In this document: piece by piece, positions 1-64,000 of the stretch
Layout of the letters: the number at the start of each line of letters is the position of its first letter
How positions within the stretch are numbered: position 1 is the stretch's first letter
Origin: Minisyncoccia bacterium
GTDB lineage: Bacteria > Patescibacteriota > Minisyncoccia > Phycocordibacterales > CALRBL01
Reading direction: 5' to 3'
Assembly (NCBI GenBank): GCA_038227435.1
Contig: JBBRPW010000001.1
Span: forward strand, 9,632-73,631
Length of the DNA stretch: 64,000 bases
The notes under the pieces: model-generated
Told to the model about the DNA's origin: nothing
The model's input: the letters and a program-made list of their open reading frames with translations, nothing else
Database searches by the model: none
Translations under genes and position numbers: made by a program

Positions 1-292
1 TTCCAGTGTCATATAAGGTCTCTGTTCCAGGGCTAAACACTCCTGCAGTGCCTGAGTTTGAAGCGGTTAAAATCTCACGTTGTCCGTTAGTGGGAGTTAG
101 GATTAGTTGACCTGTTGAACTAATGAGTATTGCGTTTTGTGAATCTAGTCCGTTCGGTAAACTTCTCGGGTTTGATATAAATAGATTTGATCCTGTTGGA
201 ATCACGTTTGATGCGTTTGAAATTTGATACGTACCAAAAAATACACATACAGTAAATAAAACCGTTAAAGCGTATCTTTGTGCCCTATTCAT
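1..292 (-). CDS. Partial CDS (N-terminal part present, runs off the window start). Secreted hypothetical protein with a hydrophobic signal/anchor segment (MNRAQRYALTVLFTVCVFFG...).
   Basis: Manual translation of the minus strand from the ATG at 290-292 is open to position 1. It is absent from the ORF track because there is no stop codon in the window. Confidence 0.4.
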   Translation of the reverse strand, partial: MNRAQRYALTVLFTVCVFFGTYQISNASNVIPTGSNLFISNPRSLPNGLDSQNAILISSTGQLILTPTNGQREILTASNSGTAGVFSPGTETLYDTG

Positions 293-317
293 TTACAATA
301 TTGTATCATGCTTAAAA

Positions 318-350
318 ATAAAAACTGTGGTAAATCCACAGTTTTTATTT
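318..350. terminator. Hairpin AAAAACTGTGG-taaat-CCACAGTTTTT flanked by A and T runs; bidirectional rho-independent terminator downstream of the 402..1604 gene.
   Basis: Perfect 11-bp inverted repeat with a flanking T tract, seen directly in the sequence. Confidence 0.5.
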
Positions 351-401
351 AAATAAATTATTAAAATATTTTTTAAATAAACTATTTCAAGTTACTCTGT
401 A

Positions 402-1604
402 TTATTTTGAAAATGCTTTACTTAGTGCTGTTTTAACCAATTGATTTACCAAAGCACTAATTACTTGATCAAATTTTGTTGCAAGTATTGTTCTATCTAA
501 ACCAATTCCAGTTATCTTTGATGCAGCATCAGCAATTGTTTTTCCAGGAGTAACAACTTCACAATCTTTGCTTTCGCCGATTACTTTTCCACTCGCATCT
601 TTATCTTCCTTCCAATCTCCACATTTCTCATATGATAAGAAGCCGTTGTTTTGACCAATTCCAACCTGAATCGTGTTTTGTTTTTGTTTTACTGATAAAT
701 CAATTGAATCAACAGATAATATATAAAGCCCCTGCTTATTATTTTGAAGATTTTGACTAACTGAATAGAAATTAGACCAATTTGCAGCAGCAGGCGCTCC
801 TTTAACAAAAGCTTGAAATCCTTGTTGAGTTTTCATAATTTGGGAGAGCGTACACTGAGTGCCACTTCCTTTACTACCTCCTCCTCCGTATTGATTGGCC
901 AATCCTATTGCCACCTCTATTTTAATAGGTTGACATGCATTTACTCCCAAAGTGCCATTAACTAAGCTTCCAATGAAAGCACCAGCCTCTCGATCTGCTA
1001 AATTTTTAAAGAATGCTGTTGGATTTCTTAAAAATGCAGGATTTCCGTTAAAACCACCATTAATCCAGGCAATTGTTGAGTCAGCTATATATGCAATGAT
1101 TGCATTAATGAAACAATACCCAACTGAATCCCAACTAATTCCAACGGGTACTCCAAAAAAAGAAATTCCGGCTTGCGCCTGAGACTCAGTACTTGTAATC
1201 CCTACCTTTACGGCACTTTCAGCAATTGATCCGATTGCTCCTGTGATAGCCCGTGAAACTGCTTGTCCCAAGATTCCTCCGATACACGACCCAGCAACAC
1301 TGCTTGATTGTGAAGTAGAAGCTACACCACCATTCTGTACCCCGTATGAAGGTGGTTGAACATAACGAAAAGTTCCATCTGGGTTTTTGATGATGCCTGG
1401 AGCTAATTCTCGTGATCCAGGTGCATTTTGACCCGGACTGCCGGGGGTACTTTGCGCATCAACTCTATTTATTTGAAAAGGTACTGAAAAAACGAGCACT
1501 CCTATCACCAAAATCGAAGAAATAATTCTTACTCCGTGAATTCGAGCATTTTTTTTAATCATTCTGTAAAAATTTGAAAAAATCATTGCAATGTTGTTTA
1601 TCAA
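402..1604 (-). CDS. Hypothetical secreted/membrane-anchored protein (N-terminal TM helix, Gly/Ser-rich).
   Basis: 400-aa ORF with an N-terminal hydrophobic helix and low-complexity G/S/Q regions. No family recognised. Confidence 0.55.
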   Translation of the reverse strand: MINNIAMIFSNFYRMIKKNARIHGVRIISSILVIGVLVFSVPFQINRVDAQSTPGSPGQNAPGSRELAPGIIKNPDGTFRYVQPPSYGVQNGGVASTSQSSSVAGSCIGGILGQAVSRAITGAIGSIAESAVKVGITSTESQAQAGISFFGVPVGISWDSVGYCFINAIIAYIADSTIAWINGGFNGNPAFLRNPTAFFKNLADREAGAFIGSLVNGTLGVNACQPIKIEVAIGLANQYGGGGSKGSGTQCTLSQIMKTQQGFQAFVKGAPAAANWSNFYSVSQNLQNNKQGLYILSVDSIDLSVKQKQNTIQVGIGQNNGFLSYEKCGDWKEDKDASGKVIGESKDCEVVTPGKTIADAASKITGIGLDRTILATKFDQVISALVNQLVKTALSKAFSK

Positions 1605-1609
1605 CTTTA

Positions 1610-2461
1610 TTATTGTCCAACTGTTTTATACCAAAGCGCACCAGCATCATTAGTATTAAAAATTATACCATTTATTTTAAAATAATTTACAATTTTGTCA
1701 GTAATTGAAGCTCTGTTTGATTCAAGATCACTAAAACTTTTAATCGCCAGCACTCCTTTTGCAGGATCTTTTTTATATTGATTCACAACAATAAGTGCAC
1801 CATAAGATGCTGAAAAATTATTAATTAAATCAAGATGAGCCTGAGCAATTTCGGTGGGAACAGGAACCGATAATAATTTTTTTGCCAATGTATTATAAAA
1901 TAAAATTCCCTCTTCATTCGTTGGAAATGAATTTCGATTAGTTAAACTTTTTCCTTCATTAACGTAAATTTCTGCCGTCTTATTCGCATAATCCTTAATT
2001 TCATCTTTATTCTTAGGGCTAAATATGGAAATATTCGATTGGTTATATTGAACAACATCTATATTTACATTTAAGTTTTCAAGCGCCTTATTAATAATTT
2101 CTGTGTCATCACTTGATTCAAGACTTCCAGATTGACCTTTAGCTAAAATTTCCGTACTTAATCCTTGTGCGATTCTCGTAGTTAAATTATTAGGATCAAG
2201 TAATGCGGCTTGAGCTGGAGAAAGTGTGTCATCGGTAGTTGATGCACCCGCCCACAAGCCCGAAGGTAAATTACTTAATGAAGCACTGTTCTGACTCGGA
2301 TTATTCGTTCTATTATCCACAGTGATATGCGCTGTATCGGTTTTTTTTGAAAAAAACCTCTCTTTATTTGCGAGCACAAACTGAGCTCCAAAGAAAAGAA
2401 AAAAAGCAGTTAAAACCGAAATCATTCCATATAAAACTTTTTTTGATGGGAGCGAAACCAT
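1610..2461 (-). CDS. Hypothetical secreted protein (N-terminal TM/signal).
   Basis: 283-aa ORF with a hydrophobic N-terminus, packed tightly against its neighbour. Confidence 0.55.
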   Translation of the reverse strand: MVSLPSKKVLYGMISVLTAFFLFFGAQFVLANKERFFSKKTDTAHITVDNRTNNPSQNSASLSNLPSGLWAGASTTDDTLSPAQAALLDPNNLTTRIAQGLSTEILAKGQSGSLESSDDTEIINKALENLNVNIDVVQYNQSNISIFSPKNKDEIKDYANKTAEIYVNEGKSLTNRNSFPTNEEGILFYNTLAKKLLSVPVPTEIAQAHLDLINNFSASYGALIVVNQYKKDPAKGVLAIKSFSDLESNRASITDKIVNYFKINGIIFNTNDAGALWYKTVGQ

Positions 2462-2544
2462 GTCTATACTTTATCACAAAATTAAATCAAAAATTAAATA
2501 TCTTTGTTCTTATTTCGTATTCACGATTATGATATACTTTCGTC

Positions 2545-3453
2545 ATGAATCGTTCGTACTTTTTAGGTTTATTTGTTGGATTATGCATAATCGGTGCTTT
2601 TTTCTATGCATCACGTGTAATTGGAGAAACCACAATAACAAATGTATATACAAATCCGGCCGTTACACAAAATTTGTCTAACTCTCGCCCTGGGCAGCCT
2701 ATTCGTATTATTGAACCAGCGGAAGGCAATGATTATTCAGAATACCCCTATCTTTACCCCGTTACTTTGGGTTTACGTTTAGGAAATACGGGAAATCCAG
2801 TGAGATCGCTACAGGTAATATTAAATAATGACTCTGATACACAGGTTGGAGCGCGTGGAGCTGGGTCAGCCGGCTTCGAAACCACATCGTTTGGCTCAAA
2901 AACCAGACTTGCTTTATTGAAATTTCAACGAAAATACGCCTTATTTCAAACAGGATATGTAGATTTGGCAACATTTAATAAAATAAACCTTCTATTAAGT
3001 GGGGTAGATACTAATGCAACAAGTACCGCGGCGACACTGATTGGTCAAGCTGCAAATGCACCCCAAAGTGTATTCAGTAATTATTTTTCAAACTACCCCT
3101 CTAGTCTTAATGGACCCACAATTACAACTGTTACCCCTACAACTGTTCATGACGGAGACACTGTAACAATTACAGGCACTGGTTTTTTGGATTTAAATAA
3201 AATAACTACCGGATTCGATCATTTTGATGATGTTCCATCAACAGACGGTAGAACAATTACCTTTGTGTTTAGAAGTAGATTGCAGACTGATACGAACCGG
3301 CAAATCGCAGCATCAGGTAATTCAAGAAGACAATCTGAAGTAAGGGCGGCGTTCGAAAGATATACCGCAAATCGCCCATTTCCTTTTTTCCTTATGGTTA
3401 GTAATGGAAATGGAACAAGCAATACCTTTAGAGGTATATTTCAACTTAGATAA
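2545..3453 (+). CDS. Secreted protein with a putative peptidoglycan-binding (PG_binding_1-like) segment.
   Basis: N-terminal TM helix. The motif TRLALLKFQRKYALFQTGYVDLATFNKI resembles the PG-binding domain 1 consensus. Confidence 0.5.
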   Translation: MNRSYFLGLFVGLCIIGAFFYASRVIGETTITNVYTNPAVTQNLSNSRPGQPIRIIEPAEGNDYSEYPYLYPVTLGLRLGNTGNPVRSLQVILNNDSDTQVGARGAGSAGFETTSFGSKTRLALLKFQRKYALFQTGYVDLATFNKINLLLSGVDTNATSTAATLIGQAANAPQSVFSNYFSNYPSSLNGPTITTVTPTTVHDGDTVTITGTGFLDLNKITTGFDHFDDVPSTDGRTITFVFRSRLQTDTNRQIAASGNSRRQSEVRAAFERYTANRPFPFFLMVSNGNGTSNTFRGIFQLR

Positions 3454-3460
3454 TTAATAT

Positions 3461-3907
3461 ATGTCAAAAATAACCAAACAATTTTTTAGAGGATTAATTA
3501 CATCTGTTTCTTTGGGAATAATTTTCTGGGCACAAAGTATTGCAACAACTGCAACTGCTCAAACAATTATCATTCAACCCTATGGAGGAACAATTACAAG
3601 TGAAAATCCCGAAGTTTGTTGTAACGGAATTCTTTTTGAAGAAGAAAAGATAAGTGAAAATAGTATCGCCAACTTCTCGGAGGACAAAAAGTTATTTGAT
3701 ACTATTCAGATGGTTAATCAAGCTGAAGGGTCCGGACTTAAATCTGAATATTCAACAAGTAAGAAAACCATAACACTTCTAAATGAAATTCCTTTGATCG
3801 GTATATGTATTACTATTGATTCTGAATGTGAACAACCTAAAAAAGACACAGTTGCTTCTTATGTTTTAATGATGGGAACCACTTTACCAGATCAGGGGTT
3901 AATTTAA
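3461..3907 (+). CDS. Hypothetical secreted protein.
   Basis: 148-aa ORF with a signal-like N-terminus. Confidence 0.45.
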   Translation: MSKITKQFFRGLITSVSLGIIFWAQSIATTATAQTIIIQPYGGTITSENPEVCCNGILFEEEKISENSIANFSEDKKLFDTIQMVNQAEGSGLKSEYSTSKKTITLLNEIPLIGICITIDSECEQPKKDTVASYVLMMGTTLPDQGLI

Positions 3908-4824
3908 TTTCTAATTTCCATTCCTTCAAAAAGTTTTTTCCAATTTTCAATATTCATATCTTCAGCTCGACTTTTTAAATTTATAGAAAGTTCGCTAAAA
4001 GCTTTTTCCAATTCTAATTTATTATTGCCAGCCTGCACCAAATTATTTAAAAGCATTTTTCGCTTATATTTAAAGGCACTTTTTACAAATTTGAAAAATT
4101 CCTCTTCCTCGTTTTTGTTCGCAAAAGGATTTGAAATATCAAAAATATGAATGATTGCGGAATCAACTTTGGGAGCAGGTGAAAAATATTTCGCCTTTAC
4201 CGTTTCAACATACTTAGGTATTCCAAATATTTTAATGGATATTGAAAGAAGACTCTCCCCTATTTTTTTACCTCTTGATCTTGCAACAATTCTTTCCGCA
4301 ACCTCTTTTTGTACGAGCAGAGTTATTTCTTTAGGTTGGTGTTTTGTTGTTAAAAACTTTCGAATAATTTCGCCAGTAATATAGTAAGGGATATTTGCAA
4401 TAATTTTATATGTTCTTGATCCAATCTTTTCAAAAATTTCATCTGTTATTTTTTCTTCCAAAATATCACCGTGAATTAAAATAAAAATTCCATCTTTGAT
4501 TGCTTGTGCAAATTTTTCTTGTAAAAACAAAAATAAATTATCATCTTTTTCTACTCCAATATAAAAACCATCACTTTTTTTATTTTCCGCCGTAGTATTT
4601 TTATTAATTGCATTTTCACTTCGAATTTTTTCAATAATCCCTTCGGTAATGGCCCCTTTTCCTGGTCCAATCTCGAGAATAATATCTCCATATTGAATAT
4701 TTCCACTTGAAACAATTAATTTTTTAGCAGTTGAAGACGTCAAAAAATTTTGCCCCAAAGATTTTTTTGGTACGTGTTTTACTGGATATTGTTTTTCTTT
4801 TTTATTGTCATCAACGTGTTCCAT
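3904..4824 (-). CDS. rsmA: 16S rRNA (adenine1518/1519-N6)-dimethyltransferase RsmA/KsgA.
   Basis: KKSLGQNFL...LEIGPGKGAITEGI SAM-binding motif typical of KsgA/Dim1. Confidence 0.85.
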   Translation of the reverse strand: MEHVDDNKKEKQYPVKHVPKKSLGQNFLTSSTAKKLIVSSGNIQYGDIILEIGPGKGAITEGIIEKIRSENAINKNTTAENKKSDGFYIGVEKDDNLFLFLQEKFAQAIKDGIFILIHGDILEEKITDEIFEKIGSRTYKIIANIPYYITGEIIRKFLTTKHQPKEITLLVQKEVAERIVARSRGKKIGESLLSISIKIFGIPKYVETVKAKYFSPAPKVDSAIIHIFDISNPFANKNEEEEFFKFVKSAFKYKRKMLLNNLVQAGNNKLELEKAFSELSINLKSRAEDMNIENWKKLFEGMEIRN

Positions 4825-4859
4825 ATAGATATGTTTTTTATTTAAATTTTCCTTATCAT

Positions 4860-6845
4860 TTAAAAATCAATAAAGATTGATTTAATATTTGAAGTTCTTC
4901 CCCGTTCATCTCGAATAAATTTTAATCTATCTTCTTCAATATCAAAAATGAATTCCGACGGTATGTTAACTCTCCTTTCTCCATAAATTGTTCGTAAAGA
5001 TGAATGGGTTAGCCATAGTTTTTGCTCTGCTCGAGTAAGGGCCACATAGAATAATCTTCTCTCCTCCTCCCCTTCTTCGGGCGTGATATTTGTTTGAAAT
5101 GTTCGGCGATGTGGAAATAAATCGGCTTCGAGCCCTGTAATAAAAACAGTATCAAATTCAAGTCCTTTTGAGCCGTGAATTGTCATTAATTTCACTCCCT
5201 CTTTTCTGTCCATTATATCTAAATCACTAGCAAGTGCTGCTTCTTCTAATAATCCTAAAATCCCCTCTCCTCCCTCGAGTAAATCATACTTCGTAGCAAT
5301 TGTTACTAATTCTCTAATGTTCCCTAATTTGTCTTCGTCCTCGTCTTTCCCTTGTTCATACATGGTCTGTAATCCAGTAATATCTAAAACATATTTTAAT
5401 GCATCCGATGGTTTTTTTTGTGCGAGCGCCAATTTAATATTTAATAACATTCCAAAAAAAGTTTCAGCTTTTTGTTTGGGTCCTCCTGTTAACTTCTCTT
5501 CAATAATTTGTTTTGTAAGCGCTAAGCATTCTTCAATATTTTCTTTTTCAAAAGCGGCAATAATTCCGCTTTCAATTATTTTTTCTTCGGTCTGTGTTCC
5601 GATTCCTCGTGCTGGCACATTAATAATTCTTCGAACATCTCCTTCTCCTCCTAAAAGTGCTGCACGAATATACGAGAGAGTATCTTTCACCTCTTTTCGT
5701 TCGAAGTATCTTGTTCCAAAAATGTCATATGTAATTCCGTGTTTAATAAATGCATCTTCAATTACGCGCGATTGAAAGTTTGCTCGAAATAGTACTGCAA
5801 TTTGTTTTGGTTCGATTCCCTCTCTAATTAAATTAAAACAAGTTGATGCAATGTAGTCAGCCTCGTCATTTTCATCTACTGCTCCATATACATTAATTTT
5901 GTCTCCCCCATCTTTTTTGGTAAATAAGTTTTTATCTCGACGATGTTTATTTTTTTTAATTACATCATTTGCTGCTCCTAAAATAATTTGAGTTGAACGA
6001 TAGTTTTCTTCAAGTAAAACAACTGTTGCCTCCGGATAATCTTTTTCAAAATTTAAAATATTTCGAATGTCTGCTCCTCGCCAACTATAAATATTTTGAT
6101 CTACGTCTCCCACAACGCATAAATTTCGATGTGCTGCAGCTAAGTGTTTAGTAATTAGATATTGAACTCGGTTTGTATCTTGATATTCGTCAACATGAAT
6201 ATATTTCCATTGATCTTGATACAACTTCAAAATATCGGGTCGTCGCTCAAATAAAACTAAAGTTTTTAAAAGAAGGTCATCAAAATCAAGAGCTTTCTCA
6301 CGTTTTAAGCAATCTTCATATGCTTCCCATACTCGAAGTGCAATACTTTCTGAATAATCCTTACTCTTGGCTATTTCCTTAAATTGAGCAAGAGTTCTTC
6401 CCTCACTCTTTTCTTTACCGATGCGATGCATAATTACTCCAGGATCATTGGCTTTTGGATCTACTCCGATTCGTTCCATCGAAGATTTTATTGCTCTTTT
6501 GCAATCTGCTTTATCAAAAATCGAAAAATGACGAGGTAAATTGAAAACCTCAGCATGATTTCGAAGTATTTTTACTCCGAGTGCATGAAAAGTAGTAAGA
6601 AGAGGTAAAACTCCAAATTTAAGTCGTCCTTGTACCCGCTCTCGCATTTCTTTCGCTGCTTTATTGGTAAAGGTGATACCAATAATATGTTGGCCACCTA
6701 CTCCCCCTTCAATTAAAGAGATAATTCGCTCTGTAACAGTTTTAGTTTTACCAGCTCCTGCACCAGCTATAATTAGTAATGGTCCCTCGGTAGCCTTCAC
6801 CGCTTTTTGTTGCTCAGAGTTTAATTGTACAAGTCCTGTATTCAT
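4860..6845 (-). CDS. pcrA: ATP-dependent DNA helicase, UvrD/PcrA/Rep family.
   Basis: Walker A GAGAGKTKT, helicase motifs (DEYQDTN, VGDVDQNIYSWRGA) and C-terminal UvrD motifs (TIHGSKGLEFD). Confidence 0.9.
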   Translation of the reverse strand: MNTGLVQLNSEQQKAVKATEGPLLIIAGAGAGKTKTVTERIISLIEGGVGGQHIIGITFTNKAAKEMRERVQGRLKFGVLPLLTTFHALGVKILRNHAEVFNLPRHFSIFDKADCKRAIKSSMERIGVDPKANDPGVIMHRIGKEKSEGRTLAQFKEIAKSKDYSESIALRVWEAYEDCLKREKALDFDDLLLKTLVLFERRPDILKLYQDQWKYIHVDEYQDTNRVQYLITKHLAAAHRNLCVVGDVDQNIYSWRGADIRNILNFEKDYPEATVVLLEENYRSTQIILGAANDVIKKNKHRRDKNLFTKKDGGDKINVYGAVDENDEADYIASTCFNLIREGIEPKQIAVLFRANFQSRVIEDAFIKHGITYDIFGTRYFERKEVKDTLSYIRAALLGGEGDVRRIINVPARGIGTQTEEKIIESGIIAAFEKENIEECLALTKQIIEEKLTGGPKQKAETFFGMLLNIKLALAQKKPSDALKYVLDITGLQTMYEQGKDEDEDKLGNIRELVTIATKYDLLEGGEGILGLLEEAALASDLDIMDRKEGVKLMTIHGSKGLEFDTVFITGLEADLFPHRRTFQTNITPEEGEEERRLFYVALTRAEQKLWLTHSSLRTIYGERRVNIPSEFIFDIEEDRLKFIRDERGRTSNIKSIFIDF

Positions 6846-7108
6846 GAAAAAAGAGATGTTTGATTGAAATGCTAGTCAAAATAATCTAAAAGTACAAAAT
6901 ATTTTGAAATTATTTTATATAATTAGTTATAGCACAAAGCATACTTCAAACTAAGCTTTTTTAATTAGTTTTTCGGTTAAAAATTCATCAAGAAACCGTA
7001 GAGAAAATATAAAGAATTTCTCAAATTAAAGGTTTGACGAATGCTCCCTACTCGGTACAATTACTGATGCACTGAGGCTATTTCCAACCACTCCTCCTCA
7101 AGTGAATC

Positions 7109-8233
7109 ATGTCTCAACACAAATTTAAATTAAACCCTTTAAGTAAGCCACTTTTAAAGGATTCATCGACCGATTTTTTGACCCTTTCTTCGCTAAAAAC
7201 GAAGCAAAAAATACATCTAAACTTAGCCTATATAAAGCTCAGTTCTATTGTTATTACAGTGGTTATGTTGTCTAATTTTAACTACGCTTATGCCCAAGAC
7301 GCAGTGGTTAAAAAAAGTATTCAAACAATGCCTATTTTGCAGGGAATTTCTGTTCCTTCTTCTGAGAACTCAACCTCTTTAAAGCCAAAAGTGAAGGAAG
7401 TAGCTATTTTGGTAGACGGCAACTCTCTTTCCTCAAGACCTCAATCGATAGATAATGGTGAGGAAATTACACAGTCACTAACTGATCTTATCGCTACATA
7501 TGATGTTGAGGAGGGAGACACACTTTCTGAAATTGCTCAAAAATATGGAATTACAGCAAATACAATTGTTTGGGCAAACGACTTAGATTCGAACAAAGCA
7601 CTTAAAAAAGGACAAACTCTTATTATTTTGCCAGTTTCAGGTGTCAAATACGTTATTAAAAAAGGAGACAGTCTAAAAAAGGTAGCCGAAACGTTTAAGG
7701 GTGATGTCGATGAAATTATTTCATACAACAACCTTGCAAATGAAGCAGATATTCAAGTTGGACTCGAAATTATTATTCCAAAAGGAGAAATAACAAAACA
7801 AGTGAGTGTAAAAACATCAAATACTAAGCTTTCTAACATAGGAAAGGACACAAAATCTCTTATTACAGGCAAGGTAGCTAAAGATAACGTTACTGGATAT
7901 TTTATACGACCAACAAAAGGAGTTAAAACTCAAGGCCTCCACGGACACAACGGTATCGACTTCGCTAGCTCACTTAATTCCCCTATTTATGCTGCGGCTT
8001 CTGGAAAAGTAATCATTGTTAAAAATGGAGGATGGAATGGTGGATATGGAACTTATATCGTTATTGCACATAATAATGGAACTCAAACTATGTACGCCCA
8101 CTTAAATGGAGTAAACACCAATCAAGGGGATGTTGTAAATCAAGGCCAAGTAATTGGATTTATGGGAAGTACCGGAGATTCAACAGGGGTTCATATTCAC
8201 TTCGAGGTTCGAGGAGGAGTTAATCCTTTCTAA
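7109..8233 (+). CDS. Peptidoglycan DD-metalloendopeptidase with two LysM domains and a C-terminal M23 peptidase domain.
   Basis: Two LysM repeats (YDVEEGDTLSEIAQKYG..., YVIKKGDSLKKVAETFKG...). M23 motifs HNGIDF...GSTGDSTGVHIHFEV. Confidence 0.9.
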   Translation: MSQHKFKLNPLSKPLLKDSSTDFLTLSSLKTKQKIHLNLAYIKLSSIVITVVMLSNFNYAYAQDAVVKKSIQTMPILQGISVPSSENSTSLKPKVKEVAILVDGNSLSSRPQSIDNGEEITQSLTDLIATYDVEEGDTLSEIAQKYGITANTIVWANDLDSNKALKKGQTLIILPVSGVKYVIKKGDSLKKVAETFKGDVDEIISYNNLANEADIQVGLEIIIPKGEITKQVSVKTSNTKLSNIGKDTKSLITGKVAKDNVTGYFIRPTKGVKTQGLHGHNGIDFASSLNSPIYAAASGKVIIVKNGGWNGGYGTYIVIAHNNGTQTMYAHLNGVNTNQGDVVNQGQVIGFMGSTGDSTGVHIHFEVRGGVNPF

Positions 8234-8249
8234 TTAATTTCTATTAATT

Positions 8250-9779
8250 TTAGGCATTATAAATATGCGATCGATATTGCAAAGATTCTAAGACACAGTT
8301 GTCGTCTACCATTTCTTTATTATCGTAATACGCAATTGTTTCGGCTACTTTTTTAACATTTTCTCTTGATCTTTTAGATAAGGTCATTTTTTTGCACGCA
8401 GTATTCAATATACGTATTGCAGAATCACTAAATTGCAATGACACTCCATCTATTTCGTTTTGTATTTTTAATTTAGTTTTTCGAATATTCTCTTCTAATT
8501 CAGTTCCACATAAAACAGAATCATTTTTTTGAAATAAATTATTTTTTAACCCATTACTATCCCCTCCATCAAGATGTACCCAAATTGGTATTCGATCAAT
8601 TAACGGCTGTGAAATTTTTTTTTGATATTTTGCAATTAAAAATGGATGACACTCACATTTTTTAACTCTGCTTCCATTATTGCCACAAGGACATGGATTC
8701 ATTGTGGCTATGAGCAAAAAATCACAAGGAAGTATTATTGTCTCTTCTCCACGAGCAATACAAATTCTTTTTTCTTCAAGGGGTTGTCTTAGAGCGTTTA
8801 GAGATCTTGAGTCAAATTCGGCTATTTCATCTAATAGTAAAATTCCTTGATGAGCATTTGTTATCTCCCCTATTTTTTTTGATCCTCCAACCATCCCTGC
8901 ATACGAAGCTGTATGATGCGGTGTTCTTATTGGAACTTCCACTAAAGATTCAAGATTCTGAGAAGTGTTGATTGAATTACTTAAGAAATTTAAACGACAT
9001 TTCTCAACCACCTCTTTTTTATTTAAAGAACCAAACAATTCTTTAGCGCAGCTTGAAATCATCGTCTTTCCGCTTCCCGCAGGCCCCCAAAAAACAATAT
9101 GATGTTTTCCTGAAAGAGCTATTGCTAGAGCTCTCTTGGAGAAATTATTATCAGTAATAGTATCTATTTTATATGTGTCATTTCCATGCTGTTTAAATAG
9201 TTTTTCTCCGCTTTTTCCTACCTTAGTTAAAAAAATCTCCCCGTTTAGATTTTTAACCAGTTTTATTTTTTTGAGATGATCAACAATTTCTTTAATATTT
9301 TTTATTGGAAAAATAATAATTCCCTCAATTAATGCAGCTTCTAATTTATTTTCATAAGGAATGTATGCTTCATTTATTTTGTTTCTCACTGCCTCTGTTA
9401 ACATAGTCACAATACCTTTTACCGAACGAACCTCACCATTCATTGAAAGTTCGCCAATAAATATTTTATTTTGCGCCTCAAAATATACTTGTTTTGATGC
9501 AATCATATATCCAACAGCCATGGCTAGATCAAAATACACCCCCTCTTTTTTTAAGTGAGCCGGAGCCAACGCAAATGTTATTTTTTGATTTTGCGTTTTA
9601 GGAGATATAAAACCACTATTTTTTAAAGCTCCAGATATTCGTTCTCTCGCTTCGATAACAGACTTGTCAGTTAATCCAACAATTGTAAATGAATGAAATC
9701 CCCTACTTACATCTACTTCAACTTTTACGATATTACTATGTGGAATTGCCGGCTGTGCACTTAAAATCTCTGTAAACAT
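8250..9779 (-). CDS. comM: YifB/ComM family Mg-chelatase-like AAA+ ATPase.
   Basis: N-terminal Lon-like domain, Walker A FWGPAGSGKT, MCM/chelatase-like C-terminus. Confidence 0.85.
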   Translation of the reverse strand: MFTEILSAQPAIPHSNIVKVEVDVSRGFHSFTIVGLTDKSVIEARERISGALKNSGFISPKTQNQKITFALAPAHLKKEGVYFDLAMAVGYMIASKQVYFEAQNKIFIGELSMNGEVRSVKGIVTMLTEAVRNKINEAYIPYENKLEAALIEGIIIFPIKNIKEIVDHLKKIKLVKNLNGEIFLTKVGKSGEKLFKQHGNDTYKIDTITDNNFSKRALAIALSGKHHIVFWGPAGSGKTMISSCAKELFGSLNKKEVVEKCRLNFLSNSINTSQNLESLVEVPIRTPHHTASYAGMVGGSKKIGEITNAHQGILLLDEIAEFDSRSLNALRQPLEEKRICIARGEETIILPCDFLLIATMNPCPCGNNGSRVKKCECHPFLIAKYQKKISQPLIDRIPIWVHLDGGDSNGLKNNLFQKNDSVLCGTELEENIRKTKLKIQNEIDGVSLQFSDSAIRILNTACKKMTLSKRSRENVKKVAETIAYYDNKEMVDDNCVLESLQYRSHIYNA

Positions 9780-9842
9780 TCAATTAGTTTACGTGCGAGT
9801 GTATTAAATTTTACTTAAGAATAAATAAAGTTCTAACGAATT

Positions 9843-10211
9843 CTATTTGTCGTTCATGTGTTCAATACAGGTTCTTGCAGATGGGTTTGCATCAAGTCGA
9901 TCTTTTTCAATTTCATGTCCGCTTATCTCACATACTCCATAGGTTCCAGCCTCTATTTTCCCTAAGGCATCATTTACCTCATTTAATTGAATTTGAAGAT
10001 TACCAACAAGGCCGCTATTTGTTTCAAATTCTTCAATTTTATCGGCCGCTTCATTAGGATCTGCCACCATTTCTTCAGCATTTACATCTGCCTTAGTTTC
10101 CCATTCAACATGTTCTTGTCCATTACCTTTAACTGCCATACTATTAAGCTCTTTTTCAATCCGACTTTTTTCAATTTCTAATTTTTCTTTGTATATTTTA
10201 GTTTCAATCAT
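9843..10211 (-). CDS. DksA/TraR-family C4 zinc-finger protein.
   Basis: C-terminal CEISGHEIEKDRLDANPSARTC, a C-x2-C...C-x2-C arrangement preceded by a coiled-coil. Confidence 0.7.
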   Translation of the reverse strand: MIETKIYKEKLEIEKSRIEKELNSMAVKGNGQEHVEWETKADVNAEEMVADPNEAADKIEEFETNSGLVGNLQIQLNEVNDALGKIEAGTYGVCEISGHEIEKDRLDANPSARTCIEHMNDK

Positions 10212-10251
10212 TTCTGAATATTAGCACACAATAGAGTTAGTCTAGAGTAAC

Positions 10252-11169
10252 TTATTGCACCCTTTTAGACAGTAAGTATGCATCAGTTATATTTTGAAGT
10301 GCGATTTTATTATTTGTAATTAAAATAGTTTTTGAGTCTAAGAATACATATAAAAGAACAATATCAGTATTGCTCATTACCGCACGAACATCTCTATTTT
10401 TTATAACAATATCTTTAAAAAATGGGCTAAATGAATTTGTGTCAAAATATGGACCCAAATCTCTTAAAATGCTATTTTCCCACTCAAACATTCCAGCATA
10501 CGCTTGCTCATAAGAGTCGGTTTGTAAAACAATATAAGGGCTACTCGTAGACAATCCATTTTTAGTAAATCCTGCAAAATATGAGGGAGTTATGCTTCGA
10601 TACAAACTATTTGGAACCGAGGCTCCAATTTTTCCTAAAAATGCCTGTGCTGAAATTTCTGTTGAAGATGCTCCTCGAAGCGACAACTTATTAATTTGAA
10701 TTAAGCTTTGAAGATCAAAATCTTTTCTCGCGTTTTCAATATCTCTTAATATTTCTGTTGAAGTTTTTTTATCTACATCAAAAATATTGATAACCGAATT
10801 AGTTGCAATTACGGGCTTAGTAGTTTGAGGAAGTGCGGTTACTGGATTATTAGCACGATGTATAAAGTACCAAGTTCCGCCAGCTGCGATCAAAATACAG
10901 ATAACCGTAAGGGATATAAGAATAATACTTTTTGTTGTGGCAACACTGTTTTGCTGTTCAATATCTCCAATTCTATTTTCTCTGGCTTGTTCTGCTAACG
11001 CTATTTTAACAGCAGAAATATTATCCCGTTGAACAGCAACCGATACGTCGCTCTTATAGGTTTTAATATTTGGAAGGGGAATAGATAATTGTGCATCCAA
11101 AAAAGAATTCGATCCTAATTGATTTGAATCATCTCCCTTATTTTGTTTTTCATCTTTCAAAAAATCCAT
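10252..11169 (-). CDS. Hypothetical single-pass membrane protein.
   Basis: 305-aa ORF with one central TM helix. Confidence 0.5.
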   Translation of the reverse strand: MDFLKDEKQNKGDDSNQLGSNSFLDAQLSIPLPNIKTYKSDVSVAVQRDNISAVKIALAEQARENRIGDIEQQNSVATTKSIILISLTVICILIAAGGTWYFIHRANNPVTALPQTTKPVIATNSVINIFDVDKKTSTEILRDIENARKDFDLQSLIQINKLSLRGASSTEISAQAFLGKIGASVPNSLYRSITPSYFAGFTKNGLSTSSPYIVLQTDSYEQAYAGMFEWENSILRDLGPYFDTNSFSPFFKDIVIKNRDVRAVMSNTDIVLLYVFLDSKTILITNNKIALQNITDAYLLSKRVQ

Positions 11170-11173
11170 ATGT

Positions 11174-11842
11174 TTATTCTATATCATCATCGTCCCCTAC
11201 ATTCATTTTACTTTGTTCTGTTACTTCAATAATTTTTTTAGCCAAATCATTTTCTTTGCTGTCAGCTTTCGACATTCTTCGTTTTACTCTTCGTCCAGTA
11301 TGAGCTCCCCCATTGTCTCCTTTTCCATTTGCTTTATTTAACATTAAAAAAGTTTCAGGATCATCGCACATATCAATAAAATCGTCGGCAACCTCTTTAA
11401 GTTTTCCTGAAGATGATTTTCCAAATGCAATTACCTCAACTTGGCACCCTTCGTTAATTTTTAAATATTCTACAAGCGGAATAAAGTCACCGTCTCCCGA
11501 TGCAATAATTATCGTATCGAGTTTAGGAGCAAGTGTAATGGCATCAACTGCAAGCCCCACGTCCCAATCAGCTTTTTTAGCGCCACCCATAAAAATTTGA
11601 AGATTTTTTGTTTTTGCTTCGATACCAAGTTTTCCTAATGCATCAAAAAAATTTTGCTCATCACCACTTTCGGTTGTAATTACGTAAGCGATTGCTCTAA
11701 TTAAGGCTCGATCCCCTAGTGCCTCTGCCAGTACTGCTCCAAAGTTAACTCGTGCATGATATAGGTTTTTAGCACTGTGATAGAGATTTTGAGTATCGAT
11801 GAAAACACCTACTCGCTGCTCCTTGTGTTTAATAACTGTCAT
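11174..11842 (-). CDS. NYN-domain (LabA-like) protein.
   Basis: VGVFIDTQNLYHSAKNLYH ... IIASGDGDFIPLVEYL motifs of the NYN/LabA fold. Confidence 0.75.
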   Translation of the reverse strand: MTVIKHKEQRVGVFIDTQNLYHSAKNLYHARVNFGAVLAEALGDRALIRAIAYVITTESGDEQNFFDALGKLGIEAKTKNLQIFMGGAKKADWDVGLAVDAITLAPKLDTIIIASGDGDFIPLVEYLKINEGCQVEVIAFGKSSSGKLKEVADDFIDMCDDPETFLMLNKANGKGDNGGAHTGRRVKRRMSKADSKENDLAKKIIEVTEQSKMNVGDDDDIE

Positions 11843-11985
11843 ATATTGTGTTTTTATCTTCTATAAATTCGAAAATAAAGTTTTTTGTTTAATATTAAAA
11901 TAATTACCCTGTTATGTCTTATCTATGTATTGAAATCGTATGTAAATCAGTTCTCCTTCTATTATGAAGTCTATTTATATAAACA

Positions 11986-12012
11986 CAATGCCTCCATGTG
12001 GAGGCAGAAAGT
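11986..12012 (-). terminator. Hairpin TGCCTCCAcatgTGGAGGCA downstream of rpsO.
   Basis: 8-bp GC-rich stem with a T-rich tail on the minus strand. Confidence 0.45.
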
Positions 12013-12074
12013 GTTATTTTAAAACGTTTCTCTGTCGAAATCTGGGAAAATTAGCTGAAATCCTTAAAAGGATA

Positions 12075-12344
12075 TTACTTTACTTTAAGATCAAGTGTCC
12101 CCATGAGCTTTTTATATCGCGCAGGAGCATTTTTCTTTAAGTATTTCATGTGAGTTTGACGGTCGGCTACTAATTGTAGTAATCCTCGTCGTGAACTATT
12201 ATCCTTCTGATTCTTCTTGAGATGCTTTGTTAATTCCTCAATTCGTTTAGTAAGAAGGCTAATTTGAACGTCCGCTGAACCCGTATCAGTGTCGTGAACT
12301 CGGGTATCTTTGATGACTTTAGCTTTTTTCGTTTTCGTTAACAT
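12075..12344 (-). CDS. rpsO: 30S ribosomal protein S15.
   Basis: THDTDTGSADVQISLLTKRIEELTKHLKKNQKDNSSRRGLLQLV matches the S15 signature. Confidence 0.9.
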   Translation of the reverse strand: MLTKTKKAKVIKDTRVHDTDTGSADVQISLLTKRIEELTKHLKKNQKDNSSRRGLLQLVADRQTHMKYLKKNAPARYKKLMGTLDLKVK

Positions 12345-12350
12345 GGTAGG

Positions 12351-13412
12351 ATGACAATATCACGAAAGCTTAACTTTAGCAAGATGGCTGAATCTTCCCC
12401 CATTCATACATTAAAACGTCAATTTTTAGAGCATATTGAAATTGAAAAAGGCCGTAGCTTAAAGACGGTTATTAATTATGAGCGCTATCTTAATAGGTTT
12501 ATTGAGCATTCTCAAATTAAAGACCCTAAACAAATCACAGAAGAATTAGTTCGAACATACCGCCTTTGGCTTAATCGTCAGCCAGTAAAAAGGCTTATAG
12601 GAGCACAAACTAAATCGGCTATTTTAAGCGCCGAAAGAGGAGAAACACTTAAAAAGCGAACTCAAAACTACTATTTGATTGCTCTTCGGGCTTTTTTGAA
12701 ATATTTAGCAAAGCGAAAGGTGCCAAGTTTAGCTCCTGAAAGCATAGAATTAGCGAAAGTAGCAGAACGAACGATTGATTTGATTTCAAGTCAGGAACTA
12801 CAACGTTTACTCGAAGCTCCTATGTCGGAAAGCAATCAAGAACGAAAGTTCCGTGATAAGGCTATGCTCGAAATGTTTTTTTCAACCGGACTTCGAGTTT
12901 CAGAACTTTGCGCACTTAATCGCGATATTGATTTAAGCAAAGACGAGCTTAGTGTTCGTGGTAAAGGCGACAAAGTAAGGCTTGTTTTCATATCCGAAGA
13001 CGCAAAAAAAGCATTAAAAGATTATTTGTACATAAGAAAAGACCTGGAAGACGCATTGTTTGCACAAATTAAAGCTGAAAAGGGGGAAACAGCTGCAAAA
13101 AAAGGGAAATCAACAAAAATAACTAAAGACCCCATACAACTAAAGGGTAAAAGAGGACGACTCACTTCCCGATCGGTTGAGCGAATCATTAAAAAGTATG
13201 CAATTAAGGCTGGAATAATAAAAAAAGTGACGCCGCACGTCATCCGTCACAGTTTTGCAACCGATTTGCTTTCAAATGGTGCTGATTTGCGTTCCGTTCA
13301 AGTTTTACTCGGCCACGCAAACATTACTACTACTCAAATTTATACCCACGTAACAGACATCCATCTAAAGGAGATCCATAAAAAATTTCATGGAAAGCGG
13401 GGCAATAGATAG
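12351..13412 (+). CDS. xerC: Tyrosine site-specific recombinase, XerC/XerD-like (carries a Lys-rich internal insertion).
   Basis: C-terminal catalytic box HVIRHSFATDLLSNGADLRSVQVLLGHANITTTQIYTHV. N-terminal SAM-like domain. Confidence 0.85.
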   Translation: MTISRKLNFSKMAESSPIHTLKRQFLEHIEIEKGRSLKTVINYERYLNRFIEHSQIKDPKQITEELVRTYRLWLNRQPVKRLIGAQTKSAILSAERGETLKKRTQNYYLIALRAFLKYLAKRKVPSLAPESIELAKVAERTIDLISSQELQRLLEAPMSESNQERKFRDKAMLEMFFSTGLRVSELCALNRDIDLSKDELSVRGKGDKVRLVFISEDAKKALKDYLYIRKDLEDALFAQIKAEKGETAAKKGKSTKITKDPIQLKGKRGRLTSRSVERIIKKYAIKAGIIKKVTPHVIRHSFATDLLSNGADLRSVQVLLGHANITTTQIYTHVTDIHLKEIHKKFHGKRGNR

Positions 13413-13467
13413 TTTTTAAATTTTCCATAAAGAAACTCTAAAGTTTCGGGTATGATACAATTTTTCA

Positions 13468-14244
13468 ATGAAACTTATATCTTGGAACGTAAATGGTGTC
13501 CGTGCATGGCTTAAAAAAGATTGTGCAACATGGTTTAATGAACAAAGTCCAGATTTTTTTTGTATTCAGGAAACAAAAGCACACCCCGATCAAATTCCCG
13601 AAGAATTTAAGAATTCTAAAGGCTATTTTTCATATTTTGAGCATTCAAAAGGAAGAAAAGGATACAGTGGAGTTGGAATTTTAACTAAACACAAACCCTT
13701 AAAGGTGGTTGATGCTCTTGGAGTTCCCGAACTCGATCAAGAAGGCAGATTTCTAGCCTTATTTTATAAAGATACAATTATTATAAACACATACTTTCCA
13801 AATGGAGGTGGAGGTCCTATCCGTCTTGAATTCAAAATGGCTTATTACAAGGCTTTTTTAAAGTTTATTAATTTGAATCGTAAAAAAGGCTATTCAATTA
13901 TTTTTTGTGGAGACATTAACACTGCTCACAATGAGATCGATCTTGCTCGTCCAAAAGAAAACGAAAAAAATACTGGATTCTTACCTGAAGAACGAGCATG
14001 GCTTGATGACGTAATAAAAAATAAATTTATCGACACATTTAGGGATAAATACCCTACTCTAAAAGACGCATATACATATTGGGATATGAAAACATTTGCA
14101 CGTGATAGAAATGTTGGTTGGAGAATCGACTATTTTTTTGTGAGCGATAATTTAAAAGAAAAATTGACTGATGCATTTATTTGGAATGATGTGTATGGCT
14201 CAGATCACTGTCCTTTAGGGATCGATATTAAGATTACATTGTAA
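13468..14244 (+). CDS. xth: Exodeoxyribonuclease III (AP endonuclease).
   Basis: MKLISWNVNG...QETK...WRIDYFF...SDHCP signature of the Xth family. Confidence 0.9.
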   Translation: MKLISWNVNGVRAWLKKDCATWFNEQSPDFFCIQETKAHPDQIPEEFKNSKGYFSYFEHSKGRKGYSGVGILTKHKPLKVVDALGVPELDQEGRFLALFYKDTIIINTYFPNGGGGPIRLEFKMAYYKAFLKFINLNRKKGYSIIFCGDINTAHNEIDLARPKENEKNTGFLPEERAWLDDVIKNKFIDTFRDKYPTLKDAYTYWDMKTFARDRNVGWRIDYFFVSDNLKEKLTDAFIWNDVYGSDHCPLGIDIKITL

Positions 14245-14290
14245 TGTCTTTTACGAGGAGAAAATTCAAATAAAATTGTATAAAAGACAG

Positions 14291-14299
14291 TTATCCACA
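14291..14299 (+). promoter_or_regulatory. Perfect DnaA-box 9-mer TTATCCACA in a 415-nt AT-rich intergenic region.
   Basis: Exact match to the consensus DnaA box. An adjacent inverted repeat reads TGTCCTT...AAGGACA. Confidence 0.3.
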
Positions 14300-14659
14300 A
14301 TGTGTCCTTTACAATCTATTAAGGACATATAGAATAAAGGACAGATCAGATGACGCGCGATGTGCCCCGCAAATTGTCTACAGTTCATTCCATTTTTTGT
14401 TGGTGTCGGTTGATAATTAATATGAAGACTACGCAATCAAAAAGCTGACCGAGAATAACTTACGCGCAAGCGAAAAACCCAATACTTTTTTTAAAGTTAA
14501 TTCTCCTCACGGCTTTAGTTGTGTCGTCTCACTGCAATCAGGCGTTCTCTTTTTTTTATGTTTGGGAGCGCCTTTTGCTTTTCCCAATAATTCCTTATTT
14601 TAATATTGTAAGTGACGCTTCTTTTCTTACAAATCCTGTAAGGTGCTTCTATATATAGC

Positions 14660-16231
14660 TTATTCGACAAAATGTTTATTTCGAATCTTTTTTATTTCTT
14701 CTTGGTTTAATTCATCCATTTTACTCTTCCCTACTAAAGACAAAGCTTTTAATACCTCTATATCTAAATTATTATATTTTTTTACTAGTTCTGATAAGTC
14801 TTTTTTATTATTTAGATGTGGATTTTCAATCACTTCGTTGAAAATAGCTTGAAGAATATAGCCAATTTTGGGTCCTGGGGCTATTTCGAAATCTTTCATT
14901 AAAGTATTTCCGTCAATTTTAAGCATCGATAAGTCAATAGGATCAAGTAGCGCCTCTTCTATCATTGCTTTATATTTCCTTAATCTATAGGGGTTTTCTT
15001 TTGGGCGACCTGTCCCTACCCTATCGCAGATTCTTAGGTTTATAAGGTCCCATATTAGATCTTTTCCAACATTTACGATAATTCTACGTACTGCAGAAAG
15101 TGTAATCGTTTCTGTATCCGAGAAAAACATATGCCACCGCACAAGTTTTATAACCTTGTCAGATGTTTCGTGAGAAACCTTTAAATCTTCCAAAATCCTT
15201 GTTACTAGGCGTGCTCCAACAACTTCGTGCCCATAAAATGTCCAATCATTGTTTTCACGTGAAAATATAGCTGTTTTAGGCTTACCTATGTCATGAAATA
15301 AGGCAGAAAGTCTCACATGTAACATAAATTCTTTATCAGCAGCACACTGAAGACTCCGTAACAGGTGCTCAAATACATCATATGAGTGTGCTTGGTTTTG
15401 CTTAACACCAACAGATTGTTCAATCTCTTTAGAGATATAACTCAAAATACCCAACTTATGAGCCATAAATAGGCCTTGTGAGGGGTTTTTTGACATAATA
15501 ATTTTAAGAAATTCATCTCTAATTCTTTCACGTGAAATTTTTTCAAGTATTTTTGATCTAATCTGGATAGAATCCTGAGTTTCCTGGTTAATCATGAAAC
15601 CGAGCTGGCATGCAAAGCGAATAGCTCTTAAAATTCTTAAACCATCCTCTGCAAATCTTTCGTCAGGATTACCAACGCTTCTAATGACTTTAGCCTTAAT
15701 ATCAGCCATTCCATCGAACAGATCAATAATCTGAGCCGTTTTAAGATCATAAGCTAAGGCGTTAATCGTGAAATCTCTTCGAGACAAGTCTTCGTTAATA
15801 GTATTAGCAAATACTATATTTTCTGGGTGCCTTCCATCTATATAGTTTGTTTCAGATCGATAAGGAGTAATTTGAACAAATTTTGTTGTTTCATCTGAAA
15901 TGTTTTCATGAATAACAGTTACGGTTCCAAATTTCTCTTCAACAAGAGTCTTTGGAAATAAAGAAGCGATCTGAGAGGGAAGAGCATTGGTCGTAATATC
16001 CCAATCTTTAGGAGTTAATCCCAAAAGTAGGTCTCTAACACAGCCACCAACAATAAAAGCCTCGTACCCGGCATTGTACAGCGCAAGGATAGTGTCCTTA
16101 ACAACTTCTGGTATGTTTGAGCCAATATTAATATTAGGGTTGTCCTTTATGCCTGTAGAAGGAATCATGAAGCAAAGTCTAGTATATATTTTGATTATTA
16201 TCCAATCTAGAGTATTATCGGTATCGGACAT
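14660..16231 (-). CDS. cca: CCA-adding enzyme / tRNA nucleotidyltransferase with a C-terminal HD domain. The start is moved to the internal ATG (MSDTDN...) because the longer ORF would overlap tRNA-Arg.
   Basis: IVGGCVRDLLLG...DWDITTN head-domain motif. The HD motif reads LFHDIGK. Confidence 0.85.
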   Translation of the reverse strand: MSDTDNTLDWIIIKIYTRLCFMIPSTGIKDNPNINIGSNIPEVVKDTILALYNAGYEAFIVGGCVRDLLLGLTPKDWDITTNALPSQIASLFPKTLVEEKFGTVTVIHENISDETTKFVQITPYRSETNYIDGRHPENIVFANTINEDLSRRDFTINALAYDLKTAQIIDLFDGMADIKAKVIRSVGNPDERFAEDGLRILRAIRFACQLGFMINQETQDSIQIRSKILEKISRERIRDEFLKIIMSKNPSQGLFMAHKLGILSYISKEIEQSVGVKQNQAHSYDVFEHLLRSLQCAADKEFMLHVRLSALFHDIGKPKTAIFSRENNDWTFYGHEVVGARLVTRILEDLKVSHETSDKVIKLVRWHMFFSDTETITLSAVRRIIVNVGKDLIWDLINLRICDRVGTGRPKENPYRLRKYKAMIEEALLDPIDLSMLKIDGNTLMKDFEIAPGPKIGYILQAIFNEVIENPHLNNKKDLSELVKKYNNLDIEVLKALSLVGKSKMDELNQEEIKKIRNKHFVE

Positions 16232-16251
16232 ATAACAATTAAAAACAATAC

Positions 16252-16326
16252 GCACCCGTGGTGAAATGGATATCACAACAGTCTTCGGAACTGTTTTTGT
16301 AGGTTCGAGTCCTGCCGGGTGCACCA
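16252..16326 (+). tRNA. tRNA-Arg (anticodon TCG), CCA encoded.
   Basis: Manual fold: acceptor GCACCCG/CGGGTGC, D stem GTGA/TCAC, anticodon stem ACAGT/ACTGT with loop CTTCGGA, T arm GTAGG-TTCGAGT-CCTGC, 3' ACCA. Confidence 0.85.
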
Positions 16327-16341
16327 GATAGGGTAGAGTGA

Positions 16342-16412
16342 GCGGGTATGGTTTAGTGGTAGAACACGTCCTTGCCAAGGACGAGTCGAGGGTTCGATTC
16401 CCTCTACCCGCA
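16342..16412 (+). tRNA. tRNA-Gly (anticodon GCC); CCA not encoded.
   Basis: Acceptor GCGGGTA/TACCCGC, anticodon stem CGTCC/GGACG with loop TTGCCAA, T arm AGGGTTCGATTCCCT. Confidence 0.85.
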
Positions 16413-16567
16413 CTAGGAACGAGTATAAAACAAAACGAAGTTTTGTTTTATCGAGTGACGACGTACGGGGAAGACTGGCTCTCCTGAGCCAGGCTTACAA
16501 GCACTAGGAGTTTGTCAAAGACAAACTCCTCAAAATCCCCTAAACTAACGGACCAATATAAGACAAC

Positions 16568-16576
16568 TGTGGATAA
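16568..16576 (-). promoter_or_regulatory. Perfect DnaA-box 9-mer (TGTGGATAA on the + strand).
   Basis: Exact reverse complement of TTATCCACA, lying between tRNA-Gly and the yraN-like gene. Confidence 0.3.
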
Positions 16577-16747
16577 CTACGGGGATATGTGCTTAAAAGA
16601 CATTCTAAATATCCTTATTCTTAGCCAAATGACTTTTATAATCGACATTAAGGAGCACTTTATAAAACATCATTTTTACCCATATATTTATACCTTTTTT
16701 ATAATTTCTTAATTAAAATTTTACGTATAGTATTCCAAAATCGATGA

Positions 16748-17188
16748 ATGAAATTAAAAGACATTGGTAGATATGGGGAAGCTGTCGCTAAATACTATTT
16801 TAAAAATAAGGGATATACATTCCTATCCGCAAACTTTCAAATAAGTGAAGGGGAGATTGATTTAATTTTTAAAAAAGACAATGAAATCGTTGCGATTGAA
16901 GTAAAGGCCTCAGTTATTCCTGGGAATAATGTTTTTAGTTATGAATACAGCCCAATTCAGAAAATAAATAGATTAAAACTTCATAAAATCAAAATTACAT
17001 TGTGTCACTTCATTAAAAAGCATCACCAATATAGATATTTCAACAAAAGGGTAGATTTGATAGGGGTTAGAATTCTTTCACGAGTATCCTCAGAAGATTT
17101 TAAGAATTTGAAAACTATAAGTGAGGCAATTAAGTTAAATCTCTTTAAAAACATCTTTATTACGCATATTCCCAATGTAATTTGGTAA
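16748..17188 (+). CDS. yraN: YraN/UPF0102-family predicted endonuclease.
   Basis: GRYGEAVAKYYFKNKGYTFLSANFQISEGEIDLIF...IVAIEVKA matches the UPF0102 core. Confidence 0.7.
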   Translation: MKLKDIGRYGEAVAKYYFKNKGYTFLSANFQISEGEIDLIFKKDNEIVAIEVKASVIPGNNVFSYEYSPIQKINRLKLHKIKITLCHFIKKHHQYRYFNKRVDLIGVRILSRVSSEDFKNLKTISEAIKLNLFKNIFITHIPNVIW

Positions 17189-17232
17189 AAATTTCATGGC
17201 TTTTTTGAATCATTATGCTATGCTCCTTGTAC

Positions 17233-17305
17233 CGGAGTGTAGTGTAACGGCTAACATTCTTGATTTGGGATCAAGCGACTCAGGGTTCGAATCCCTGCAC
17301 TCCGA
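17233..17305 (+). tRNA. tRNA-Pro (anticodon TGG).
   Basis: Acceptor CGGAGTG/CACTCCG, anticodon stem CTTGA/TCAAG with loop TTTGGGA, T arm CAGGGTTCGAATCCCTG. Confidence 0.85.
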
Positions 17306-17336
17306 CAAGTTTAAGTACTAATAAAGATTCAAAAAT

Positions 17337-17642
17337 ATGGCTTTCATTAAAAATGTGGAAGATTTTAAGTGTGAAAAATGTGGAACCGATATAAAAGGCG
17401 ATGGTTTCACTAACCATTGTCCTAATTGTTTATATAGTAAGCACGTCGACAACGATCCGGGGGATAGGAAAAATACATGTGGTGGCTTAATGAAGCCAAT
17501 TGCCTATATTAAAATGAAAGAGAAGGAAAAAATTACTCATCAATGTTTAGTTTGCGGCGAAGAGAAAAATAATAAAGTTTGCCTAAATGATAGTAGGGAA
17601 GCAATGGTTACTATGATTAAAAATGGAATTGAAGAGAATTAA
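17337..17642 (+). CDS. Small Cys-rich zinc-ribbon protein, RNHCP-domain-like.
   Basis: CEKCG...FTNHCPNCLYSKHVD...CGG...CLVCG; the xNHCP motif resembles the RNHCP family. Confidence 0.5.
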   Translation: MAFIKNVEDFKCEKCGTDIKGDGFTNHCPNCLYSKHVDNDPGDRKNTCGGLMKPIAYIKMKEKEKITHQCLVCGEEKNNKVCLNDSREAMVTMIKNGIEEN

Positions 17643-17709
17643 TTCCAAATAAAGCTCTGGATTGAAATATCTCTAGTATTTGCTACTATCTTCATACAAA
17701 CAAATAAAT

Positions 17710-17780
17710 GCGGGATTGGTTTAGTGGTAGAATGACTGCCTTCCAAGCAGTAGACAAGGGTTCGATTCCCTTATCCCGCA
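17710..17780 (+). tRNA. tRNA-Gly (anticodon TCC).
   Basis: Acceptor GCGGGAT/ATCCCGC, anticodon stem ACTGC/GCAGT with loop CTTCCAA, T arm AGGGTTCGATTCCCT. Confidence 0.85.
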
Positions 17781-17904
17781 CAAGACATGAACAGTTTGAG
17801 ACGGCTCGCTGTCTCAAACTAGTGAATGGCGCAGTGCGGGGCAATGTCCGCACTAGGAGTGAAACTCCTTCTCCTTCTTTCCATATTTTTTAATTTATTA
17901 AATA

Positions 17905-17940
17905 AAAAAACCGCTGAGTTTTTAGGCTCAACGGTTCTTG
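17905..17940. terminator. Bidirectional hairpin CCGCTGAG-TTTTTAG-GCTCAACGG flanked by A7 and a T run. It terminates the M16 gene (minus) and the tRNA side (plus).
   Basis: Inverted repeat with flanking homopolymer tracts. Confidence 0.5.
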
Positions 17941-17953
17941 TTTAGTTCAACAT

Positions 17954-19069
17954 TTAAGGACAAGTCATAAATGTGAACTGACGCTCTGAACTTAATAGGG
18001 AAGCGGCTTCCTCCATTTGCTCAAAGGTAATTTTGTGCAAATCATCCCATACTTCCTGTATGGAAATAATTCGTTGTATAGAAGAAAGATTACTTCCCAC
18101 GTTACCGGCAAGACTACTTCCTGAAAGATCAATCATCATACACATTTGCTTCAGTGACTTTAATTTTCGATCAAACAAATCTCGTCTAGATGGAACAGCC
18201 TCAATACAATTTCGAACCAGTTCGTTAATGTAGGGAGTGGCGCTCGGACTAACCGTTCCAATAATTTCGTACACGTACAAATCTTGATATCCCACGTAGT
18301 CTGTTCCAACACTGTAAGCAAGCCCACGACTTTCGCGAATCTCATCACGTAGAATTTTTTCGAGCACCGAATCAAATACTCTACGTGCCTGAGATGGAAA
18401 GTCATAAGGAAATGCCCACGTTGCTTTGTACTTTGTTTGATCAACCTTGTAGCTAACGTGATCAGAAAGTTTTACTGTCAGTGCATGCTCTTTCGGAATC
18501 GGAAGTTGTTTGAGAGGTTGGGGAATTTTAGTTCTATTACCATTTTTTCCCATTCCGAATGGACTCTTTACTAATTCAGAAATCATTTTATTTGTCTCAA
18601 GTCCTCCGATAACTACGAGACTAATGTTCGCAGGAACATAGTGTTTATCGTAAAATCTCTGTAGATCGACACCAGTTGTCGAAAGAAAACCTTCTGGCCG
18701 CCCAATTGGACGATTATATGTTTGAAGTCGATGTCCTTGAAACAATGCATTTCGAACAGACATATCCCACCCTAAGGCGTCGGGATTAGGGTATCGTCCG
18801 CTAAATTCTTGGAAAATAACCTTACGCTCGCGCTCAATATCTTTTTCAATTTCGCTCTCGAGGAGCATTGAGCCAAAAATTTCCAATGCTTGGCGGAATA
18901 TAGGAAGATTGGTAGGGACTGTGAATCTATACCTCGTAGATAGGTAGTTTGTGACTCCAAATTCAGCCCTACCACCACATGTTTCAAAAAACTCTTTTAC
19001 TTGGTCGAATTCCCAGTTGGGAATGTTCTGGCTGATTATGTGTTCCACGAAATGGGCAAGCCCTGGCAT
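17954..19069 (-). CDS. M16 (insulinase/pitrilysin) family zinc peptidase, HxxEH motif present. The N-terminal 18 codons lie upstream in the same frame beyond an in-frame TAA at 19151-19153 (see finding).
   Basis: GLAHFVEH inverted zinc-binding motif followed by ETCGGRAEFGVTNYLSTRY. Upstream in the same frame reads MYDPYTKFTKRVFPNGL-TAA-VHSVFWDRPWIGVEIVVHSGAREDPLE. Confidence 0.75.
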   Translation of the reverse strand: MPGLAHFVEHIISQNIPNWEFDQVKEFFETCGGRAEFGVTNYLSTRYRFTVPTNLPIFRQALEIFGSMLLESEIEKDIERERKVIFQEFSGRYPNPDALGWDMSVRNALFQGHRLQTYNRPIGRPEGFLSTTGVDLQRFYDKHYVPANISLVVIGGLETNKMISELVKSPFGMGKNGNRTKIPQPLKQLPIPKEHALTVKLSDHVSYKVDQTKYKATWAFPYDFPSQARRVFDSVLEKILRDEIRESRGLAYSVGTDYVGYQDLYVYEIIGTVSPSATPYINELVRNCIEAVPSRRDLFDRKLKSLKQMCMMIDLSGSSLAGNVGSNLSSIQRIISIQEVWDDLHKITFEQMEEAASLLSSERQFTFMTCP

Positions 19070-19296
19070 TTCGAGAGGATCTTCTCGCGCACCACTATGA
19101 ACAACGATTTCTACTCCAATCCAGGGACGATCCCAGAATACGGAATGGACTTAGAGTCCGTTTGGAAAAACACGCTTCGTAAATTTTGTATACGGGTCGT
19201 ACATTTTTTGTCCTTTCTTGTGAATGTGCTTAGTTGTCTGAAATTCTCACAAACAATGACACATTTATTGTATGTTGGCAATTTTAAAACAAAAAA

Positions 19297-19330
19297 GACT
19301 CCACCTTATGGAGTCTTTTTTGTTATTACC
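19297..19330. terminator. Bidirectional terminator AAAAAAGACTCCAccttaTGGAGTCTTTTTTT between the M16 peptidase gene and hup.
   Basis: 8-bp perfect stem flanked by A6 and T7 runs. Confidence 0.6.
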
Positions 19331-19406
19331 AGAGCTACGCTCATCTGTAATTTTACTAGGATTTTAGTGCGTTATTTGCCTAATAAATGCCCTTTACCTA
19401 ACGTTA

Positions 19407-19679
19407 TTATTTAACTGCGTCTTTCAAAGCCTTTGCAGCTCGGAATTTTGGAACTCGCATAGCTGCAACTTGAATTGATTCTCCTGTTCGAGGGTTTCGA
19501 GCTGTTCTTGCTGCTCGCTGTTTAGCTGAGAAGATTCCCAATCCTGCGACTGAAACCTCTTCTCCCTTCTTTAGAGTCGAAACAATTGAATCAACTAGAA
19601 GATCTACTACTTGTTCAGCTTGAACTTTTGTACTTCCTAGTAGGCCGTGAACTGCTTCAACTAAATCTGCTTTATTCAT
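19407..19679 (-). CDS. hup: DNA-binding protein HU.
   Basis: MNKADLVEAV...RNPRTGESIQV...PKFRAAKALKDAV matches the HU/IHF fold. Confidence 0.9.
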   Translation of the reverse strand: MNKADLVEAVHGLLGSTKVQAEQVVDLLVDSIVSTLKKGEEVSVAGLGIFSAKQRAARTARNPRTGESIQVAAMRVPKFRAAKALKDAVK

Positions 19680-19843
19680 ATGATTTTGATTACGTAATCT
19701 AATAATAAAACCGTCAACCCAATACTGTTAATGAATTATATAGTAGGCCATCTTTTGTGCAAGAGCATAAAAGATAATCAAATAGATTATATAAGAGCGT
19801 GAATTTTGCTAAAAATTTCAGTTATTAAGTTAAATTTTCGCAA

Positions 19844-21376
19844 TTATCTTGCGTATTCAATCACTTTTGTTTCTCGAATTACTAAAATTTTGATTTCTCC
19901 TGGATATCTTAGTTCTGCTTCAATTTTAATTGCAATACTTCTGGCAAGTGTATGAGCTTCTAAATCATTTACTGCACCAGGTGTTACAAACACCCGTATT
20001 TCACGGCCGGCTGCAAGGGCATATGCTTTTTCAACTCCAGGGTAACCTGTTGCAATGTTTTCCAAATCACTTAATCGTTTCAAATAATTTTCGATAGAAT
20101 CTTTTCGTGCACCAGGTCGTCCTCCAGAAATTGCATCGGCAGTTTGTACAATAATAGATTCAATTGTCTCATATGGATATTCTTCATGATGAGCTTGCAT
20201 TGCTTTGATGACATCTTCATGTACTCCAAACTTTTGTAACACTTTTCGTCCAATTTCAACATGTGTCCCTTCAACTTCATGGTCGAGTGCTTTTCCAATG
20301 TCATGAAGTAATGCACCAGCAACTGCAATTTTAATGTTTGCACCAAGTTCTTCGGCGAGCATTCGTGCAATGTGAGCCATTTCAATTGAATGTTGTAAAA
20401 CATTGTGACCGTAACTTGTTCGGTAATGAAGTCGTCCTAAAATACTTATTAATCGTGGATCAAGATTGAGCACGCCCGTTTCGTACGCAGCTTTTTCTCC
20501 TTCCTCTTTAATAATTTTACTAATTGTTTCCTTGGCTAATTCTACCTCTTTTTCAATTTTGGCAGGTTGAATACGCCCATCTTTTATCAAGCTTTCTAGG
20601 GCTATTTTAGCAATTTGGCGCCTAATTGGATCATATGATGAAAGGGTGATTGATCCTGGATTGTCGTCGACAATTACTTCAACACCTGTTTCTCTTTCAA
20701 AAGCTTTAATATTTCTTCCTTCTTTTCCAATCACTTTTCCTTTCACTTCTTCGTTTTCAATTTGGACATAGCTTGTAAACATTTCTGAAGATACTGAAGA
20801 AGCGAGTCGTTGAATGACAATCGCTAAAATATCGTTTGCTCGTTTATCTAATGCATCTTCTCCAACTCGTTCTAATTTGAATAATCGGTTACTTAAATCG
20901 TCAGCCGATGTTTGCTCTATATATGTAATCAATTCTTGTTTAGCTTCAGAAATTGAAAGATTCGAAACTCGCTCGAGTTCCCTCATTTTTTCTGCATGCA
21001 TTCCGTCTACTTTTTCTTTGAGATTTTTAATCTCAACAACTTTCATTTTTAATCGTTCAACTTCTTTTTCAATTTCGTTTTGTTTTCGATCTAAATTTTC
21101 TTCTTTTTTTATTAATCTTTCTTCATTTCTTTTAATACCATCTTCTTTGTCTTTGGTGTCTTCTCGTGTTGTTTTTAAAAGTTGAGCAGCTTGTTGTTCG
21201 GCTTCAAGAGTAATTCGTTTGCTTTCTTCACGCGCATCCGTCAACATGCTTTTAATATTTTGTTCAATTGATCCTTTCTGAGCGAGGGAAATAAGGACTC
21301 TTAATACATATCCAAGAATGACGCCAACGACCCCTCCGGTAAGCCCGATGAGGAACGCTATTTTTAAGGCAATCAT
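19844..21376 (-). CDS. rny: Ribonuclease Y (N-terminal TM, coiled-coil, KH domain, HD domain).
   Basis: KH motif GKEGRNIKAFE and HD motif YGHNVLQHS...LLHDIGKA, with an N-terminal membrane anchor. Confidence 0.9.
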   Translation of the reverse strand: MIALKIAFLIGLTGGVVGVILGYVLRVLISLAQKGSIEQNIKSMLTDAREESKRITLEAEQQAAQLLKTTREDTKDKEDGIKRNEERLIKKEENLDRKQNEIEKEVERLKMKVVEIKNLKEKVDGMHAEKMRELERVSNLSISEAKQELITYIEQTSADDLSNRLFKLERVGEDALDKRANDILAIVIQRLASSVSSEMFTSYVQIENEEVKGKVIGKEGRNIKAFERETGVEVIVDDNPGSITLSSYDPIRRQIAKIALESLIKDGRIQPAKIEKEVELAKETISKIIKEEGEKAAYETGVLNLDPRLISILGRLHYRTSYGHNVLQHSIEMAHIARMLAEELGANIKIAVAGALLHDIGKALDHEVEGTHVEIGRKVLQKFGVHEDVIKAMQAHHEEYPYETIESIIVQTADAISGGRPGARKDSIENYLKRLSDLENIATGYPGVEKAYALAAGREIRVFVTPGAVNDLEAHTLARSIAIKIEAELRYPGEIKILVIRETKVIEYAR

Positions 21377-21415
21377 AAACCGATACTAGCAAGATTCGGC
21401 GTTTTGTCTACACAA

Positions 21416-21988
21416 TTAAGAGAGTACCTTGTCAATAATTCCGTATTTCTTAGCTTCATCTGATGTCATATAGTAATCACGGTCTCCATCTTTAGTAACT
21501 TGGTCAACAGATTTACCTGTATTTTTGGCAAGGATTTTATTTAAGACTTCTCGCATTTTTACAATTTGTTTAACACTAATTTCCATGTCGGCTGCTTTGC
21601 CTTCAGTTCCACCCCAAGGTTGATGGATCATAACTTCAGAGTTTGGAAGTGCAAATCGTTTTCCTTTTGCTCCAGCTGATAATATAACAGCACCCATCGA
21701 AGCGGCGAGGCCAACACAAAAGGTAGCAACTTCAGGTTTGATATGTCCCATAGTATCAACAATAGCGAGCCCCGCAGTTACTGATCCTCCTGGTGAATTG
21801 ATGTATATAGTAATGTCTTTTTTAGGATCTTCAGATTGAAGAAAAAGAAGCTGTGCAATAACAAGGTTTGCAACGTTGTCATCAATTGCTCCACCAAGAA
21901 AAATAATTCTTTCTTTCAAAAGCCGTGAATAAATATCGTATGCTCGTTCTCCGAATTGTGACTTTTCAATAACTGTTGGGATTAACAT
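21416..21988 (-). CDS. clpP: ATP-dependent Clp protease proteolytic subunit. The start is moved to the internal ATG ([10 protein letters not shown]...).
   Basis: [22 protein letters not shown]...[18 protein letters not shown]...GLAASMGAV with a catalytic Ser context. Confidence 0.9.
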
Positions 21989-22136
21989 GTTTTTATAGTT
22001 TATTTTTAAATTTATTCTAGTATGGCGTGTCTTTAATGATATCAGGAAAGGATGCCTGGCATGTTTTGTATTTTCAGAATTTGTTAAAGACATCTCAAAC
22101 CCAGTCGTCATCGTACGATGGGGCGTGACCATATTT

Positions 22137-22145
22137 TGTGGATAA
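22137..22145 (-). promoter_or_regulatory. Perfect DnaA-box 9-mer (TGTGGATAA on the + strand) upstream of clpP.
   Basis: Exact reverse complement of TTATCCACA. Confidence 0.25.
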
Positions 22146-22252
22146 ACTGTGTGTAACTTTTTGATTAAATTACTTTTTTACTTACCCACGCCGTGAGTGT
22201 ACATCTCTATTTATTTGAATGCAATATCCAATAAATATGGTATCTTCATGTC

Positions 22253-23146
22253 ATGAAAAGTGACTTAAAAACAAATAAAAAAGTACACCGATTTTATGTT
22301 TCAAACAGTAACCTCATAGATATGTGGGCGGGTCTTATCGATTATCCAAGTTTAATAGAACAAACCTTCACCTACTCCGGGGAACACTCACAGCAGTTTG
22401 TTCATGTACTACGGTTTCAACCTGGAAATGTGATTATCTTGTTTAACGAAGTGGATGGAGAAATTAAGTGTGAGTTTACTGTGTGTAACAAGAAGGGGAT
22501 TGTGCTTAAGGTACTTGAAAACAGTGGATATCTCTCAAAAAAGTTCTGTGAAATATATGCCTACGTCCCTCTTTTAAAAAAAGAATCTTTTGATTTAATG
22601 CTTGAAAAACTAACAGAACTAGGTGTTTCAACAATTATTCCAACTGTTTCAACCCACACTCAAATATCCGACATAAACAACAAGCGAGCACAAAAAATAA
22701 TTATCGAAGCAACTGAACAGAGTGGGCAAATCGTCCCGTTGAAAATAGAAGAGATTATTTACCTTGATAAAAAAGAAATCTTGATCAATTCTTTATCAAA
22801 TCTTGATTATATCTTCATTCTACATCCATATTCGATTGAAATACCTACTGTTAATCATGGTGAAACAGTAAAAAAACCACAAAACAAAAGCTTATTTAGC
22901 CAAGTTACAAAATTAGTAGGGGATTATCAAAACAAAAAGACAAAATTAAAAGACCAAGTTTTAATTGGTCTTTTAATTGGCCCTGAGGGAGGCTTTAGTG
23001 ATTTGGATCTTAAAAATATTTTGTCCTTTATACCGGCTTCAAAAATTTCAGTGGTGTCTATAGGACAAAGTATTCTTCGTGCCGAAACGGCAGCTATTGT
23101 TTCATGCTCTCTTGTCCTTCAAGGATTTGCCACACTTTCTCATTAA
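22253..23146 (+). CDS. rsmE: 16S rRNA (uracil1498-N3)-methyltransferase RsmE.
   Basis: HRFYV...FVHVLRFQPGNVIILFN and C-terminal GPEGGFS...ILRAETAAI (SPOUT knot). Confidence 0.8.
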   Translation: MKSDLKTNKKVHRFYVSNSNLIDMWAGLIDYPSLIEQTFTYSGEHSQQFVHVLRFQPGNVIILFNEVDGEIKCEFTVCNKKGIVLKVLENSGYLSKKFCEIYAYVPLLKKESFDLMLEKLTELGVSTIIPTVSTHTQISDINNKRAQKIIIEATEQSGQIVPLKIEEIIYLDKKEILINSLSNLDYIFILHPYSIEIPTVNHGETVKKPQNKSLFSQVTKLVGDYQNKKTKLKDQVLIGLLIGPEGGFSDLDLKNILSFIPASKISVVSIGQSILRAETAAIVSCSLVLQGFATLSH

Positions 23147-24152
23147 TAAGCATTGTTTCAACATAAGAACGTGCTCGCTCTGGATCTGCGTCTTTAATTT
23201 CGTTAATAATTAAATTAACTTCGTGATCAACCTGTGCTTTCTCAGGAATAATTTTTTGTTCGGCCGCAATCTTATTTAAAATAAGTTGAATTTTTGAACG
23301 TTTGATTGCATCTGGCCCGAGCTCAGTTCGAAGGCTTTCTTCGGTCTTATTAATGTGCTTTAAATAGTCAGGATATGACAGACCCATATTATTAATATTG
23401 TCTTTCATTGAAACAAGCATCCTTTCTGTTTCGTTTTGAATCATAACTTTTGGAACATCAATTTCAGATTTATCGATAACAGCATCCATTACTTCCAATC
23501 TTCGTTTTTCACGATCCCGAACTCCCTTTTCATGAAGAATACTCCCTTTAATTTTTTCACGGAATTCGGCAACATCTTTGAAAGTTCCATATGCTTTAAT
23601 AAATTCTTCATCAACTTTGGGAAGTTCTTCATCAGAGTGATTATGATCATCTCCCATTTCAGAACCGTGGTTTTTATGAAGTGCCATGTGCCTTAGTCGA
23701 TCAATTGATTCTTCAATTTCTTTTTCTTCAACCACAACATCAGTTTCCTTTTTTTCTAACGTTTTTGATATTGCAATATAATCAGGAAGCGTAAATTCAG
23801 GAAGTGTTGCAACTAAGACCGTTACTTCAACAGGATTTCCTTTTGCTAATTTTGTAATACTTATTTCTGGTCGAGTAATCGACATTATTTTTGATTCCTG
23901 AATAATTTCCATGTAGGACTGATCAATTGCAATCATTGCAGCTTCTTCGAAAATTGAATGATCTCCAACTCGTTCTTTAATCATTTTTGATGGAACTTTT
24001 CCTTCCCGAAATCCATCAATCTTTATATTTTTTTGTAGGCTCTCAATTGCTTTTGCTTCAAAAGATTCTACATATGTAGAATCAAAAGTAACAAATAATT
24101 TTATTTCTGAGTTGGGAAGCTTTTCTGTTTTTGTGATTGTAAAATTAGACAT
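23094..24152 (-). CDS. tig: Trigger factor, shorter than typical.
   Basis: N-terminal ribosome-binding signature GFREGKVP. The gene lies immediately upstream of clpP, as in the tig-clpP arrangement. Confidence 0.75.
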   Translation of the reverse strand: MSNFTITKTEKLPNSEIKLFVTFDSTYVESFEAKAIESLQKNIKIDGFREGKVPSKMIKERVGDHSIFEEAAMIAIDQSYMEIIQESKIMSITRPEISITKLAKGNPVEVTVLVATLPEFTLPDYIAISKTLEKKETDVVVEEKEIEESIDRLRHMALHKNHGSEMGDDHNHSDEELPKVDEEFIKAYGTFKDVAEFREKIKGSILHEKGVRDREKRRLEVMDAVIDKSEIDVPKVMIQNETERMLVSMKDNINNMGLSYPDYLKHINKTEESLRTELGPDAIKRSKIQLILNKIAAEQKIIPEKAQVDHEVNLIINEIKDADPERARSYVETMLINEKVWQILEGQESMKQ

Positions 24153-24190
24153 AAGAAATAACTTAACTTTTAATTAATTCGCTAACCGAT

Positions 24191-24715
24191 TTATTTAGGA
24201 AGGGCATCTTTGTAGAGTTGAAGAGAAATATTGAATGCTTCAATCGCTTTATCTTTTCCTTCAATACTTTCAATTGTTACTATTTTATTTTGTAGTTGCT
24301 TATATGTAAGGAAAAAATGTTCAATCTCTTTTAGTGTGTGAGGATTGATGTCGGCTTTATCGTTTACATTTTTCCATCTTGGATCTCCGGTGGGAACACA
24401 AATAATTTTTGCATCAGATTCTCCATCATCAATCATGTTAACAATTGCAACAGGACGAACCGCAACTAAAATTCCAGGAAGAAGTGGATATGTTGTGAGA
24501 ACAACCATATCGAGTGCATCACCGTCGTACCATAACGTTTGAGGAACAAATCCGTAGTCGAAAGGATAATCTTGTGCAGTGTAAAGAGTTCGATCAAGAG
24601 CAATTACCCCTGTTTTTTTATCGATCTCATATTTATTTTTTGATCCTTTATTAATTTCAATAATTGTATTGATCGCCTCAGATGTTCCTGGTTCAATGTC
24701 ATGCAATAAATTCAT
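24191..24715 (-). CDS. ppa: Inorganic pyrophosphatase (family I).
   Basis: DYPFDYGFVPQTLWYDGDALDMVVL active-site region. Confidence 0.9.
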   Translation of the reverse strand: MNLLHDIEPGTSEAINTIIEINKGSKNKYEIDKKTGVIALDRTLYTAQDYPFDYGFVPQTLWYDGDALDMVVLTTYPLLPGILVAVRPVAIVNMIDDGESDAKIICVPTGDPRWKNVNDKADINPHTLKEIEHFFLTYKQLQNKIVTIESIEGKDKAIEAFNISLQLYKDALPK

Positions 24716-24741
24716 ATTTTTTTAGTGAACTAATAATAAAA

Positions 24742-26064
24742 CTATTCTGTTGGAGTTTCTTTTGTTTCAATCACAACATCAGTTGTAGCCTCTGCTATTG
24801 CATCAGTTAATGCTTCATTTTTAATTTCATCTTTTTTAACAATTTCAACTTGAACTTCATTACCATCTTCTGTAGGTGTTGGCTTTCCACTTGATTGAAT
24901 ATCAATTTTCCATCCAGTAAGTTTTGCGGCAAGTCGAACATTTTGTCCTCCTTTTCCAATCGCAAGTGATTGTTGGTCATCATTAACAATAACGTGAGCT
25001 ACCATAGTTTCTGGTTCCAATTTAATTTCATTAACTTTTGCTGGAGACAGCGCCTCTTTAATAAATTCTGAAGCATCTTCTTTCCAATCAATGATGTCGA
25101 TTTTTTCTCCTCCAAGTTCGCTTGAAACAGTATTTACTCGAACTCCTCGTTGTCCTACCATAGATCCAACTGGATCCACGTGTGGGTCGTTTGAAAATAC
25201 AGCAATTTTACTTCGAGCTCCTGCCTCACGCGCAACTGACTTAACAACAACCGTTCCGGCTTGGATTTCAGGTACTTCTACCTCAAAAAGCTTAGCTAAA
25301 AACTTAGGATGAGATCGTGAAAGCCGTAAAAAGATTCCTCGAGGAGTTTCCTCCACTCGTGTTAGGTACATCCGAACACGTTCTCCTTGTTTATAGCGCT
25401 CTCCTGGAATTTGTTCTTCATATGGAAGCATTCCTTGTGCTCGTCCCATATCGAAGAAAATATTACCTCTTTCCATTCGCTGAACAGTTCCTGATAAGAT
25501 TTCTCCTTCTCTTTTTCCAAATTCGGCTAAAACACTCACTTTTTCAGCTTCTCGAATTTTTTGGATGATTACTTGTTTGGCTGTTTGAGCGGCAATTCGT
25601 CCGAAATCGTCCTTATTTTCCAACGGAAATACCATTTCTTCGCCTACGGCGATACCCTTTTTAATTTTTTTAGCATCTTCTATTAAAATATGATGTTCAG
25701 GGTTAAATCTTGGTTTGATTTCTTGCCCATCTTCACCAACCTGCTTAGTTTCAAAGTTTTGATCAAAATTATGATTACTGTGGCCTTGTTGAGAGTTATT
25801 TTGATTTGATCCGTCAGCGTTTTCAGTGTCATCTGTGTCAAAAATAACTGAATTTTCATCAACAACTACCTTTATTTGAGAAAAATCTGTCTTTCCAGTT
25901 CCCAAGTCAAAATGAGCCCGTATAAACTGGCCACGTTTTCCAAATTCTTTTTTATATGCTGTTGCGAGGGCTAATTCTATGGTTTCCATCACTTTTTCCC
26001 GTGGAACTCCTCGTTCTTCTTCTAGTTGTTCTAATACTGAGTTAATTACTTTTAGGTCAAACAT
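24742..26064 (-). CDS. nusA: Transcription termination/antitermination factor NusA (with an N/Q-rich insertion).
   Basis: N-terminal NusA domain (MFDLKVINSVLEQL...), S1 domain (GTVQRMERGNIFFDMG), KH domains (IAVFSNDPHVDPVGSMVGQRGVRV). Confidence 0.9.
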   Translation of the reverse strand: MFDLKVINSVLEQLEEERGVPREKVMETIELALATAYKKEFGKRGQFIRAHFDLGTGKTDFSQIKVVVDENSVIFDTDDTENADGSNQNNSQQGHSNHNFDQNFETKQVGEDGQEIKPRFNPEHHILIEDAKKIKKGIAVGEEMVFPLENKDDFGRIAAQTAKQVIIQKIREAEKVSVLAEFGKREGEILSGTVQRMERGNIFFDMGRAQGMLPYEEQIPGERYKQGERVRMYLTRVEETPRGIFLRLSRSHPKFLAKLFEVEVPEIQAGTVVVKSVAREAGARSKIAVFSNDPHVDPVGSMVGQRGVRVNTVSSELGGEKIDIIDWKEDASEFIKEALSPAKVNEIKLEPETMVAHVIVNDDQQSLAIGKGGQNVRLAAKLTGWKIDIQSSGKPTPTEDGNEVQVEIVKKDEIKNEALTDAIAEATTDVVIETKETPTE

Positions 26065-26145
26065 GTTTTTATATTTAATTGTACCGACATTTGTAAGGTT
26101 GGAGCCCTATATATAGTGTTTTTAGCCATTTTCATTACTTTTCTT

Positions 26146-26175
26146 GTAAATCACTCTATATATAGAGTGATTTAC
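26146..26175. promoter_or_regulatory. Perfect 30-nt palindrome GTAAATCACTCTATATATAGAGTGATTTAC in the divergent nusA / surface-protein promoter region. Candidate operator.
   Basis: Exact dyad symmetry. Its core CTATATATAG recurs at about 26106 and about 57010. Confidence 0.35.
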
Positions 26176-26537
26176 AGAATTCATTAATAAAACGAGCTTT
26201 TTGAAGATAGAATCTTCTAAACACTGATTTTGGTAAAAAAATTGCCCGATCTCTCGATCCGGGGCACTCTGGATACCGTCCTTTATTGCTACCAACACAC
26301 GCACTATAATAATTTTATCTTCTTTAGTCAAATTTATAAAATTCAAGCTAAAAAGTTGATTTAATGTTTATCAACTCTTAATTAATAATTTTTCAAAACA
26401 ATTATTTTATTTGAAGTGAATAAATTATTTTCTTCACTAAATGTTACAAAGGTTAAATTCAAAAATAGTAAAGATATACACAGTTAAATTCAAATTTACC
26501 TGTACGGAATAGCCTCACAAGATATAATAAAAAGAGT

Positions 26538-27863
26538 ATGAAAAAATATATAAGCAAACTTCTTATCGTTGCTGCTATTTTTTTAATCTCTTTAGGAATT
26601 TATTCTAACTATTTTTCTCACAATAAAAATATTGTGCATGCCCAAGCACTCGATTCATTACAAACTTCTGGACTAAGATTTTTTGATGGATTTGCCTGGT
26701 CTTCAAATATTGGATGGGTTCATTTTAAAGGAACAGCAACAAATGGAACTACATACGGTGTAACAGTCGATGCTGCTACAGGCGCAATGTATGGAAATGC
26801 GTGGTCAACTAATCTTGGTTGGCTTTCATTTGATAGTAGCCTAACAGCTTCGTGTGGATCTAATGTTACATATGATAAAAATGCAGGAACATTTAGTGGA
26901 TACGCAAAGTTTGTTTCCGTAGACGCTGCTCCTGGAAATACTGGAGATTGGACAGGATGCGTAAAATTTTCTGGAAATACTAAAAGTGGCTCATCTTACG
27001 GAGTAACTGCTGTTGAAGGAACTACTCAAGCAGTACTTAGTAATACAGCTTGGGGAAGCGAAGTTGTTGGCTGGTTAAAAATGAGTGGAAATGGTTATGC
27101 TGTGACGATTACAGACACAGCTACACCTCCTCCTAGTTGTTTGCCCCCATCAACTCTTATTGAGGGTAAAGGAGCTAATGCAGGACTGTGTCAGTGTCCT
27201 CCACCAGGAAATGAGGTTATTGCTCCTGGCGCATCTTGTCCTGGACCTACATCGGCTCCTGTAATTAGTGCATCGTCAGGAGCGGGATGTAATCAAATTA
27301 ATATTACTTGGTCAGTTGTTCCTGGAGCCGATCACTATATTCTGTATGAAAGTACATCAGCAAACAGCGGATTTACTCAAGTTGCAAATAATATTGCAGG
27401 AAACATTACAAGCTATAACAGAACTACGGCTATTGTTGGAACGGCATACTATAAATTGGTTGCATCAGCAGATAGTTCAAATACTGTACTTAGTCCAGAT
27501 TCAAATGTAGCTTCAGCTCAAGTTCCTACAACGGGTTGTGTGGTACCTCCTTCATCATCAATCGGAACATTTGTAGGATCACCAACATCAATTGCTAAGG
27601 GAAGCGCATGCACACTTAATTGGACTGGAGTATCTGGAAATACATCATGTAAAATTTACCGGTCTTCAATTGGAGGAATTGCAGTATTTACTGTTCCTGC
27701 AGTTAAAGGACAAGCACAAGATGGAAGCACTGTAATCGATCCATCACTTCAAGCAACAACAAGATATTGGTTACAATGTGAAGCTGATTCTGCAACATTT
27801 CCACCAGTATTTAGCCAACAACAAACACAGTGTACGCTTGCTCCTAAATACGATGAATTTTAA
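26538..27863 (+). CDS. Secreted cell-surface protein (signal/TM, Cys-containing repeats).
   Basis: 441-aa ORF with an N-terminal TM helix and repeated W/G/S-rich segments. Confidence 0.55.
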   Translation: MKKYISKLLIVAAIFLISLGIYSNYFSHNKNIVHAQALDSLQTSGLRFFDGFAWSSNIGWVHFKGTATNGTTYGVTVDAATGAMYGNAWSTNLGWLSFDSSLTASCGSNVTYDKNAGTFSGYAKFVSVDAAPGNTGDWTGCVKFSGNTKSGSSYGVTAVEGTTQAVLSNTAWGSEVVGWLKMSGNGYAVTITDTATPPPSCLPPSTLIEGKGANAGLCQCPPPGNEVIAPGASCPGPTSAPVISASSGAGCNQINITWSVVPGADHYILYESTSANSGFTQVANNIAGNITSYNRTTAIVGTAYYKLVASADSSNTVLSPDSNVASAQVPTTGCVVPPSSSIGTFVGSPTSIAKGSACTLNWTGVSGNTSCKIYRSSIGGIAVFTVPAVKGQAQDGSTVIDPSLQATTRYWLQCEADSATFPPVFSQQQTQCTLAPKYDEF

Positions 27864-27874
27864 ATAGAAAAAAT

Positions 27875-28285
27875 ATGGCAACTTTTATAAACAACAATTT
27901 AGGAACAGAATTTCATCAAGATGAAAAAAGGAGAAAAATGTATACAGCCATGTTTATTGTTGTAGGAATATTAGTTGTAATTGGAGTTGTTATTTTATTT
28001 AAACAATACGAAACAGCTAAAAATGAAATTAAAAAAAGCACAGAAATAGTACTTACTCCAGAACAACAAAAACAACTTCTACTTTCACTTAATGCACAAA
28101 GTACATCAAGTGCAAAAACTACTCAACAAAATAATCTGCTACTAAAAAAATTATCAAATTCTACTTCGTCGCCACCGAGTGGAGGCAGTACAGTTGGGAC
28201 ATCGAGCAATAATCAAATAACGAAAGCACAAGAACAAAAACAACAACAACAAATAAATATGCTCCAGACACTGAAAGCAAAATAA
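27875..28285 (+). CDS. Small membrane protein with a Q/S-rich tail.
   Basis: TM helix IVVGILVVIGVVILF followed by low-complexity sequence. Confidence 0.4.
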   Translation: MATFINNNLGTEFHQDEKRRKMYTAMFIVVGILVVIGVVILFKQYETAKNEIKKSTEIVLTPEQQKQLLLSLNAQSTSSAKTTQQNNLLLKKLSNSTSSPPSGGSTVGTSSNNQITKAQEQKQQQQINMLQTLKAK

Positions 28286-28326
28286 AATTATTAACACATT
28301 ATTAAATTATTAAAACCATCAAATTT

Positions 28327-30735
28327 ATGAAAAAGTCATTTAAGCAAATAGCAGTCATCATTGGAGCCCTTATTTTAGGATTAGGGTCGACATACATTTA
28401 CGCTGCTACGTTTACGGAACCAGCTTGTGCGCCAACAGGATGTAATACATCAGCACCAATTGATGTCAGTGCTGCAGCCCAGTCAAAAACTGGTGGTTTA
28501 ACGCTCTCAGACCCTACAACTGGAATACTGACTGCCAACGGAGGAGCAATAACCGGGGCTTTAGTGAATAATGGAGGTTCGGTACTTGTTGGAAATGTGG
28601 GAGTTGGAACAACAAGTGTTGCTCAAAAAATGACAGTTGATGGAAATCTAAATTTTACAGGTGCCTTAATGACACGTAATAGTGCTGGTGCTCTTGGAAC
28701 AGTGATGTTATCTCAAGGAGCTAAACAATCTCCGATATGGGTGGCAACATCTTCTCTAGGCTTTTCAAATGGAGGGAGCGGTGGAAACGGTGGAGTAAGT
28801 GGAACAGTGGGTACACTTTCTAAATTTATCACGGCATCTTCAGTAGGAAACTCAATTGTTACAGAAGTAGGTCCAAACGTAATTGTAGGATCAGGAGCGG
28901 GAGCAATTCAAATTGGAGGAAGCGACGCAACTCCTCAAGGAATGTGGATTCGAAACGATACAGCAAATCCGGTAATTAGTACAAAAACTGGAGATATGTT
29001 TATGGGATATCAAGGACGTGCTGGGATGACATGGAGGTTTGGTAGTGGAGGAACAGGGGCTTTATTTGCAAATGATATGCCGGCTAACTCATTTACAATA
29101 AATTCTTCCGGATATATTGGTGTCGGAAAAGCTTCAGGATCGATGGCTGGAATTGATGTGAGCGGTCAAGTGCGAGTTGACGGACCAAGTGCTGGAATCA
29201 TATACGCAGACCGATCAACAAACAGACAGTGGCAACTATATGGAACTAGTGATTCTTTCAGATTGTATAATGGAGGAGGAGATGCACTTACTATTGACCC
29301 AAGTGGAAATATTACTGCAGGCGCAATTGGAACAGCAGGATCTTTACCAAGTGATAAACCAGCAGGATGGGCAGGAGGAGTTTCTACATACGACGTAGTC
29401 GCTAAAGCATCGGTACGTGCAAATCAGTTTTGTATAGGAGGCGGAGTAAATTCAACAACACCGGGATCATGTATTACTGCATGGCCCACAGGTGGAAGTG
29501 GTGGAGTAAGTGGAACACTAAATTATCTTGCTAAATTTACACCAAACGGAACGACAGCAGGAAACTCTCAAATTTACGATGATGGAACAAATGTTGGAGT
29601 TGGGAACACAATTCCTGGAGCAAAACTTGATGTTACTGGTAATGTAAAAGCTACTCAATTTTGTTTACCGGGAACTAATCCAACAGGGGGATGTATTTCT
29701 ACTTGGCCTGTAAGTGGAGGATCTGGAACAGTTGGACCTGGAACGGTAAATAAAGTTGCTAAATTTACACCAAATGGAGCAACAGTGGGAGATTCGATCA
29801 TCACGGATAACGGAACAAATGTTAACATTGGAACAGTTGGATCTGCCAAAGCCACACTAACAGTTAATGGTCAAAATGGAGACGCGGTAAATATTTATGC
29901 ACCGTCTGATAATCATCTCGCTATTCAAACCACACTAGATGACAATCCTTTAGGAGTATATGGAGGCGGTCAAAATCAATTATCTCTTCAACCGCTTGTA
30001 GGAAATGTAGGAATCGGAACACTTAACCCAATACGAACATTGGATGTGAAGGGTATTATTCGAACAACAGATGGTAGTCCAACAGGATGGAACTTCTGGG
30101 GTGGGACAAACTTACATATTGGTAATGATGCAAACTATCAAGGATCACCAGCAATCTTTATTCAAGGATCAGATCAAAATGTTGGAATTAACATAACAAA
30201 TCCGGATGAGAAACTAACCGTAACTGGAAACATTAAAGCATCTGGGCAAATGATTTCACAAGGCATTGACGTAGGCGCAGGGCTTGTAGCAGCTGGTTTT
30301 AACGCTAAAAATACAGGAGTATTTAATATGGCAATGACAGGAGGAGCACTTAGTATGTACAATCCAGCAGATGCGGTTCCTGGAGGAAACTTTAGTTTAA
30401 CAATTCTTGGAAGTGCAAATGCGTCAGCTTATTATTACAACTCAGATAAACGACTTAAAAATAATATTAATAATATTGACTCAACAGACGCTCTATCGAA
30501 AATCATAAAACTTCAAGGAGTAACATTTAATTGGAATGCTGATAATCGAAAAGATGTTGGACTTATCGCTCAAGATGTTGAAAAAGTATTTCCAGATGTT
30601 GTAAAAACAAACTCTGATGGATATAAGAGTGTTGAATACGGAAACTTGATAGCACCATTAATTGAATCTGTTAAAGCACAACAGAAAGAAATTGATGCGT
30701 TGAAAAAAGAGATTCAGTCATTAAAAAATAAATAA
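28327..30735 (+). CDS. Large Gly-rich secreted fibre-like protein with a C-terminal peptidase-S74-type intramolecular chaperone (endosialidase / tail-fibre chaperone) domain.
   Basis: C-terminal ...SDKRLKNNINNIDSTDALSKIIKLQGVTFNWNADNRKDVGLIAQDVEKVFPDVV...VEYGNLIAPLIESVKAQQKEIDAL matches the S74 auto-cleaving chaperone consensus. N-terminal signal present. Confidence 0.7.
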   Translation: MKKSFKQIAVIIGALILGLGSTYIYAATFTEPACAPTGCNTSAPIDVSAAAQSKTGGLTLSDPTTGILTANGGAITGALVNNGGSVLVGNVGVGTTSVAQKMTVDGNLNFTGALMTRNSAGALGTVMLSQGAKQSPIWVATSSLGFSNGGSGGNGGVSGTVGTLSKFITASSVGNSIVTEVGPNVIVGSGAGAIQIGGSDATPQGMWIRNDTANPVISTKTGDMFMGYQGRAGMTWRFGSGGTGALFANDMPANSFTINSSGYIGVGKASGSMAGIDVSGQVRVDGPSAGIIYADRSTNRQWQLYGTSDSFRLYNGGGDALTIDPSGNITAGAIGTAGSLPSDKPAGWAGGVSTYDVVAKASVRANQFCIGGGVNSTTPGSCITAWPTGGSGGVSGTLNYLAKFTPNGTTAGNSQIYDDGTNVGVGNTIPGAKLDVTGNVKATQFCLPGTNPTGGCISTWPVSGGSGTVGPGTVNKVAKFTPNGATVGDSIITDNGTNVNIGTVGSAKATLTVNGQNGDAVNIYAPSDNHLAIQTTLDDNPLGVYGGGQNQLSLQPLVGNVGIGTLNPIRTLDVKGIIRTTDGSPTGWNFWGGTNLHIGNDANYQGSPAIFIQGSDQNVGINITNPDEKLTVTGNIKASGQMISQGIDVGAGLVAAGFNAKNTGVFNMAMTGGALSMYNPADAVPGGNFSLTILGSANASAYYYNSDKRLKNNINNIDSTDALSKIIKLQGVTFNWNADNRKDVGLIAQDVEKVFPDVVKTNSDGYKSVEYGNLIAPLIESVKAQQKEIDALKKEIQSLKNK

Positions 30736-30736
30736 T

Positions 30737-31378
30737 ATGTCGACATTGTTTCGAAAAAAAATACCATTCTTTTACGCCGCCGTCATTATCGCCTTAATAG
30801 GTAGTTATATTTCGAGTAGTTTGGTTTTTGCAATTAATACAATCGCAGAAGGATACCGAGTAGATTATCATCAAAGTCCAGCACCAACAATAGATGCACA
30901 TAATATTTGTAAAATAGTAAATAATAATTCAACAGTAAGTAAGGGTGTGTTCGTCCCAACTAAATCAAATAACGAATGGACAACGTTTATTAATAGTAGT
31001 GAGTCTGGATATTTATTGGCTCATGGTGTAACTGTTTCAAACTGTTCACTTCCTTCAAATTGTTATTTATTTGAAGCATATGGTCGTTGCGCTGTTTCTC
31101 AAAGTAGTTGGGCACCAGTTTGTAGTGCAGAAGCTGTAGCAACTACACAAGCTAATGCATGGACAAATATTTCAGCTAGTGACCGAACAGATGGGAAGGC
31201 AGCGATTCAGTACGCAGGTAGTCATTTGCCTTCTGGACCAGGTTCTTGGGACTCTAATTCAGGAATTACTGCATCTGGATGGAATTGGGTTACATCAAAA
31301 GAAATTGAATACTCAAACCAAAAAAATAACCAAGGTCCGGTATATGAAGTTTCCGTATATAAACAAATTTGTTATTAA
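30737..31378 (+). CDS. Hypothetical secreted/membrane protein.
   Basis: N-terminal TM helix. Translationally coupled to the upstream gene (ATAATATG). Confidence 0.5.
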   Translation: MSTLFRKKIPFFYAAVIIALIGSYISSSLVFAINTIAEGYRVDYHQSPAPTIDAHNICKIVNNNSTVSKGVFVPTKSNNEWTTFINSSESGYLLAHGVTVSNCSLPSNCYLFEAYGRCAVSQSSWAPVCSAEAVATTQANAWTNISASDRTDGKAAIQYAGSHLPSGPGSWDSNSGITASGWNWVTSKEIEYSNQKNNQGPVYEVSVYKQICY

Positions 31379-31521
31379 TTCGATATAAGTAGTTAAAATT
31401 TTTAATGAATTAAAATAAAAACTTCTGAAGATTTCAGAAGTTTTTATTTTTCTAATTACGATTACAATTTTGTTAATAATTTGCATTAATTTTTGGCTGA
31501 TCATGATATAATTCGAGTAAC

Positions 31522-33276
31522 ATGTTCATCAATGAACCGCAGTTGCGAAAGTTTATGCTCGACTCTGGATTAGTAAACCAGGAAGATTTAGATGCGGCTC
31601 AAGCAAAAGCTGATGAAAAGAAAATTTCTGTAGGGCAAATTTTGGTGAGCGAGGGAAAATTAAAAGAGGATGATCTTCGTCGCATGCAGGCATATGTTTT
31701 AGGGTTGCCTTTCGTAGAACTTAAAAATATTAAAATTGATTTCAGTATTCTTTCTCTTATTCCAGAGCCAATTGCACGAAATAACAATATTGTGGCATAT
31801 AAACGTTCTGGAGACGCCCTTGAAGTAGCCATGCTTGATGGTGATGACTTAGGTGCAATCGATTTTGTACGTAAAAAAGTAGGACTTCGAATTTTACCCC
31901 GTTTAACAGACGTTGAATCAATGAAGGCGGTCCTCATTCAGTATCAAAAAAGTTTGAAGGCGGATTTTGGCGATATTATTCAAAAAGAAACAGTAAATAT
32001 TAAAGCTATTGCTGACGCAGTAGGGGAAAGTGGTGCGAGCGAATCTGATTTGAAGAAAATGGCCGAGGATTTGCCGGTAATTCGAATTGTAGATACTTTG
32101 TTAAAGCACGCTGTGCTTCAAGATGCATCTGATATTCATATTGAACCCATGGAAACTGAGGTAATTGTTCGATATCGAATCGACGGAATGCTTCATGAGG
32201 CCATGATTTTGCCCAAAACTGCTGGCGATTCTATTACCGCGCGCCTTAAAGTACTTTCTAACCTTAAACTCGACGAAAAACGATTACCGCAAGACGGGCG
32301 GTTTAAGATTGATATGAATGGCGAAAAAGTAGCCTTTCGAGTTTCAATGTTGCCCACATACTATGGCGAAAAAACAGTAATGCGACTTTTGCGAGAAAAT
32401 GTATCTGGATTTACCCTTGAAGGCCTTGGTTTTCATGGAGATGGTTTAGAGCGAATTTATGATGCGACAAAGCTGGCAAACGGACTTATTCTAACTACCG
32501 GGCCAACAGGATCCGGAAAAACAACAACTCTTTACACGGTTTTAGACATTTTAAATACGCCAGATGTAAACATTTCAACTATTGAAGACCCGGTTGAATA
32601 TCAAATGAAGCGAATTAATCAAAGTCAGGTTAAGCCTGAAATTGGATTTACGTTTGCAGCGGGACTTCGTTCATTAGTGCGACAAGACCCGGATATTATT
32701 ATGGTGGGGGAGATTCGAGATACCGAAACGGCATCCTTGGCCATTAATGCTGCGCTTACGGGGCACTTAGTGCTCTCAACTCTCCACACAAACTCTGCAG
32801 CAGGTGCCATCCCGCGTTTGATTGATATGCATTCGGAGCCTTTCTTAATTGTTTCAACTGTTTCTATTATCGTTGCTCAACGACTTATTCGAAAATTAAC
32901 TCCAAATAAAGAAGAATACAATTTAAATGCAGACGAATTAAAACAATTACAAAAATATATCGATTTAGACAAAATGATGGGATTTTTGAAGGCTGAAAAA
33001 CTTGTAAAACCAGCAGCTACTTGGAAAGATGTACCGTTTTTTAGACCAGTAAAATCAGCAGAATCAGAAGACGGGTACGCCGGACGACTTGGAATTCACG
33101 AAGTACTCAAAATGAGTACAGCAATTAAAGAATTGATTATGAAAGGGGGAACAGGAGACCAAATTGAAGCACAGGCTAAGAAAGAGGGAATGATGACGAT
33201 GATTGAAGACGGAATTTTTAAATGTGTCCAGGGAGTTACAACAATTGAAGAGGTACTCCGAGTAGTAACGGAATAA
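31522..33276 (+). CDS. pilB: Type IV pilus assembly ATPase PilB (GspE family).
   Basis: N-terminal GSPII_E_N domain, Walker A GPTGSGKTTTL, Asp box and His box motifs. Confidence 0.9.
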   Translation: MFINEPQLRKFMLDSGLVNQEDLDAAQAKADEKKISVGQILVSEGKLKEDDLRRMQAYVLGLPFVELKNIKIDFSILSLIPEPIARNNNIVAYKRSGDALEVAMLDGDDLGAIDFVRKKVGLRILPRLTDVESMKAVLIQYQKSLKADFGDIIQKETVNIKAIADAVGESGASESDLKKMAEDLPVIRIVDTLLKHAVLQDASDIHIEPMETEVIVRYRIDGMLHEAMILPKTAGDSITARLKVLSNLKLDEKRLPQDGRFKIDMNGEKVAFRVSMLPTYYGEKTVMRLLRENVSGFTLEGLGFHGDGLERIYDATKLANGLILTTGPTGSGKTTTLYTVLDILNTPDVNISTIEDPVEYQMKRINQSQVKPEIGFTFAAGLRSLVRQDPDIIMVGEIRDTETASLAINAALTGHLVLSTLHTNSAAGAIPRLIDMHSEPFLIVSTVSIIVAQRLIRKLTPNKEEYNLNADELKQLQKYIDLDKMMGFLKAEKLVKPAATWKDVPFFRPVKSAESEDGYAGRLGIHEVLKMSTAIKELIMKGGTGDQIEAQAKKEGMMTMIEDGIFKCVQGVTTIEEVLRVVTE

Positions 33277-33333
33277 TAAATTATGTTTTAGAAAATTTGC
33301 GCGCACAGATTTTCTTTGTGATATAATTTTGTT

Positions 33334-34557
33334 ATGAAGTTCTCTTTCACCGCGAAACATGCCGACGGAAAAACATTTAAAGATACTCGCGAATACGCAG
33401 ATAAATTTGCACTGTTCCACGATATTAAAAAAGGCGGAGATGTTTTAATTGAATTTAAAGAGAGCGGCAATGATGATGCCTGGTGGAACCACGTTGATGT
33501 TATTTTTTCAAAAATTTTCGGCTCTGTTAAAATGCAGGAGAAAATTGGTTTTGCTCGTAATTTAAGCAACATGCTAGATGCGGGATTAGCCCTGTCTCGC
33601 TCACTTAACGTGATGGAAAGACAGACTAAAAATAAGAAGATAAAAGCTATTTATTCCCATTTAAACGAGCTAATTAGCCAAGGAAAAACATTTCATGAGG
33701 CTCTCGCAGAATATCCACGTGTATTTAATCAATTATTTGTGTCGATGGTACGTGCTGGAGAAGAATCAGGAACGTTAGCTGCATCACTTAAAGAGGTGAG
33801 TGAGCAGATGGAAAAAACCTACATGCTTAAGAAAAAAATTAAGGGAGCAATGATGTACCCCGGAGTTATTTTTACTGTAATGATTATTATTGGAATTTTG
33901 ATGATGATTTTAGTGGTGCCTCGTCTTACAGCAACTTTTGAAGATTTAAAAGTAGAACTCCCAACCTCAACCAAGGTAATTATTTTTATGAGCCATGTAT
34001 GTAAAGATTATTGGCCGCAAGGAATTGGCGTCCTAATTATTCTAGGATCACTTTTATATGCAGCAGCTCGAACACCTGCAGGAAAAAAAACATTTGATTT
34101 TATTTTTCTCCATCTTCCAATTGTTGGTGAACTTGTTAAACAAACAAATACGGCTCAAACGGCCCGAACTCTCTCGTCATTGCTTCATTCTGGGGTAGAT
34201 GTGATGCTTGCTTCCCAAATTACAGGTGATGTTGTTGGAAATTCATTTTATAAAAAAGTTTTGTATGACATGAAAGAAAAAATTGAGAAAGGGGCGCCAA
34301 TGTCTGAATCGTTTTTAGAAAATGAACATTTATACCCCGTATTCGTGGGTGAAATGGTTTCGGTAGGAGAGGAAACAGGCCGATTGGCAATTATGCTTCA
34401 AGGGGTGGCTGTGTTTTATGAAGGTGAAGTAGAACAAAAAACAAAAGACATGTCGACACTTATTGAGCCTCTTTTAATGGTAGTTATTGGAGGCGCTGTA
34501 GGATTCTTTGCGGTAGCCATGATTACTCCTACATATTCAGTATTAAATAATATTTAG
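33334..34557 (+). CDS. pilC: Type IV pilus inner-membrane platform protein PilC (GspF family).
   Basis: Two T2SSF repeats and three TM segments. Confidence 0.9.
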   Translation: MKFSFTAKHADGKTFKDTREYADKFALFHDIKKGGDVLIEFKESGNDDAWWNHVDVIFSKIFGSVKMQEKIGFARNLSNMLDAGLALSRSLNVMERQTKNKKIKAIYSHLNELISQGKTFHEALAEYPRVFNQLFVSMVRAGEESGTLAASLKEVSEQMEKTYMLKKKIKGAMMYPGVIFTVMIIIGILMMILVVPRLTATFEDLKVELPTSTKVIIFMSHVCKDYWPQGIGVLIILGSLLYAAARTPAGKKTFDFIFLHLPIVGELVKQTNTAQTARTLSSLLHSGVDVMLASQITGDVVGNSFYKKVLYDMKEKIEKGAPMSESFLENEHLYPVFVGEMVSVGEETGRLAIMLQGVAVFYEGEVEQKTKDMSTLIEPLLMVVIGGAVGFFAVAMITPTYSVLNNI

Positions 34558-34563
34558 TTTTCA

Positions 34564-36387
34564 ATGGTATCTTTTAAAAATAATAAATTTAAAGGTGCGC
34601 ACTCTGGTTTTACCCTAATCGAAATTTTAGTGGTAACAGCTATTTTTTTGGTAATCACTCTAGCTATTAGCTATACCTATAACAGAACTATCATGGTTTT
34701 GTCGCTCAATAAGATGAAGATAGATGCGATTGATTTAGCAAATGAACAAATTGAAATTATTCACAATCTTCCTTATGCAGACGTTGGAATTGTTGGAGGA
34801 ATTCCAAATGGAAAAATTGATAATGAAATTATTACTCAACGTGACGGGTCGGCCTATCTACTTAAAACAACGATTCGAAATACAGATGACCCAGCAGACG
34901 GAACCGTTGGAGGAACTCCGAACGATTTGTCTCCTGCCGACTATAAATTAGTAGAAGTTGAAGTGAGTTGTGATACAGCAAAAATAGTTGCTCAATCAAC
35001 TACTACTTCGAGGTGTAGTCAATTTCACCCTGTTGTTCTAACAACAATTATAGCTCCAAAGGCACTCGAAACTGCGTCAACAAACGGAGCTCTTTTCGTA
35101 AAAGTTTTTGATGCAAATGGAATAGCGGTGTCCGGAGCAGATGTGCATATTGTTAATCCATATGGAACTAGCACAATTACGATTGACGATGTAACAGATG
35201 TAAACGGACTTCTTCAAATTATTGATGCACCACCAGGAACTAATGCTTATACAATCAGTGTTACGAAAAGTGGATTTTCAACCGATCAAACCTCTGCAAC
35301 AAGTATGAGTCCGTATAAGCCGCCAGCAACAGTTATCACTCAGCAAGTAACTCAAATAAGTTTTGCCATCGATAGACTTTCAACAGTTACGTATAATACG
35401 GTGAATGCTCAATGTTTACCTCAAGGAAATGTGCCGCTTAAAATTACTAGCTCAAAGTTAATTGCTGCAGGAAAACCAAAATCAACATCAACAATTACTA
35501 CAAATGCTGGGGGAGTGTATACAGCAAACAACATTGAATGGGACACATATGCAATTACACCTGGTAGCTCTACATATGACATTTTAGGAATTAATCCAAT
35601 TTCACCCATTAATGTCCTTCCTGGAAGTACTCAATCGGTAACCGTTATTACTGCGCTTCAAAACCCTAATACAGTGCTTATGGTAGTTAAAGATGCAGGA
35701 ACTGGATTACCTTTATCCGATGCGGTTGTTGATATTACTGGGCCATCAGGAAGCTTTAGTTTACAAACAGGACGAGGGTTTGTACGACAAACAGATTGGT
35801 CGGGAGGTGGTGGGCAAACAGATTGGACATCACAAAATCAATTCTATTCGTCAGCGGGAATCAATTATTCAGGAACTCCTGGCCAAATTAAATTACAAAC
35901 GAGCCTTACATCTGGAAATTTAATTTCTTCGGTAATCGACATGAGTACTTCAACCGACTTCAAACAGATTTTATGGAATCCAACAAATCAGCCAGTTCAA
36001 ACAGGAACTTCGAGTGTTCAAATGCAAATTGCTACTTCGGATACTAATAATGGAACCACAACTTGGAACTATGTAGGACCCGATGGCACTGCGGGAACTT
36101 ATTTTATGGTTGGAACTAACGATATTAATGCTGCACAAAGTGGAAAACAATATTTCAGATATAAGGTATTTCTATCGAGCAATTCATCATCATATACTCC
36201 AAATGTTGCCGATATTTCCGTTACATTTACTTCGGCTTGTGTTCCACCGGGGCAGGTGTTATTTGATGGGCTTACTGCGGGTACTTATTCGTATACAATT
36301 ACACGAAGCGGTTACACCACACAATCAGGAAGTATGACCGTCTCAAGTGGATGGCAAACAATAAGTGTGCCTGTGGCTAGTTTGTAA
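34564..36387 (+). CDS. Large pilin-like protein with a class III signal peptide (prepilin cleavage/methylation motif).
   Basis: N-terminus KGAHSGFTLIEILVVTAIFLV is the canonical G|FTLIE prepilin motif. The large C-terminal part is beta-rich. Confidence 0.7.
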   Translation: MVSFKNNKFKGAHSGFTLIEILVVTAIFLVITLAISYTYNRTIMVLSLNKMKIDAIDLANEQIEIIHNLPYADVGIVGGIPNGKIDNEIITQRDGSAYLLKTTIRNTDDPADGTVGGTPNDLSPADYKLVEVEVSCDTAKIVAQSTTTSRCSQFHPVVLTTIIAPKALETASTNGALFVKVFDANGIAVSGADVHIVNPYGTSTITIDDVTDVNGLLQIIDAPPGTNAYTISVTKSGFSTDQTSATSMSPYKPPATVITQQVTQISFAIDRLSTVTYNTVNAQCLPQGNVPLKITSSKLIAAGKPKSTSTITTNAGGVYTANNIEWDTYAITPGSSTYDILGINPISPINVLPGSTQSVTVITALQNPNTVLMVVKDAGTGLPLSDAVVDITGPSGSFSLQTGRGFVRQTDWSGGGGQTDWTSQNQFYSSAGINYSGTPGQIKLQTSLTSGNLISSVIDMSTSTDFKQILWNPTNQPVQTGTSSVQMQIATSDTNNGTTTWNYVGPDGTAGTYFMVGTNDINAAQSGKQYFRYKVFLSSNSSSYTPNVADISVTFTSACVPPGQVLFDGLTAGTYSYTITRSGYTTQSGSMTVSSGWQTISVPVASL

Positions 36388-36391
36388 CTAT

Positions 36392-37066
36392 ATGAATCTT
36401 TTTAACTTGTTTACAATAAAAAAATATTCTTCAAAACGAAAAAAAGCAGCACAGGCTGGTTTTACCTTAGTTGAATTACTTATAGTACTCTTCATCATTT
36501 CAATTTTGAGTGTAGTAATTGGTGAATTTCAAAGTAAGGTATTTACATATAATCGAATTTTAACTACAGGAAACAATGCACGTTTCGAAGGAACGAAAGT
36601 AGTAAAACAAATTGCGGCCGAAATGAGGGCAATGGGACCATCAAGTGCAGGAGGGTATCCGATTGAAGCGGCAGGAACCAGTTCAATCATTTTTTATAAC
36701 GATGTAGACGATGATGGAATTAAAGAAAGAATTAGATACTACATTTCAGGAAAAACTCTATACAAGGCTTCAATGAAGCCCATCATCGATCAGAACGGTC
36801 AAACACTTACCACTGAAACGATTACAACGGTAATTACAAACGTAATTAACACTTCAGCCGACCCTATATTTAGTTATTTCGATACGAATTATAATGGAGC
36901 TGAATCATCTGCCACAAGTACAGCAGCACTTCCTTTGCCTATAAACATTTCAAAAATTCGGTTAATTCAAATTAGAGTATTAACTGACAACAGTAATAAT
37001 GAACCGCTTGCTCCACTTGAACTTCGCACCCAAACATCAATTCGAAATTTAAAAGACAATTTATAG
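36392..37066 (+). CDS. Type IV pilin / pseudopilin. The start is moved to the internal ATG MNLFN...
   Basis: AQAGFTLVELLIVLFIISILSVVIG prepilin N-terminal domain. Confidence 0.7.
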   Translation: MNLFNLFTIKKYSSKRKKAAQAGFTLVELLIVLFIISILSVVIGEFQSKVFTYNRILTTGNNARFEGTKVVKQIAAEMRAMGPSSAGGYPIEAAGTSSIIFYNDVDDDGIKERIRYYISGKTLYKASMKPIIDQNGQTLTTETITTVITNVINTSADPIFSYFDTNYNGAESSATSTAALPLPINISKIRLIQIRVLTDNSNNEPLAPLELRTQTSIRNLKDNL

Positions 37067-37095
37067 TTACACGTGCCAGTGATATACTTATTACA

Positions 37096-38592
37096 ATGTC
37101 CTTTGTTTTTAAAATAAATAAAAAACAACAAGCCTCTAAAGGATTCTTTTTACTTGGAATTTTAATTTTTGCTTCAATTTCAGCCCTCATGCTTGCGGCA
37201 GTAGTTCAAGGAGCAATCATAAACGTTAAATTAGCAAACAATGCAGTAGATAGAGAGCAGGCTTTTCATATTGCTGAATCGGGAGTTGAATACTATAGAT
37301 GGCATTTAGCGCACTATGCCACCGATTACAATGATGGAAATGGTTCTACATCAACCGGCCCCTATAATCACATTTTTTACAATAAAGTAGGAAAAGCAAT
37401 TGGCGTATACACATTAAATATTACTCCTCCTGTTTCGGGTTCAACTTTAGTTAATATTCAATCAAATGGCATATTAGAAAATGGCGCAAGTACAACGAGA
37501 AAAGTAAAAACTCAATTAGCTATTCCATCTTTGGCGAAATTTGCCGTAGCAGCAAATGATGATATGCGATTTGGAGAAGGAACTGTCGTATATGGTCCCA
37601 TTCACTCAAATCAAGGAATTCGATTCGATGGATTAACATATAATATTATTTCTAGTTCACTTTCTTCTTATAATGACCCAGATCACTCGGGAGCAGTTGA
37701 GTTCGGAGTTCACACTCACGTTATAGCACCGCCCGGCTCTGGTACATATTCAAATTTCGTTGCGGCCGAAGCGCCTGCTAGTAGTGTCCCATCTCGTACC
37801 GATGTTTTTAAAGCCGGTCGAATTTTTCCCGTTTCTTCAATTGATTTTACGGGTTTTACCACAGATCTCTCATCAATGAAGTCAAAAGCGCAAGCAAGCA
37901 GTTCATATTATGCCGCATCAGGAGGTCTTGGATATCGAATTGTACTCAAAATAAATGGGACGTATGACCTGTATAAAGTAAATACCCTAGTTAGTGCAAA
38001 TGCTAGTTGTAGTAATGGAGGTTCGGGTGATGCTACATGGGGAACATGGTCTATTGCAGCGAGTGGAGGAAGTCAAACTTACATAGGTAATTATAGTATT
38101 CCAAATAACAACGTGATCTTCCTAGAAGATAATTTATGGGTAGAGGGGCAAATTAGTAATAAGAGAATTACAATTGCTGCGGGTAAATTTCCAGATAATG
38201 TTGCAACAAGGCCATCAATTACGATAAATAATAATCTGCTCTATACGCTTTATGATGGGAGTGATGCTCTAGCTCTTGTTTCTCAGGGAGATGTGAACGC
38301 TGGACTAAATAGTTTAGATACACTACGAATAGACGGGGCGTTAATCGCTCAAAATGGCCGTGTTGGGCGCCATTATTACAATTCAAGTTGTGGAGCAGCA
38401 TATGTTCGAAACACCCTTACTTTATATGGAATGATTGCCACAAATCAACGATATGGATTTGCTTATACTGATGGAACTGGATATGACACTCGAGTAATTA
38501 CATACGACGGACATTTTTTATATGGCCCTCCTCCAAGTTTTCCTCTTACTTCAAATCAGTATCAAATTATTTCGTGGGAAGAGCTAAAATAG
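37096..38592 (+). CDS. Pilus-associated protein (PilX-like minor pilin candidate).
   Basis: N-terminal hydrophobic segment KGFFLLGILIFASISALMLAAV and its position in the pilus operon; weak. Confidence 0.4.
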   Translation: MSFVFKINKKQQASKGFFLLGILIFASISALMLAAVVQGAIINVKLANNAVDREQAFHIAESGVEYYRWHLAHYATDYNDGNGSTSTGPYNHIFYNKVGKAIGVYTLNITPPVSGSTLVNIQSNGILENGASTTRKVKTQLAIPSLAKFAVAANDDMRFGEGTVVYGPIHSNQGIRFDGLTYNIISSSLSSYNDPDHSGAVEFGVHTHVIAPPGSGTYSNFVAAEAPASSVPSRTDVFKAGRIFPVSSIDFTGFTTDLSSMKSKAQASSSYYAASGGLGYRIVLKINGTYDLYKVNTLVSANASCSNGGSGDATWGTWSIAASGGSQTYIGNYSIPNNNVIFLEDNLWVEGQISNKRITIAAGKFPDNVATRPSITINNNLLYTLYDGSDALALVSQGDVNAGLNSLDTLRIDGALIAQNGRVGRHYYNSSCGAAYVRNTLTLYGMIATNQRYGFAYTDGTGYDTRVITYDGHFLYGPPPSFPLTSNQYQIISWEELK

Positions 38593-38605
38593 GTATAATA
38601 GAAAG

Positions 38606-39589
38606 ATGAAGAAATCACCTAAACGATTAAAAAAGAAAACAGTTTCTCGTTCTAAAAATAAACCGAATAGGCGAAATAAAAAAAGTGAGCCGAAGAAGCA
38701 AAATAAGAAATCAAAAGTAAAGTCACCCGCAAAATCTATAAAAAAAGTTGTACAAACAAAAAATAAAGGAAAGTTATCGATTGAAACAAAAATTCCAGAA
38801 CTTTTAGTTGTTGCCAATTGGAAAATGAACCCAGCAACACTTGATGAAGCTAAAATGATTTTAAATACGACAAAACGAACTATCGCAACTCTTAAAAAGG
38901 AGCGGAAAGGAAATAATATGGGAATAGTACTTTGCCCACCGGCTGTTTTTTTTGGAGATATGAGAGGAAAAGTTGAAAATTCGAGGAATCAAAAAAATAA
39001 CAGTTCAATTTCATTTGGAGTACAAAATATTGGAATAGGAGAAACAGGATCATTTACGGGAGAAGTTTCAGCTGCTATCTCAAAGAGCGCCGGGGCACAA
39101 TATTCTATTGTGGGCCATTCTGAAAGACGAGCAATGGGGGAAACTAACGAAGCCGTTGCATTAAAAGTTGAGGCTGCATTAAGAGCTGAACTCATTCCAA
39201 TTATTTGTGTTGGAGAAGCAAAAAAAGATGAACAGGGATTATTTTTAATTGATTTTGAAAAACAAATTCGTATTGCTGTGTCACGAATTAAGCCAATTGA
39301 TATTGAAAGAATTGTTTTTGCATATGAGCCGCTCTATGCAATTGGCGCAGCACAGGCAGTAACTGCACATCAAATTTACGAGCGAAACGTGCTTATAAAA
39401 AAGATTTTGACCGACATGTACGGTAAAGAAAGAGCATTTAAAGTAAAGATTTTGTATGGAGGCTCAGTCGATGCATCAAATGCAATAGACATTGTATTTA
39501 ATGGAAATGCCGGAGGGCTTTTAATTGGTAGAGCTAGTATTAAACCTGAGGAATTCTCACAATTATTGAAAAATTTGAGTTCAAGATAG
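38606..39589 (+). CDS. tpiA: Triosephosphate isomerase with a roughly 65-aa Lys-rich N-terminal extension.
   Basis: LVVANWKMN...IVGHSERR...YEPLYAIG...GGSV core motifs. The extension MKKSPKRLKKKTVSRSKNKPNRRNKKSEPKKQNKKSKVK... is in the same frame with no stop. Confidence 0.85.
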   Translation: MKKSPKRLKKKTVSRSKNKPNRRNKKSEPKKQNKKSKVKSPAKSIKKVVQTKNKGKLSIETKIPELLVVANWKMNPATLDEAKMILNTTKRTIATLKKERKGNNMGIVLCPPAVFFGDMRGKVENSRNQKNNSSISFGVQNIGIGETGSFTGEVSAAISKSAGAQYSIVGHSERRAMGETNEAVALKVEAALRAELIPIICVGEAKKDEQGLFLIDFEKQIRIAVSRIKPIDIERIVFAYEPLYAIGAAQAVTAHQIYERNVLIKKILTDMYGKERAFKVKILYGGSVDASNAIDIVFNGNAGGLLIGRASIKPEEFSQLLKNLSSR

Positions 39590-39649
39590 AATAAGGAAGC
39601 AATAAAGAACCCATCAAGTTAAACTAAATTTAATCAAAACAATATTTAC

Positions 39650-40873
39650 ATGCCCGTTTCAATTAATGAAGCAATAGAGAAGAAATATATTACGATTGGA
39701 ACATACGTGTTGGTACGTGTTGATTTTAACGTATCGATGGATGGAAATACGGTTCGTGATGATTACCGAATTGCGCGGGCACTTCCCACTATTTTAGCCC
39801 TCACGAGTGCTGGCGCAAAAGTAATTTTAATAAGTCATATTGAATTAAGCGAATCTAAAAAACATGGATTAACTGCGGGGAAAAACGATGCCGATAAAAG
39901 TGCGGTGCCAAGCCTACAACCCGTATACGATTATATTAAAACAACATATCCAAAAGAGTTTAATCGATGTTATTTTGTACCTGATTTATTAAGTGAACAA
40001 GGTAAAAAACAAGTGTCACTGTTAAAAGAAGGCGAAATTATTTTAGCCGAAAATATTCGAATGTATGAAGGAGAAAAAAAGAACGACACTGATTTTGCAG
40101 CTGCGCTCGCTAGTTTAGCTACAGTATATGTGAATGATGCCTTCGCTGTGTCTCATCGAGCGCACGCTTCAGTGGTTGGAGTGCCAGCGCTTAAAGCATC
40201 AAATGAACGCTTTGCTGGTCTTTTACTTCAATCTGAAATTGAAGCACTTGACCCTTCAATTCAAAAACCTCGTCCATTTATATTTATCTTAGGAGGAGCG
40301 AAGTTTGAAACAAAACTCCCACTCATTACAAAATATTTAGATGTGGCCGACCATGTTTTTGTGGGAGGAGCACTTGCCAACGACTTATTTAAACTACAAG
40401 GAAATAACGTAGGAAATTCATTAGTATCAACAGATAAAAATATTGAAGAAAGCCTTCGTGAAATTTTAAAAAATAAAAAATTAATTATTCCTGAAGATGT
40501 TTTTGTACTATGCGGACAACATATCGAAATTAAACATCCGGAAGATGTTAAAGATGGTGAAAATATTTTAGATATTGGCCCCGAAAGTTTAGTGAAGTTC
40601 GAATCTTTATGTGAGAATGCTGGATACATTGTATGGAATGGCCCACTTGGTGATTACGAACGCGGTTTTGAATTTGGAACATTAATGCTTGCAAAAATTT
40701 TAGCAAATCTTAATCACAACAAAACACGGACAGTGGTTGGAGGAGGCGACACATTAGCGGCCATCAAAAAAGCCAACGTTTTCGATAAATTCGGCTTCGT
40801 TTCAACAGGAGGAGGAGCAATGCTCGAATACTTAGAGAAGGGAACCCTCGTGGGAGTTGAGGTGTTGAAATAG
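39650..40873 (+). CDS. pgk: Phosphoglycerate kinase.
   Basis: N- and C-terminal PGK motifs (ILISH..., GGGDTLAAI..., STGGGAMLEYLEG). Confidence 0.9.
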   Translation: MPVSINEAIEKKYITIGTYVLVRVDFNVSMDGNTVRDDYRIARALPTILALTSAGAKVILISHIELSESKKHGLTAGKNDADKSAVPSLQPVYDYIKTTYPKEFNRCYFVPDLLSEQGKKQVSLLKEGEIILAENIRMYEGEKKNDTDFAAALASLATVYVNDAFAVSHRAHASVVGVPALKASNERFAGLLLQSEIEALDPSIQKPRPFIFILGGAKFETKLPLITKYLDVADHVFVGGALANDLFKLQGNNVGNSLVSTDKNIEESLREILKNKKLIIPEDVFVLCGQHIEIKHPEDVKDGENILDIGPESLVKFESLCENAGYIVWNGPLGDYERGFEFGTLMLAKILANLNHNKTRTVVGGGDTLAAIKKANVFDKFGFVSTGGGAMLEYLEKGTLVGVEVLK

Positions 40874-40926
40874 GTGATTTAAAATCTATTTTTCTTTTTT
40901 GGGTAGGTGTGTAGTATTATTGATAT

Positions 40927-41676
40927 ATGTTTGAAAAATATCTTCAAGAATTAGGATTATCCGATAAGGAGGCAAGTGTATATATTTCACTTCTCCAGGT
41001 AGATAACGACTCAGTACTCGATTTGTCTAAAAAAACAAAAATTAATAGAACCACTATCTACCCAGTCCTTGAAAGCTTGGCCAAAAAAGGTCTTATTAGC
41101 GAAGCACAAGTTGATAAAAAGATTAGATATCACGCCGAACCACCCGAACGATTAGAAACATATGTTGAGCGGCAAAAAACAATGCTTCAAGAGCATTCAA
41201 ATCGATTAAAAGATGTAATTCCTCAGTTAAAAAGTATTCAGAGGGAAACTGGGGAAAAACCAATGGTTAAGTATTTTGAAGGTAGACAGGGTGCGATCAG
41301 TTCTCTTGAAGAGTTTTATAATTCAATCGGAAAAGGTGGCACTGCATATTTAATTTATCCAAAAGATGCAATAAAAAATATCTTCAATGAAAAAGAAATT
41401 GAAAAATATCGATCAATACGCCTTAAAAGGGAAATAAAGACAAAAGTAATAAGTACTTCGTCAAAAAACGACATAATTTCTGATTCAACAGGTAATCGAA
41501 TACAAATTGACGGAGAAAAGTATCCCATCACTTCGGATATTGCTATTTACGAAGATAAAGTAAGGGTTACTATTTTGGGGAAGTCTTTAGCAGCATTTTC
41601 AATAAAGAGTCAGGATCTTGCTGATACACTTCGTAGTTTATTTGATTTGGTATTTGATCTATCAAAAAATAAATAA
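40927..41676 (+). CDS. TrmB-family HTH transcriptional regulator.
   Basis: N-terminal LGLSDKEASVYISLL...INRTTIYPVLESLAKKGLI winged-helix region typical of TrmB. Confidence 0.6.
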   Translation: MFEKYLQELGLSDKEASVYISLLQVDNDSVLDLSKKTKINRTTIYPVLESLAKKGLISEAQVDKKIRYHAEPPERLETYVERQKTMLQEHSNRLKDVIPQLKSIQRETGEKPMVKYFEGRQGAISSLEEFYNSIGKGGTAYLIYPKDAIKNIFNEKEIEKYRSIRLKREIKTKVISTSSKNDIISDSTGNRIQIDGEKYPITSDIAIYEDKVRVTILGKSLAAFSIKSQDLADTLRSLFDLVFDLSKNK

Positions 41677-41696
41677 GAGACTTATATAATAAAAGA

Positions 41697-41738
41697 TACC
41701 CCGATCGCACAACGTGCTGCGATCGGGGTATTTGGTTT
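41697..41738 (+). terminator. Rho-independent terminator ACCCCGATCGCAcaacgtgcTGCGATCGGGGT + TTTGGTTT.
   Basis: 12-bp perfect GC-rich stem followed by a T-rich tail. Confidence 0.6.
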
Positions 41739-42326
41739 AGACCCCGTGGTCTTTTACTCCGAGAACGATAAGGTATTGCCCTTCGCGTTCTCGAACGATT
41801 TCATTGGCCTACCCCTCGGGGTAGAAAATAAGGTGTGTTTACTAGTCAGACATACTATTTTTCCTTCGGTCGGGGTTCTCTCTAACAAGGTTTGGATTTT
41901 GAGGACAGCTTTTAGCTACTAGTCCCAGCCAACAGCCGATTCGGGCGCTGTTGGCTGGGACTTTCACTTTCGGCTAGTCGCCCATATTACCTCCTTGTTA
42001 AGGTTCGGGAATCGTTCATAAGCAAGAGCGCTAATGAATTTCCAAATAAAATTTAGCATAATAAAATTGGTCTGTCAACATGTTTTAACTAAATTGAGTA
42101 TATTTGATCAATTTTATATAAAATAAGGCTATGAATATAGCTTCAATAGTGTTTTTACTTGTTATTGTCGGTTTTTGTGTTTTGACACCTGAAAAATACT
42201 ACAAAACAAATATTTTTTAATGCAATTAATGTAGTTTTATGTCATATCTAATTTACATATATTGTATATAATATCCTTATTTATCAATACTATAATGGAA
42301 TATTAAATTTAATCTGTCATAAACAC

Positions 42327-42354
42327 TTGACAAAAATATAAATATCCGTATTAT
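42327..42354 (+). promoter_or_regulatory. Sigma70-like promoter TTGACA-16 nt-TATTAT driving the island's + strand transcription.
   Basis: Consensus -35 and near-consensus -10 with 16-nt spacing, about 200 nt upstream of the first island ORF. Confidence 0.4.
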
Positions 42355-42478
42355 CTTTCTCAGTTAGAACTTTTCACCTCAACCCCCAAAGAACAATGCG
42401 TTACTACGTGCTCCCCGACGGGACCGTGGTGATCAACCCCTCTGACGCCTACTAAGGCGTTACGGGATGATCCCACTT

Positions 42479-42530
42479 CTGCGGCTTAGGCACGCGGGGG
42501 AATAATGCACCCTGGCAACAGAATCGCATC
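42479..42530 (+). repeat. Repeat family R1, copy a (CTGCGGCTTAGGCACGCGGGG...CCTGGCAACAGAAT), in the 5' leader of island ORF-A.
   Basis: A 21/21 identical block plus a 14-nt block shared with copy b at 43777-43828. Confidence 0.55.
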
Positions 42531-42561
42531 CACTAAAACATCACCCTAATTTTTTACAACT

Positions 42562-42843
42562 ATGAAAAAGATCGTGATCGGAATGATGGTCGTTCTCGCT
42601 CTACTCTTGTCGTTTGTTGCAGGTGTCTTCTACGGCACCAACGCAACTATCGCCAAGATGGAATTGCTGGAAACCCCCAGAGGCCGCATTCTTTACTACT
42701 TCATTCCGAATACATCTGCTTCGACAGAAATTTATTCGCTTGATAGTGGAGAAGATGCTGATCTCTACGAGGATTCAACACAAATTCCTGACGAAGACGT
42801 GACTGAGAGGAAAGACTCTCTGAAGGACGACACTAACCTTTAA
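42562..42843 (+). CDS. Island ORF-A: small membrane-anchored protein with an acidic C-terminal tail.
   Basis: 93-aa ORF. TM helix IVIGMMVVLALLLSFVAGVFYG. The last 14 codons and the stop lie inside repeat R2a. Confidence 0.4.
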   Translation: MKKIVIGMMVVLALLLSFVAGVFYGTNATIAKMELLETPRGRILYYFIPNTSASTEIYSLDSGEDADLYEDSTQIPDEDVTERKDSLKDDTNL

Positions 42844-42897
42844 TTCAAAAGTGTTTATTTTTGCGACCGTTTTAAATGGTTGGTTGGCGTGCAGCGC
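42801..42897 (+). repeat. Repeat family R2, copy a (97 nt), immediately upstream of HHR1.
   Basis: 94 of 97 positions identical to copy b at 45769-45866. Contains hairpin GAGAG-gaaaga-CTCTC. Confidence 0.7.
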
Positions 42898-42935
42898 TAA
42901 GAGAAAACTTTAAATCCTAACTATAAAAAGTTAGA

Positions 42936-42987
42936 TCTGTCTCGAAATGTAATTTCGACTGATGAGCTCTAGAGAGCGAAACAGAAA
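42936..42987 (+). ncRNA. Hammerhead ribozyme, type III topology (HHR1).
   Basis: TCTGTC|TCGAAATgtaATTTCGA-CTGATGA-GCTCtagaGAGC-GAAA-CAGA. All core nucleotides present (C3-A9, G12-A14, A15.1-U16.1, GUC cleavage triplet). Three stems fold as required. Confidence 0.75.
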
Positions 42988-43436
42988 GTACTTTAAAACC
43001 AAGAAAAATAATAAAAGTTAAATTCGTCTGCACTTGAGAGTGTTTTTAAAAATATTCTCACGTGCAGGCGAAAGTAGCGCCAAAGCATGTGATCGGTAGT
43101 ACACATTTAAATCTTGAGTGAGTGTCTCGGATTTAAGTGGAGTTGTACTACGTATTAATTCATCACCAAAAAAATGATTAGTGGGATGTTCTGATTGTTC
43201 TCGTACGCCTCGCGAGAGACCAACAGTCAAAATGTCACATCATTTGAGTAGGGACAAGCAGTTCGTTGCTGTGCACCGAACTTTGATGAATTATGGCTGT
43301 GAACGATCTGAGGTGAGTACCGCAAGGTAACTCAGTTTGATCTAGTAATAGTTATGGGGAAAGCGCATAAGGCTTGGTCGCCAAGTGTGTATTACCTGCT
43401 ACAAAATTTCTAAACCTCAACCAAAAAAGAATTACT

Positions 43437-43772
43437 ATGGCACATTACAGTACTTTTATTTTTCAGTTGCCAGGATGTCCCGAGATTTATATGAGTACTC
43501 GGTACAACATTATTCAGGACTTTGATTGCATTCGAAATAAGTTTGGAAAGGGGTTGATTAAGTTCAAACCTTTCTACAAGCCTGATCGAGTGCAATTTAC
43601 TCCTCCGAGTAATGGAGAAAAGCATCCTTGGGTATTGCTGACTAAATATCAGCGTAGGAAGATTCAAACCTTCCTCAATGTGGTCTACCGAAAGGGAAAC
43701 CACAGGGTACCTCGGAGATGGCGCAAGTTCGTAAAGAACGACGGCGTCTTTCCAAAGGAGTGTCTCGACTGA
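43437..43772 (+). CDS. Island ORF-B: small basic protein (R/K-rich C-terminus).
   Basis: 111-aa ORF from ATGGCACATTAC; no homologue recognised. Confidence 0.35.
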   Translation: MAHYSTFIFQLPGCPEIYMSTRYNIIQDFDCIRNKFGKGLIKFKPFYKPDRVQFTPPSNGEKHPWVLLTKYQRRKIQTFLNVVYRKGNHRVPRRWRKFVKNDGVFPKECLD

Positions 43773-43776
43773 GCAA

Positions 43777-43828
43777 CTGCGGCTTAGGCACGCGGGGTAC
43801 ACATACTACCTGGCAACAGAATTGTATG
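43777..43828 (+). repeat. Repeat family R1, copy b. It follows the ORF-B stop and precedes HHR2.
   Basis: Shares CTGCGGCTTAGGCACGCGGGG and CCTGGCAACAGAAT blocks with R1a. Confidence 0.55.
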
Positions 43829-43857
43829 AAACTGACTAGTAATTATTTACTAGTCAC

Positions 43858-43909
43858 TCTGTCTCGAAATGTAATTTCGACTGATGAGCTCTAGAGAGCG
43901 AAACAGAAA
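43858..43909 (+). ncRNA. Hammerhead ribozyme, type III (HHR2), 52/52 identical to HHR1.
   Basis: Same sequence as HHR1, preceded by the 9-bp palindrome GACTAGTAA-ttat-TTACTAGTC. Confidence 0.75.
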
Positions 43910-44304
43910 TACATTAAAAATAAAATAATTTCTTTACACCTCATCCGGCGTTTATTTGCGGCACGAAAATAACCACGCAAACAAAAAATGTGGAAACCCG
44001 CTAGACGCTGGTTGAGGTGTAATGAACAAAAAATATAGGTTGCTAGTTAACCTGATCCGAGGAGCTCTGGTTTTCCATAAGGAAAACTAAAACTTTCGGG
44101 CTTTAGTGGGGCAAGCAACGTAACGCCGGATGCGTACGTGTGAGGCCAAAAGCACAAAAACTACTTGTTTGCCCAGCTATCGGGGAATAAGCGTCGTTCG
44201 TGGTACGGCGTTATGAGCATAAGTATCAAAATCTCCGAAGCCATTCGCCCTTAAGGGTGAAATGGTTCTAGTGAGGAATTTTGAGAACGTTCTCTAACAA
44301 CCAC
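43910..44304 (+). ncRNA. Roughly 395-nt ORF-free, highly structured spacer between HHR2 and HHR4. Candidate large structured RNA of unknown class.
   Basis: Long-range inverted repeats TTACACCTCA/TGAGGTGTAA and CATCCGGCGTT/AACGCCGGATG. Local hairpins GTTTTCC-ataa-GGAAAAC and CCATTCGCCC-ttaa-GGGTGAAATGG. No ORF over 40 codons on the + strand. Confidence 0.35.
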
Positions 44305-44357
44305 TTTGTTTATCGATGTGTTTCGATACTGAAGAGCTCAAAAGAGCGAAACAGAAG
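44305..44357 (+). ncRNA. Hammerhead-like ribozyme variant (HHR4): CTGAAGA core (position 7 = A), GUU cleavage triplet, short stem III.
   Basis: TTTGTT|TATCGAtgtgttTCGATA-CTGAAGA-GCTCaaaaGAGC-GAAA-CAGAAG. Position 7 is tolerant and U17 is permitted but weaker. Confidence 0.5.
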
Positions 44358-44393
44358 ATCTTTAAATTTCAGCAACTTCAACCCCCTAAAAAA

Positions 44394-44699
44394 ATGCAAA
44401 ACCCATATGGTTCGGAGAAGCAGTTGGAAACCACCGAACAGCAGATCGACCGCCGTGTCGCGCTCAGTGTCCTCGAAGTGAGCTACCATTTTTGGGGCGC
44501 ACTTCGGGGTGGTGGCGAACGGGCCGCTGCGAACCTTTTGAACAGTTTGAAAGGTGCAGCACCACGCGGCTACTACTTCACTGTCTCGGCAGATAGGGAG
44601 TGGCGTCCGCGTGCAAACAAAGACGGAACGTTCGAGTTCCGCCGCCTGTTTCAGCCCCGAACCAACACTGTCGCCATCATCGGATTGGCAAGACGATAG
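44394..44699 (+). CDS. Island ORF-C: hypothetical protein.
   Basis: 101-aa ORF starting at ATGCAAAACCCA, directly downstream of HHR4. Confidence 0.35.
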   Translation: MQNPYGSEKQLETTEQQIDRRVALSVLEVSYHFWGALRGGGERAAANLLNSLKGAAPRGYYFTVSADREWRPRANKDGTFEFRRLFQPRTNTVAIIGLARR

Positions 44700-44719
44700 T
44701 GCCGGAAGGGTTGAAACAC

Positions 44720-44830
44720 ACGTTAAGAGTCACCGTAAAAAACTCTGGTCTGATCCACTAACAACGATCACTCGTTTATCGTATGCGAGCTTCAAAAAAC
44801 GTTCGGGTCCGCCCGTGATAGCGGCGTCGG
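44720..44830 (+). repeat. Repeat family R3, copy a (about 110 nt), followed by hairpin GGGGAAtttatTTCCCC.
   Basis: About 93% identical to copy b at 46431-46540. Some differences are compatible with conserved pairing (AACGA/TCGTT versus AATGA/TTGTT). Confidence 0.65.
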
Positions 44831-44916
44831 TAGGGGAATTTATTTCCCCACTTTATTGAGCCTGTCACATTCGGTGATTGGTTCATCAAGTTCGTTCTTT
44901 TCAAAAAAATAAAAAT

Positions 44917-45330
44917 ATGAAACTTAACGTCAAGGCTATCCGTAGTTTTGTGCTTAGTCAGGTAGTGGACAAGGAAGAGTCAGAAGCACTCATCTTTTAT
45001 TTGGCTGGCATCAATGCCGAATTCTATCTCGTAGATCCTCACACCTGCGGAGAAGAAGCAGGAGAGATTGGCTTCATGGGTTTCAACTTCACCGACAAGG
45101 TGAATGATGCAATGAATGCTGGTCTTTGGGCTGTGATTTACGACGATGGGCGCGATTATGCTTACCATAAGTACTTCCTTTTCGAGGAAGACGCTAAAAG
45201 TTTTGCAAATCGGGTTGGTGGAGGCTTATTGAAGTACACCAACACTGCAAATCGGCTGAAAGTTATTGCCCACTTTAGAAAGTTGGGCTTAATCGAAGAA
45301 GTTCCTGAAGAAGAAGGAATTCTCGAATAA
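44917..45330 (+). CDS. Island ORF-D: hypothetical acidic protein.
   Basis: 137-aa ORF from ATGAAACTTAAC. Confidence 0.4.
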   Translation: MKLNVKAIRSFVLSQVVDKEESEALIFYLAGINAEFYLVDPHTCGEEAGEIGFMGFNFTDKVNDAMNAGLWAVIYDDGRDYAYHKYFLFEEDAKSFANRVGGGLLKYTNTANRLKVIAHFRKLGLIEEVPEEEGILE

Positions 45331-45463
45331 CTTTAAGTCAATTCATATACGTTCTGCATAACGTAAAAAATGTAGCTGTTTTGCTCAATATGCGTGCAAG
45401 AAATTGCATGTCGACATATTGGCTTCTTCAGTGAAAAAAGAAGGTAAGAAAGGAGGATCAACA

Positions 45464-45760
45464 ATGATCATCGACCTTTCTCTTCGTAATGAGCGCCTGT
45501 ACAAGGGTTGCGAAATTACGGAGGTGGCAGGCCGGCTGAACTTGGTTACTCCAGTTGCTGATGCAGTTAATATCGTTGGCCGCAACGCCAATGGGTTGAT
45601 TGCAGAAGTTGCTGCGAGTGATCGGAGCGAAGTCGAGCTTACGGGTCCGATGGCGGTTTGGTCTTACTTGATCGTTTTCCACGCTGTGGTTCACGCCTTT
45701 TCGAAGGTGTACTACAACGATGGGAAAGGTCGGGTACTGATCGCCGCCCACGGCGCCTGA
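45464..45760 (+). CDS. Island ORF-E: hypothetical protein preceded by a strong Shine-Dalgarno.
   Basis: AAAGGAGGatcaacaATG gives a canonical SD at optimal spacing. 98-aa ORF (MIIDLSLRNERLYKG...). Native genes in this window generally lack an SD. Confidence 0.5.
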   Translation: MIIDLSLRNERLYKGCEITEVAGRLNLVTPVADAVNIVGRNANGLIAEVAASDRSEVELTGPMAVWSYLIVFHAVVHAFSKVYYNDGKGRVLIAAHGA

Positions 45761-45768
45761 TGCCATCT

Positions 45769-45866
45769 GACTGAGAGGAAAGACTCTCTGAAGGACGACA
45801 CTAACCTTTAATTCAGAAGTGTCTATTTTTGCGACCGTTTTAAATGGTTGGTTGGCGTGCATCGCT
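45769..45866 (+). repeat. Repeat family R2, copy b, non-coding here, immediately upstream of HHR3.
   Basis: Near-identical to R2a. Confidence 0.7.
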
Positions 45867-45890
45867 GACGGATAGATGTTCTATCCGTCA

Positions 45891-45942
45891 TCTGTCACAG
45901 GGTATTACCTTGTCTGATGAGTTCAAAAGAACGAAACAGAAG
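45891..45942 (+). ncRNA. Hammerhead ribozyme, type III (HHR3), a sequence variant of HHR1/2.
   Basis: TCTGTC|ACAGGGTattACCTTGT-CTGATGA-GTTCaaaaGAAC-GAAA-CAGAAG. Full conserved core. Preceded by hairpin GACGGATAG-atgtt-CTATCCGTC. Confidence 0.7.
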
Positions 45943-45970
45943 ATCTTTCAAAACTCCACAAATAATTTTT

Positions 45971-46204
45971 ATGAATAATCATTCGAAAGAATTGGTATGT
46001 GTTCGAGTGATTAATGTATGCGCATCCATTAAAGGCTCTTTTGGATTAGGTCACTTTATAAAAGTCGATCTGTCTGGAGTCAGTGATTGGTATATATACT
46101 GCTCAAAAACTAAACCAATTGTCGGACAAGAAATTTCCATGTTTCTTACTATGTACGGCAAATGGACATGTCTCGATGACAGAGACAATGTCGAATCATT
46201 TTAG
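45971..46204 (+). CDS. Island ORF-F: small Cys-containing hypothetical protein directly downstream of HHR3.
   Basis: 77-aa ORF from ATGAATAATCAT. Confidence 0.3.
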   Translation: MNNHSKELVCVRVINVCASIKGSFGLGHFIKVDLSGVSDWYIYCSKTKPIVGQEISMFLTMYGKWTCLDDRDNVESF

Positions 46205-46430
46205 TCGAATTAAAACCCTATGATCAACATCATCAAATCTACTCGCTATAAGGTGAGTGGCTTCATTCGTAACTGCGTTAAAAACCCTCGCACGAGCTGG
46301 AAGCTGCGGAAGCAATTGGCTTCTCGCAGCATGCGTCGCCTCGATCGAAAGGTGATCGCTGCAACGGATGTTGAGGAGCATTCGTCGTGTGTCGTATACA
46401 ATAACTTCCTGGGCTATCCGTAGCAAGGAA

Positions 46431-46540
46431 ACGTTAAGAGTCAACGTAAAAAACTCTGGTCTGATCCACCAACAATGATCACTTGTTTATCGTATGCGAG
46501 CAACAAAAAACGTTCGGGTCCGCCCGTAATAGCGGCGTGG
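46431..46540 (+). repeat. Repeat family R3, copy b, ending at the island's terminal terminator.
   Basis: See R3a. Confidence 0.65.
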
Positions 46541-46542
46541 TT

Positions 46543-46570
46543 AAGAGGAACATCAGTTCCTCTTTTTTTA
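46543..46570 (+). terminator. Rho-independent terminator AAGAGGAAcatcagTTCCTCTT + T8.
   Basis: 8-bp stem followed by a T run. Confidence 0.6.
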
Positions 46571-46615
46571 TTTCTAAATCAAATTAAGTTAAAATTTATA
46601 AACCTACTTATTAAT

Positions 46616-47053
46616 TTATTTATCGAGCTCTGAAATTATTTTTTGAGCAATATCTTCTTTTTCTCCATCTTTATAAATAATATGTTCACCATATCTCATA
46701 CTCACTCCTTTATAACGAGGGATTAAATGTGCGTGTATATGTAATATTTCCTGGCCTCCATATGAGCGATTGTTAATGAGTAGATTTACTCCATCAAGTT
46801 TAAGAGCATTCTCTAAAACGTTTGCCACCCTTTTAACTCCTTTCATCATTGTTCCAAAAAGTTCTGTGTCGATCTGAAATATGTCGTCAGCATGTGTTTT
46901 TGGAATAATAATTGTATGTCCTAAGGCAAGAGGATTAATATCGAGGAATACAAAGACATCTGCGTCTTCATAAAGCTTTGTTGTGTTAACTTCTCCTGTA
47001 ATCATTTTGCAAAAGATGCAATCTTTATGGGTTAATTCGTTATTCATGGCCAT
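46616..47053 (-). CDS. HIT-family (histidine triad) nucleotide hydrolase.
   Basis: HIHAHLIP histidine triad motif. Confidence 0.85.
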   Translation of the reverse strand: MAMNNELTHKDCIFCKMITGEVNTTKLYEDADVFVFLDINPLALGHTIIIPKTHADDIFQIDTELFGTMMKGVKRVANVLENALKLDGVNLLINNRSYGGQEILHIHAHLIPRYKGVSMRYGEHIIYKDGEKEDIAQKIISELDK

Positions 47054-47093
47054 ATTTTAACACGTATACGGGCTAGCATGATACAATCTTTTC

Positions 47094-48995
47094 ATGTTTT
47101 CAGTACTACCTGGTATTCCAGAACAAGATTCTGCACGAAATGAATTAGCAAAATATAGCGATAGAATAAAACACCTGCTTTATCATAGAGGCATTAAAAC
47201 TGCCAAAGAGGCACAACATTTTTTGGACCCGGTATATGAGCATAATCATGATCCGATGTTGATGTCGGGCATGAAAAAAGCTACTGAACGTTTTTTACAC
47301 TCAATTGATACAAACGAACATATTGTAATTTATAGTGATTACGATGCTGATGGAATTCCTGGTGCAGTTGTGCTCGCCAGTTTCTTAAAGAGAATTGGTT
47401 ACACTAATTTTTCACACTATATACCTGACAGACACCTTGAAGGATTTGGTGTAAACATGGGAGCGATCGATGAAATAATTTATAGAGCAAAAATACATGA
47501 AATTCCGCATACTTTTTTATTAATTACCATCGACTGTGGAATATCAGATGTCGAACCAATTCAAAAAGCTAAAGATTTGGGAATCGATGTAATTATCACT
47601 GATCATCATATGCCTGGGAGTATTTTTCCTGCTGCATATGCCATTGTTAATCCCAAAATAAGTATTCAAGAGCAACAGGTATCTCCAAAAAAAGCAAAAA
47701 ATACAGAAGAATTAATTTATCCCTTCAATATGCTTTCAGGATCCGGTGTAATTTTTAAGTTTGTTCAAGGATTAATGTTACTCCGTGATTTTAGTGATAA
47801 AGGTTTTAAACCTGGCCATGAAAAATGGTTACTTGATATGGTGGGTATTGCAACAATGTCTGACATGGTTCCTTTAATTGGAGAAAACCGAATTTTTGCT
47901 CACTTCGGTTTGAAAGTATTGCGTAAATCTCCTCGAATTGGTTTGCAAACACTTCTTTCAAAACAGAAAATTGATCAACGCTACATTAACGAAGAAGATA
48001 TTGGATTTAGTATTTCTCCTCGTATAAATGCTGCGTCAAGAATGGGAAAAGCCGATAAAGCCCTTGAATTATTTTTGACCGATGATGAGTCGAAGGCATT
48101 AGAACTTTCAATTTATTTGCAGAAGTTAAACGATGAGCGTAAGGGATATGTTGCAGCTATTGTGAAAGATTTGAAAAAGCACCTAGAGGATGACCTTCTA
48201 GCTTCCGATAATTCAGACATTCCAAAATGTATTATTGTAAAAGGAAATCCCGATTGGAGACCATCACTTTTAGGACTAGCAGCAAATAGTTTAATTGAGC
48301 AATATAAATGCCCAGTATTTTTATGGGGGCGTGGAGAAGGAGGGACTATTATTAAGGGTTCTTGTAGAACTTATGTAACTGAAGGCATGAATGGGCATAT
48401 GAGTTTGGTTAATTTGATGCATAAAGCTGAAGAAATTTATAGCACTGAGCAGATTAAGAAAATCAAAAAAATAGATAAAGAAAAAATAGAAGAAATTAAA
48501 AAATTATTTCTTCATTGTGGAGGTCATGCAATGTCTGGGGGATTTGCTGTCGACCATGAACACATTCATCTCCTTCCTGAATATTTAGAAAAAGCAGTTA
48601 AATTTTATGCAAAAGATTTTTTAAATGAAAAAAACAATATTTCGAATGTACTCAAAGCCGATCTTGAATTAACACTCGATGAAATCGATATGCGTCTTTA
48701 TAATGAAATTTCGCAACTTGCACCATTTGGGGTAGGGAATCAAAAACCACTTTTACTCATTAGAAATGTGATTCCACAAGAAGTTCGTCAATTTGGTAAA
48801 GCTAAGGAACACTTTGAAATGAGTGCTCGAAATGGAAAAGGTCGCACGATAAAAATGCTTTGTTTTTTTGCGAAACCTGAAGATTTTCATGTTGTACCCG
48901 ATGTATTAAAACCTGTTTCAATTGTCGGGCACATTGAGCACTCTCGTTTTTTGGGAAAAAGTGAAATTAGGCTTAGATTGGTCGAAGTCTTCTAA
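47094..48995 (+). CDS. recJ: Single-stranded-DNA-specific exonuclease RecJ.
   Basis: DHH motifs (YSDYDADGI, ITDHH) and DHHA1 domain (GGGHAMSGG). Confidence 0.9.
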   Translation: MFSVLPGIPEQDSARNELAKYSDRIKHLLYHRGIKTAKEAQHFLDPVYEHNHDPMLMSGMKKATERFLHSIDTNEHIVIYSDYDADGIPGAVVLASFLKRIGYTNFSHYIPDRHLEGFGVNMGAIDEIIYRAKIHEIPHTFLLITIDCGISDVEPIQKAKDLGIDVIITDHHMPGSIFPAAYAIVNPKISIQEQQVSPKKAKNTEELIYPFNMLSGSGVIFKFVQGLMLLRDFSDKGFKPGHEKWLLDMVGIATMSDMVPLIGENRIFAHFGLKVLRKSPRIGLQTLLSKQKIDQRYINEEDIGFSISPRINAASRMGKADKALELFLTDDESKALELSIYLQKLNDERKGYVAAIVKDLKKHLEDDLLASDNSDIPKCIIVKGNPDWRPSLLGLAANSLIEQYKCPVFLWGRGEGGTIIKGSCRTYVTEGMNGHMSLVNLMHKAEEIYSTEQIKKIKKIDKEKIEEIKKLFLHCGGHAMSGGFAVDHEHIHLLPEYLEKAVKFYAKDFLNEKNNISNVLKADLELTLDEIDMRLYNEISQLAPFGVGNQKPLLLIRNVIPQEVRQFGKAKEHFEMSARNGKGRTIKMLCFFAKPEDFHVVPDVLKPVSIVGHIEHSRFLGKSEIRLRLVEVF

Positions 48996-49028
48996 ATTCG
49001 CTAGAATAAGCCTATAAACAATTATTAT

Positions 49029-49853
49029 ATGGCACACGTTATAATTTTTACGGATGGATCAGCTCGAGGAAATCCAGGAAACGGTGGATGGGGCGCTGTT
49101 TGCGTCTATCCAAAATCAAGTGGAGAATTGCGTGTAGATGAGCTCGGCGGGGCTTCAGCATATACGACTAATAATCAAATGGAGCTCACCGCAGCAATTG
49201 AAGGCTTAAAAAACTTCAACAATTTTTATAATGATAACAAACTTAATACCACTAATGACGCCGAATCAGTTTTTTACACAATTTATACAGATTCTGCCTA
49301 TGTAATTAATGGAATTACAAAGTGGGTCTATGGTTGGCAGCAAAATGGCTGGATAACAAGCACAAAGCAAGAAGTTTCTAATCGCGATTTGTGGGAAGCA
49401 CTGCTCGAGCAAATTTCAAATAAAGAAGTTGATTGGAAATATGTAGGAGGCCATATTGGAATTGCTGGAAACGAAAGATGCGATCAAATTGCCACAGAAT
49501 TTGCCGACACAATTTTAAAAGGAGAGGCTGACTTAGCTCTTATTCAACTGTATAAAGGATCGTTGGTTGGTTATCCTATTAAAGTGTTAAATACAGAAAC
49601 CGGAGAATTAATTTTGGATGAAGACGGAGGAAGTAAAAGCGGTGGGAGCGCTGAAAAGAAAGCTAAAGCAAAGGAACGATCAAAAATTGCTGCATATTCA
49701 TATGTAAGTATGGTCAATGGAAAAATTGAGACTCATAAAACATGGGCAGAATGCGAAAAGAGGGTAAAAGGAGTAAAGGGGACACGTTTTAAGAAAGCGA
49801 TTTCAAAAAATGATGAGGATGAAATAAAGAAAGACTTTAGTTCAAATAATTAA
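49029..49853 (+). CDS. rnhA: Ribonuclease HI with a C-terminal extension resembling the RNase H1 / caulimovirus-VI hybrid-binding domain.
   Basis: RNase H core TDGSARGNPG...ELTAAIEGL...YTDSAY...GHIGIAGNERCDQ. The tail AAYSYVSMVNGKIETHKTWAECEKRVKGVKGTRFKKAISKNDEDE fits the HBD consensus. Confidence 0.85.
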   Translation: MAHVIIFTDGSARGNPGNGGWGAVCVYPKSSGELRVDELGGASAYTTNNQMELTAAIEGLKNFNNFYNDNKLNTTNDAESVFYTIYTDSAYVINGITKWVYGWQQNGWITSTKQEVSNRDLWEALLEQISNKEVDWKYVGGHIGIAGNERCDQIATEFADTILKGEADLALIQLYKGSLVGYPIKVLNTETGELILDEDGGSKSGGSAEKKAKAKERSKIAAYSYVSMVNGKIETHKTWAECEKRVKGVKGTRFKKAISKNDEDEIKKDFSSNN

Positions 49854-49910
49854 TCAGTACTTTATCTGTTCTTAAGTAAAATATAACCTTCCTTATTTCA
49901 TAATCTCTAT

Positions 49911-51557
49911 ATGAGAAGTGAAATATTTGCGTATGTTAATTATAAGAGCACTCCTCTTGTCTCATATTATGTATTTATTTTTTGTATCAGTATTATTTTA
50001 GTTGAGTATGTAGCCTGGTTTTCTAAAAATATTTATGTAGTAAATGGTTTCTTAACCATATTATTAGCCTTTTTGATAGGTTTTAGGTTTTTATTAAAAG
50101 GAGGTAAAAAGTTTCTCATTAAATTTGTATTGAACATTGGTATCGTAACTATACTAGTTAGCGTAGTTGGCCTCAGTAGAACTTCTATTGTTCTTAAACA
50201 AGCTTCACCCGAATTATTCAGTAATCAAGTTGGAATTATTAAGTCGCATGGCGGTGTAATTCAAAGTGAAATTGAAAGAAGGAAGAACAAACAACGTTTT
50301 GTAGTCGAATTACACGAAAAGAATAGTTCCACTAAAGCATTAGTAACCACTTCTCCTTATCCCGAATTTCAATATGGAGACAATGTTCAAGTAAATGGAG
50401 CATTGCTCGTTCCACACGATTTTAAAACCGAAACAGGAAACTTATTTGATTACGATACATACCTTGCTAAAGACCAAATATTTTTTCTGATTAAAAATGG
50501 AAAAGTAGAAAAAGCTACGTTTCAACAAAATATGAGTTTTTTCGAAAAAATAAATTCAAAACTATATAAACTAAAAAACTACCTCGTTAATTTAATTGAT
50601 CACTCGTTACCTAGTCCTCAAAGTTCACTTTTAGCCGGCCTTTTAATAGCAGGGAAGAAAGCAATTCCTGAAAACATTATGAATGAGTTCAAAATAGCTG
50701 GAGTTGTTCATGTTGTTGTGTTGTCTGGCTATAATTTAACAATTGTTGCTGTGGCTGTGATGGCAATTCTTAAAAAAATTCCCCGAACTTTTCGTTTGGT
50801 TATTGGAGCCATATTAATTATTTTATTTTCACTGATGGTGGGTGAAACAGCTACGGTTGTTCGTTCTGTAATTATGGCAATAATCGCTTTATTTGCCGAA
50901 GGTATATACGAAAATTATAAGGCAATTCGTGCATTAGTTTTTACAGCTTTTGCCATGCTTTTTTATAATCCATTATATTTATTACATGATCCATCGTTTC
51001 AACTTAGCTTTCTTGCCACCTTTGGGCTCATGCTTGTATCGCCAATTTTAAACACTTTTTTAAGTAAATATGCTGCGTGGTTTCCAACTGCATTTGGCAT
51101 AAAAGAGCTATTTATAGGCACGGTTTCTACCCAAGTATTCGTTACTCCATTTCTCATATATGGAAGCGGACTCATTTCATTAGTGGCATTGCCCGTAAAT
51201 ATATTAATTTTATCTATTGTCCCAACTGTAATGCTTATAGGTGCAATCTACATGTGCATGTATTGGGTCAGTCATATATTACATTCGGGATTTATTTTGC
51301 TCATATTAAATAACGTCTCACTATTTATATCTTTCATCACATATCTCTTACTCAGTTATCAATTGTTCATCGTTCACTTCTTTGTTTCACTGCCAAATGC
51401 AGCAATATACATAAAACACGTTCCTGTTTGGAACGTGCTCATGGTTTATTTCATTGAATTGTCAGTTATTTTTTTCTATTTCAAAAAAGAATTGTTTAAA
51501 TCACTCTTTAGGCTAGGTTTCCAGATTGAAAACGTTTCTCTGACACCTCCCAGTTAA
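49911..51557 (+). CDS. comEC: ComEC/Rec2-family DNA-uptake channel (competence domain only; no C-terminal metallo-beta-lactamase domain).
   Basis: Polytopic membrane protein with the competence-domain motif LLAGLLIAGKKAIPENIMNEFKIAGVVHVVVLSGYNLTIV. Confidence 0.8.
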   Translation: MRSEIFAYVNYKSTPLVSYYVFIFCISIILVEYVAWFSKNIYVVNGFLTILLAFLIGFRFLLKGGKKFLIKFVLNIGIVTILVSVVGLSRTSIVLKQASPELFSNQVGIIKSHGGVIQSEIERRKNKQRFVVELHEKNSSTKALVTTSPYPEFQYGDNVQVNGALLVPHDFKTETGNLFDYDTYLAKDQIFFLIKNGKVEKATFQQNMSFFEKINSKLYKLKNYLVNLIDHSLPSPQSSLLAGLLIAGKKAIPENIMNEFKIAGVVHVVVLSGYNLTIVAVAVMAILKKIPRTFRLVIGAILIILFSLMVGETATVVRSVIMAIIALFAEGIYENYKAIRALVFTAFAMLFYNPLYLLHDPSFQLSFLATFGLMLVSPILNTFLSKYAAWFPTAFGIKELFIGTVSTQVFVTPFLIYGSGLISLVALPVNILILSIVPTVMLIGAIYMCMYWVSHILHSGFILLILNNVSLFISFITYLLLSYQLFIVHFFVSLPNAAIYIKHVPVWNVLMVYFIELSVIFFYFKKELFKSLFRLGFQIENVSLTPPS

Positions 51558-52119
51558 GATTTTCAAAAAAAGCTTCAACATATTTCTTTTTTTCTGAAGG
51601 AACGAAGTCGAGCATGTATGAATGTTCCCACATATCAATTCCTAAAACAAAAGTTAGTCCATTTAATTGTCCTTCGTGCTGTTCTCCAATCCAATTATTT
51701 ACAAGTTTTTTCTGAATAGGATCATAACAAAGCACAGCCCATCCAATTCCTCTCGTCATTGCAATTGCTTTAAACCGAGTAAACCAAGCATCAAATGATC
51801 CCCACTCTGCCACAATTGCTGCATGCAGTGAATGTGCTTCTGTAAGCATATTCGCTCCACCTTCTAAGTTCTCAAAGTAATATTCATGATTTCGCATTCC
51901 ATCGAATTCAAATCCAAATCGTCTTTGTAGTTCTCCAAGTACATACATATTTTTTTCTGCACTTTCAGCGTCAGCAGATAATTCCTTAATCTTTTCAAGA
52001 ATTAAGTTTGTATGTTTTACGTATCCTCCATACAGTTTTGTATGTTCATCTATTGTCTTAGTGCTAATTCCTTTTAATTCTAGAATATTAAATTTTTTTT
52101 GTTCGTATGGTGTTGTCAT
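51508..52119 (-). CDS. sodA: Fe/Mn superoxide dismutase.
   Basis: HHxxHH-type N-terminal region and C-terminal DMWEHSYMLDF motif. Confidence 0.9.
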   Translation of the reverse strand: MTTPYEQKKFNILELKGISTKTIDEHTKLYGGYVKHTNLILEKIKELSADAESAEKNMYVLGELQRRFGFEFDGMRNHEYYFENLEGGANMLTEAHSLHAAIVAEWGSFDAWFTRFKAIAMTRGIGWAVLCYDPIQKKLVNNWIGEQHEGQLNGLTFVLGIDMWEHSYMLDFVPSEKKKYVEAFFENLNWEVSEKRFQSGNLA

Positions 52120-52168
52120 ATACGTAGTATGCGCTATATATAAAAACTTTCAATTATTCGTTTTATTT

Positions 52169-53128
52169 ATGTTTAAAATTCCCAATAAAAGCATAATCTT
52201 AGGCTTATTTTTAATACTGGTGTTAGTTCTGATGCTTTTTTACTATATACATTTCAAAAAACACGAATGTGATAATCCATGCATCACTATGTTCAACAAT
52301 AAAAATGTACCAGTTCTCATTGAATGGAAAGGATACACCTTACTCATTGGGGCGGGGGATGTAAATAGCACCCTAATTAATCAAATCGGAAAGGTACTTC
52401 CTTTCTTTACTTCATCATTAAACACTTTAATAACAGTAGATAATTCAACAAGTTCGAATATTGCCACTATTGATTTTTTAAAAAAATATAATGTTGAAAA
52501 ATTATTTGATTTAAATAAAAGTTTTATGAATTCAACAAGTTCAATTTTTTCAACGTCTACTGGCGGAATTAATTTAATAATTAGTAAGGAACTTTATGTA
52601 AGTAAATCAAAAAAAGTAGAACCTAAATTTGTATATCGAATTGAATTAGTAAATTCAGAAGATGACTCGAATAAAAAAGAGAATTTAATTTTTAAGTTCG
52701 ATGTAAACACCACAGTAGCTCAAAAAAAAGTTGGTTTCGGCAAAGCTGATTTTGTTTTTCTTAAAAATGTACCAGTTGGAAAGAAACAAGAGCATCACAT
52801 TACTGATTTTTTCAAAAATACTCGAGCTGAATATTTTGTTTCAATGTCGGGTGAATCAAAAATGCAAAGTAAAAATAATACAATATTTGAAATTGCCAAT
52901 TTTAGAACAAGTTCTACTCCAGAAAGTTCTAATCTGGGAAATAGTAAAATTTTATTTCCTCTTCTTATTCATCTCAATATGGAAAAACAGAATGAAAATA
53001 AAAATGTAAATGATGGCTCAATATTTTGCCGCCTTAATTATAATGAAAAAACAAACCACCGAATGGAGTGCGGTGGTAAGAGGGAATCGTTCTTTGGTTA
53101 TTTACTAATCAAGTTTGGGATTAAATAA
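52169..53128 (+). CDS. Hypothetical membrane-anchored protein; start moved to the internal ATG (MFKIPNKSII...).
   Basis: N-terminal TM helix LGLFLILVLVLMLFYY followed by an N/S-rich domain. Confidence 0.45.
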   Translation: MFKIPNKSIILGLFLILVLVLMLFYYIHFKKHECDNPCITMFNNKNVPVLIEWKGYTLLIGAGDVNSTLINQIGKVLPFFTSSLNTLITVDNSTSSNIATIDFLKKYNVEKLFDLNKSFMNSTSSIFSTSTGGINLIISKELYVSKSKKVEPKFVYRIELVNSEDDSNKKENLIFKFDVNTTVAQKKVGFGKADFVFLKNVPVGKKQEHHITDFFKNTRAEYFVSMSGESKMQSKNNTIFEIANFRTSSTPESSNLGNSKILFPLLIHLNMEKQNENKNVNDGSIFCRLNYNEKTNHRMECGGKRESFFGYLLIKFGIK

Positions 53129-53363
53129 CCCCTGCGTCTTTAAGTGCTCGGTACGCACCTTTTTTGTGAATTGTTTTGATTGCATTAGTTGAAAGAGTCA
53201 TAGGAACAGTAATTCCTAATTCAGCAATAAAAATCCGCTTCTTTTGTAAGTTAGCGTATCTTCGTCGTGCGCCTGTAGGGTTGAATTGAGTAGCACGAGT
53301 TCGGTTTGAGTAACCTCCTCCATTGATACTGCTTTTTCCTGAAATTGGACAAACTTTAGCCAT
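53121..53363 (-). CDS. rpmB: 50S ribosomal protein L28.
   Basis: MAKVCPISGKSSINGGGYSNRTRATQ...QKKRIFIAELG matches the L28 pattern. Confidence 0.8.
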   Translation of the reverse strand: MAKVCPISGKSSINGGGYSNRTRATQFNPTGARRRYANLQKKRIFIAELGITVPMTLSTNAIKTIHKKGAYRALKDAGVI

Positions 53364-53474
53364 AAAAATATTTATAAATGTTTAGTCCTACGATAGTACC
53401 AGCTCTTTAGGCCTAAGGCAAGTGGTTTAATAGCTATAAATTTAAACATTTAAACAATAAAATTCCTTGCAATA

Positions 53475-53912
53475 TTGCCTCAATATAGTAATTTGAGTCC
53501 GGAAAGACACATCAACCCCAACTCTCATTTCATGGCAAGTAAAACCGATCCTTTAACGTCACTCATTGAAACCATATTTCACCAAGACGGCTACACCCTT
53601 TATCAACTAGGAGAGGGTATGTATGTCGTGGCAAAGCTGCCACTTCGTATTCGAGATACGTACCGTCCGGAGCCCACAACGATTCATATCACTTGGAACC
53701 CTCTTCTTTGGAAATATGGAAATAACAATCCTGAAAATTGTTATCTCCGAACTGCGGTGACCTATATAAGACCAGATCACCTCGAGCAAGATGATACTCT
53801 CATTAATTTCCTTCGGAGAACTTTTACCCCACTTAAGCCCGGACTAGAGTTTTTTACGGCTCAACCGGAGTTAACAATAACCTCCGTTGTTGCGCCGAAT
53901 TCTCTTGGGTAA
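53475..53912 (+). CDS. Hypothetical protein; ORF has higher G+C than the surrounding genome.
   Basis: 145-aa ORF. Composition clearly differs from flanking genes. No family recognised. Confidence 0.3.
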   Translation: MPQYSNLSPERHINPNSHFMASKTDPLTSLIETIFHQDGYTLYQLGEGMYVVAKLPLRIRDTYRPEPTTIHITWNPLLWKYGNNNPENCYLRTAVTYIRPDHLEQDDTLINFLRRTFTPLKPGLEFFTAQPELTITSVVAPNSLG

Positions 53913-53968
53913 ACATAGATAAAAAACCACAAACCACTGACCCCAACGATAACTTCAAGGGGTCTGTT

Positions 53969-54469
53969 TTATTGTAATTGTTGTAATTGAAGTTTCTCTT
54001 CAATTTGCTTCAAAAGGGCTTGTTCAACTTCCGGATTAACGTCTTGAGCAGCAATGTACTGTGTCACTAGTTCAGGATTGTCACGCAAGCATCTGTAAAT
54101 GTCTTCTTTATGAGCCTGGTGCCAAACTTTAAATTCCTCCATTTTCTCTTGAGGGATATGGGCCAAGGTGTGTTCAAGTGCATGAAGTCTATCGAGCTTG
54201 TCTTCAATTATATCGAGAATTATATCAGGGTTGGCATTGTACAAATCTTCAAAATGTTCATCTGTATTTGTAAGTGCTCGAAGTATGATTCGAAATTCAG
54301 TCGAATTAAAATCAACCCAGTCCATTGTAATTTCATCTTTGTTTGCATTAGTATCCGAACTGAGACGGCGCTGCATTAATTTTATCTGTATTTGATTCAC
54401 AAATCTCGCGCTCATTTCAACAGACGCTTTCTTCACACTGTTTTCTATTGGAGGGGTGTCTATACTCAT
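53969..54469 (-). CDS. Hypothetical acidic protein; G+C somewhat elevated.
   Basis: 166-aa ORF with a coiled-coil-like C-terminus. Confidence 0.4.
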   Translation of the reverse strand: MSIDTPPIENSVKKASVEMSARFVNQIQIKLMQRRLSSDTNANKDEITMDWVDFNSTEFRIILRALTNTDEHFEDLYNANPDIILDIIEDKLDRLHALEHTLAHIPQEKMEEFKVWHQAHKEDIYRCLRDNPELVTQYIAAQDVNPEVEQALLKQIEEKLQLQQLQ

Positions 54470-54581
54470 ATAATTTTTATATATAGAATAAGTATAATCA
54501 ATTTACTATTTGCCGCTACCAGTCTGTTATATTATTTTTTAGCATTATTGACTTTTATTTATACTGAGACAACATGTAGAT

Positions 54582-55235
54582 ATGATTATTTTTGGAATTA
54601 TTGTATTGCTGATGTCGGTTGTGATTCATGAAGTTTCTCACGGCCTAGCCGCAAGAGCTTTGGGGGATAAGACTGCAGAATATGAGGGACGTTTAACATT
54701 AAATCCTTTAAAACATCTTGATCCTTTCGGTTCTATTATTCTTCCTCTCATTCTATTTCTAACACATGCAGGCTTTATTATTGGATGGGCAAAGCCAGTT
54801 CCATATAATCCGTATAACTTTGATATTAAATGGCGAAAGTGGGGTGACGCATTTGTGGCAATAGCGGGGCCACTCTCAAATATTTTACTTGCTCTTATTT
54901 TTGGATTGCTATTACGTTTTAGTCCAATGCTCATTGGTTTATTTGGATATGATTTAATTAATACAGAGGCAACAGTTCGAATACTTCAAACAATCATTCC
55001 ACTTTTTCAAACAATTGTAATTACAAACTTAAGTTTAGCTATTTTCAACTTGGTTCCAATTCCGCCACTCGATGGATCAAAAATTGTTTCTGCTCTTATC
55101 CCTTATCAATATAGAAATATCACCTATAAAATAGAGCGATACGCACTCCCACTGGCTGTTGTTGGAATGTTTATAATTTGGCCATTTCTTTCACCGGTGG
55201 TTTTTCGTTTGTATGATTTGATTGTCGGAATTTAA
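54582..55235 (+). CDS. Site-2 protease family (M50) zinc metalloprotease.
   Basis: HEVSHGLAA (HExxH) in the first TM helix and a downstream LDG motif (PPLDGSK). Confidence 0.75.
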   Translation: MIIFGIIVLLMSVVIHEVSHGLAARALGDKTAEYEGRLTLNPLKHLDPFGSIILPLILFLTHAGFIIGWAKPVPYNPYNFDIKWRKWGDAFVAIAGPLSNILLALIFGLLLRFSPMLIGLFGYDLINTEATVRILQTIIPLFQTIVITNLSLAIFNLVPIPPLDGSKIVSALIPYQYRNITYKIERYALPLAVVGMFIIWPFLSPVVFRLYDLIVGI

Positions 55236-55264
55236 TTCTTGTAGATGTTTGAGACTTTATCACT

Positions 55265-56353
55265 ATGAAAAAACACTTCGTTATCTTATCTTTTTTCTTG
55301 GTATGTTTAACAATCTTGCTTTCAGCGATATTAATTATCGTTACAAAAGAAAATCAAAAATCAGCTGAGTCAGAAAACAAGTATACGAATAAAGTGATTG
55401 AATATGAATATATAAATGCACAACCAGTTATTCAGCAGAAAATAGTCAGTTCAAGTTCGCTTCTGTTTGTCGGGGATGTAATGCTCGACAGAGGATCTGC
55501 TATCCATGCGAAAAAATATGGAAAAGATTCACTCGTTAAAAAATTAGACAATTTATTATTTGAAAGTGACGTGGTCGTAGCAAATCTAGAGGGTACTGTG
55601 ACAAATAATCCCTCTGTGTCACTACAAGATAATTCAATTTTACATTTTACGTTCGATCCATCATTTGTTCCGTTTTTAAAATCGAATAATATTTCTGTTG
55701 TTAGTTTGAGTAATAATCATGCACTCGATTTTGGAAATGATGGATATGTTGAAACTAAAAAGTATTTAACAGATTCAGATATTAAATCATTTGGCTCGCC
55801 ATTAAATAACATCAACCTGTCTACTTCAATAGAATTAAAAAATCAAAAAGTTTGTTTCGTTGGTTATCATGAATTATATAATTCAGACGACACTAAAGTA
55901 GTTAATGAAATTAAAACAATTAAAATTGAATGTAATAAAGTAATTGTGACTATGCATGGGGGAGTAGAATATACTCACAAGCCAACTGATTCTCAAATGT
56001 TTCATGCTCATAATTTTATTGATGCCGGAGCTGATGTGGTGATAGGAACTCATCCACATGTTGTACAGCCTGTGGAAATCTACAAAAACAAAGCTATTTT
56101 TTACTCGCTCGGAAATTTTATATTCGATCAAGATTTTTCATTCGATACGACGCATGGGTTAACTGTACAAGTTGTATTTGAGGGAAATAAAACAACATTT
56201 AATTTAGTTCCAATCGATATTATTCGAGCACAAGCAGGTATATCAAATAAAGGGGATGGCGAAAAAACCTTACAAGTACTTATAAATGGAAACCTTCCTC
56301 CAGAAATTGTCTCACAGATCATGTCTGATCAAGCCTTTAGTCTTAGTTTTTAA
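55265..56353 (+). CDS. capA: CapA/PgsA-family metallophosphatase (poly-gamma-glutamate capsule synthesis-like).
   Basis: LLFVGDVMLDRG ... GTHPHVVQP ... SLGNFIFDQ motifs of the PGA_cap family. Confidence 0.8.
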   Translation: MKKHFVILSFFLVCLTILLSAILIIVTKENQKSAESENKYTNKVIEYEYINAQPVIQQKIVSSSSLLFVGDVMLDRGSAIHAKKYGKDSLVKKLDNLLFESDVVVANLEGTVTNNPSVSLQDNSILHFTFDPSFVPFLKSNNISVVSLSNNHALDFGNDGYVETKKYLTDSDIKSFGSPLNNINLSTSIELKNQKVCFVGYHELYNSDDTKVVNEIKTIKIECNKVIVTMHGGVEYTHKPTDSQMFHAHNFIDAGADVVIGTHPHVVQPVEIYKNKAIFYSLGNFIFDQDFSFDTTHGLTVQVVFEGNKTTFNLVPIDIIRAQAGISNKGDGEKTLQVLINGNLPPEIVSQIMSDQAFSLSF

Positions 56354-56447
56354 CCTTTCCTTTTGCAGTATATCTGCTAAGTTAGTGGCAGACATTCAAT
56401 CTCTTTTAAGGGGTTGGATTAAACTTGAAACTTGAAAACTCATACGT

Positions 56448-56903
56448 ATGAATCATGTACATGTAAGAAAAGTATGGTGCGAACTGTTTTACGCACTATT
56501 TGCACTCCTCGCGTCTCTGCTACTCATAAGTTCGTTATTTATGAGAAACAGTCTTAATTTCCATGGCTACTTTACCATTGGATTGATGTGTGCGCTTTTG
56601 AGCGCAACATTCAACTGGTTCAGTCAGTTTCGAAGAAACTACTATGAGCTCGACTATATGTCCCAAGCATACAACACGCTTTTTTACACGACCTTCGGTT
56701 ATGTAATAGGTTCTGTCCACATGGCGTGCCTCGATATAGGTGTTGGTCTGAAAGATGATTGTGGTTATGAAACGGCAATCATTCTTGCAGTTTTTATTTC
56801 GGTGTACTTTTTATTAATGACGAAGTACTGCGAAACTCGGAGGAGTTGCCCCCGTGGCACACCTCTCGATCGTGTATTACTAAGAATGATTAACTCAGAC
56901 TAG
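56448..56903 (+). CDS. Hypothetical membrane protein; ORF has higher G+C.
   Basis: Four hydrophobic segments and a Cys/Arg-rich tail. Composition differs from flanks. Confidence 0.4.
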   Translation: MNHVHVRKVWCELFYALFALLASLLLISSLFMRNSLNFHGYFTIGLMCALLSATFNWFSQFRRNYYELDYMSQAYNTLFYTTFGYVIGSVHMACLDIGVGLKDDCGYETAIILAVFISVYFLLMTKYCETRRSCPRGTPLDRVLLRMINSD

Positions 56904-57122
56904 ACTGCGTCCTCGGTTCAAAAGCTCTTCGAAAGGAGGGCTTTTTCTTTTACTTGAATCTATTCTATATATATGGTATTTTCTCTCTACGTCCTCTGTA
57001 TAGACCCTTATATATAGAGCATCGTATTTAATAGCGATAAGCTCAGTAGCCAAACAAGGTACTACATCTTGTAAGGCGAACAACGAGCCTTATCACCCGT
57101 AACAAATAAATAAATAATATTT

Positions 57123-57542
57123 ATGCCGACAATTAATCAGTTGGTGAAGAGAAGTCGAAAGAAAATTGCACGAAAGCCAAAAGCTGTCGCGCTTCTTCGA
57201 TCTTTCAACTCACTAAAAAATAAGCCAAAGTTTTTCCCATCTCCATTTAAACGAGGTGTATGTGTGAAAGTAACAACTAAAACTCCTAAGAAACCTAACT
57301 CAGCTATTCGAAAGATTGCCCGAGTTCGACTTACAAATGGAATGGAAGTTACTGCGTACATCCCAGGAGAAGGACACAATTTACAAGAACACTCAGTGGT
57401 AATGCTCCGAGGTGGAAAAGTAAAAGACGTAGGACTTCGATACACAATTGTTCGAGGACGATTGGATGCAGCCGGAGTAGAGAAACGAAGAAAAGGTCGA
57501 AGTATGTACGGAAACAAACGTCCAAAAGCAGCGAAGAAATAA
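57123..57542 (+). CDS. rpsL: 30S ribosomal protein S12.
   Basis: MPTINQLVK...PKKPNSA(I)RK signature. Confidence 0.95.
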
Positions 57543-57577
57543 AAGTTTCGCTTACTTAAATAACTAATTAAAATATC

Positions 57578-58048
57578 ATGAGACGAAAAGTAAAAAAGCC
57601 AGCACAGCCAACAGCTGAAGCAAAATATAATTCAGAAAAAGTAGCGAAGTTTATTAACTACGTGATGCTTTGTGGAAAAAAAGAAGTTGCTCGAAAAATT
57701 GTATACCAAGCTTTCGATGTAATTAAGGAAAAAGAAAAAGTAGAAGATCCTATTGTTGTTTTCAACAATGCGCTTCAAAATACAGCCCCTATGATGGAAG
57801 TACGATCACGACGAGTGGGAGGTGCTAACTATCAGGTTCCTAGAGAAGTACGAGAAACACGACGAAACTTTCTTTCAATGAAATGGATTATCGACGCCGC
57901 TCGTTCTAAAAAAGGAATGGCAATGCACAAGAAGCTTGCCGATGAAATTATTGCAGCTTCAAAAAATGAAGGTGCAGCAGTTACAAAGCGAGAAAATACA
58001 CACAAAATGGCAGAAGCCAACAAGGCCTTTGCTCACTTTGCTTGGTAG
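57578..58048 (+). CDS. rpsG: 30S ribosomal protein S7.
   Basis: MRRKVKK...VMLCGKKEVARKIVY...ANYQVP matches S7. Confidence 0.95.
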   Translation: MRRKVKKPAQPTAEAKYNSEKVAKFINYVMLCGKKEVARKIVYQAFDVIKEKEKVEDPIVVFNNALQNTAPMMEVRSRRVGGANYQVPREVRETRRNFLSMKWIIDAARSKKGMAMHKKLADEIIAASKNEGAAVTKRENTHKMAEANKAFAHFAW

Positions 58049-58128
58049 TAACAAAAGACTTATTCATTTGTTATTAAAAAAACACCCTCATGGGTGTTTT
58101 TTTAAACCGTATAGGTTTTTATAAATTA

Positions 58129-58767
58129 TTAATTTTTAGTTACCGTAAGAACTCCGTTTTCAGTTGTCACTATAAAGCTCTGTAAGTTCTGTGTATTTTG
58201 TCCGTCAGTTGCCCGAACTATTTGGATCGTAATTCGTGCGTCGTTTTTATTATCTCCAACAAATTGAGCAATTCGATATGAATTGATCCATGCTAAATAT
58301 TCTTTTCCAGCATCTGTTTTAAATAGTACTGATGAACCAGATCCAATTCTTTCAAATTTAACTGATTTTGTTTCTCCATCGATTGAAAGAGGAAAAGCTA
58401 CTTTAAATAAATCGTTATAGCTAACTCCAGCTTCTCCACTCATTACAGGTGTATTGTCATGCATCATTGATGGATTATTTTCTCCAAACACATTTCCGTG
58501 TTTCATCATTGTTGTGCTCCCGGTTTCTGAACTTGAACTCACCATATTTTCGCCATTACTTGAAGAATTCGGGAATCCAGCTTGTTTTGGCTTAGCGAGA
58601 ACGTACACTACCCCTAAGATAATAAGAAGGCCTACTACAATGCTAATAATCAGTGTTGTCTGTTTTTCGTTGGTCATAGGGTAATAATACTTTTTTTGAG
58701 GGGTGGGAGTCAACAACGGTATATTTCTTAAAATTTTGCTAAAATAAAGTATGAAATTTTCGCCCAA
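58129..58767 (-). CDS. Hypothetical secreted protein (TM anchor; a likely internal start at MTNEKQ... would shorten it).
   Basis: ORF with an alternative TTG start. TM helix LIISIVVGLLIILGVVYVLA. Confidence 0.45.
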   Translation of the reverse strand: MGENFILYFSKILRNIPLLTPTPQKKYYYPMTNEKQTTLIISIVVGLLIILGVVYVLAKPKQAGFPNSSSNGENMVSSSSETGSTTMMKHGNVFGENNPSMMHDNTPVMSGEAGVSYNDLFKVAFPLSIDGETKSVKFERIGSGSSVLFKTDAGKEYLAWINSYRIAQFVGDNKNDARITIQIVRATDGQNTQNLQSFIVTTENGVLTVTKN

Positions 58768-60028
58768 AGCATATCCTCCAAGTTTTTTTGATTTAACTCA
58801 AGATATCAGTAAAGATTTACCAGTTGATATTATTAAAGCGTGGACAAATAGTGATCAGTCAGGCGACATTGCAAAAAGTATTTTAGAAAAAACAAAAGTA
58901 CGCGGCACTTTAATTTCTTCAGACTCATCTGGTCTTACAAAAATGTCGCAGCATATGGGATTGATTGAGTTACTTGCAAAAATTAATCAACCAAAAGAAT
59001 TAGTGTATTCATTTGGAACTCATATTGGTGGGGAAGGTGTTGGAATTTGGGCAGCAGACAATACTGAAATGTTTTATCCCGAATCTGTTTCAACTGAATC
59101 GATTATTAACATGCTAAATAGCATTAAGAAAGAGTTATTACATACATGCGATGTAAAAATAAGTTTAGCTGCTCACTTCGGTGAATTCTACTCATTAGGA
59201 GGGGGAATGTATGGAAATGAGGCAGATTGGATTGAAAATATAGCCGAAGATCAAACAGAAGGAGGTGAAATCGTAATTTCCGAACATTTGCTCGAGAAGT
59301 TCAAAAGTTCTGATAATAACGTAAATGGCGCGTCTCTGTCATTAATAGAAAGAGAAGACTTACAATCTAAATACGGAAAAATATTTCGATTAGAAGATGG
59401 ACAAATGCTAGCTGATATTCCAAAAAATGATCCGTATTATCCAATTCCATACTCGAAAGATTTCTATGAAGATTTAATTAAGTTCAATACAAATACCGAT
59501 GAAGTACTTCTAAAGAATATGTATGAGAAGTATGTTGAAAAGTTAACTGTCGTGTTAATTGAACGTGAACGTGAAGAGGAGATTGAAACTGAGGATAAAT
59601 ATATTCATGAGGTTCGATTACTTAATGATTTAGCACTTTCAGTGGTAATGAAAAAAGCAGCTGATGCAGTTCTTTCTAAATATAATGGAACTGAAATTAA
59701 AACTGCAGGACCACTAGGAATTTATGTATTTAAAGAAAGTCAAAAAGCACTCGATTTTGCCAAAGAGCTTAAAAACAACTTGTTGAAAGATGGAGTAAGT
59801 TCAAAAACAGGTATTGATTATGGTGAGCTTTTGGTATTTACAACGCCAGACGGGCATAAAGACATTGCAGGCATGCCTGTGAATCAAGCTTCAAAGATGG
59901 CCCAGGACAAGGGTGAGTTCGGACACATATATATGAGTGCCGAGGTGGCGAAGCAAGTGAATACCGAAGGTTTCTCTAAAACTACGATTGAAGTCTCACG
60001 AGTAACAATTGATCAGTTTGTAATGTAA
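58751..60028 (+). CDS. Protein with two divergent class-III nucleotidyl-cyclase-homology (CHD-like) domains; predicted degenerate / non-canonical active site.
   Basis: Segment 1: RGTLISSDSSGLTKMS...FGTHIGGEGVGIWAA...VKISLAAHFGEFYSLGG...YGNEADW. Segment 2: LGIYVFKESQKALDFAKEL...TGIDYGELLVF...IAGMPVNQASKMAQ. Both follow the beta1-alpha-beta2/3...G.xVNxASR order of CHDs. Confidence 0.45.
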   Translation: MKFSPKAYPPSFFDLTQDISKDLPVDIIKAWTNSDQSGDIAKSILEKTKVRGTLISSDSSGLTKMSQHMGLIELLAKINQPKELVYSFGTHIGGEGVGIWAADNTEMFYPESVSTESIINMLNSIKKELLHTCDVKISLAAHFGEFYSLGGGMYGNEADWIENIAEDQTEGGEIVISEHLLEKFKSSDNNVNGASLSLIEREDLQSKYGKIFRLEDGQMLADIPKNDPYYPIPYSKDFYEDLIKFNTNTDEVLLKNMYEKYVEKLTVVLIEREREEEIETEDKYIHEVRLLNDLALSVVMKKAADAVLSKYNGTEIKTAGPLGIYVFKESQKALDFAKELKNNLLKDGVSSKTGIDYGELLVFTTPDGHKDIAGMPVNQASKMAQDKGEFGHIYMSAEVAKQVNTEGFSKTTIEVSRVTIDQFVM

Positions 60029-60172
60029 TATTCGACTTATTTTTGTTGCTAAAGCGGTATTTTAATGTTACTTTACCTCTACAAACACGAGCAGCTTTTT
60101 AGTTTGTTTCGCCTGTTGTATTTAACAAAATCAGTTTCAAACCACACAATTAATTAACAATTATAATATTTT

Positions 60173-62320
60173 ATGAATCGAGATTATCCATTAGACAAAG
60201 TACGTAACATCGGAATTATTGCGCACATCGACGCCGGAAAGACTACAACTTCTGAGCGAATTTTGTATTACACAGGAATGTCACACAAAATCGGTGAAGT
60301 TCACGATGGAGAAGCAACAACAGATTGGATGGAACAAGAAAAAGAGCGAGGTATTACAATTACCGCAGCTGCTATTACATGTTTCTGGAATCCTACGTAC
60401 CATGCGGCAGTTGGAGACAAAACTCACATGCATCGATTCAATATTATCGACACTCCTGGTCACGTAGATTTTACAGTGGAAGTAGAGCGATCTCTTAAAG
60501 TTCTCGATGGAGGAGTGGTGGTATTCGACGGAGTGGCAGGTGTGGAGCCACAATCTGAAACTGTATGGCGACAAGCTGATAAATATCACGTACCCCGAGT
60601 ATGTTTTATTAATAAACTCGATCGAACCGGAGGATCATTTGAACGATCATTCCAATCTATTGTTGACCGACTCAATAAAAGTGCAGTTCGAATGCAGCTT
60701 CCCGTAGGAGAAGAATCAAACTTTGAGGAGATCATCGATCTTCTTAAAATGAAGTGCTATGCCTTCGAAGGAGAAATGGGAGATAAAATTATCGAAAAAG
60801 ATATTCCTGAATCTCACATGGCTGATGCTGTTAAATTTCGAGCTTTACTTGTAGAAAAAATTGTTGAACACGATGACGATGCTATGACAGAATTTCTAGA
60901 TGGGAAAGAAATTTCAATTGAACGATTAAAGGCAATTCTTCGAAAGGCAACAATTGCAAATAAAATCTTTCCAGTGTTTACTGGTTCTGCCCTTAAAAAC
61001 AGAGGAGTACAGCTTGTACTTGATGCGGTGGTTGAATACCTTCCATCACCACTTGATATTCCACCAGTAAAAGGAATTGATCCAAATACAGGAGATGAAA
61101 TTACTCGAGCACCTTCTGACGAAGCTCCTTTTGCTGCTCTTGCTTTTAAACTTCAAACCGACCCATTCGTAGGACAATTAACCTTCTTCCGAGTGTATTC
61201 AGGAACAATTGAAGCTGGTTCATATATTTACAACTCAACAACAGGAAATAAAGAACGATTAGGGCGAATTGTACGACTTCAAGCTAATAAAAGAGAAGAA
61301 GTTAAAAAAGTGTTTGCCGGAGAAATTGCTGCGGCCGTAGGATTGAAAGAAGCAAAAACATCTCATACATTTTGTGACGAAAATTCTCCAATTATTTTAG
61401 ATCCTATTAAATTTGCTGAGCCGGTGGTATCGCTTCGAATTGAACCTGCAACAAAAGCCGATCAAGAAAAAATGGGTATGGCTCTTAAAAAACTTTCTGA
61501 TGAAGATCCAACTTTCCGAATTAGTTCAAACCAAGAAACAGGGGAGACAATTATTTCAGGAATGGGAGAGCTTCATCTTGAAATTATGATCGATCGGATG
61601 AAACGAGAATTTGCAGTTACTGCAAATGTTGGTAAGCCACAAGTAGCCTACCGAGAAACTATTTTAGGAACTGCTGAGGCTGAAGAAAAATATGTTAAGC
61701 AATCAGGAGGAAAAGGACAGTACGGTCACGTTAAACTGACAATCAAACCTTTAGAACCATTAGTTGAAGGAGCAAAAATTCCTAAAAACGTTAAGCGATA
61801 CGAAGATTTCGAATTCATCGACAGTATTAAAGGAGGAGTTATTCCACAAGAATTTATTCCTGCTGTTGAAAAAGGAGTTCGAGAAGCAATGGAACGAGGA
61901 ATTTCAGCTGGATTTAAAATGGTGAACATTTCATGTGATCTTACCTACGGTTCATATCACGATGTGGACTCATCTGAAATCGCCTACAAAATTGCTGCAT
62001 CAAAAGCATTTCAAGATGCCGCAAGACAAGCGAAACCAGTTATCCTTGAACCTATCATGAAGCTAGAAGTAGTTGTTCCTGAAAAATTTATGGGAGACAT
62101 TACAGGAAATTTGAACTCAAAACGAGCTCAAATTGAAGGAATGGAGGAACGAGGAATGCTTAAAGTAATTCGAGCAATGGTTCCTCTATCTGAAATGTTT
62201 GGATACACAACAACACTTCGATCGATGACAGAAGGACGAGGATCATCAACTATGGAGTTTGATCACTACGATGTAGTGCCTTCACACGTTGCAACAACAA
62301 TTGCAGAATCAAGAAAATAA
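60173..62320 (+). CDS. fusA: Elongation factor G.
   Basis: GIIAHIDAGKTTTSERILYYTG G-domain and full-length EF-G architecture. Confidence 0.95.
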   Translation: MNRDYPLDKVRNIGIIAHIDAGKTTTSERILYYTGMSHKIGEVHDGEATTDWMEQEKERGITITAAAITCFWNPTYHAAVGDKTHMHRFNIIDTPGHVDFTVEVERSLKVLDGGVVVFDGVAGVEPQSETVWRQADKYHVPRVCFINKLDRTGGSFERSFQSIVDRLNKSAVRMQLPVGEESNFEEIIDLLKMKCYAFEGEMGDKIIEKDIPESHMADAVKFRALLVEKIVEHDDDAMTEFLDGKEISIERLKAILRKATIANKIFPVFTGSALKNRGVQLVLDAVVEYLPSPLDIPPVKGIDPNTGDEITRAPSDEAPFAALAFKLQTDPFVGQLTFFRVYSGTIEAGSYIYNSTTGNKERLGRIVRLQANKREEVKKVFAGEIAAAVGLKEAKTSHTFCDENSPIILDPIKFAEPVVSLRIEPATKADQEKMGMALKKLSDEDPTFRISSNQETGETIISGMGELHLEIMIDRMKREFAVTANVGKPQVAYRETILGTAEAEEKYVKQSGGKGQYGHVKLTIKPLEPLVEGAKIPKNVKRYEDFEFIDSIKGGVIPQEFIPAVEKGVREAMERGISAGFKMVNISCDLTYGSYHDVDSSEIAYKIAASKAFQDAARQAKPVILEPIMKLEVVVPEKFMGDITGNLNSKRAQIEGMEERGMLKVIRAMVPLSEMFGYTTTLRSMTEGRGSSTMEFDHYDVVPSHVATTIAESRK

Positions 62321-62355
62321 TTAAACAAAGTTTTCTTCACTTAGTTATATAAAAT

Positions 62356-62380
62356 AGCCCCACCTGGGGCTGTTTTATTT
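62356..62380 (+). terminator. Terminator AGCCCCacctGGGGCT + GTTTTATTTT after fusA.
   Basis: 6-bp GC stem and a T-rich tail. Confidence 0.55.
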
Positions 62381-62393
62381 TCTCTCAAGTGTA

Positions 62394-62951
62394 TTGCTTG
62401 AATTTTCAGTAATTAATGATAGTTTAGAGCAGGTCAAGAACTACCCAAGTTCTTTGAGAAAAGTCAGTTTCACCCCAACCCTAGTCATTATGAAGACATC
62501 CGTTACGTCGGTTACGCCAGTGAACCTTCATCGTTCTAATATTCAAGAACGTACTATCCGGTACTTCTTGGATTCGATCTATGAAAACAATCTTCGCCTT
62601 GGTGTGGAGTCATCGCCATTCATGCTCGGTGTGCAACATATCGGAACTGCTGTGGTTGTATCTGTGCCAAACACTGAATCCGTTCGAGTGGAATTTTCTC
62701 GAACCTCCACTCCATATCCAAAGACAGGAAGTGTCCAGTATGAGGTGGAAACTCTATACACCCCAAGCGTCTTTACGGACGAAAAGTTTGTCCATTCTTT
62801 GGCACAGGATGGATATCTGTTGGAGTTTGTTGCAGCAGTTGAGATTCATCTTCTGTGGGAAGTTCATTGCGGACGCCTGCTTTCTGAAGAAGCAGAAGGT
62901 CGTGGAAGGGAAATCATGGGTGGATGGCCCTCCACCGATTGGTGTAATTGA
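62394..62951 (+). CDS. Uncertain ORF in a patch of higher G+C (two overlapping + frames and one - frame are open); possibly acquired gene, pseudogene or non-coding.
   Basis: Composition differs from flanks. No family recognised. Competing ORFs 62581..62970 (+) and 62579..62761 (-). Confidence 0.2.
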   Translation: MLEFSVINDSLEQVKNYPSSLRKVSFTPTLVIMKTSVTSVTPVNLHRSNIQERTIRYFLDSIYENNLRLGVESSPFMLGVQHIGTAVVVSVPNTESVRVEFSRTSTPYPKTGSVQYEVETLYTPSVFTDEKFVHSLAQDGYLLEFVAAVEIHLLWEVHCGRLLSEEAEGRGREIMGGWPSTDWCN

Positions 62952-63052
62952 GTCGATCCGCTCTTGTTAGGGTGTAGTTCCTAACCCCAAATGCCGTTTA
63001 AGAATGCGAAAGCAAACTTGAACGGTGTTTTTTTATTTCTAATATTTTTGTT

Positions 63053-63454
63053 GTGTTACAATATTTTAATATGTTAGAGGTTGTTTCTGATTATTTTAGT
63101 TGGCATTATTCTCAATCGTTTAAAGATTTGAGTGCTCTTATTTCTCGTTTCGGTTCATTTATTTTAAAATTTTTTTCAATAAAAATTTTAATCAAAACTT
63201 TTTTTACTCCTTGGAAATTAATTATCGATCACTCTCATAATCGAAAGTTATACGAAATAACTTCAGCTTTTGTTATTACCAATATAATGAGGTTAATTGG
63301 AGTAATTATTCGAACATTTGTAATTATTATGGGTTTAATTAGCTATTTAATATTTAATCTCATTTCAATTTTTATATATATTATCTGGTTTCTAATCCCT
63401 CTTATTTTACTAGGAATTGTATTTCTTTTATTTCAAAAGCTCGTAAATATATGA
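63053..63454 (+). CDS. Hypothetical polytopic small membrane protein.
   Basis: 133-aa ORF with three hydrophobic helices. Confidence 0.45.
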   Translation: MLQYFNMLEVVSDYFSWHYSQSFKDLSALISRFGSFILKFFSIKILIKTFFTPWKLIIDHSHNRKLYEITSAFVITNIMRLIGVIIRTFVIIMGLISYLIFNLISIFIYIIWFLIPLILLGIVFLLFQKLVNI

Positions 63455-64000
63455 TTAACCGAGATATTTTAAAAAAATATGGTGCTTTGCTTAAGCTTGA
63501 AAAGCATTTTCCACATCGAAACAGGCGTAAAATTAAGCGCTTTCTGTCATATGTTTTAGCACTTTCTGCTCTAAGTCTTATTTTACCCAGCCTTAAGTTA
63601 ATTGGTGTAATTATAACCGCAGCTCTCTTAATTAGTTGGATCAAACTTGCATTATTAGAGCTCTATTTCTATTCAAAATATGATTTATTAAAAAATGAAG
63701 GTCTCTCCTTCTCACTACTGTCTCTCGAATATGACATTCAAACTTCAACCAAAAGTAAGCTAAACGCACTAATTAATAACGAAATTGGAATCGTTCTCCT
63801 TGCAAGGTTGGGTGTCCTTATCGATTTAAAAATATTAGATAAAGAAACTCTAAATCAAACAGTGACTAACTCAACTAAATATGAAGATGAGGATAAAAAT
63901 GTTGCAAACTTCATCTTTAATATTTCTTTAGGAAATGATGCGACAAAAGAGATCTTTAGAAAACATGCGGTGAGTGAAAAACAAATTAAACGCTCATTTA
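63451..64000 (+). CDS. Partial CDS (5' part), hypothetical membrane-associated protein, overlapping the previous stop (ATGA).
   Basis: Open frame from ATG 63451 to the window end by manual translation (MINRDILKKYGALLKLEKHF...). Absent from the ORF track because no stop is present in the window. Confidence 0.4.
   Translation, partial: MINRDILKKYGALLKLEKHFPHRNRRKIKRFLSYVLALSALSLILPSLKLIGVIITAALLISWIKLALLELYFYSKYDLLKNEGLSFSLLSLEYDIQTSTKSKLNALINNEIGIVLLARLGVLIDLKILDKETLNQTVTNSTKYEDEDKNVANFIFNISLGNDATKEIFRKHAVSEKQIKRSF

Follow-up and report, generated by a model that had tools for sequence, protein, structure and literature searches.

M16B metallopeptidases are the closest known systems to the protein described here. 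TTHA1264/TTHA1265 of Thermus thermophilus, the M16B protein of Sphingomonas sp. A1, BH2405 of Bacillus halodurans and the beta subunit of the mitochondrial processing peptidase belong to this group. The protein encoded in our window (the whole 64-kb stretch of DNA that was analysed) has in common with them a length of ~415 aa, two homologous alpha/beta domains, an HxxEH motif in the first helix and the M16 and M16_C domains. In contrast to the known members, it shares only 14–20% sequence identity with the solved M16B structures, it falls in a subfamily that is specific to Paceibacteria, strongly conserved in length (416 aa) and without a studied member, and the copy in the window bears a premature stop codon.

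In-frame stop codons are known from several other settings. Programmed recoding in bacteria acts on UGA or UAG codons that are conserved among relatives and depends on a dedicated tRNA and/or an RNA element, as in UGA-selenocysteine with its SECIS element, UAG-pyrrolysine and the leaky UGA of phage Q-beta A1. The window gene resembles these cases in having an in-frame stop within gapless, same-frame homology. It differs in that the codon is UAA and unique to one genome, that no RNA element was found, and that no dedicated tRNA is present among the four tRNAs of the window. In the CPR lineages Gracilibacteria and Absconditabacteria, a stop codon has been reassigned, UGA to Gly (translation table 25). 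The host belongs to the same superphylum, Patescibacteria/CPR; unlike the table 25 lineages, however, its genome terminates genes with TAA, TAG and TGA, and the Paceibacteria homologues are annotated under the standard bacterial code. Bacterial pseudogenes with a single nonsense codon, including the 'pseudo-pseudogenes' of Salmonella, likewise combine one in-frame stop with an otherwise intact gene and retained expression signals (Feng et al. 2022, PMC9122581). Like them, the window gene could conceivably be read through in traces, although read-through in Salmonella occurs mainly at UAG with an adjacent C (PMC9122581), whereas the window gene has UAA followed by G.

Here we describe what is probably a recent loss-of-function nonsense mutation, GAA to TAA at Glu-18, in a conserved stand-alone M16B zinc-peptidase gene of Paceibacteria (Patescibacteria/CPR). 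As such it is an ordinary single-nucleotide nonsense mutation, and nothing points to a new decoding mechanism.

The interrupted peptidase gene and its product

The features of the locus are collected in Table 1. On the minus strand, the frame opens with ATG (19204-19202), continues through MYDPYTKFTKRVFPNGL to TAA (19153-19151), resumes with VHSVFWDRPWIGVEIVVHSGAREDPLEMPGLAHFVEH and ends at the terminal TAA (17956-17954). Re-reading the window reproduced exactly the in-frame TAA that the initial annotation had reported, in position and in sequence. The alteration is at 19153, where the coding strand has T and the plus strand A. Apart from the TAA at codon 18, the gene has no further stop and no frameshift. 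A frameshift or hopping over the stop was rejected, as homology resumes in the same frame directly after the TAA without a gap; because of this, the protein could be restored only by an amino acid inserted at the stop. The mechanical list of open reading frames gives 17954..19069, 371 aa, with an ATG start at Met46.

Table 1. Features of the peptidase locus (positions within the window)
Feature	Position	Strand	Remarks
M16B (pitrilysin/insulinase family) peptidase gene	17954..19204	-	416 codons + terminal TAA, internal stop at codon 18; from translation, Pfam, homologues and AlphaFold2 model
Premature TAA, codon 18	19151..19153	-	replaces a conserved Glu codon; GAA in relatives
17-codon N-terminal remnant, MYDPYTKFTKRVFPNGL	19154..19204	-	gapless alignment to homologue residues 1-17
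Shine-Dalgarno-like AAAGGA	19211..19216	-	6 nt 5' of the native ATG; putative, by resemblance to the consensus
ATG of Met46	19067..19069	-	first canonical in-frame start past the TAA; opens the 371-aa ORF of gene callers (P0001)
HFVEH, the HxxEH zinc-binding/catalytic motif of family M16	19040..19054	-	codons 51-55, intact
Intrinsic-terminator-like hairpin + T-run	17906..17939	-	15 nt past the stop of the gene; 13-pair stem (hairpin scan)
Hairpin + T-run after the upstream HU gene	19286..19322	-	read directly: AAAAAAGACTCC-ATAAGGT-GGAGTCTTTTTTGTTTT

The window has about 35% GC and a compact gene layout, and the upstream neighbours of the peptidase gene encode HU, RNase Y and ClpP. Because a hairpin with a T-run ends the HU gene and a terminator-like hairpin follows the peptidase gene, the peptidase gene appears from the sequence to be transcribed on its own. 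The HU-side hairpin is absent from the list of the hairpin scan, perhaps because A/T runs can lengthen its stem. Two open reading frames that lie opposite to or overlap the gene, 19001-19414 (+) and 19111-19281 (-), were considered as possible real genes and rejected; neither has a Pfam match even at E = 1.

Pfam analysis of the read-through translation revealed Peptidase_M16 (PF00675; E 7e-13, 49.2 bits against a cut-off of 22.3) and Peptidase_M16_C (PF05193; E 1e-12, 48.7 bits against a cut-off of 23), and these profiles together with the homologues bear out the assignment to M16 that had been made from the letters of the sequence. A search of 5.8 billion proteins gave 188 homologues, and the named ones belong to Paceibacteria/Parcubacteria (Patescibacteria, CPR). 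Of the 120 homologues listed, nearly all are exactly 416 aa long, and the aligned ones begin at the same Met (MYDPY). Their N-terminus reads MYDPY..F.K..L.NGL-E-VHSVFWDRPW, so the resemblance ahead of the stop is no accident, which bears out the earlier view that the frame upstream of the TAA is an M16 N-terminus with the stop placed after NGL at a conserved position. In the 38-sequence alignment, H51, E54 and H55 of HFVEH are invariant. The acidic block ERERKVIFQEF is present ~70-78 residues past HxxEH, with E124, E126, R127 and E133 nearly invariant; this block (ExxxxxxE) presumably supplies the third zinc ligand, the choice of Glu being taken from knowledge of the family.

A profile built from the homologues matches solved M16 proteins, namely PqqL, Bacillus halodurans 3hdi and the beta subunit of the mitochondrial processing peptidase. 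The AlphaFold2 model of the full-length peptidase has a pLDDT of 94.9 and a pTM of 0.91. Foldseek aligned this model to the M16B structures 7v4y, 5hxk, 3ami and 3hdi with E about 1e-26 and TM 0.8-0.84, and the model also superposes on 1hr6 with TM about 0.8. Thus, HxxEH, the acidic block, both Pfam profiles and the two-domain alpha/beta fold of a clamshell half are all found, and what the gene lacks is an uninterrupted frame. The gene is M16B by descent, but the TAA-bearing allele is not expected to yield the full-length enzyme.

Origin and age of the stop at codon 18

Most of the 37 aligned homologues have Glu at position 18, and the rest have Asp, Lys, Thr or Asn. The neighbouring residues are also conserved: Leu17 is nearly invariant and position 19 is mostly Val in the 38-sequence alignment. 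The comparison with orthologues that had been proposed was extended to DNA, which was read at at least two close Paceibacteria loci (by a scan of genome contigs), at five metagenome loci and by three exact-protein look-ups. In the nearest relatives (65-73% identity), codon 18 is GAA in eight distinct genes and GAG in two. None of the relatives has a stop there, as a sense codon was found in 37/37 aligned homologues and in 13/13 related genes read at the DNA level. The codons around the site are GGA CTT GAA GTC CAC TCC GTA in relatives (consensus GGA CTY GAA GTC CAY TCC GTA) and GGA CTC TAA GTC CAT TCC GTA in the window. Read against these codons, the stop is accounted for by a single change, one G-to-T transversion on the coding strand, GAA to TAA.

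Short homologues on long contigs were also examined, and the one suspicious case (P0063, 395 aa, on a 245-kb contig) was considered as a second gene with a stop and rejected. At its locus (L002 2938-4188, JGI Ga0172380_10000054), the DNA is open from an upstream ATG, which is preceded by a GAGGAG motif, and codon 18 is GAA. An internal Met had been chosen by the gene caller, and the true length is 416 aa.

The rest of the gene is in good condition. Of the columns that are at least 90% conserved, 97/101 are kept, and the four deviations (L13F, E163Q, V395I and I416M, in alignment columns) are all conservative. Intact homologues that have diverged to a comparable degree deviate to a similar extent; P0050 and P0059, for example, have four deviations each. 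Identity to the homologues is 76% over residues 1-45 and 67% over residues 46-416, and the intact homologues show the same pattern among themselves, with 86% and 77%, respectively. There is no relaxation upstream of Met46, and therefore the stop is young relative to measurable divergence, although this test of recency is weak, the nearest relative being only about 72% identical. An artefact, or a stop that is decoded, would equally leave the remainder of the gene intact.

These observations favour the recent nonsense mutation that the initial annotation had listed among its explanations: a single G-to-T change, in a gene otherwise intact, with no decay before Met46. There is one disabling change, it is a single substitution away from the ancestral codon, and the gene is intact in relatives, as in a young pseudogene. 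Thus, the locus is most likely a young pseudogene or a null allele of the sampled population. The sequences show the stop and its position, the ancestral codon, the integrity of the remaining gene, TAA as the main terminator and agreement of a second assembly; from these we infer that the cells themselves, and not just the reads, carry the allele, that it arose recently and that it yields little functional protein. With ordinary termination at codon 18, ribosomes starting at the native ATG (19204) would stop after 17 residues and would release only a 17-residue peptide. Full-length protein would be made at most in traces, by near-cognate misreading of UAA; otherwise the product would be an N-terminally truncated, probably misfolded protein from Met46. 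The gene would be too young for further damage to have accumulated.

No second M16 gene able to compensate was found within the 64-kb window, where a search of all six-frame segments with the family HMM matched the peptidase gene only. The interrupted gene suggests the loss, in one sampled population of a CPR bacterium with a small genome, of a peptidase that Paceibacteria otherwise conserve strongly. Provided that the allele is real, it adds a small data point on gene loss still under way in CPR lineages. For annotation, the 371-aa protein P0001 is the truncated product of a disrupted gene; the gene should be flagged as a pseudogene or an interrupted CDS, and P0001 should not serve as a family member with a short N-terminus.

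Other explanations of the stop

An error of sequencing or assembly had also been put forward. In its present form, this explanation holds that the cells carry GAA and that the T arose through read errors or belongs to a sub-population whose allele both assemblers followed. A single base is altered, and G-to-T changes are a familiar library artefact, which can arise from oxidative damage. The flawless remainder of the gene is what an artefact predicts. The Logan contig SRR19962015_5563425 is 100% identical to the window over 4316 bp and has the same TAA; an assembler slip is ruled out because this separate assembly gives the same base, although the NCBI assembly and the Logan assembly of SRR19962015 probably rest on the same reads. 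Agreement of the two pipelines thus weakens the idea of an error, and the probable sharing of reads leaves some probability to a recurrent read error or to the majority allele of a mixed population. The 371-aa product is recorded from both of these assemblies, on a 121-kb contig in that of NCBI, and the cluster of P0001 has a single member. No other protein more than 73% identical to the peptidase was found in the 5.8-billion-protein collection, which holds the Logan gene calls of SRR19962015, so no intact allele, full or fragmentary, has been assembled anywhere in the collection; this argues against an artefact or minor variant. When the 371-aa ORF and the HU protein next to it were looked up as exact proteins, only the SRR19962015 Logan contig was returned. 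The organism was thus found in one sample only, which is without an independent biological replicate, and there is no same-species genome to confirm the TAA allele or to supply an intact one. Spot-checked other genes of the window are free of interruption, which also speaks against a poor assembly. The sole long same-frame neighbours across one stop, 33334-34557 and 34564-36387, were considered as a possible interrupted gene, and thus as a sign of poor assembly or of another code, and were rejected: they proved to be separate genes, one for a T2SS-F protein and one for a pilin-like protein that has an N-terminal methylation motif of its own. Taken together, an artefact or minor variant is the main rival of the nonsense mutation, unlikely but with a chance that is still appreciable.

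Functional read-through would mean that UAA-18 is decoded usefully, either through a near-cognate tRNA for Gln, Lys, Glu or Tyr or through a suppressor encoded elsewhere, and that full-length peptidase is made. We regard this as very unlikely, and the programmed read-through suggested at the outset is likewise unlikely. It agrees with a gene that is intact save for the stop and with the lack of relaxation in codons 1-45. The +4 base is G, not U, the strongest terminator context (in the window, TAAT ends 17 ORFs and TAAG 4). Low-level translation across in-frame stops has been reported for Salmonella pseudogenes, but there it chiefly concerned UAG next to a C (PMC9122581). Among the bacterial stop codons, UGA is the leakiest, followed by UAG, and UAA, which both RF1 and RF2 recognise, is read through least (PMC5289835); the codon in question is thus the least leaky of the stops. 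The absence of a stop at codon 18 from every homologue seen also argues against recoding. Folding of the 91 nt that surround and follow the stop is no more stable than that of shuffled sequence (z = -0.39), giving no sign of a stimulatory RNA structure. The four tRNAs in the 64-kb window are Arg-TCG, Gly-GCC, Pro-TGG and Gly-TCC, and none of them is a suppressor; an ochre suppressor would misread about 70% of the stop codons of the genome. The site therefore lacks what marks a recoding site, namely a stop conserved among relatives and a stimulatory RNA element or a leaky context (it is UAA-G). That UAA-18 is read often enough to matter to the cell, with tRNA-Gln, tRNA-Lys or tRNA-Glu acting as near-cognates on a reduced CPR ribosome, for example, is a shade less probable still. 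If it were true, an ochre codon would stand in front of a conserved peptidase that stays functional or is tuned down, a natural case of tolerated UAA suppression in bacteria.

Re-initiation at Met46 would give a shortened but working peptidase of 371 aa, as gene callers annotate it. The initial annotation had raised this for M(19069), and it is possible in principle: the ATG is the first canonical in-frame start, HxxEH (51-55) lies downstream of it, and databases contain exactly the 371-aa product. The ATG, however, lies 81 nt past the stop, and direct reading of the sequence found no Shine-Dalgarno-like motif at a suitable distance before it. Judged by the AlphaFold2 model, the Met46 product would be without the two core beta-strands 20-23 and 28-35 of the N-terminal domain sheet, and it would also lack the conserved GxRED loop that precedes the active-site helix; from the model, it would be expected to fold poorly. 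Residues 1-45 are among the most conserved of the family, and no homologue on a complete contig naturally begins at this Met. A working protein from Met46 is thus highly improbable.

The weakest alternative, that TAA is a sense codon in this organism, has only the precedent of UGA in other CPR lineages on its side; the initial annotation had already judged it unlikely from the use of TAA and TGA as stops, and it is effectively refuted: of the 55 non-overlapping long ORFs of the window, 39 end in TAA, 11 in TAG and 5 in TGA, gene lengths are normal under table 11, the peptidase gene is the sole TAA-interrupted gene noticed, and relatives have GAA or GAG at the site.

Other features of the window

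Just downstream of the peptidase gene and on the opposite strand, 16252-17781 (+) holds the genes of the four tRNAs, Arg-TCG, Gly-GCC, Pro-TGG and Gly-TCC, interleaved with two small genes, UPF0102/NERD-like (16748-17188) and RNHCP-domain (17337-17642). An ORF of the CCA-adding/poly(A) polymerase family, 14660-16378 (-), has 572 aa with a TTG start, and its 5' end overlaps the tRNA-Arg and tRNA-Gly genes. Because its first Pfam domain begins at residue 107, the true start of this ORF is probably internal.

A gene set resembling type IV pilus/type II secretion systems occupies 33334-37066 (+). It contains the T2SS-F gene at 33334-34557, and N-terminal methylation (pilin) motifs were found in 34564-36387 and 36365-37066. 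The first two of these genes are in the same frame and are parted by TAG and two codons. A larger cluster at 28-39 kb probably includes this set.

Four type III hammerhead-ribozyme motifs lie on the plus strand within 3 kb, at 42934-42987, 43856-43909, about 44308-44356 and 45889-45942. Three of them score 40-42 bits against Rfam Hammerhead_3 (RF00008), with E about 1e-6, and were missed by the default scan because these scores are below the gathering score of 48.5. The fourth (about 44308-44356) has a permitted CUGAAGA core variant and a GUU cleavage triplet. Between the copies, compensatory differences maintain stems I and II, UCGAAAU/AUUUCGA against ACAGGGU/ACCUUGU and GCUC/GAGC against GUUC/GAAC. 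In the literature library searched, no paper treats hammerhead ribozymes and the candidate phyla radiation together. The IMG/VR collection has 17 viral contigs with cores that share the stem II of those in the window.

The motifs fall in a region of 41.7-46.6 kb (41700-46600) that is without convincing ORFs or Pfam matches and has a GC of 0.46, compared with about 0.35. It is flanked by a TrmB-like regulator gene (40927-41676) and a HIT-family gene (46616-47053, minus strand). Long direct repeats are present at 42800-42898/45768-45866 (97%), 44720-44832/46431-46543 (92%) and 42479-42529/43777-43827 (82%). One possibility is that this region is a mobile or RNA-based element that the hammerheads process, and the hammerhead cluster is probably more interesting than the stop in the peptidase gene.

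Follow-up and report, generated by a model that had tools for sequence, protein, structure and literature searches.

Introduction

In prophage regions of bacterial genomes, clusters of hammerhead ribozymes have been reported in which several copies bracket one gene or a short run of genes (Perreault et al. 2011, PMC3088659). Examples are the triple hammerhead around ardA of Agrobacterium tumefaciens and further clusters in Clostridium scindens and Azorhizobium caulinodans. In the same study, ~2-kb transcripts with clustered hammerheads were cleaved in vitro, circular or spliced products were sought but none was found, and regulation of some phage hammerheads was suggested as a possibility (PMC3088659). 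Summaries of Roth 2014 and Weinberg 2015 (PMC6765202, PMC5737381) describe bacterial gene neighbourhoods associated with twister or hammerhead ribozymes, in which such self-cleaving RNAs are found repeatedly near certain classes of genes in mobile-element-like regions.

Here we describe an island of ~4.2 kb (42370-46570; Table 1) within the window, i.e. the 64-kb stretch of DNA that was analysed. As in the neighbourhoods covered by those summaries, self-cleaving ribozymes lie near genes in a mobile-element-like region. With the prophage clusters (PMC3088659) the island shares several co-oriented hammerheads at gene boundaries of a putative single transcription unit, a variable cargo of mostly unknown accessory genes with one defence-related member, a foreign-looking composition and a proposed role, namely the division of a polycistronic transcript into gene-length units. 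Unlike those clusters, it apparently resides in a CPR-like genome that is small and low in G+C, probably that of a Patescibacteria/CPR bacterium; it has neither integrase nor phage genes beside it, its hammerheads are part of conserved RNA modules (R2 upstream, a box and a long hairpin downstream) and one of its inter-ribozyme units is ORF-less. As a whole, the island is explained with moderate probability as a horizontally acquired, phage-type array of small accessory genes whose transcript is cut by hammerheads.

The original prediction, whose observations were confirmed and whose interpretation is partly supported, had allowed that the function of the island may be undescribed. The architecture is not new, because hammerhead clusters were published in 2011 (PMC3088659) and are found on many IMG/VR phage contigs. 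Here, the same hammerhead subtype was found in 80 IMG/VR loci, and 31 loci, out of the 61 counted as phage loci with this subtype, contain 2-4 copies each, always co-oriented, at a median spacing of ~1 kb and usually with one ORF per interval; the cargo of these loci consists of accessory genes. Possibly new are R2 as a conserved pseudoknotted element 5' of hammerheads and the 447-nt ORF-less, highly structured segment bounded by two ribozymes.

Table 1. Features of the island and its upstream flank (positions in the window).
Feature	Position	Strand	Evidence or remark
TrmB-like regulator gene	40927-41676	+	Pfam TrmB, E 4e-16
Sigma-70-like promoter, TTGACA-16-TATTAT	42327-42354	+	11/12 consensus positions; top site of region
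G+C-rich structured leader incl. R1a	42365-42561	+	fold z -4.44
ORF-A, 93 aa, hydrophobic N-terminal segment	42562-42843	+	no family above cut-off
R2a, pseudoknotted element 5' of HHR1	42800-42898	+	nhmmer E 3e-20; covariation count
HHR1, type III hammerhead	42934-42987	+	RF00008 40.3 bits, E 2.3e-6 (5.3-kb search); descriptor scan; predicted cleavage after C42941
Long hairpin after HHR1 and leader box	43023-43072	+	inverted repeat I1, 30-nt arms, 87% complementary
ORF-B, 111 aa, basic	43437-43772	+	no homologue among fetched loci
R1b, then hairpin, then HHR2	43777-43827	+	identity to R1a; alignment
HHR2, type III hammerhead	43856-43909	+	RF00008 41.9 bits, E 8e-7 (5.3-kb search); descriptor scan; predicted cleavage after C43863
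447-nt ribozyme-bounded RNA	43864-44310	+	no + strand ORF >29 aa; fold z -6.75 (+) vs -4.10 (-)
HHR4, type III hammerhead, N7 = A, GUU site	44303-44357	+	descriptor scan (44305-44355); predicted cleavage after U44310
ORF-C, 101 aa, orphan	44394-44699	+	sole match is itself, 5.8 billion clusters
R3a and weak terminator-like hairpin (44833-44849)	44720-44849	+	repeat identity
ORF-D, 137 aa, orphan	44917-45330	+	sole match is itself, both protein libraries
ORF-E, 98 aa, Csx3/Crn3-like	45464-45760	+	strong Shine-Dalgarno AAGGAGGA
R2b, pseudoknotted element 5' of HHR3	45768-45866	+	nhmmer; covariation count; identity to R2a
HHR3, type III hammerhead	45889-45942	+	RF00008 40.1 bits, E 2.7e-6 (5.3-kb search); descriptor scan; predicted cleavage after C45896
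ORF-F, 77 aa	45971-46204	+	no homologue among fetched loci
ORF-G, 67 aa, basic	46220-46423	+	no homologue in family libraries or fetched loci
R3b	46431-46543	+	repeat identity to R3a
Intrinsic terminator	46543-46572	+	9-bp stem (46543-46564), then T run TTTTTATTT

Results and Discussion

The predicted rise in G+C is borne out: the island has a G+C content of 0.441, compared to 0.358 (sd 0.017, max 0.391) in 101 equal-sized windows outside, which places it 4.9 sd above the rest of the window. GC3 is 0.46-0.63 in the island ORFs (ORF-F 0.33) and 0.24-0.27 in the PGK, TrmB and RecJ genes, and both composition and codon use look foreign, as does the Shine-Dalgarno site of ORF-E, which three host genes do not have. 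The notion of an acquired element stands as far as composition is concerned, but its identification as a phage satellite or plasmid finds no support: neither an integrase nor structural phage genes nor genes for replication were found within or adjoining the island. All ORFs and ribozymes share one strand, preceded by a single strong promoter-like site and followed by one terminator, both of them anticipated; the weak terminator-like hairpin inside the island may divide the transcription unit. An empty site was not found, the flanks being present in one sample only. The expected form of such a site, the TrmB-like gene next to the HIT gene, is itself doubtful. TrmB-like homologues lie 0.2-2.5 kb from ORF-E homologues in 11 other loci (12 with the window), and because of this recurrence the gene marks no clean island edge; it may be a partner of the island instead of a neutral flank.

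The four + strand hammerheads that had been predicted all possess complete cores and covarying stems. A descriptor scan of both strands of the 64 kb recovered these four and nothing else, while dinucleotide shuffles gave 0.25 matches per window and 0.003 per island. Comparison with Rfam agreed in part: RF00008 matches HHR1, HHR2 and HHR3 at E~1e-6 (8e-7 to 3e-6, referring to a 5.3-kb search), but all three score under the gathering score of 48.5, HHR4 is absent from the matches at E<=10, and a gathering-threshold scan of the whole window lists no hammerhead. With our own hammerhead model, HHR1 and HHR4, both among its seed sequences, reach 76.8 and 69.5 bits. The cores of HHR1 and HHR2 are identical; that of HHR4 reads CUGAAGA. 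Among 10 related hammerheads 100% of the cells pair, with compensatory changes in 9 of 15 pairs, which fall in stems I and II. Judged from sequence, four intact hammerheads fit ribozyme processing of a polycistronic RNA.

The three repeat families are present as predicted, with 82% identity for R1 (42479-42529 and 43777-43827), 97% for R2 and 92% for R3 (44720-44832 and 46431-46543). That each hammerhead follows a near-identical 3' element holds for HHR1 and HHR3, which are preceded by R2, but not for HHR2 (R1b) and HHR4 (395-nt spacer); R3 and R1a have no hammerhead next downstream. R2 is a conserved element of ~100-120 nt, known here from eight examples at six loci. It folds into an H-type pseudoknot with covarying stems and the invariant loop or junction nucleotides GAAGGA, AACCUU and UUGGCGUGYAKCGCU. 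The R2-hammerhead module recurs downstream of unrelated ORFs; 97.5% of its cells are paired, both partners have changed in 9 of 20 pairs, and neither value was reached in any of 5000 shuffles. This degree of conservation, the position of R2 always directly 5' of a hammerhead, the lack of an Rfam match and the regulation suggested for phage hammerheads (PMC3088659) would suit a sensor domain (an aptamer or protein-binding site) that makes cleavage after ORF-A and ORF-E conditional. We consider such a role improbable: a variable hairpin (P4) always intervenes between R2 and stem III, no alternative pairing of R2 with the ribozyme core was seen, and two of the four island hammerheads lack R2. Moreover, R2 starts 0-25 nt past the stop codons of unrelated ORFs, which equally suits a 3'-end or termination-linked role.

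Three non-coding spacers are unusually stable, with fold z values of -6.75, -6.91 and -4.44. The first belongs to the 447-nt RNA, and the related locus L022 contains two similar ORF-less, ribozyme-bounded segments (z -8.7 and -7.0). Hairpins analogous to the one at 43023-43072 follow hammerheads in L022 and L029. These segments bear on the possibility that an RtcB-type ligase, or the ribozyme itself, seals hammerhead ends to give circular RNAs, for example one of 922 nt with ORF-B and a non-coding one of 447 nt. Like retrozymes and viroid-like RNAs, the island has type III hammerheads as direct repeats bounding a 0.4-0.9 kb unit (HHR1 and HHR2 form a 63-nt repeat, 92% identical and 922 nt apart) and end chemistry suited to ligation. 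Because the stem III strands (U)CUGU / ACAGA are common to all four hammerheads, ligating the ends of any fragment would restore a whole hammerhead. The common stem III may, however, stem from recent duplication alone, no circles were found for the bacterial clusters of Perreault et al. (PMC3088659), and the island contains no ligase or reverse transcriptase. Unlike retrozymes and viroid-like RNAs, it forms part of a larger operon encoded in the DNA of a bacterial chromosome, no target-site duplication was seen, and its RNA is predicted to fold in a branched, not rod-like manner. Circles are hypothetical and, in our view, unlikely.

Processing of a linear transcript remains our preferred reading. 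What is directly established are the features of the sequence, how they are conserved and covary, and their genomic surroundings. On this basis we propose that a single ~4.2 kb RNA would run from the promoter to the terminator at ~46570 and be cut at the four sites of Table 1 into five products: leader, ORF-A and R2a; ORF-B and R1b (922 nt); the 447-nt non-coding RNA; ORF-C/D/E with R2b; and ORF-F/G with R3b. Upstream pieces would terminate in a 2',3'-cyclic phosphate preceded by a structured 3' element, which consists of R1 or the R2 pseudoknot followed by a hairpin. Downstream pieces would carry a 5'-OH at the start of the folded ribozyme body, followed by a conserved box (AGTTCTTTcAAAA) and, in many cases, a long hairpin. 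Such ends may uncouple stability and translation between adjacent cistrons, and the repeated non-coding joints may serve as recombination points for cassette swapping. Cassette gain or loss is visible at a duplicated leader when L029 is compared to L028. Related islands in L022, L235, L236 and L239 likewise hold orphan small ORFs between housekeeping genes, and the block 45422-45941, around R2b, is 73% identical to L022 318-819.

Instead of the six small ORFs first reported, the island has seven candidates, the additional one being ORF-G. The claim that none belongs to a known family fails for ORF-E, which is Csx3-like; the other six have no detectable homologue, with ORF-C and ORF-D searched in large protein databases and ORF-A, B, F and G in family libraries and the fetched loci only. 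Because the ATGs at 44316 and 45917 sit within hammerheads, ORF-C probably starts at 44394 and ORF-F at 45971. The AF2 model of ORF-D, with a pLDDT of 41.7, is uninformative. The six ORFs may not all be coding. That the island is wholly non-coding except for ORF-E, with chance frames in structured RNAs, is very improbable all the same. In favour of chance frames, ORF-C and ORF-D have no match but themselves among billions of proteins, the degree of structure in the non-coding parts is unusual, and apart from ORF-E none of the ORFs has a Shine-Dalgarno site, but three host genes lack one as well. GC1 exceeds GC2 in ORFs A-E, as in coding sequence, and the long antisense ORF opposite ORF-B is of a kind often seen in real genes. 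R2 and R3 start just past stop codons, and related islands, too, have one ORF per interval.

Could the island be what is left of a decaying phage or some other element, with hammerheads and repeats as relics without a present role? Mobility genes are missing, most ORFs lack a detectable homologue, R2 has overwritten the 3' end of ORF-A (R2a covers its stop codon and the 14 codons before it) and box-like sequences without a ribozyme occur upstream of ORF-D. Against this stand four complete catalytic cores of four, copies that differ by compensatory changes, R3 differences that fall in predicted loops or yield G-U pairs, an intact promoter and terminator, and an intact ORF-E that is 79% identical to its closest relative. 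We therefore regard decay as quite improbable.

ORF-E also contradicts the description of the island as poor in protein families, as it belongs to a large family (>700 clusters). Fold and motifs of this family are Csx3/Crn3-like, and from its sequence ORF-E looks like a CRISPR "ring nuclease". The similarity to Csx3 is marginal at the sequence level (PADLOC, E 3e-4), and Pfam gave no Csx3-family match at E<=1. In comparison with the conserved residues of A. fulgidus Csx3 (AF1864, PMC7371418), the C-terminal half aligns at G45, W50, H57, D69, R71 and H80, R71 being Arg in ~90% of the family and Lys in the island copy. For the N-terminal half there is no sequence-level alignment to AfCsx3, and the position of the essential H60 is occupied by Val76, with a histidine (His77) one residue later. 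Like Csx3/Crn3 of type III CRISPR systems, ORF-E homologues adjoin Cmr genes (Cmr1/Cmr4), TM-SAVED and Csx23, but the family is unusually conserved (~70% identity across phyla) and its members, among them those on 12 viral contigs, mostly lack a nearby Cas10. Like Csx3/Crn3, ORF-E would most likely bind or degrade cyclic oligoadenylate, and a role in defence or counter-defence is probable for the island, which lies beside the TrmB-like regulator. Only 4 of the ~45 loci with ORF-E homologues have hammerheads, so that there is no obligatory link between the ribozyme and the ring-nuclease-like gene.

Composition and limits of the island

The segment between positions 42370 and 46570 of the window, here called the island, has a computed G+C content of 0.441, whereas 101 windows of the same size taken from the remainder of the 64 kb average 0.358 (sd 0.017) and never exceed 0.391. 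The rise to higher G+C that had been noticed by eye is thus confirmed. GC3 values range from 0.46 to 0.63 in the small ORFs of the island (ORF-A to ORF-G), with the exception of ORF-F (0.33), and from 0.24 to 0.27 in the flanking PGK, TrmB-like and RecJ genes. The island is bracketed by a promoter-like site and an intrinsic terminator (see table); the genes for PGK and TrmB precede it, and those for HIT, RecJ and RNase H follow. Within it, the two copies of each of the repeat families R1, R2 and R3 are, as claimed, closely related (82%, 97% and 92% identical, respectively), and the non-coding stretches show fold z-scores of -6.75, -6.91 and -4.44 relative to shuffles. No integrase or phage genes lie close by at the flanks, and PHROGs gave zero matches among the island ORFs. 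The idea of an acquired element is supported by the foreign composition, but there is no mobility or replication gene that would point to a phage satellite or a plasmid. The occurrence of such an array in what are presumably CPR-like chromosomes, without nearby phage genes, is modestly new.

Seven small ORFs are present instead of the six counted originally, the additional one being located at 46220-46423. Six match no known family, but ORF-E, a protein of 98 amino acids (45464-45760), resembles Csx3, its Csx3 match being the only one returned for the seven ORFs by Pfam, PHROGs, NCBIfam and PADLOC. The other six ORFs have no counterpart in any related locus examined, and nothing in 80 viral hammerhead loci or 7 metagenome loci matches the ORFs and spacers of the window. 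Homologue searches of 5.8 billion and 1.8 billion protein clusters gave self-matches only for ORF-C and ORF-D, and the single-sequence AF2 model of ORF-D is uninformative (pLDDT 41.7). A match of ORF-A residues 1-21 (42562-42624) to the NCBIfam AimP lysogeny-pheromone family (E 1.5e-4) was discarded as sub-threshold (21.8 bits, cut-off 35) and confined to the hydrophobic N-terminus, which probably makes it a generic signal peptide artefact. Since the ATGs at 44316 and 45917 sit within hammerheads, 44394 and 45971 are the likelier starts. In view of the codon-position G+C and the presence of one ORF per interval, it is extremely unlikely that the island is wholly non-coding except for ORF-E.

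Four hammerhead ribozymes on one strand

HHR1, HHR2 and HHR3 match the Rfam Hammerhead_3 family with E-values of 8e-7 to 3e-6 in a 5.3-kb search. The alignments match the catalytic core throughout, with a 4-position deletion in the loop of stem II and unpaired outermost positions in stem III. All three scores are lower than the curated gathering score of 48.5 bits, which is why a gathering-threshold Rfam scan of the whole window reports nothing beyond four tRNAs. The covariance model thus agrees with three of the predicted ribozymes, albeit below its gathering score, while HHR4 is absent from its matches and was recovered by a descriptor scan.

Features of the island, its surroundings and compared loci (window coordinates unless a locus is named)
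Feature	Position	Strand	Remarks
HHR1	42934-42987	+	Hammerhead_3 (RF00008), 40.3 bits
HHR2	43856-43909	+	Hammerhead_3 (RF00008), 41.9 bits
HHR3	45889-45942	+	Hammerhead_3 (RF00008), 40.1 bits
HHR4	44305-44355	+	descriptor scan; core CUGAAGA, cleavage triplet GUU
Leader box, window	42362-42376, 42986-43000, 43908-43922, 44356-44370, 44885-44910, 45941-45955		six copies
Leader box, L022	820-835, 3570-3590		two copies
Presence/absence segment	L029 6364-8025; L028 6016-6370		
Promoter-like site	42327-42354		11/12 consensus positions; sole strong one at island edge
Intrinsic terminator	46543-46572		sole clear one at island edge
Candidate non-coding RNA	41690-42078	-	~310-350 nt; divergent from island promoter

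Taking the type III core as C3 U4 G5 A6 N7 G8 A9 ... G12 A13 A14 with an A15.1-U16.1 pair and H17, the conserved core is complete in all four hammerheads (CUGA(U/A)GA ... GAAA, plus GUC or GUU). Their stems comprise 5-7, 4 and 5 bp, with loops closing stems I and II and stem III open. The descriptor scan for type III hammerheads found none besides these four on either strand of the 64 kb, and dinucleotide shuffles give 0.25 chance matches per window and 0.003 per island. Across ten related hammerheads, four from the window and six from other genomes, 100% of the cells in 15 pairs are standard and compensatory changes occur in nine pairs, all within stems I and II, in an alignment that leans towards the structure because it was fitted to the model. 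Complete cores, covarying stems and low E-values together bear out the hammerheads of the original prediction. That the island is a non-functional relic is very unlikely considering the intact cores, the compensatory changes between copies and the intact ORF-E.

The four co-oriented ribozymes lie inside 3 kb and delimit units of 0-3 ORFs. A near-identical 3' element before every hammerhead was not found, as only HHR1 and HHR3 follow the same one (R2). Searches of 41500-46800 on both strands (E<=10) for twister, pistol, hatchet, HDV-like, GOLLD, ROOL, HEARO, raiA and tmRNA models yielded chance-level matches only, and ARAGORN likewise returned nothing.

HHR1 and HHR2, which have identical cores, are direct repeats with a spacing of 922 nt. 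The island thereby contains, like retrozyme or viroid-like circular RNAs, a unit bounded by repeated hammerheads. Together with the stem III common to the hammerheads, this would be compatible with a joining of the ribozyme-bounded units into circular RNAs, which we nevertheless consider unlikely: circular or spliced products of bacterial hammerhead transcripts were sought by Perreault and none detected (PMC3088659), and the island encodes no ligase or reverse transcriptase. Its predicted folds are branched rather than rod-like.

R2 and the R2-hammerhead module

The pseudoknotted element R2 was modelled from eight examples, including a divergent copy that precedes the second hammerhead of the Parcubacteria locus L022. 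From 5' to 3' the model consists of a small hairpin, an H-type pseudoknot (S1 GAAGG/CCUUY; S2 6 bp), hairpin P3, the nearly invariant P5 hairpin UUGGCGUGYAKCGCU and a variable hairpin P4, after which stem III of the hammerhead begins. In the hand alignment of these examples, which favours the model because it is small and hand-made, pairing holds for 97.5% of cells, and in 9 of the 20 pairs both sides have changed, values reached by 0 of 5000 shuffles. R2, for which Rfam gave no match, starts 0-25 nt past the upstream stop codon, except in the case of ORF-A, whose stop codon falls within R2.

A metagenome scan located seven loci at which a hammerhead core comes after the invariant stretch of R2. 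The combination was confirmed in L235, L236, L237/L238 and L239, where no ORF-E homologue is present and R2 sits after unrelated small ORFs, in islands amid housekeeping genes (L20 and NDK in L235; HU, RNase Y and ClpP in L236; ClpP and trigger factor in L239). In two of the R2-bearing metagenome islands the G+C content is likewise raised. A guess that the 114-aa ORF of L236 is DUF1874/AcrIII-1-like was not supported by Pfam. In viral contigs, a short R2 pattern gave 71 matches, about as many as roughly expected by chance, of which nhmmer confirmed none, and the R3 pattern gave zero matches.

The R2-hammerhead composite motif is modestly new and may represent a ribozyme under regulation or else a module devoted to 3' ends or to translation termination. 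A role of R2 as a sensor that regulates hammerhead cleavage would be in line with its aptamer-like conservation; since P4 stands between R2 and the ribozyme, and R2 is missing at two of the four hammerheads, we regard this role as improbable.

ORF-E as a probable divergent Csx3/Crn3-like protein

Homologues of ORF-E form at least 700 clusters (55-79% identity) from Parcubacteria, Saccharibacteria, Moraniibacteria, WWE3, Acidobacteria and deltaproteobacterial bins, and also occur in 12 IMG/VR viral contigs. The AlphaFold model of ORF-E is confident (pLDDT 94.8) and its predicted fold is Csx3-like. Residues 52-96 are matched by the PADLOC Csx3 profile (E 3.4e-4) and aligned by hhalign to AfCsx3 (E 0.014), the sequence of which was checked against PDB 6vjg and 3wzh. 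No Csx3-family Pfam match was obtained at E<=1, nothing was found with the ORF-E profile among PDB sequences, and its fold has no significant match among viral structures. In Csx3, residues H57, H60, D69, R71 and H80 are conserved, with D69, R71 and H80 being important for ring-nuclease activity, and H60 being essential (PMC7371418). Residues H73, D86, R/K88 and H96 of ORF-E align with Csx3 H57, D69, R71 and H80. Of these, H73, D86 and H96 are invariant in the family and R88 is near-invariant, with a lysine in the window copy. Csx3 H60 aligns with V76, and the invariant H77 follows one residue further on.

The neighbours of the homologues comprise Cmr1 and Cmr4 at five Acidobacteria loci (L034, L035, L041, L047, L049), a TM-SAVED protein at four CPR loci (PADLOC 5e-16), Csx23 at one locus (2e-23) and a radical-SAM protein with weak pVip similarity at six. 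A TrmB-like regulator is encoded 0.2-3.8 kb from ORF-E or its homologue at 12 loci including the window. At the CPR loci with such partners (L024, L025, L027-L029, L036, L039, L040), namely the TrmB-like regulator, the radical-SAM protein and TM-SAVED or Csx23, Cas10 was not seen within ~6 kb of the homologue, and the family and its partners may form a module for cyclic-nucleotide signalling in which no synthase is visible. In the window, no Cmr, TM-SAVED or Csx23 gene was seen directly beside ORF-E, and a search of the 64 kb for CRISPR-like arrays was negative. The genomic context of the homologues agrees with a role related to cyclic oligoadenylates. Based on the Csx3 alignment, the invariant residues and these neighbourhoods, ORF-E is best read as a divergent Csx3/Crn3-like protein, which would presumably bind or cleave cyclic oligoadenylates.

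The TrmB-like gene may belong with ORF-E, and its recurrence beside the homologues undermines the empty site, TrmB next to HIT, that the original prediction had suggested; searches for exact copies of the HIT and TrmB proteins returned same-sample contigs only. A Shine-Dalgarno sequence, AAGGAGGA, precedes ORF-E (45444-45463) and is lacking in the three host genes checked, PGK, TrmB-like and RecJ (39630-39649, 40907-40926, 47074-47093), which is a further sign of the outside origin of ORF-E. In two Saccharibacteria genomes (L025 1-228, L027 1-142) the homologue is found ~1.5-3.7 kb downstream of the 16S rRNA 3' end.

Hammerheads accompany ORF-E or a homologue at four of ~45 loci, i.e. the window, L022 (four copies), L029 and L044 (WWE3), in each case downstream and on the same strand. 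A gathering-threshold Rfam scan of 15 loci with homologues reported no ribozymes. Between the window and L022, the only conserved block is the one formed by Shine-Dalgarno sequence, ORF-E, R2 and hammerhead (45422-45941 versus 318-819, 73%). The link of a hammerhead array with a Csx3/Crn3-like family that is widespread, and with the TrmB-like partner of this family, is modestly new.

Leader boxes, cassettes and ORF-less units

Every hammerhead is followed on its 3' side by a box resembling AGTTCTTTcAAAA, or (A)AGTTCTTT(C/G)AAAA, and often by a long near-perfect hairpin (43023-43072 in the window). The box also occurs after promoter-like sites, in the window (42362-42376) as well as in L029 and L028, and precedes ORF-D without a ribozyme. 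An interpretation as stem III extension was dropped, because the pairing differs between copies. L029 and L028 are syntenic and 80-89% identical, and L029 carries an extra segment with a 47-aa basic ORF, a hammerhead, a leader and a 264-aa ORF. On either side of this segment stands a copy of the leader (box and hairpin), forming a 95-nt direct repeat; in L028 the leader is single-copy and accompanied by a microsatellite. The comparison directly documents the gain or loss of cassettes at repeated leaders, and the varied way in which R1, R2, R3 and hammerheads are combined in the window is consistent with such exchange.

The 447-nt unit between HHR2 and HHR4 (43864-44310) contains no + strand ORF of more than 29 aa and has a fold z-score of -6.75 on the + strand and -4.10 on the - strand. 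Two comparable ORF-less, ribozyme-bounded segments of ~510 and ~330 nt are found in L022 (z -8.7 and -7.0). Non-coding RNAs bounded by ribozymes are modestly new. That the R2-hammerhead is a composite device not described before, and that the ribozyme-bounded RNAs form a new class of functional, possibly circular RNAs, both residing in CPR defence or counter-defence islands and linked to a Crn3-like cyclic-oligoadenylate enzyme, seems unlikely.

A known architecture and a model of its processing

In prophage regions, multiple hammerheads often surround one gene or a small group of genes (Perreault, PMC3088659). Transcripts of ~2 kb from three bacteria were cleaved as expected in vitro, and a processing of long transcripts into gene-length mRNAs was proposed (PMC3088659). 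A search of IMG/VR for the core of the present hammerhead subtype returned 108 stretches, and a covariance model built from seven copies identified 116 hammerheads in the 80 returned loci, 113 of which could be parsed, corresponding to 61 loci. At 31 of these 61 loci there are 2-4 copies, always on one strand, with a median spacing of ~1 kb and usually one ORF per interval. The sampled viral cargo is accessory (DUF3150, a DUF2201 metallopeptidase-VWA protein, a GGACT protein and Kyano_Gp96). Given the Perreault clusters and the 31 viral loci, the layout of the window is a member of a populous class already described. As an architecture it is not new: hammerhead-flanked gene arrays have been known since 2011 and are common in phage contigs. 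The island resembles the Perreault clusters in its co-oriented hammerheads around genes, but differs in its lack of a prophage context.

The core reading, an acquired operon processed by ribozymes, is reasonable. Bacterial RNA is degraded by 5'-end-dependent and 3'-exonucleolytic routes. The array would be transcribed as one ~4.2-kb RNA, which the hammerheads would cut after 42941, 43863, 44310 and 45896. The downstream products would then have a 5'-OH, after which come the folded ribozyme body, the box and the hairpin, and the upstream products would carry a 2',3'-cyclic phosphate end behind R2 or R1 plus a hairpin, so that both ends could be shielded from these decay routes and each cistron could have a half-life and a rate of translation independent of the others. 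Cassettes might in addition be swapped by recombination at the repeated joints. Taken as a whole, we hold this processing model to be more likely than not. The cargo is probably related to defence or counter-defence, as ORF-E and the ardA precedent in A. tumefaciens suggest; this is the weakest point of our account, since for the other six ORFs no homologue could be detected.

What hammerheads do for bacteria and phages, and why they occur together with certain genes, is still open (PMC6765202), and the gene associations common to hammerhead and twister ribozymes are still unexplained (PMC6765202, PMC5737381). The present locus offers a compact test case, in which the predicted ends of the products of four ribozymes are defined and each side of the cleavage sites bears conserved RNA modules, and the Csx3/Crn3-like ORF-E beside them adds an assayable biochemistry. 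Should R2 or the ribozyme-bounded non-coding RNAs turn out to have a function, they would be new RNA classes and would tie ribozyme processing to cyclic-nucleotide immune signalling; if not, the locus is another instance of a pattern known since 2011.

Further RNA features of the window

The four tRNA genes are located on the + strand at 16252-17780, two of them overlapped by a mechanical ORF on the minus strand (14660-16378) that is probably no gene. The candidate minus-strand RNA next to the island gave no match to Rfam, tRNA or tmRNA models. It is preceded by a promoter-like site (42078-42050, TTGACA-17-TAAATT with TG) and ends in a hairpin (41731-41696) with a U run. Its fold z-score is -7.99, compared to -5.27 for the + strand over 41735-42030.

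Follow-up and report, generated by a model that had tools for sequence, protein, structure and literature searches.

A predicted structured RNA gene with two putative mini-cistrons, conserved beside a TrmB-like regulator gene in Candidatus Saccharibacteria

What is encoded by the segment of about 300 nt (41740–42040) that lies directly beyond the terminator of a TrmB-like gene in the window, i.e., the whole 64,000-nt stretch of DNA analysed here? The first-pass annotation described it as a G+C-rich, highly paired segment at the left edge of an island and proposed that it was either an ncRNA gene or the terminal structure of an inserted element. The description itself holds: the G+C content of the segment is 0.478, higher than that of the window (0.363) and of the adjacent right-hand spacer (0.21), and its predicted fold has a z-score of −5.5 on the plus strand and −7.3 on the minus strand, with none of 100 dinucleotide shuffles being as stable. 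The helices that had been pointed out are likewise recovered, namely the 16-bp perfect helix as the inverted repeat AGTCCCAGCCAACAGC/GCTGTTGGCTGGGACT (41921–41936 and 41947–41962), the CGAGAACG.../...CGTTCTCG hairpin with 14-nt arms that are 86% complementary (41760–41773 and 41780–41793), and the CTACCC hairpin as CTACCCC/GGGGTAG (41809–41824). We find that the segment is the body of a stand-alone structured RNA gene of about 350 nt on the minus strand, whose transcription is predicted from its flanking signals, and we hold the identity and anatomy of the RNA as set out below to be highly probable.

The minus strand carries a sigma-70 promoter comprising a −35 box TTGACA (42078–42073), a 17-nt spacer and an extended −10 box TGcTAAATT (42058–42050), and the predicted RNA start lies about 7 nt past the latter. 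An equivalent box of the form TTGAC(A)-N16-18-(TGc)TAnnnT, also rendered as TTGACA-N17-(TGc)TATACT, is present at the matching position in 63 non-redundant relatives. The predicted end is the U-tract of an intrinsic terminator, whose 14-bp stem (41696–41731) is followed by CUUUUAUUAU; this terminator is bidirectional and common to the RNA gene and the convergent TrmB-like gene (40927–41676, plus strand). The strand assignment is further indicated by the helices being rich in G-U pairs, which become A-C mismatches if read from the opposite strand. With the longest conserved frames in the RNA being only 3–7 codons, the unit displays the marks of an independent small-RNA gene, in that it has a promoter and an intrinsic terminator, lacks a long ORF and is conserved in both sequence and structure; its expression is predicted from these marks. 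Accordingly, the proposal of an ncRNA gene stands as regards promoter, terminator and a conserved structure with compensatory changes, but the gene is on the strand opposite to the one that had been read. The same applies to the 'T-loop-like' element GGTTCGGGAATCG, which on the minus strand is instead part of the 5′ hairpin and the outer helix, while the possible plus-strand frame GCT AAT GAA ... TAG (42031–42057) overlaps the minus-strand −10 box and start site (42050–42058), is without a ribosome-binding site and is not retained. The promoter, two Shine-Dalgarno (SD)-AUG mini-ORFs and a pseudoknot are visible on the minus strand only and had gone unmentioned in that annotation.

From 5′ to 3′, the RNA presents SD1 with mini-ORF 1, a long hairpin, SD2 with mini-ORF 2, a set of hairpins and the terminator (Table 1). 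The 5′ domain varies among clades, with many relatives having a GGUGGUGGG...CCCUUAAAAC...GCCACC domain in its place, and the window's SD site 2 is weaker than that of most relatives. The inner-helix 3′ strand, GCUAAAAGCUGUCCUC, contains an A-rich bulge, a GUC that is the partner of codon 3 (GAC) of mini-ORF 1, and a CCUC anti-SD-like stretch.

Table 1. Predicted features of the RNA gene, listed from the promoter to the terminator (positions of the window).
Feature	Position	Strand	Basis
Sigma-70 promoter of the RNA gene	42050..42078	-	Promoter scan
Predicted transcript, ~355 nt	41686..42043	-	Ends inferred from promoter and terminator
5′ hairpin GGAAAUUCAU...AUGAACGAUUCC	42008..42043	-	Minimum-free-energy fold
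Module 1, closed long-hairpin domain	41882..42002	-	Fold, covariance model R1, strand-pairing test
Outer helix P1: CUUAACAAGG with CCUUGUUAG	42002-41993 with 41890-41882	-	Fold
Shine-Dalgarno site 1, AAGGAGG, 4 nt 5′ of AUG1	41990..41996	-	Sequence
Mini-ORF 1, AUG GGC GAC UAG (Met-Gly-Asp-stop)	41974..41985	-	Sequence and relatives
Hairpin H1, 16-bp perfect stem, 10-nt loop GCCCGAAUCG (41946-41937)	41921..41962	-	Inverted repeat
Putative pseudoknot, H1-loop arm: GCCC with GGGC (41983-41980)	41943..41946	-	Inferred from sequence
Inner-helix 3′ strand GCUAAAAGCUGUCCUC	41901..41916	-	Fold
Shine-Dalgarno-like site 2, GAAGGA, 8 nt 5′ of AUG2	41862..41867	-	Sequence and relatives
Mini-ORF 2, AUG UCU GAC UAG (Met-Ser-Asp-stop)	41842..41853	-	Sequence and relatives
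3′ domain, hairpins 41809-41824, 41760-41793, 41740-41751	41740..41824	-	Fold and inverted repeats
Intrinsic terminator	41686..41731	-	Terminator scan and inverted repeat I2

The RNA is conserved beside the TrmB-like regulator gene across Candidatus Saccharibacteria. The relatives were retrieved via the TrmB-like protein (Pfam TrmB) only, and their RNA loci are thus all TrmB-linked by sampling; they comprise three loci from GTDB genomes, all labelled uncultured Candidatus Saccharibacteria, and 80 loci from metagenomes, whose TrmB-like proteins show 45–66% identity. A minus-strand unit is found 3′ of the TrmB-like gene in nearly every locus with enough flank (about 60 Saccharibacteria loci), with 62 of the 63 non-redundant ones carrying it. 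A covariance model of module 1 (R1, see below) matches about 40 loci, and its full-length matches are always on the minus strand adjoining TrmB; the few plus-strand matches are weaker and lie over the palindromic H1 stem. In the window, R1 yields a single match in 64 kb (41890–42006, minus strand, 28.5 bits, E = 7e-4). A search for an empty site returned, as the sole contig encoding an identical TrmB protein, an identical copy of the locus. A scan of viral contigs for the pattern SD-AUG-NNN-GAC-UAR gave 24 matches, all weak by the covariance model (E ≥ 0.05); the two that were inspected are overlapping gene starts (ATGAATGAC...) and we read all 24 as chance.

The proposal that the segment is the terminal structure of an inserted island (an att or packaging site, or an end repeat) draws its appeal from the neighbourhood. 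To the right of the RNA lies a 4.3-kb region (42300–46570) of 44–47% G+C, which contains, on the plus strand, three good hammerhead type III-like ribozymes and one degenerate copy, along with several other repeated elements and small orphan ORFs without a Pfam match. This island has its own plus-strand promoter, TGTCA-N7-TTGACA-N16-TATTAT (42314–42354), divergent from that of the RNA gene and kept in at least 38 relatives, and hammerhead cores occur 3′ of it in at least 20 of the 64 loci within a 1.5-kb flank. What follows the promoter is highly variable: the proteins of the window's island find no match in the other loci, and an all-vs-all comparison of 102 ORFs from the loci yields no family larger than four. 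By contrast, about 60 divergent loci of Saccharibacteria that have no island genes in common carry the RNA next to their TrmB-like gene, whatever the cargo, which speaks against its being island-specific or the island's left edge. The RNA is also equipped with a promoter and a terminator of its own. The island is not bracketed by direct repeats, the sole spanning pair being an 18-nt, 89% match inside the flanking genes, and no integrase was seen among the scanned island ORFs. Since the island promoter itself is kept in relatives, this is a conserved locus with variable cargo, of which the RNA is the constant part, rather than a recent insertion or a mobile element, and we regard the terminal-structure proposal as hardly credible.

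Could the RNA then be a known housekeeping RNA (tmRNA, RNase P, SRP or 6S RNA) that has diverged beyond the reach of standard models? Its size, strong promoter and high G+C content in an A+T-rich genome would be typical of such RNAs, and both the window and one relative (L001) contain GAAAGUCC-like strings. However, at the gathering threshold Rfam 15 recognizes only four tRNAs in the whole window, and the tmRNA, RNase P, SRP and 6S models match neither the element nor its relatives. ARAGORN detects neither a tRNA nor a tmRNA on the element, and neither the window nor 60 related loci yield a tmRNA, in agreement with the first-pass annotation, which had seen no tmRNA, SRP RNA or RNase P motifs. 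Relaxing the search over 41400–42800 to E-values up to 10 returns only low-scoring sRNA and miRNA models far below threshold and one alpha_tmRNA match (42423–42534, E = 0.027, 15.7 bits against a threshold of 50), which is located in the island leader to the right of the element and is read as chance. In 21–22 relatives searched with E-values up to 0.1 or 0.01, Rfam reports tRNAs and hammerheads elsewhere and leaves the element unmatched; hammerhead and other ribozyme models find nothing on the element, the hammerheads being confined to the island and its plus strand. The RNA has no tRNA-like end, the GAAAGUCC strings that had suggested RNase P sit at non-homologous positions and match no model, and the SD-AUG-mini-ORF pseudoknot core is unlike that of any housekeeping RNA. 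A divergent housekeeping RNA is therefore very improbable. That annotation had tied a host origin to a match with a standard housekeeping RNA; none was obtained, and the RNA is nevertheless host-encoded. Two further candidates were set aside. A Y RNA was suggested by a Ro60/TROVE-like protein in one relative (L003), but neither the window nor the other loci have this protein, while the RNA is everywhere; a leader-peptide attenuator or riboswitch has no gene to act upon, as the RNA runs into its terminator and then the 3′ end of the convergent gene. We found no paper describing the RNA, and it falls outside every RNA family catalogued in Rfam 15.

A defining feature of the RNA is a pair of predicted initiation regions, each with a strong SD, an AUG 4–9 nt on, and a frame of 3–7 codons ending in any of the three stops. 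Across the 63 non-redundant RNAs there are 124 SD-AUG sites, as compared to 17 on the opposite strand and about 28 in shuffled sequences; 62 of the 63 have at least one mini-ORF and 38 have at least two. In-frame ORFs have a median length of 3 codons, as compared to medians of 13 for the +1 and +2 frames, and 101 out of 117 in-frame ORFs are no longer than 7 codons. This excess of early stops holds even when the 3-codon cases are left out because of their common GACUAR motif: the remaining ORFs are of at most 7 codons in 41 of 57 instances in frame versus 27 of 98 out of frame (Fisher p = 1e-7). The stops are divided among TAA (41), TAG (39) and TGA (21). Site 1 has the consensus aAGGAGGug-N-cY-AUG-nnC-GAC-UAR, in which the AUG is conserved in 100%, the G, A and C of codon 3 in 98, 80 and 75%, respectively, and the GGAGG at 60–76% per position (52 relatives); site 2 has the consensus aaAGGAG-N5-9-AUGGgcGAC. 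The SD-AUG spacing is canonical (4–9 nt) at both sites. Taken together, the correct spacing of the SD, the invariance of the AUG and the maintenance of the frame by a stop of whichever type suggest that the mini-ORFs are read, or are at least readable, as cistrons. At the sequence level, they resemble minigenes of the bar type in having a spaced SD, a start codon, few sense codons and an in-frame stop.

When folded singly, sequences from widely different relatives converge on a common architecture for module 1. Its layers, from the outside in, are the helix P1, a duplex between the SD region and a pyrimidine strand, an internal loop that contains the AUG, the pairing of codon 3 with GUC, and the G+C-rich hairpin H1. 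A plain MAFFT alignment of whole RNAs proved structurally meaningless and was replaced by a seed alignment of eight module 1 sequences (A4) with an RNAalifold consensus, on which the covariance model R1 is based. The A4 consensus already displays compensatory changes in 13 of its 24 pairs. In a clean model alignment of 24 sequences (A7), 93.7% of the cells are paired and 26 of 31 pairs have changed on both sides, values that none of 500 shuffles reach; sliding the partners by 1–3 columns lowers the pairing to 34–46%. H1 shows compensatory changes in all 17 of its pairs, with 94% of the cells paired. The conservation of the structure in relatives is thus attested by abundant compensatory changes. 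In most relatives the arms of H1 are CUUCCU/AGGAAG, an SD:anti-SD-like duplex.

Beyond the nested helices, the apical loop of H1 (nCAUAg) in relatives pairs with cUAUGn around the start codon, forming a pseudoknot that lies outside the covariance model. This interaction is formed in 95.8% of A7 and 91% of A5 (an alignment of 51 rows), with four of its seven pairs being compensatory. The central AUG:CAU pairs (A-U, U-A, G-C) are essentially invariant, while three flanking pairs covary (AU8 UA6 CG3 GC3; UA16 CG4 AU3; GC8 CG5 UA4 AU1), giving matched strands such as CUAUGC/GCAUAG, CAAUGG/CCAUUG, GCAUGU/ACAUGC, UCAUGU/ACAUGA and UUAUGG/CCAUAA. In the window, the register is shifted from the family consensus, such that the loop GCCCGAAUCG would pair with GGGC (the last base of the AUG and codon 2), i.e., GGGC:GCCC rather than UAUG:CAUA. 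The GAC of codon 3 is paired with GUC in 97% of A7. P1 and P2 had been included in a second covariance model, which was dropped since their register differs among clades, and duplex energies were used instead: cognate closing strands have a mean of −19.8 kcal/mol versus −15.2 kcal/mol for non-cognate ones, and the cognate partner ranks among the best 9 of 39 for 30 of the 39 modules. As for the SD, at least four of its five bases pair with the 22 nt after GUC in 23 of 38 modules, as compared to 33% for shuffled strands, and the mean duplex energy of the SD region is −13.3 against −6.9 kcal/mol. These predicted pairings point to a masking of the SD that is frequent and not universal, and to a masking of the AUG that is near-universal. 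In this predicted fold, the module 1 initiation region is locked by the AUG pseudoknot, codon 3 pairing with GUC, SD pairing with the pyrimidine strand, and closure of the outer helix. For module 2, no consistent pseudoknot partner was found in relatives, and no conserved fold of module 2 and the 3′ hairpins could be defined across clades.

Taking the readable frames and the locked fold together, our best guess is a riboregulator whose mini-cistrons, gated by the fold, are engaged by ribosomes. We posit that the 30S subunit would load only on nascent or transiently opened RNA; on the nascent chain, the opportunity would exist until synthesis of the RNA has passed the H1 loop (about 40 nt further on) and the closing strand (about 90 nt further on). 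Ribosome loading and the pseudoknotted closed fold would then be competing alternatives, and the RNA could report or modulate initiation capacity, with its own conformation or stability as the output. By analogy with minigenes, the open RNA might also be a sink for ribosomes or peptidyl-tRNA. As an overall account, an RNA gene with structurally gated mini-cistrons that engage ribosomes is the best explanation we can offer, and we lean towards it slightly; the engagement of ribosomes as such, predicted from the initiation signals, stands at roughly even chances. Several considerations weigh against this explanation. All conserved bases of mini-ORF 1 other than the stop are also paired, with the consequence that RNA-level constraint explains much of the conservation, and the closed fold is expected to inhibit initiation. 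The three-residue peptide has no obvious function, and there is no downstream gene for regulation in cis. Furthermore, the SD pairing is partial, module 2 has no consistent pseudoknot, and the register is shifted in the window.

The main rival is a structured RNA that is never translated and acts as a scaffold or decoy binding a protein or the ribosome, with GGAGG, AUG and UAR being structural or recognition elements; for example, its internal SD:anti-SD duplex and codon:anticodon mimic might be recognized by a ribosome-associated factor. This reading would readily account for a conserved fold in which the start codon, codon 3 and a large part of the SD region are paired, for the SD:anti-SD-like arms of H1 in most relatives, and for mini-ORF peptides that are too short for a protein function. 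It does not account for the in-frame stops, which are kept at a varying distance (3–7 codons) and in all three types while the other frames are open, nor for the canonical spacing at both sites: a purely structural motif has no need to maintain a reading frame. Hence, we consider an untranslated RNA possible, if on the whole doubtful. Alternatively, the RNA might regulate the convergent TrmB-pgk-tpi unit, either as a leader in cis or as an antisense RNA, with its mini-ORFs controlling read-through of the terminator and thereby antisense transcription into the TrmB-like gene. The convergent layout with its common bidirectional terminator, the tight linkage to TrmB in relatives whose proteins have diverged to 45–66% identity, and an order of short ORF, hairpins, second SD and terminator that recalls attenuation leaders would all be in keeping with this. 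Against it, the strong terminator hairpins lie at least 100 nt past mini-ORF 2, no alternative antiterminator pairing was found, and the TrmB linkage may be an ascertainment effect of the TrmB-based retrieval, making such a regulator improbable.

A more far-reaching variant of the ribosome-engagement reading, which we think unlikely, is that the RNA is an undescribed ribosome-targeting regulator in which each module would be an internal replica of the RNA contacts of the 30S initiation complex. The pairing of the SD with the anti-SD-like strand and of the AUG with the CAU loop would stand in for these contacts, and the RNA would toggle between this closed state and a ribosome-docked state. Such an RNA could serve ultra-small CPR bacteria as a sink, a brake or a sensor for initiation at the global level, and might even bias translation towards those messages of the neighbouring region that lack an SD and are processed by hammerheads.

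The genomes of Saccharibacteria (TM7) are tiny, and an RNA that is deeply conserved in them and has a strong promoter probably plays an important part. A transcriptome preprint on the Saccharibacteria strain TM7x indicates that there are no validated small RNAs in the organism (bioRxiv 10.1101/2022.03.25.485537). The design of the RNA described here is unusual, with twin three-codon cistrons, the start codon of one of them in a covarying pseudoknot, and no target gene in cis; among catalogued RNA families we found no counterpart of this twin-mini-cistron design. Should ribosomes engage the RNA, it would exemplify how minigene-like or initiation-sensing control can occur naturally on a chromosome. 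Moreover, its fixed place beside a hypervariable, hammerhead-punctuated cassette array defines a conserved RNA-centred CPR locus that is open to experiment.

Several known systems bear a partial likeness to the RNA. Minigenes, such as bar of phage lambda and synthetic versions with two or three codons, trap ribosomes and release short peptidyl-tRNAs. A minigene has also been described as a regulatory element in a toxin-antitoxin operon (PMC8708949). The resemblance lies in the succession of SD, AUG, one or two sense codons and a stop, and is at the sequence level only; in contrast to minigenes, there are two such units here, placed inside the conserved pseudoknotted domain of a chromosomal stand-alone RNA and deeply conserved. 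In attenuation leaders, the position of the ribosome decides the folding of the RNA. Leader-peptide and translation attenuators (trpL, ermCL and the cat leaders) share with our RNA a short SD-led ORF followed by hairpins and a second SD. However, our RNA carries no structural gene downstream: its second cistron is again a mini-ORF, it ends at a terminator, and its frames of 3–7 codons have no run of regulatory codons. tmRNA is similarly a stable structured RNA with a short internal frame beside pseudoknots, but our RNA lacks the tRNA-like domain, its initiation would be of the canonical SD-AUG kind rather than by trans-translation, and the Rfam and ARAGORN searches were empty.

The masking of the SD and start codon by local or long-range pairing is also seen in RBS-masking switches, such as RNA thermometers and SD-sequestering pseudoknot riboswitches, and in the folded mRNAs of type I toxins, among which aapA1 offers a comparison for possible co-transcriptional control (PMC6733600, PMC5416894). 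These systems gate a protein-coding gene, whereas the frame gated here has three residues. In the intergenic IRES of dicistroviruses, the hairpin loop of PKI pairs with a codon, imitating tRNA-mRNA pairing. The likeness of our pseudoknot, with its invariant CAU loop and invariant AUG, to PKI is one of shape only: it is accompanied by an SD, its stem is much longer, and the bases flanking the CAU are paired, leaving no anticodon-loop geometry. By analogy, then, the RNA appears most like minigenes, leader-peptide RNAs and RBS-masking switches, yet it departs from their defining features because it has no regulated gene and is itself the stand-alone, pseudoknotted molecule in which the mini-cistrons are set. 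The chance that it represents a new class of ribosome-directed RNA is a real one.

The cargo of the TrmB-linked locus seems to be centred on RNA. The hammerhead type III-like ribozymes of the window score 40–42 bits, slightly below the Rfam gathering score of 48.5, and, with a degenerate fourth copy, form an array interspersed with small orphan ORFs through the 4.3-kb higher-G+C region (the island). Similar hammerhead arrays also occur in the related Saccharibacteria loci L014, L021, L026, L043 and L045. The island additionally contains three pairs of direct repeats, of which the 51-nt and 113-nt pairs look like structured RNA elements, albeit with no match in Rfam, while the 99-nt pair is a duplication of the 3′ end of a 93-aa ORF together with the region downstream. 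Three island ORFs have no upstream Shine-Dalgarno (SD) site in the window and share instead an A-rich motif, CCUCAACC(C/A), 10–20 nt upstream of the ATG; two of the three start a little 3′ of a hammerhead copy. Such SD-less leaders are unusual in this genome, which has strong SD sites elsewhere.

An inverted repeat TGTCA...TGACA overlaps the −35 box of the divergent promoter and is kept in at least 38 related loci. It looks like an operator, possibly used by the adjacent TrmB-like regulator. A second conserved structured motif, a ~70-nt hairpin exemplified by L023, has CUUCCACUU and AAGCGGGAG as the two sides of its outer stem, covariation in the inner stem, and GCCCAGNNAUUAUCGC as its conserved loop sequence; it recurs in L009, L019, L022, L029, L039, L041, L053, L066, L031, L072 and L076 and has no match in Rfam. 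Only a reduced, similar-looking element is present in the window (~42470–42510). Immediately 3′ of the divergent promoter and upstream of the G+C-rich leader lies a 19-codon candidate ORF.

Features of the window and of related loci
Feature	Locus	Positions	Strand	Remarks
Divergent promoter	window	42314-42354	+	TGTCA-N7-TTGACA-N16-TATTAT
19-codon candidate ORF	window	42396-42455	+	MRYYVLPDGTVVINPSDAY
A-rich motif	window	~42372-42395, 43413-43436, 44371-44393	+	CCUCAACC(C/A)
Hammerhead type III-like ribozymes	window	42934-42987, 43856-43909, 45889-45942	+	40-42 bits (Rfam gathering score 48.5)
Degenerate hammerhead	window	~44306-44360		CUGAAGAG in place of CUGAUGAG
Direct repeat pair 1	window	42479-42529 / 43777-43827		51 nt, 82% identity
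Direct repeat pair 2	window	44720-44832 / 46431-46543		113 nt, 92% identity
Direct repeat pair 3	window	42800-42898 / 45768-45866		99 nt, 97% identity
98-aa protein	window	45464-45760	+	weak Csx3-like match, PADLOC, E = 3e-4
Hammerhead array of the same kind	L003	2342-2396, 2927-2986		
538-aa protein	L003	3041-4657	+	PHROG 850 'RNA-binding protein', E = 5e-38
Second structured motif	L023	~2838-2905	+	start of divergent transcript

The minus-strand structured RNA itself varies among the relatives. Many of them (L003, L010, L026, L028, L038, L040, L044, L056 and others) carry an additional conserved 5′ domain upstream of module 1, the closed long-hairpin domain of the RNA, with the form GGUGGUGGG-hairpin-CCCUUAAAAC-N-GAGCCACC on the minus strand, where the window RNA has a simple hairpin. 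Furthermore, the arms of hairpin H1 of module 1 in most relatives are CUUCCU and AGGAAG, or CCUCCU and AGGAGG (columns 53–62 and 86–95 of the module 1 alignment A7), constituting an SD:anti-SD-like duplex that is absent from the window H1. With arms of this kind, SD1 and the closing strand of the module might gain alternative pairing partners.

In L003, the region equivalent to that encoding the window's 98-aa island protein codes for the 538-aa protein, which, on the strength of its sequence, we take to be Ro60/TROVE-like.

Follow-up and report, generated by a model that had tools for sequence, protein, structure and literature searches.

A pseudoknot RNA resembling the tail of two-piece tmRNAs in a hammerhead-bearing gene island of an ultra-small bacterium

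Organization of the locus

The window analysed here is a 64,000-nucleotide stretch of contig JBBRPW010000001.1 from a Minisyncoccia bacterium (assembly GCA_038227435.1). Within this DNA of an ultra-small (CPR) bacterium lies a gene island, delimited by a promoter-like site and a terminator-like hairpin (Table 1), and this island is the setting of the motif R1. An alternative genetic code in which TGA is a sense codon was rejected; since TGA ends 4 of 50 long ORFs, the window likely uses the standard code.

An earlier note, made from the letters of the window, had described R1 as two exactly conserved blocks separated by a 10-nt linker that differed fully between two copies. Each block was indeed present in two exact copies, both on the + strand. 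The linker measures 11 nt, and 4 of its 11 positions are identical in the two copies. No further matches to block 1 were present in the window at <=3 mismatches (0 expected by chance, 100 shuffles). When the sequence 3′ of block 2 is counted in, the copies constitute a 51-nt repeat at 82% identity. A covariance model built from R1 copies of other genomes and the two window copies returned just two sites on the island, copy 2 (82.4 bits) and copy 1 (70.0 bits).

Copy 2 starts 4 nt after the TGA of ORF-B, with 33 nt between its end and the Rfam hammerhead match HHR2, in line with the earlier placement near this stop codon and about 30 nt upstream of HHR2. The TGA is in frame with GCA ACU GCG GCU UAG (ATAA*) inside hairpin 1. 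A variable hairpin lies between copy 2 and the hammerhead, and equivalent hairpins with other sequences were found in loci L006, L004, L140 and L142. Based on the hammerhead consensus, HHR2 is predicted to cut after GUC at 43863/43864, in which case R1 would lie 35 nt from the new 3′ end.

Copy 1 is located about 125 nt downstream of the promoter-like site and ends 37 nt before the ATG of ORF-A (42562). It had been assigned to the ORF-A leader and is better taken as lying 3′ of an ORF-B-like cassette. By its sequence, the preceding segment (42396..42489) is probably a collapsed cassette of this type, consisting of a mini-ORF with the ORF-B leader and a short peptide remnant in another frame; the distance from leader to R1 is 103 nt for copy 1 versus 363 nt for copy 2. 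The ALRDD of the remnant matches the C-terminus EALRDDRY* of the ORF-B homologue P0009, and the DNA stretch GGGATGATC is shared with L262.

In all ORF-B homologues for which downstream DNA was examined, R1 lies right behind or across the stop codon. ORF-B itself had no Pfam or PHROG match, and its AlphaFold model was mediocre (pLDDT 66) and gave no PDB fold match with E<5; a role as an SmpB-like or RNA-binding partner was rejected on these grounds. Among ten proteins compared from upstream of free-standing copies (nine phage ORFs and ORF-B), nine were without PHROG match and the remaining one matched solely families of unknown function.

Table 1. Coordinates of R1 and neighbouring features in the window.
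Feature	Position	Strand	Basis or remark
Promoter-like site	42327..42354	+	TTGACA, 16 nt, TATTAT; 11/12 consensus matches; island start
Mini-ORF (19 aa)	42396-42455	+	same leader as ORF-B
Putative remnant ALRDDPTSAA*	42457-42489	+	different frame from mini-ORF; ends at loop UAG
R1 copy 1	42479..42534	+	exact blocks, covariance-model match, pair counts
R1 copy 1, hairpin 1	42481-42495	+	UUAG loop, A42492 bulged
R1 copy 1, stem 1	42497-42500 (GGGG) x 42510-42513 (CCCU)	+	
R1 copy 1, stem 2	42505-42508 (AUGC) x 42526-42529 (GCAU)	+	
R1 copy 1, loop 3	42514-42525	+	GGCAACAGAAUC
Block 1	42479-42499 and 43777-43797	+	CTGCGGCTTAGGCACGCGGGG, exact
Linkers	42500-42510 and 43798-43808	+	
Block 2	42511-42524 and 43809-43822	+	CCTGGCAACAGAAT, exact
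ORF-B (111 aa)	43437..43772	+	TGA stop at 43770-43772
R1 copy 2	43777..43830	+	exact blocks, covariance-model match
R1 copy 2, hairpin 1	43779-43793	+	
R1 copy 2, stem 1	43795-43798 (GGGU) x 43808-43811 (ACCU)	+	
R1 copy 2, stem 2	43802-43806 (CAUAC) x 43824-43828 (GUAUG)	+	
R1 copy 2, loop 3	43812-43823	+	
Variable hairpin	43834..43855	+	GACUAGUA...UACUAGUC; read from sequence
Hammerhead HHR2 (type III)	43856..43909	+	Rfam RF00008, 41.9 bits, E 3.4e-07; gathering score 48.5 not reached
Terminator-like hairpin and U-run	46543..46564	+	island end

Structure and covariation of R1

R1 folds as one RNA, a short hairpin that stacks on an H-type pseudoknot. In the latter, GGGN and N′CCU form stem 1, and stem 2 arises by pairing of the variable linker with the 5 nt located 3′ of block 2, its sequence being free. 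Loop 3 is invariant and A-rich (GGCAACAGAA). The variability of the linker is explained by its place as one of the two strands of a covarying stem. The reading of R1 as a conserved, sequence-specific RNA motif tied to hammerheads was retained, whereas the proposal of two separate elements was abandoned: according to pair counts and covariation, block 1, linker, block 2 and the next 5 nt make up a single fold.

A search of other contigs, as the earlier note had suggested, showed that the motif recurs in other genomes and in metagenomes, so that the outcome named there as refuting, no further occurrence and no RNA-model match, did not arise. For ten CPR-type copies, 97.9% of cells were paired and double changes occurred in 9 of 14 pairs; for 19 copies from other genomes and metagenomes, these values were 97.1% and 11 of 14 compensatory pairs. 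In both sets, none of 500 shuffles equalled the observed values. Stem 1, which was absent from the model used in aligning the 19 copies, was 100% paired in these, with two pairs changed on both sides (G-C to A-U; U-A to G-C, C-G or A-U), and stem 2 had both-side changes in all five pairs. Slid controls were 25-51% paired. In 98 viral copies, picked independently of the 5′ partner of the stem-1 closing pair, this pair was Watson-Crick in 54 and G-U in 19 cases (shuffled mean 33.8, maximum 45). Window copy 1 carries G-C at this position versus U-A in most copies, a compensatory change. R1 thus has two crossing helices, each with covariation, as in an H-type pseudoknot.

Folding z-scores were -1.7 and -1.9 on the + strand and about 0 on the minus strand, and R1 as a minus-strand RNA was rejected on the latter values. 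The minimum-energy structure given by RNAfold contains a CUG-GCAA-CAG mini-hairpin inside stem 2; no compensatory changes support it, and L141 and L009 disrupt it while keeping stem 1. The A-rich loop 3 lying across a G-C stem hints at a triplex-type pseudoknot.

Correspondence to the 3′ domain of two-piece tmRNAs

R1 corresponds in sequence and architecture to the 3′ domain of the coding pieces of two-piece (permuted) tmRNAs and is closest to the reduced, phage-encoded versions. Its counterpart consists of the P5 hairpin, which carries the tag stop codon, and the last pseudoknot (PK2 in two-piece tmRNAs). Stem 1 (GGGU/ACCU), loop GGCAACAGAA and the placement of the free-sequence stem 2 are shared with this domain (RF01849, phage-encoded), and in both RNAs the preceding hairpin has GCN-GCN-UAG/UAA in its loop. 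The features of the tmRNA 3′ domain, namely P5 followed by a pseudoknot, CGGGGU ... ACCUGGCAACAGAA ... and a covarying stem, are all found in R1. The consensus 3′ end of Rfam RF01849 (alpha_tmRNA) reads ...GCuGCgUAAGca...CGgGGUUCGGAGgc.ACCuGGCAACAGAA.acCucCACU, and copy 1 has a CCACU tail after the pseudoknot, as at the tmRNA 3′ end.

Using a model made from CPR copies alone, the tails of bona fide permuted tmRNAs were recovered in L001 (31.9 bits) and L015 (25.7 bits; ARAGORN tag ANDNGEAFAVAA*), together with 83 matches in 100 phage loci. In the reverse direction, alpha_tmRNA matched free-standing copies at 25-28 bits. For copy 2 the best + strand Rfam match was the alpha_tmRNA tail (positions 261-355). 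With 9.1 bits and E 0.21, direct Rfam backing for the two window copies is slight, a point against the overall reading of R1 given below.

R1 is no tmRNA (RF01849, RF04321), because the tRNA-like domain with acceptor stem, T arm and CCA end is absent: no tmRNA was called in the window by ARAGORN (four tRNAs only) or by Rfam at gathering threshold. The same tools did call the tmRNAs of L001 and L015. GCG GCU UAG is present in both window copies, without PK1 or resume-codon context upstream, and the loop stop codon is lost in other copies (UUCG, UUUG and AUUG loops). In contrast to tmRNA, R1 is found in mRNA 3′ UTRs behind ordinary protein genes, in several copies per locus; its loop 3 exceeds that of tmRNA by 2 nt, and between stem 2 and stem 1 there is one additional nucleotide. 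A literature search yielded no description of stand-alone use of R1, nor of CUGGCAACAGAA in such a context.

Position relative to stop codons, hammerheads and terminators

Fifteen copies are not part of a tmRNA. In thirteen of these, the start lies at -10 to +14 nt relative to the stop of a 67-166 aa ORF, and in ten a hammerhead core box follows downstream after 21-98 nt. Predicted hammerhead cleavage would leave 5-35 nt 3′ of the pseudoknot (6 nt in L011). No hammerhead follows R1 in window copy 1, L007, L141 and L262, and a terminator comes after copy B of L004. The orientation of R1 was that of the genes in all copies. No intrinsic terminator overlaps R1 in the window, and neither copy is followed by a U-run.

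Related free-standing pseudoknots in phage contigs are also located 3′ of stop codons. A terminator-like hairpin came next in 7 of 27 phage copies, and among control stops the count was 24 of 560 (Fisher p = 2.4e-4); in a crude scan, 19 of the 27 had neither terminator nor hammerhead. The phage pseudoknot often starts 4-12 nt after UAA (consensus UGANUAAGAYUCGGGG), whereas spacing is looser in CPR copies (25-45 nt from stop to GGCAAC). A general link between hammerheads and tmRNAs was rejected, as 0 of 120 phage tmRNA tails had a hammerhead core within 160 nt. L015 is an exception to this rule and was selected by the search pattern itself.

Comparison with other RNA families

The whole window was compared with Rfam at gathering threshold, and the segments 42300-44500, 43740-43850 and 44500-46700 at E<=10. 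Apart from the weak alpha_tmRNA tail, R1 remained unmatched in these scans. The idea of a small ribozyme, for which comparison with twister, pistol and hatchet had been advised, found no backing in Rfam: models of these three families and of twister-sister, HDV-like, hairpin and hammerhead ribozymes gave no match to R1 at E<=10 (2.2 kb; 111 nt). Hammerhead-associated and RAGATH motifs of Rfam did not match R1 either, the best being RAGATH-12 on the minus strand (10.4 bits, E 7.3); a RAGATH-11 match (17.9 bits) lies elsewhere in the island. Like R1, the motifs known from the vicinity of hammerheads and twisters (RAGATH motifs, pistol, hatchet and twister-sister) occur as conserved structured RNAs among small unknown ORFs and several ribozymes in phage-like or accessory loci (PMC6765202), but no Rfam model of these families matches R1.

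Possible function of R1

Based on its position and on the analogy with the tmRNA tail, R1 would most likely be a compact 3′-UTR cap that marks and protects the end of the upstream message. The full reading, a cis-acting, tmRNA-tail-like RNA that serves as such a cap in a hammerhead-punctuated operon, is in our judgement about evenly poised between right and wrong. R1 belongs to the sense transcript, directly 3′ of the stop codon and 5′ of a signal that forms an RNA end (hammerhead or terminator); its tmRNA counterpart is placed alike, at the extreme 3′ end of a processed, terminator-less RNA. Following ribozyme cleavage or trimming, R1 would remain as the structure that closes the upstream message, where its fold could block 3′-to-5′ exonucleases and retain the stop codon on the RNA. 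Thereby it may set the stability of a cistron relative to that of its neighbours. Bacterial REP and terminator hairpins, and viral triple-helix or exonuclease-resistant structures, stabilise RNA between cistrons or at 3′ ends. With R1 they share a compact stable fold at a cistron 3′ end; R1 differs in being a sequence-conserved pseudoknot instead of a simple hairpin, and its protective effect is putative. Bacterial ribozymes have been proposed to divide polycistronic RNAs into pieces of unequal stability (PMC6765202).

Several observations speak against a role as cap. Every hammerhead of the window has its own variable hairpin directly upstream, and this hairpin could protect the new 3′ end alone, leaving R1 partly redundant. 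The four copies without hammerhead and the phage copies without either signal, both listed above, also count against it. For an exonuclease block alone, ten invariant nucleotides in the loop would be unnecessary, yet these are kept from alphaproteobacterial tmRNAs to CPR islands. Conservation this strong is a hint that R1 has a specific partner or tertiary fold.

A possible, if doubtful, alternative is that R1 binds, or mimics the part of tmRNA that touches, the ribosome or a partner in trans-translation. Candidates are ribosomal protein S1, RNase R, SmpB and the 30S head, which the tmRNA pseudoknots encircle. Placed directly behind a normal stop, R1 would then act on ribosomes that are terminating, or attract a nuclease or turn it away, rather than simply block decay. 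Cross-links between S1 and tmRNA pseudoknots are known, and RNase R-dependent decay is influenced by the distal tag codons of tmRNA. Invariance of loop 3 and stem 1 in very distant lineages, with stem 2 free, agrees with a binding partner, as does the tightly limited distance from the stop codon in many phage copies; from this spacing and established ribosome geometry, the pseudoknot would sit at the mRNA entry channel with the stop codon in the A site. The looser spacing of the CPR copies argues the other way, as does a neighbour, ORF-B, without similarity to SmpB or any known fold in the Pfam, PHROG and PDB comparisons. Moreover, tmRNA pseudoknots 2-4 can be replaced in vitro with tagging retained; they are not needed for tagging in vitro and assist folding and processing (PMC3985003).

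That the copies are non-functional relics, i.e., 3′-end fragments of two-piece ssrA genes left as attachment sites of integrating elements and duplicated in the island, appears very unlikely. The tmRNA gene's 3′ end is a well-known site of integration and prophages carry fragments of ssrA (PMC11915505, PMC9004378), those at prophage ends covering the same sequence stretch as R1 (PMC9004378). For several viral matches (L048, L061, L089) the position is a contig end and no tmRNA is present, and by eye a Xer-like tyrosine recombinase gene adjoins copy B of L004. Against this, compensatory changes in all three helices point to selection on the RNA fold, and R1 follows the orientation of genes with a fixed position relative to stop codons and hammerheads. 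R1 is probably not copied from the 3′ end of a host ssrA either, because Patescibacteria mostly have standard one-piece tmRNAs (the tmRNA database lists 5252 standard and 15 alpha-type permuted ones). Neither the 1.3 kb separating the copies nor the rest of the island was found to hold an integrase; host ssrA lies outside the window. We regard it as highly improbable that R1 represents a small self-cleaving ribozyme of a new kind, or that it joins the hammerhead next to it as one module of a composite ribozyme, even though new classes were discovered by searching beside hammerheads and twisters (PMC6765202) and R1 has a pistol-like layout (hairpin, then pseudoknot) with many invariant unpaired nucleotides. 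R1 matches no ribozyme family at the threshold used, self-cleavage would destroy the tmRNAs whose stable 3′ end has the same fold, the 120 phage tmRNA tails lack a nearby hammerhead, and a hammerhead is already present where cleavage is needed. A recoding signal, in which the pseudoknot promotes readthrough of the upstream ORF's stop codon or a frameshift at its end, is barely credible: the stop-spacer-pseudoknot geometry resembles viral signals of this kind and the TGA of ORF-B is followed by the in-frame ATAA*, but the extension frame is unconserved (copies differ in having the stop within the loop, ahead of the hairpin or in a different frame), phage copies have stops in two frames just before the pseudoknot, and a readthrough peptide would cross the freely varying stem 2.

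Implications

Whichever role applies, a second conserved RNA is consistently present between stop codon and ribozyme, so that the ribozyme can be studied within a defined 3′-end cassette (ORF, stop, pseudoknot, hairpin, hammerhead). The portion of the two-piece tmRNA tail with the strongest conservation also exists outside tmRNA, as a portable module, and as such is a simpler system in which to study the function of this module. R1 is a compact, sequence-defined pseudoknot and a candidate stabiliser of mRNA 3′ ends. A further, unlikely reading is that R1-type elements form a widespread, uncatalogued class in phage and CPR messages, an exapted tmRNA module that engages the translation or trans-translation machinery at ordinary stops. 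It might dock on the 30S subunit like the tmRNA pseudoknot ring, or recruit or deflect RNase R or SmpB. If so, the module would decide the fate of ribozyme-cut or terminator-ended mRNAs, and a shared origin would imply exchange of parts between phage two-piece tmRNAs and 3′-UTR elements. Sequence-based finders of tmRNAs or attachment sites may report R1-like elements, and their output should be read with this in mind.

Copies of R1

Both blocks of R1 are exact in its two window copies, as the earlier note had reported; the linker, described there as 10 nt long and wholly different, has 11 nt and is identical at 4 of the 11 positions. The repeat runs past block 2 to 51 nt in total, with 82% identity between copies. 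No third copy of block 1 was found in the window even at 3 mismatches, and none is expected from shuffles. Further copies were searched for using a degenerate pattern and contigs encoding homologues of ORF-B, the 111-aa ORF ending just before R1 copy 2. The motif recurs elsewhere, both in related loci of candidate-phyla-radiation (CPR) bacteria and in phage-like or viral contigs. Loci obtained were L004 (two copies), L006, L007/L008, L009/L010, L011/L012/L013, L140 (two copies), L141, L142 and L262; relatives of the locus belong to Saccharibacteria, Paceibacterota and Taylorbacteria assemblies. A metagenome scan in which a downstream hammerhead was obligatory yielded more distant copies (L014/L018, L016/17/20, L019) in phage-like contexts with Shine-Dalgarno sites, together with one complete tmRNA (L015).

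Positions of features in the window
Feature	Position	Strand	Remark
R1 block 1, 21 nt	42479-42499 and 43777-43797	+	CTGCGGCTTAGGCACGCGGGG; exact match
R1 block 2, 14 nt	42511-42524 and 43809-43822	+	CCTGGCAACAGAAT; exact match
Hammerhead HHR1	42934-42987
Hammerhead HHR2	43856-43909
Hammerhead, third	about 44310-44366		core CUGAAGAG
Hammerhead HHR4	45889-45942
Hairpins directly 5' of HHR1, HHR2, HHR4	42917-42934, 43834-43855, 45867-45889		sequence differs each time
C/A-rich leader	42376-42393, 43414-43431, 44375-44392		ACCUCAACCCCCAAAGAA and variants
99-nt repeat	42800-42898 and 45768-45866		97% identity
113-nt repeat	44720-44832 and 46431-46543		92% identity
Long inverted repeats	43023-43072 and 43930-44026
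RAGATH-11 match	44169-44300		weak, 17.9 bits

Fold and covariation

Block 1 forms a hairpin with a UUAG loop and a bulged A14 (21-mer numbering: G3-C17, C4-G16, G5-C15, G6-C13, C7-G12). Stem 1 (GGGU/ACCU) pairs the terminal G-run of block 1 and the next base with the base before block 2 and its first three bases, stem 2 pairs the 3' part of the linker with the 5 nt following block 2, and loop 3 is the remainder of block 2, GGCAACAGAA(U). Across 10 CPR-type copies 97.9% of alignment cells were paired and 9 of 14 pairs were changed on both sides; none of 500 shuffles reached this pairing, and slid controls gave 16-46%. For the alignment of 19 copies, a model holding the hairpin and stem 2 only was used, with stem 1 left out; 97.1% of cells were paired and 11 of 14 pairs were compensatory. 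Stem 1 was nevertheless paired in every cell of these 19 copies, with exchanges of G-C to A-U and of U-A to G-C, C-G or A-U. In an independent viral set (n=98), selected solely for a non-A base ahead of CCUGG, the stem 1 partner base was Watson-Crick in 54/98 and G-U in 19/98 (shuffled Watson-Crick mean 33.8, maximum 45). The CUG-GCAA-CAG hairpin preferred by RNAfold, a rival of stem 1, was unsupported. Changes in L141 and L009 disrupt it, and in both of these stem 1 is retained or strengthened.

Relation to tmRNA

The R1 pseudoknot is the counterpart of PK2, the last pseudoknot of two-piece (permuted) tmRNAs, and we hold this structural and evolutionary identification with high confidence. 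In L001, the first viral match, a permuted tmRNA (Rfam alpha_tmRNA, 150 bits) carries the motif at its 3' end. CGGGGU, a stem, ACCUGGCAACAGAA, a second stem and CACU also close the alpha_tmRNA consensus. This pseudoknot sequence is already known as the conserved, unannotated stretch ending that model. GGGU-N7-14-ACCUGGCAACAGAA was present in >120 viral contigs, with CCACCA upstream in 100 of 120 read. The tag of viral tmRNA tails ends in ..AA-stop within a hairpin loop immediately 5' of the pseudoknot, an arrangement as in R1, exemplified by L045 (GCAGCUUAGGCUG..CGGGGU) and L064 (..GGCACGCGGGGU). A model built from CPR copies only matched the tmRNA tails of L001 (31.9 bits) and L015 (25.7 bits) and gave 83 matches in 100 viral loci, the last count being partly circular because these loci were chosen by a pattern containing the core. 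Conversely, alpha_tmRNA scored 25-28 bits on free-standing copies and weakly on window copy 2 (9.1 bits, E 0.21), yet it was the best plus-strand family there.

No tmRNA was found in the window, and CPR tmRNAs in 6765 genomes are overwhelmingly one-piece (5252 standard against 15 alpha-type permuted; PMC11915505 supplement). Hence R1 is not a tmRNA, and it does not duplicate the 3' end of the host gene either.

A type I hammerhead lies 15 nt beyond the complete permuted tmRNA of L015 (3251-3717, minus; ARAGORN tag ANDNGEAFAVAA*, alpha_tmRNA 139 bits). This layout would leave the ribozyme joined to the tmRNA tail; it was seen in 0 of 120 other phage tmRNA tails.

About half of the second viral set carried no tmRNA features. 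These copies lie 3' of small ORFs, often after stops in two frames (consensus UGANUAAGAYUCGGGG), some contigs carry two, and no Rfam family was found for them. A crude scan placed a terminator-like hairpin after 7/27 free-standing viral copies, compared with 24/560 control stop codons (p = 2.4e-4). Free-standing PK2-like pseudoknots directly 3' of the stops of small phage ORFs were noted in L144, L148, L166, L171, L177, L183, L195, L203, L153, L162 and others. Loci L148, L177 and L195 each carry a pair of them; the variable strand of L144 seems paired with the 5' rather than the 3' flank.

Position and possible role of R1

In 13 of 15 non-tmRNA copies, an ORF of 67-166 aa ends close to the start of R1, which falls at -10 to +14 nt relative to its stop codon. 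The hairpin-loop UAG itself serves as the ORF-B stop in L007, L141 and L262, and in L004 copy A the stop falls within the 5' strand of the hairpin. A hammerhead core box follows 21-98 nt 3' of R1 in 10/15 copies, where predicted cleavage leaves 5-35 nt past stem 2 (77 nt once; 6 nt in L011); L004 copy B has a terminator downstream. Wherever the DNA 3' of an ORF-B homologue was sequenced, R1 is present. Since the ORFs upstream of R1 come from several unrelated families, it is a portable module. In the window, ORF-B precedes copy 2 and a mere 19-aa ORF with the ORF-B leader sequence precedes copy 1. The frame closing at the loop UAG of copy 1 reads ALRDDPTSAA-stop, matching the C-terminus EALRDDRY-stop of the ORF-B homologue P0009; leader and ALRDD remnant indicate that copy 1 probably marks a collapsed ORF-B-like cassette.

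R1 is a conserved RNA with a pseudoknot that lies in the sense direction and keeps to stop codons. A signal that generates RNA ends often follows closely, and R1 is akin to the last domain of tmRNA, a processed RNA without terminator. The role inferred for it is that of a 3' cap, which would outlast cleavage and trimming and would shield the cistron upstream, stop codon included, against 3' exonucleases. Such a role fits the proposal that bacterial ribozymes divide operon transcripts into pieces differing in stability (PMC6765202), and the finding that tmRNA pseudoknots count for folding and processing, not tagging itself (PMC3985003). The main alternative is a ribosome- or factor-binding element, and the invariant loop of R1 hints at a specific partner. 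Against the cap, every hammerhead here already has its own hairpin upstream, and some R1 copies have no end signal nearby. Granted the structural and evolutionary identification, we put the cap role at slightly under an even chance. In neither Rfam 15 nor the searchable literature did we find this pseudoknot described outside tmRNA, as a hammerhead-coupled element in the 3' UTRs of mRNAs from CPR islands and phages; such an absence is no proof of novelty.

The island around R1

The R1 copies sit in a 4.2-kb stretch (42327-46564) with G+C above that of its flanks, holding eight small plus-strand ORFs, none with a Pfam match, and four hammerhead ribozymes. A strong promoter-like site opens it and a terminator-like site closes it, giving an operon-like unit punctuated by hammerheads, with a TrmB-family gene on one side and a HIT-family gene on the other.

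The C/A-rich leader stands before three start codons where a Shine-Dalgarno sequence would; one of these belongs to the 19-aa mini-ORF ahead of R1 copy 1. Copies of the 99-nt repeat end 35 nt before HHR1 and 22 nt before HHR4. In ORF-A, which starts at 42562, the repeat forms the last 14 codons (..TERKDSLKDDTNL*), and its second copy continues in frame after the TGA stop of ORF 45464-45760. Like the ORF-B TGA followed by in-frame ATAA-stop in R1, this suggests that 3' modules supply their own terminal codons and stop. The 113-nt repeat, without Rfam match, lies behind two other ORFs with a hairpin after each copy; the island may thereby hold 3'-UTR modules of a third type.

A stable hairpin, then ACUUUAUUGAG, then a second long hairpin recurs in the window (44833-44860), L007 (about 2354-2385), L141 (about 853-885) and L262 (about 855-900). 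It lies directly 3' of R1 in the three relatives, replacing the hammerhead, and might be another processing element. The ORF-free stretches between hammerheads (42990-43410 and 43920-44310), which contain the long inverted repeats, are possibly non-coding RNAs freed by the ribozymes.

For the other ORFs of the island, related loci contain no homologues, so the position is conserved but the genes found there vary greatly. The TrmB-family regulator gene adjoins the island in four genomes (window 40927-41676; L009 569-1330, with 65% identity to that of the window; L006 4510-4833; L004 1735-2439), and a tRNA cluster Arg-Gly-Pro-Gly is common to the window (16252-17781), L004 and L006. Finally, a 5'-UTR-like conserved motif, UUUGCUCAA..CAGAGCACGUAUGGCGUA..CGAUACCGCC, was observed in related islands, each time ahead of a different ORF (L004 about 905-955, minus; L006 6671-6720).
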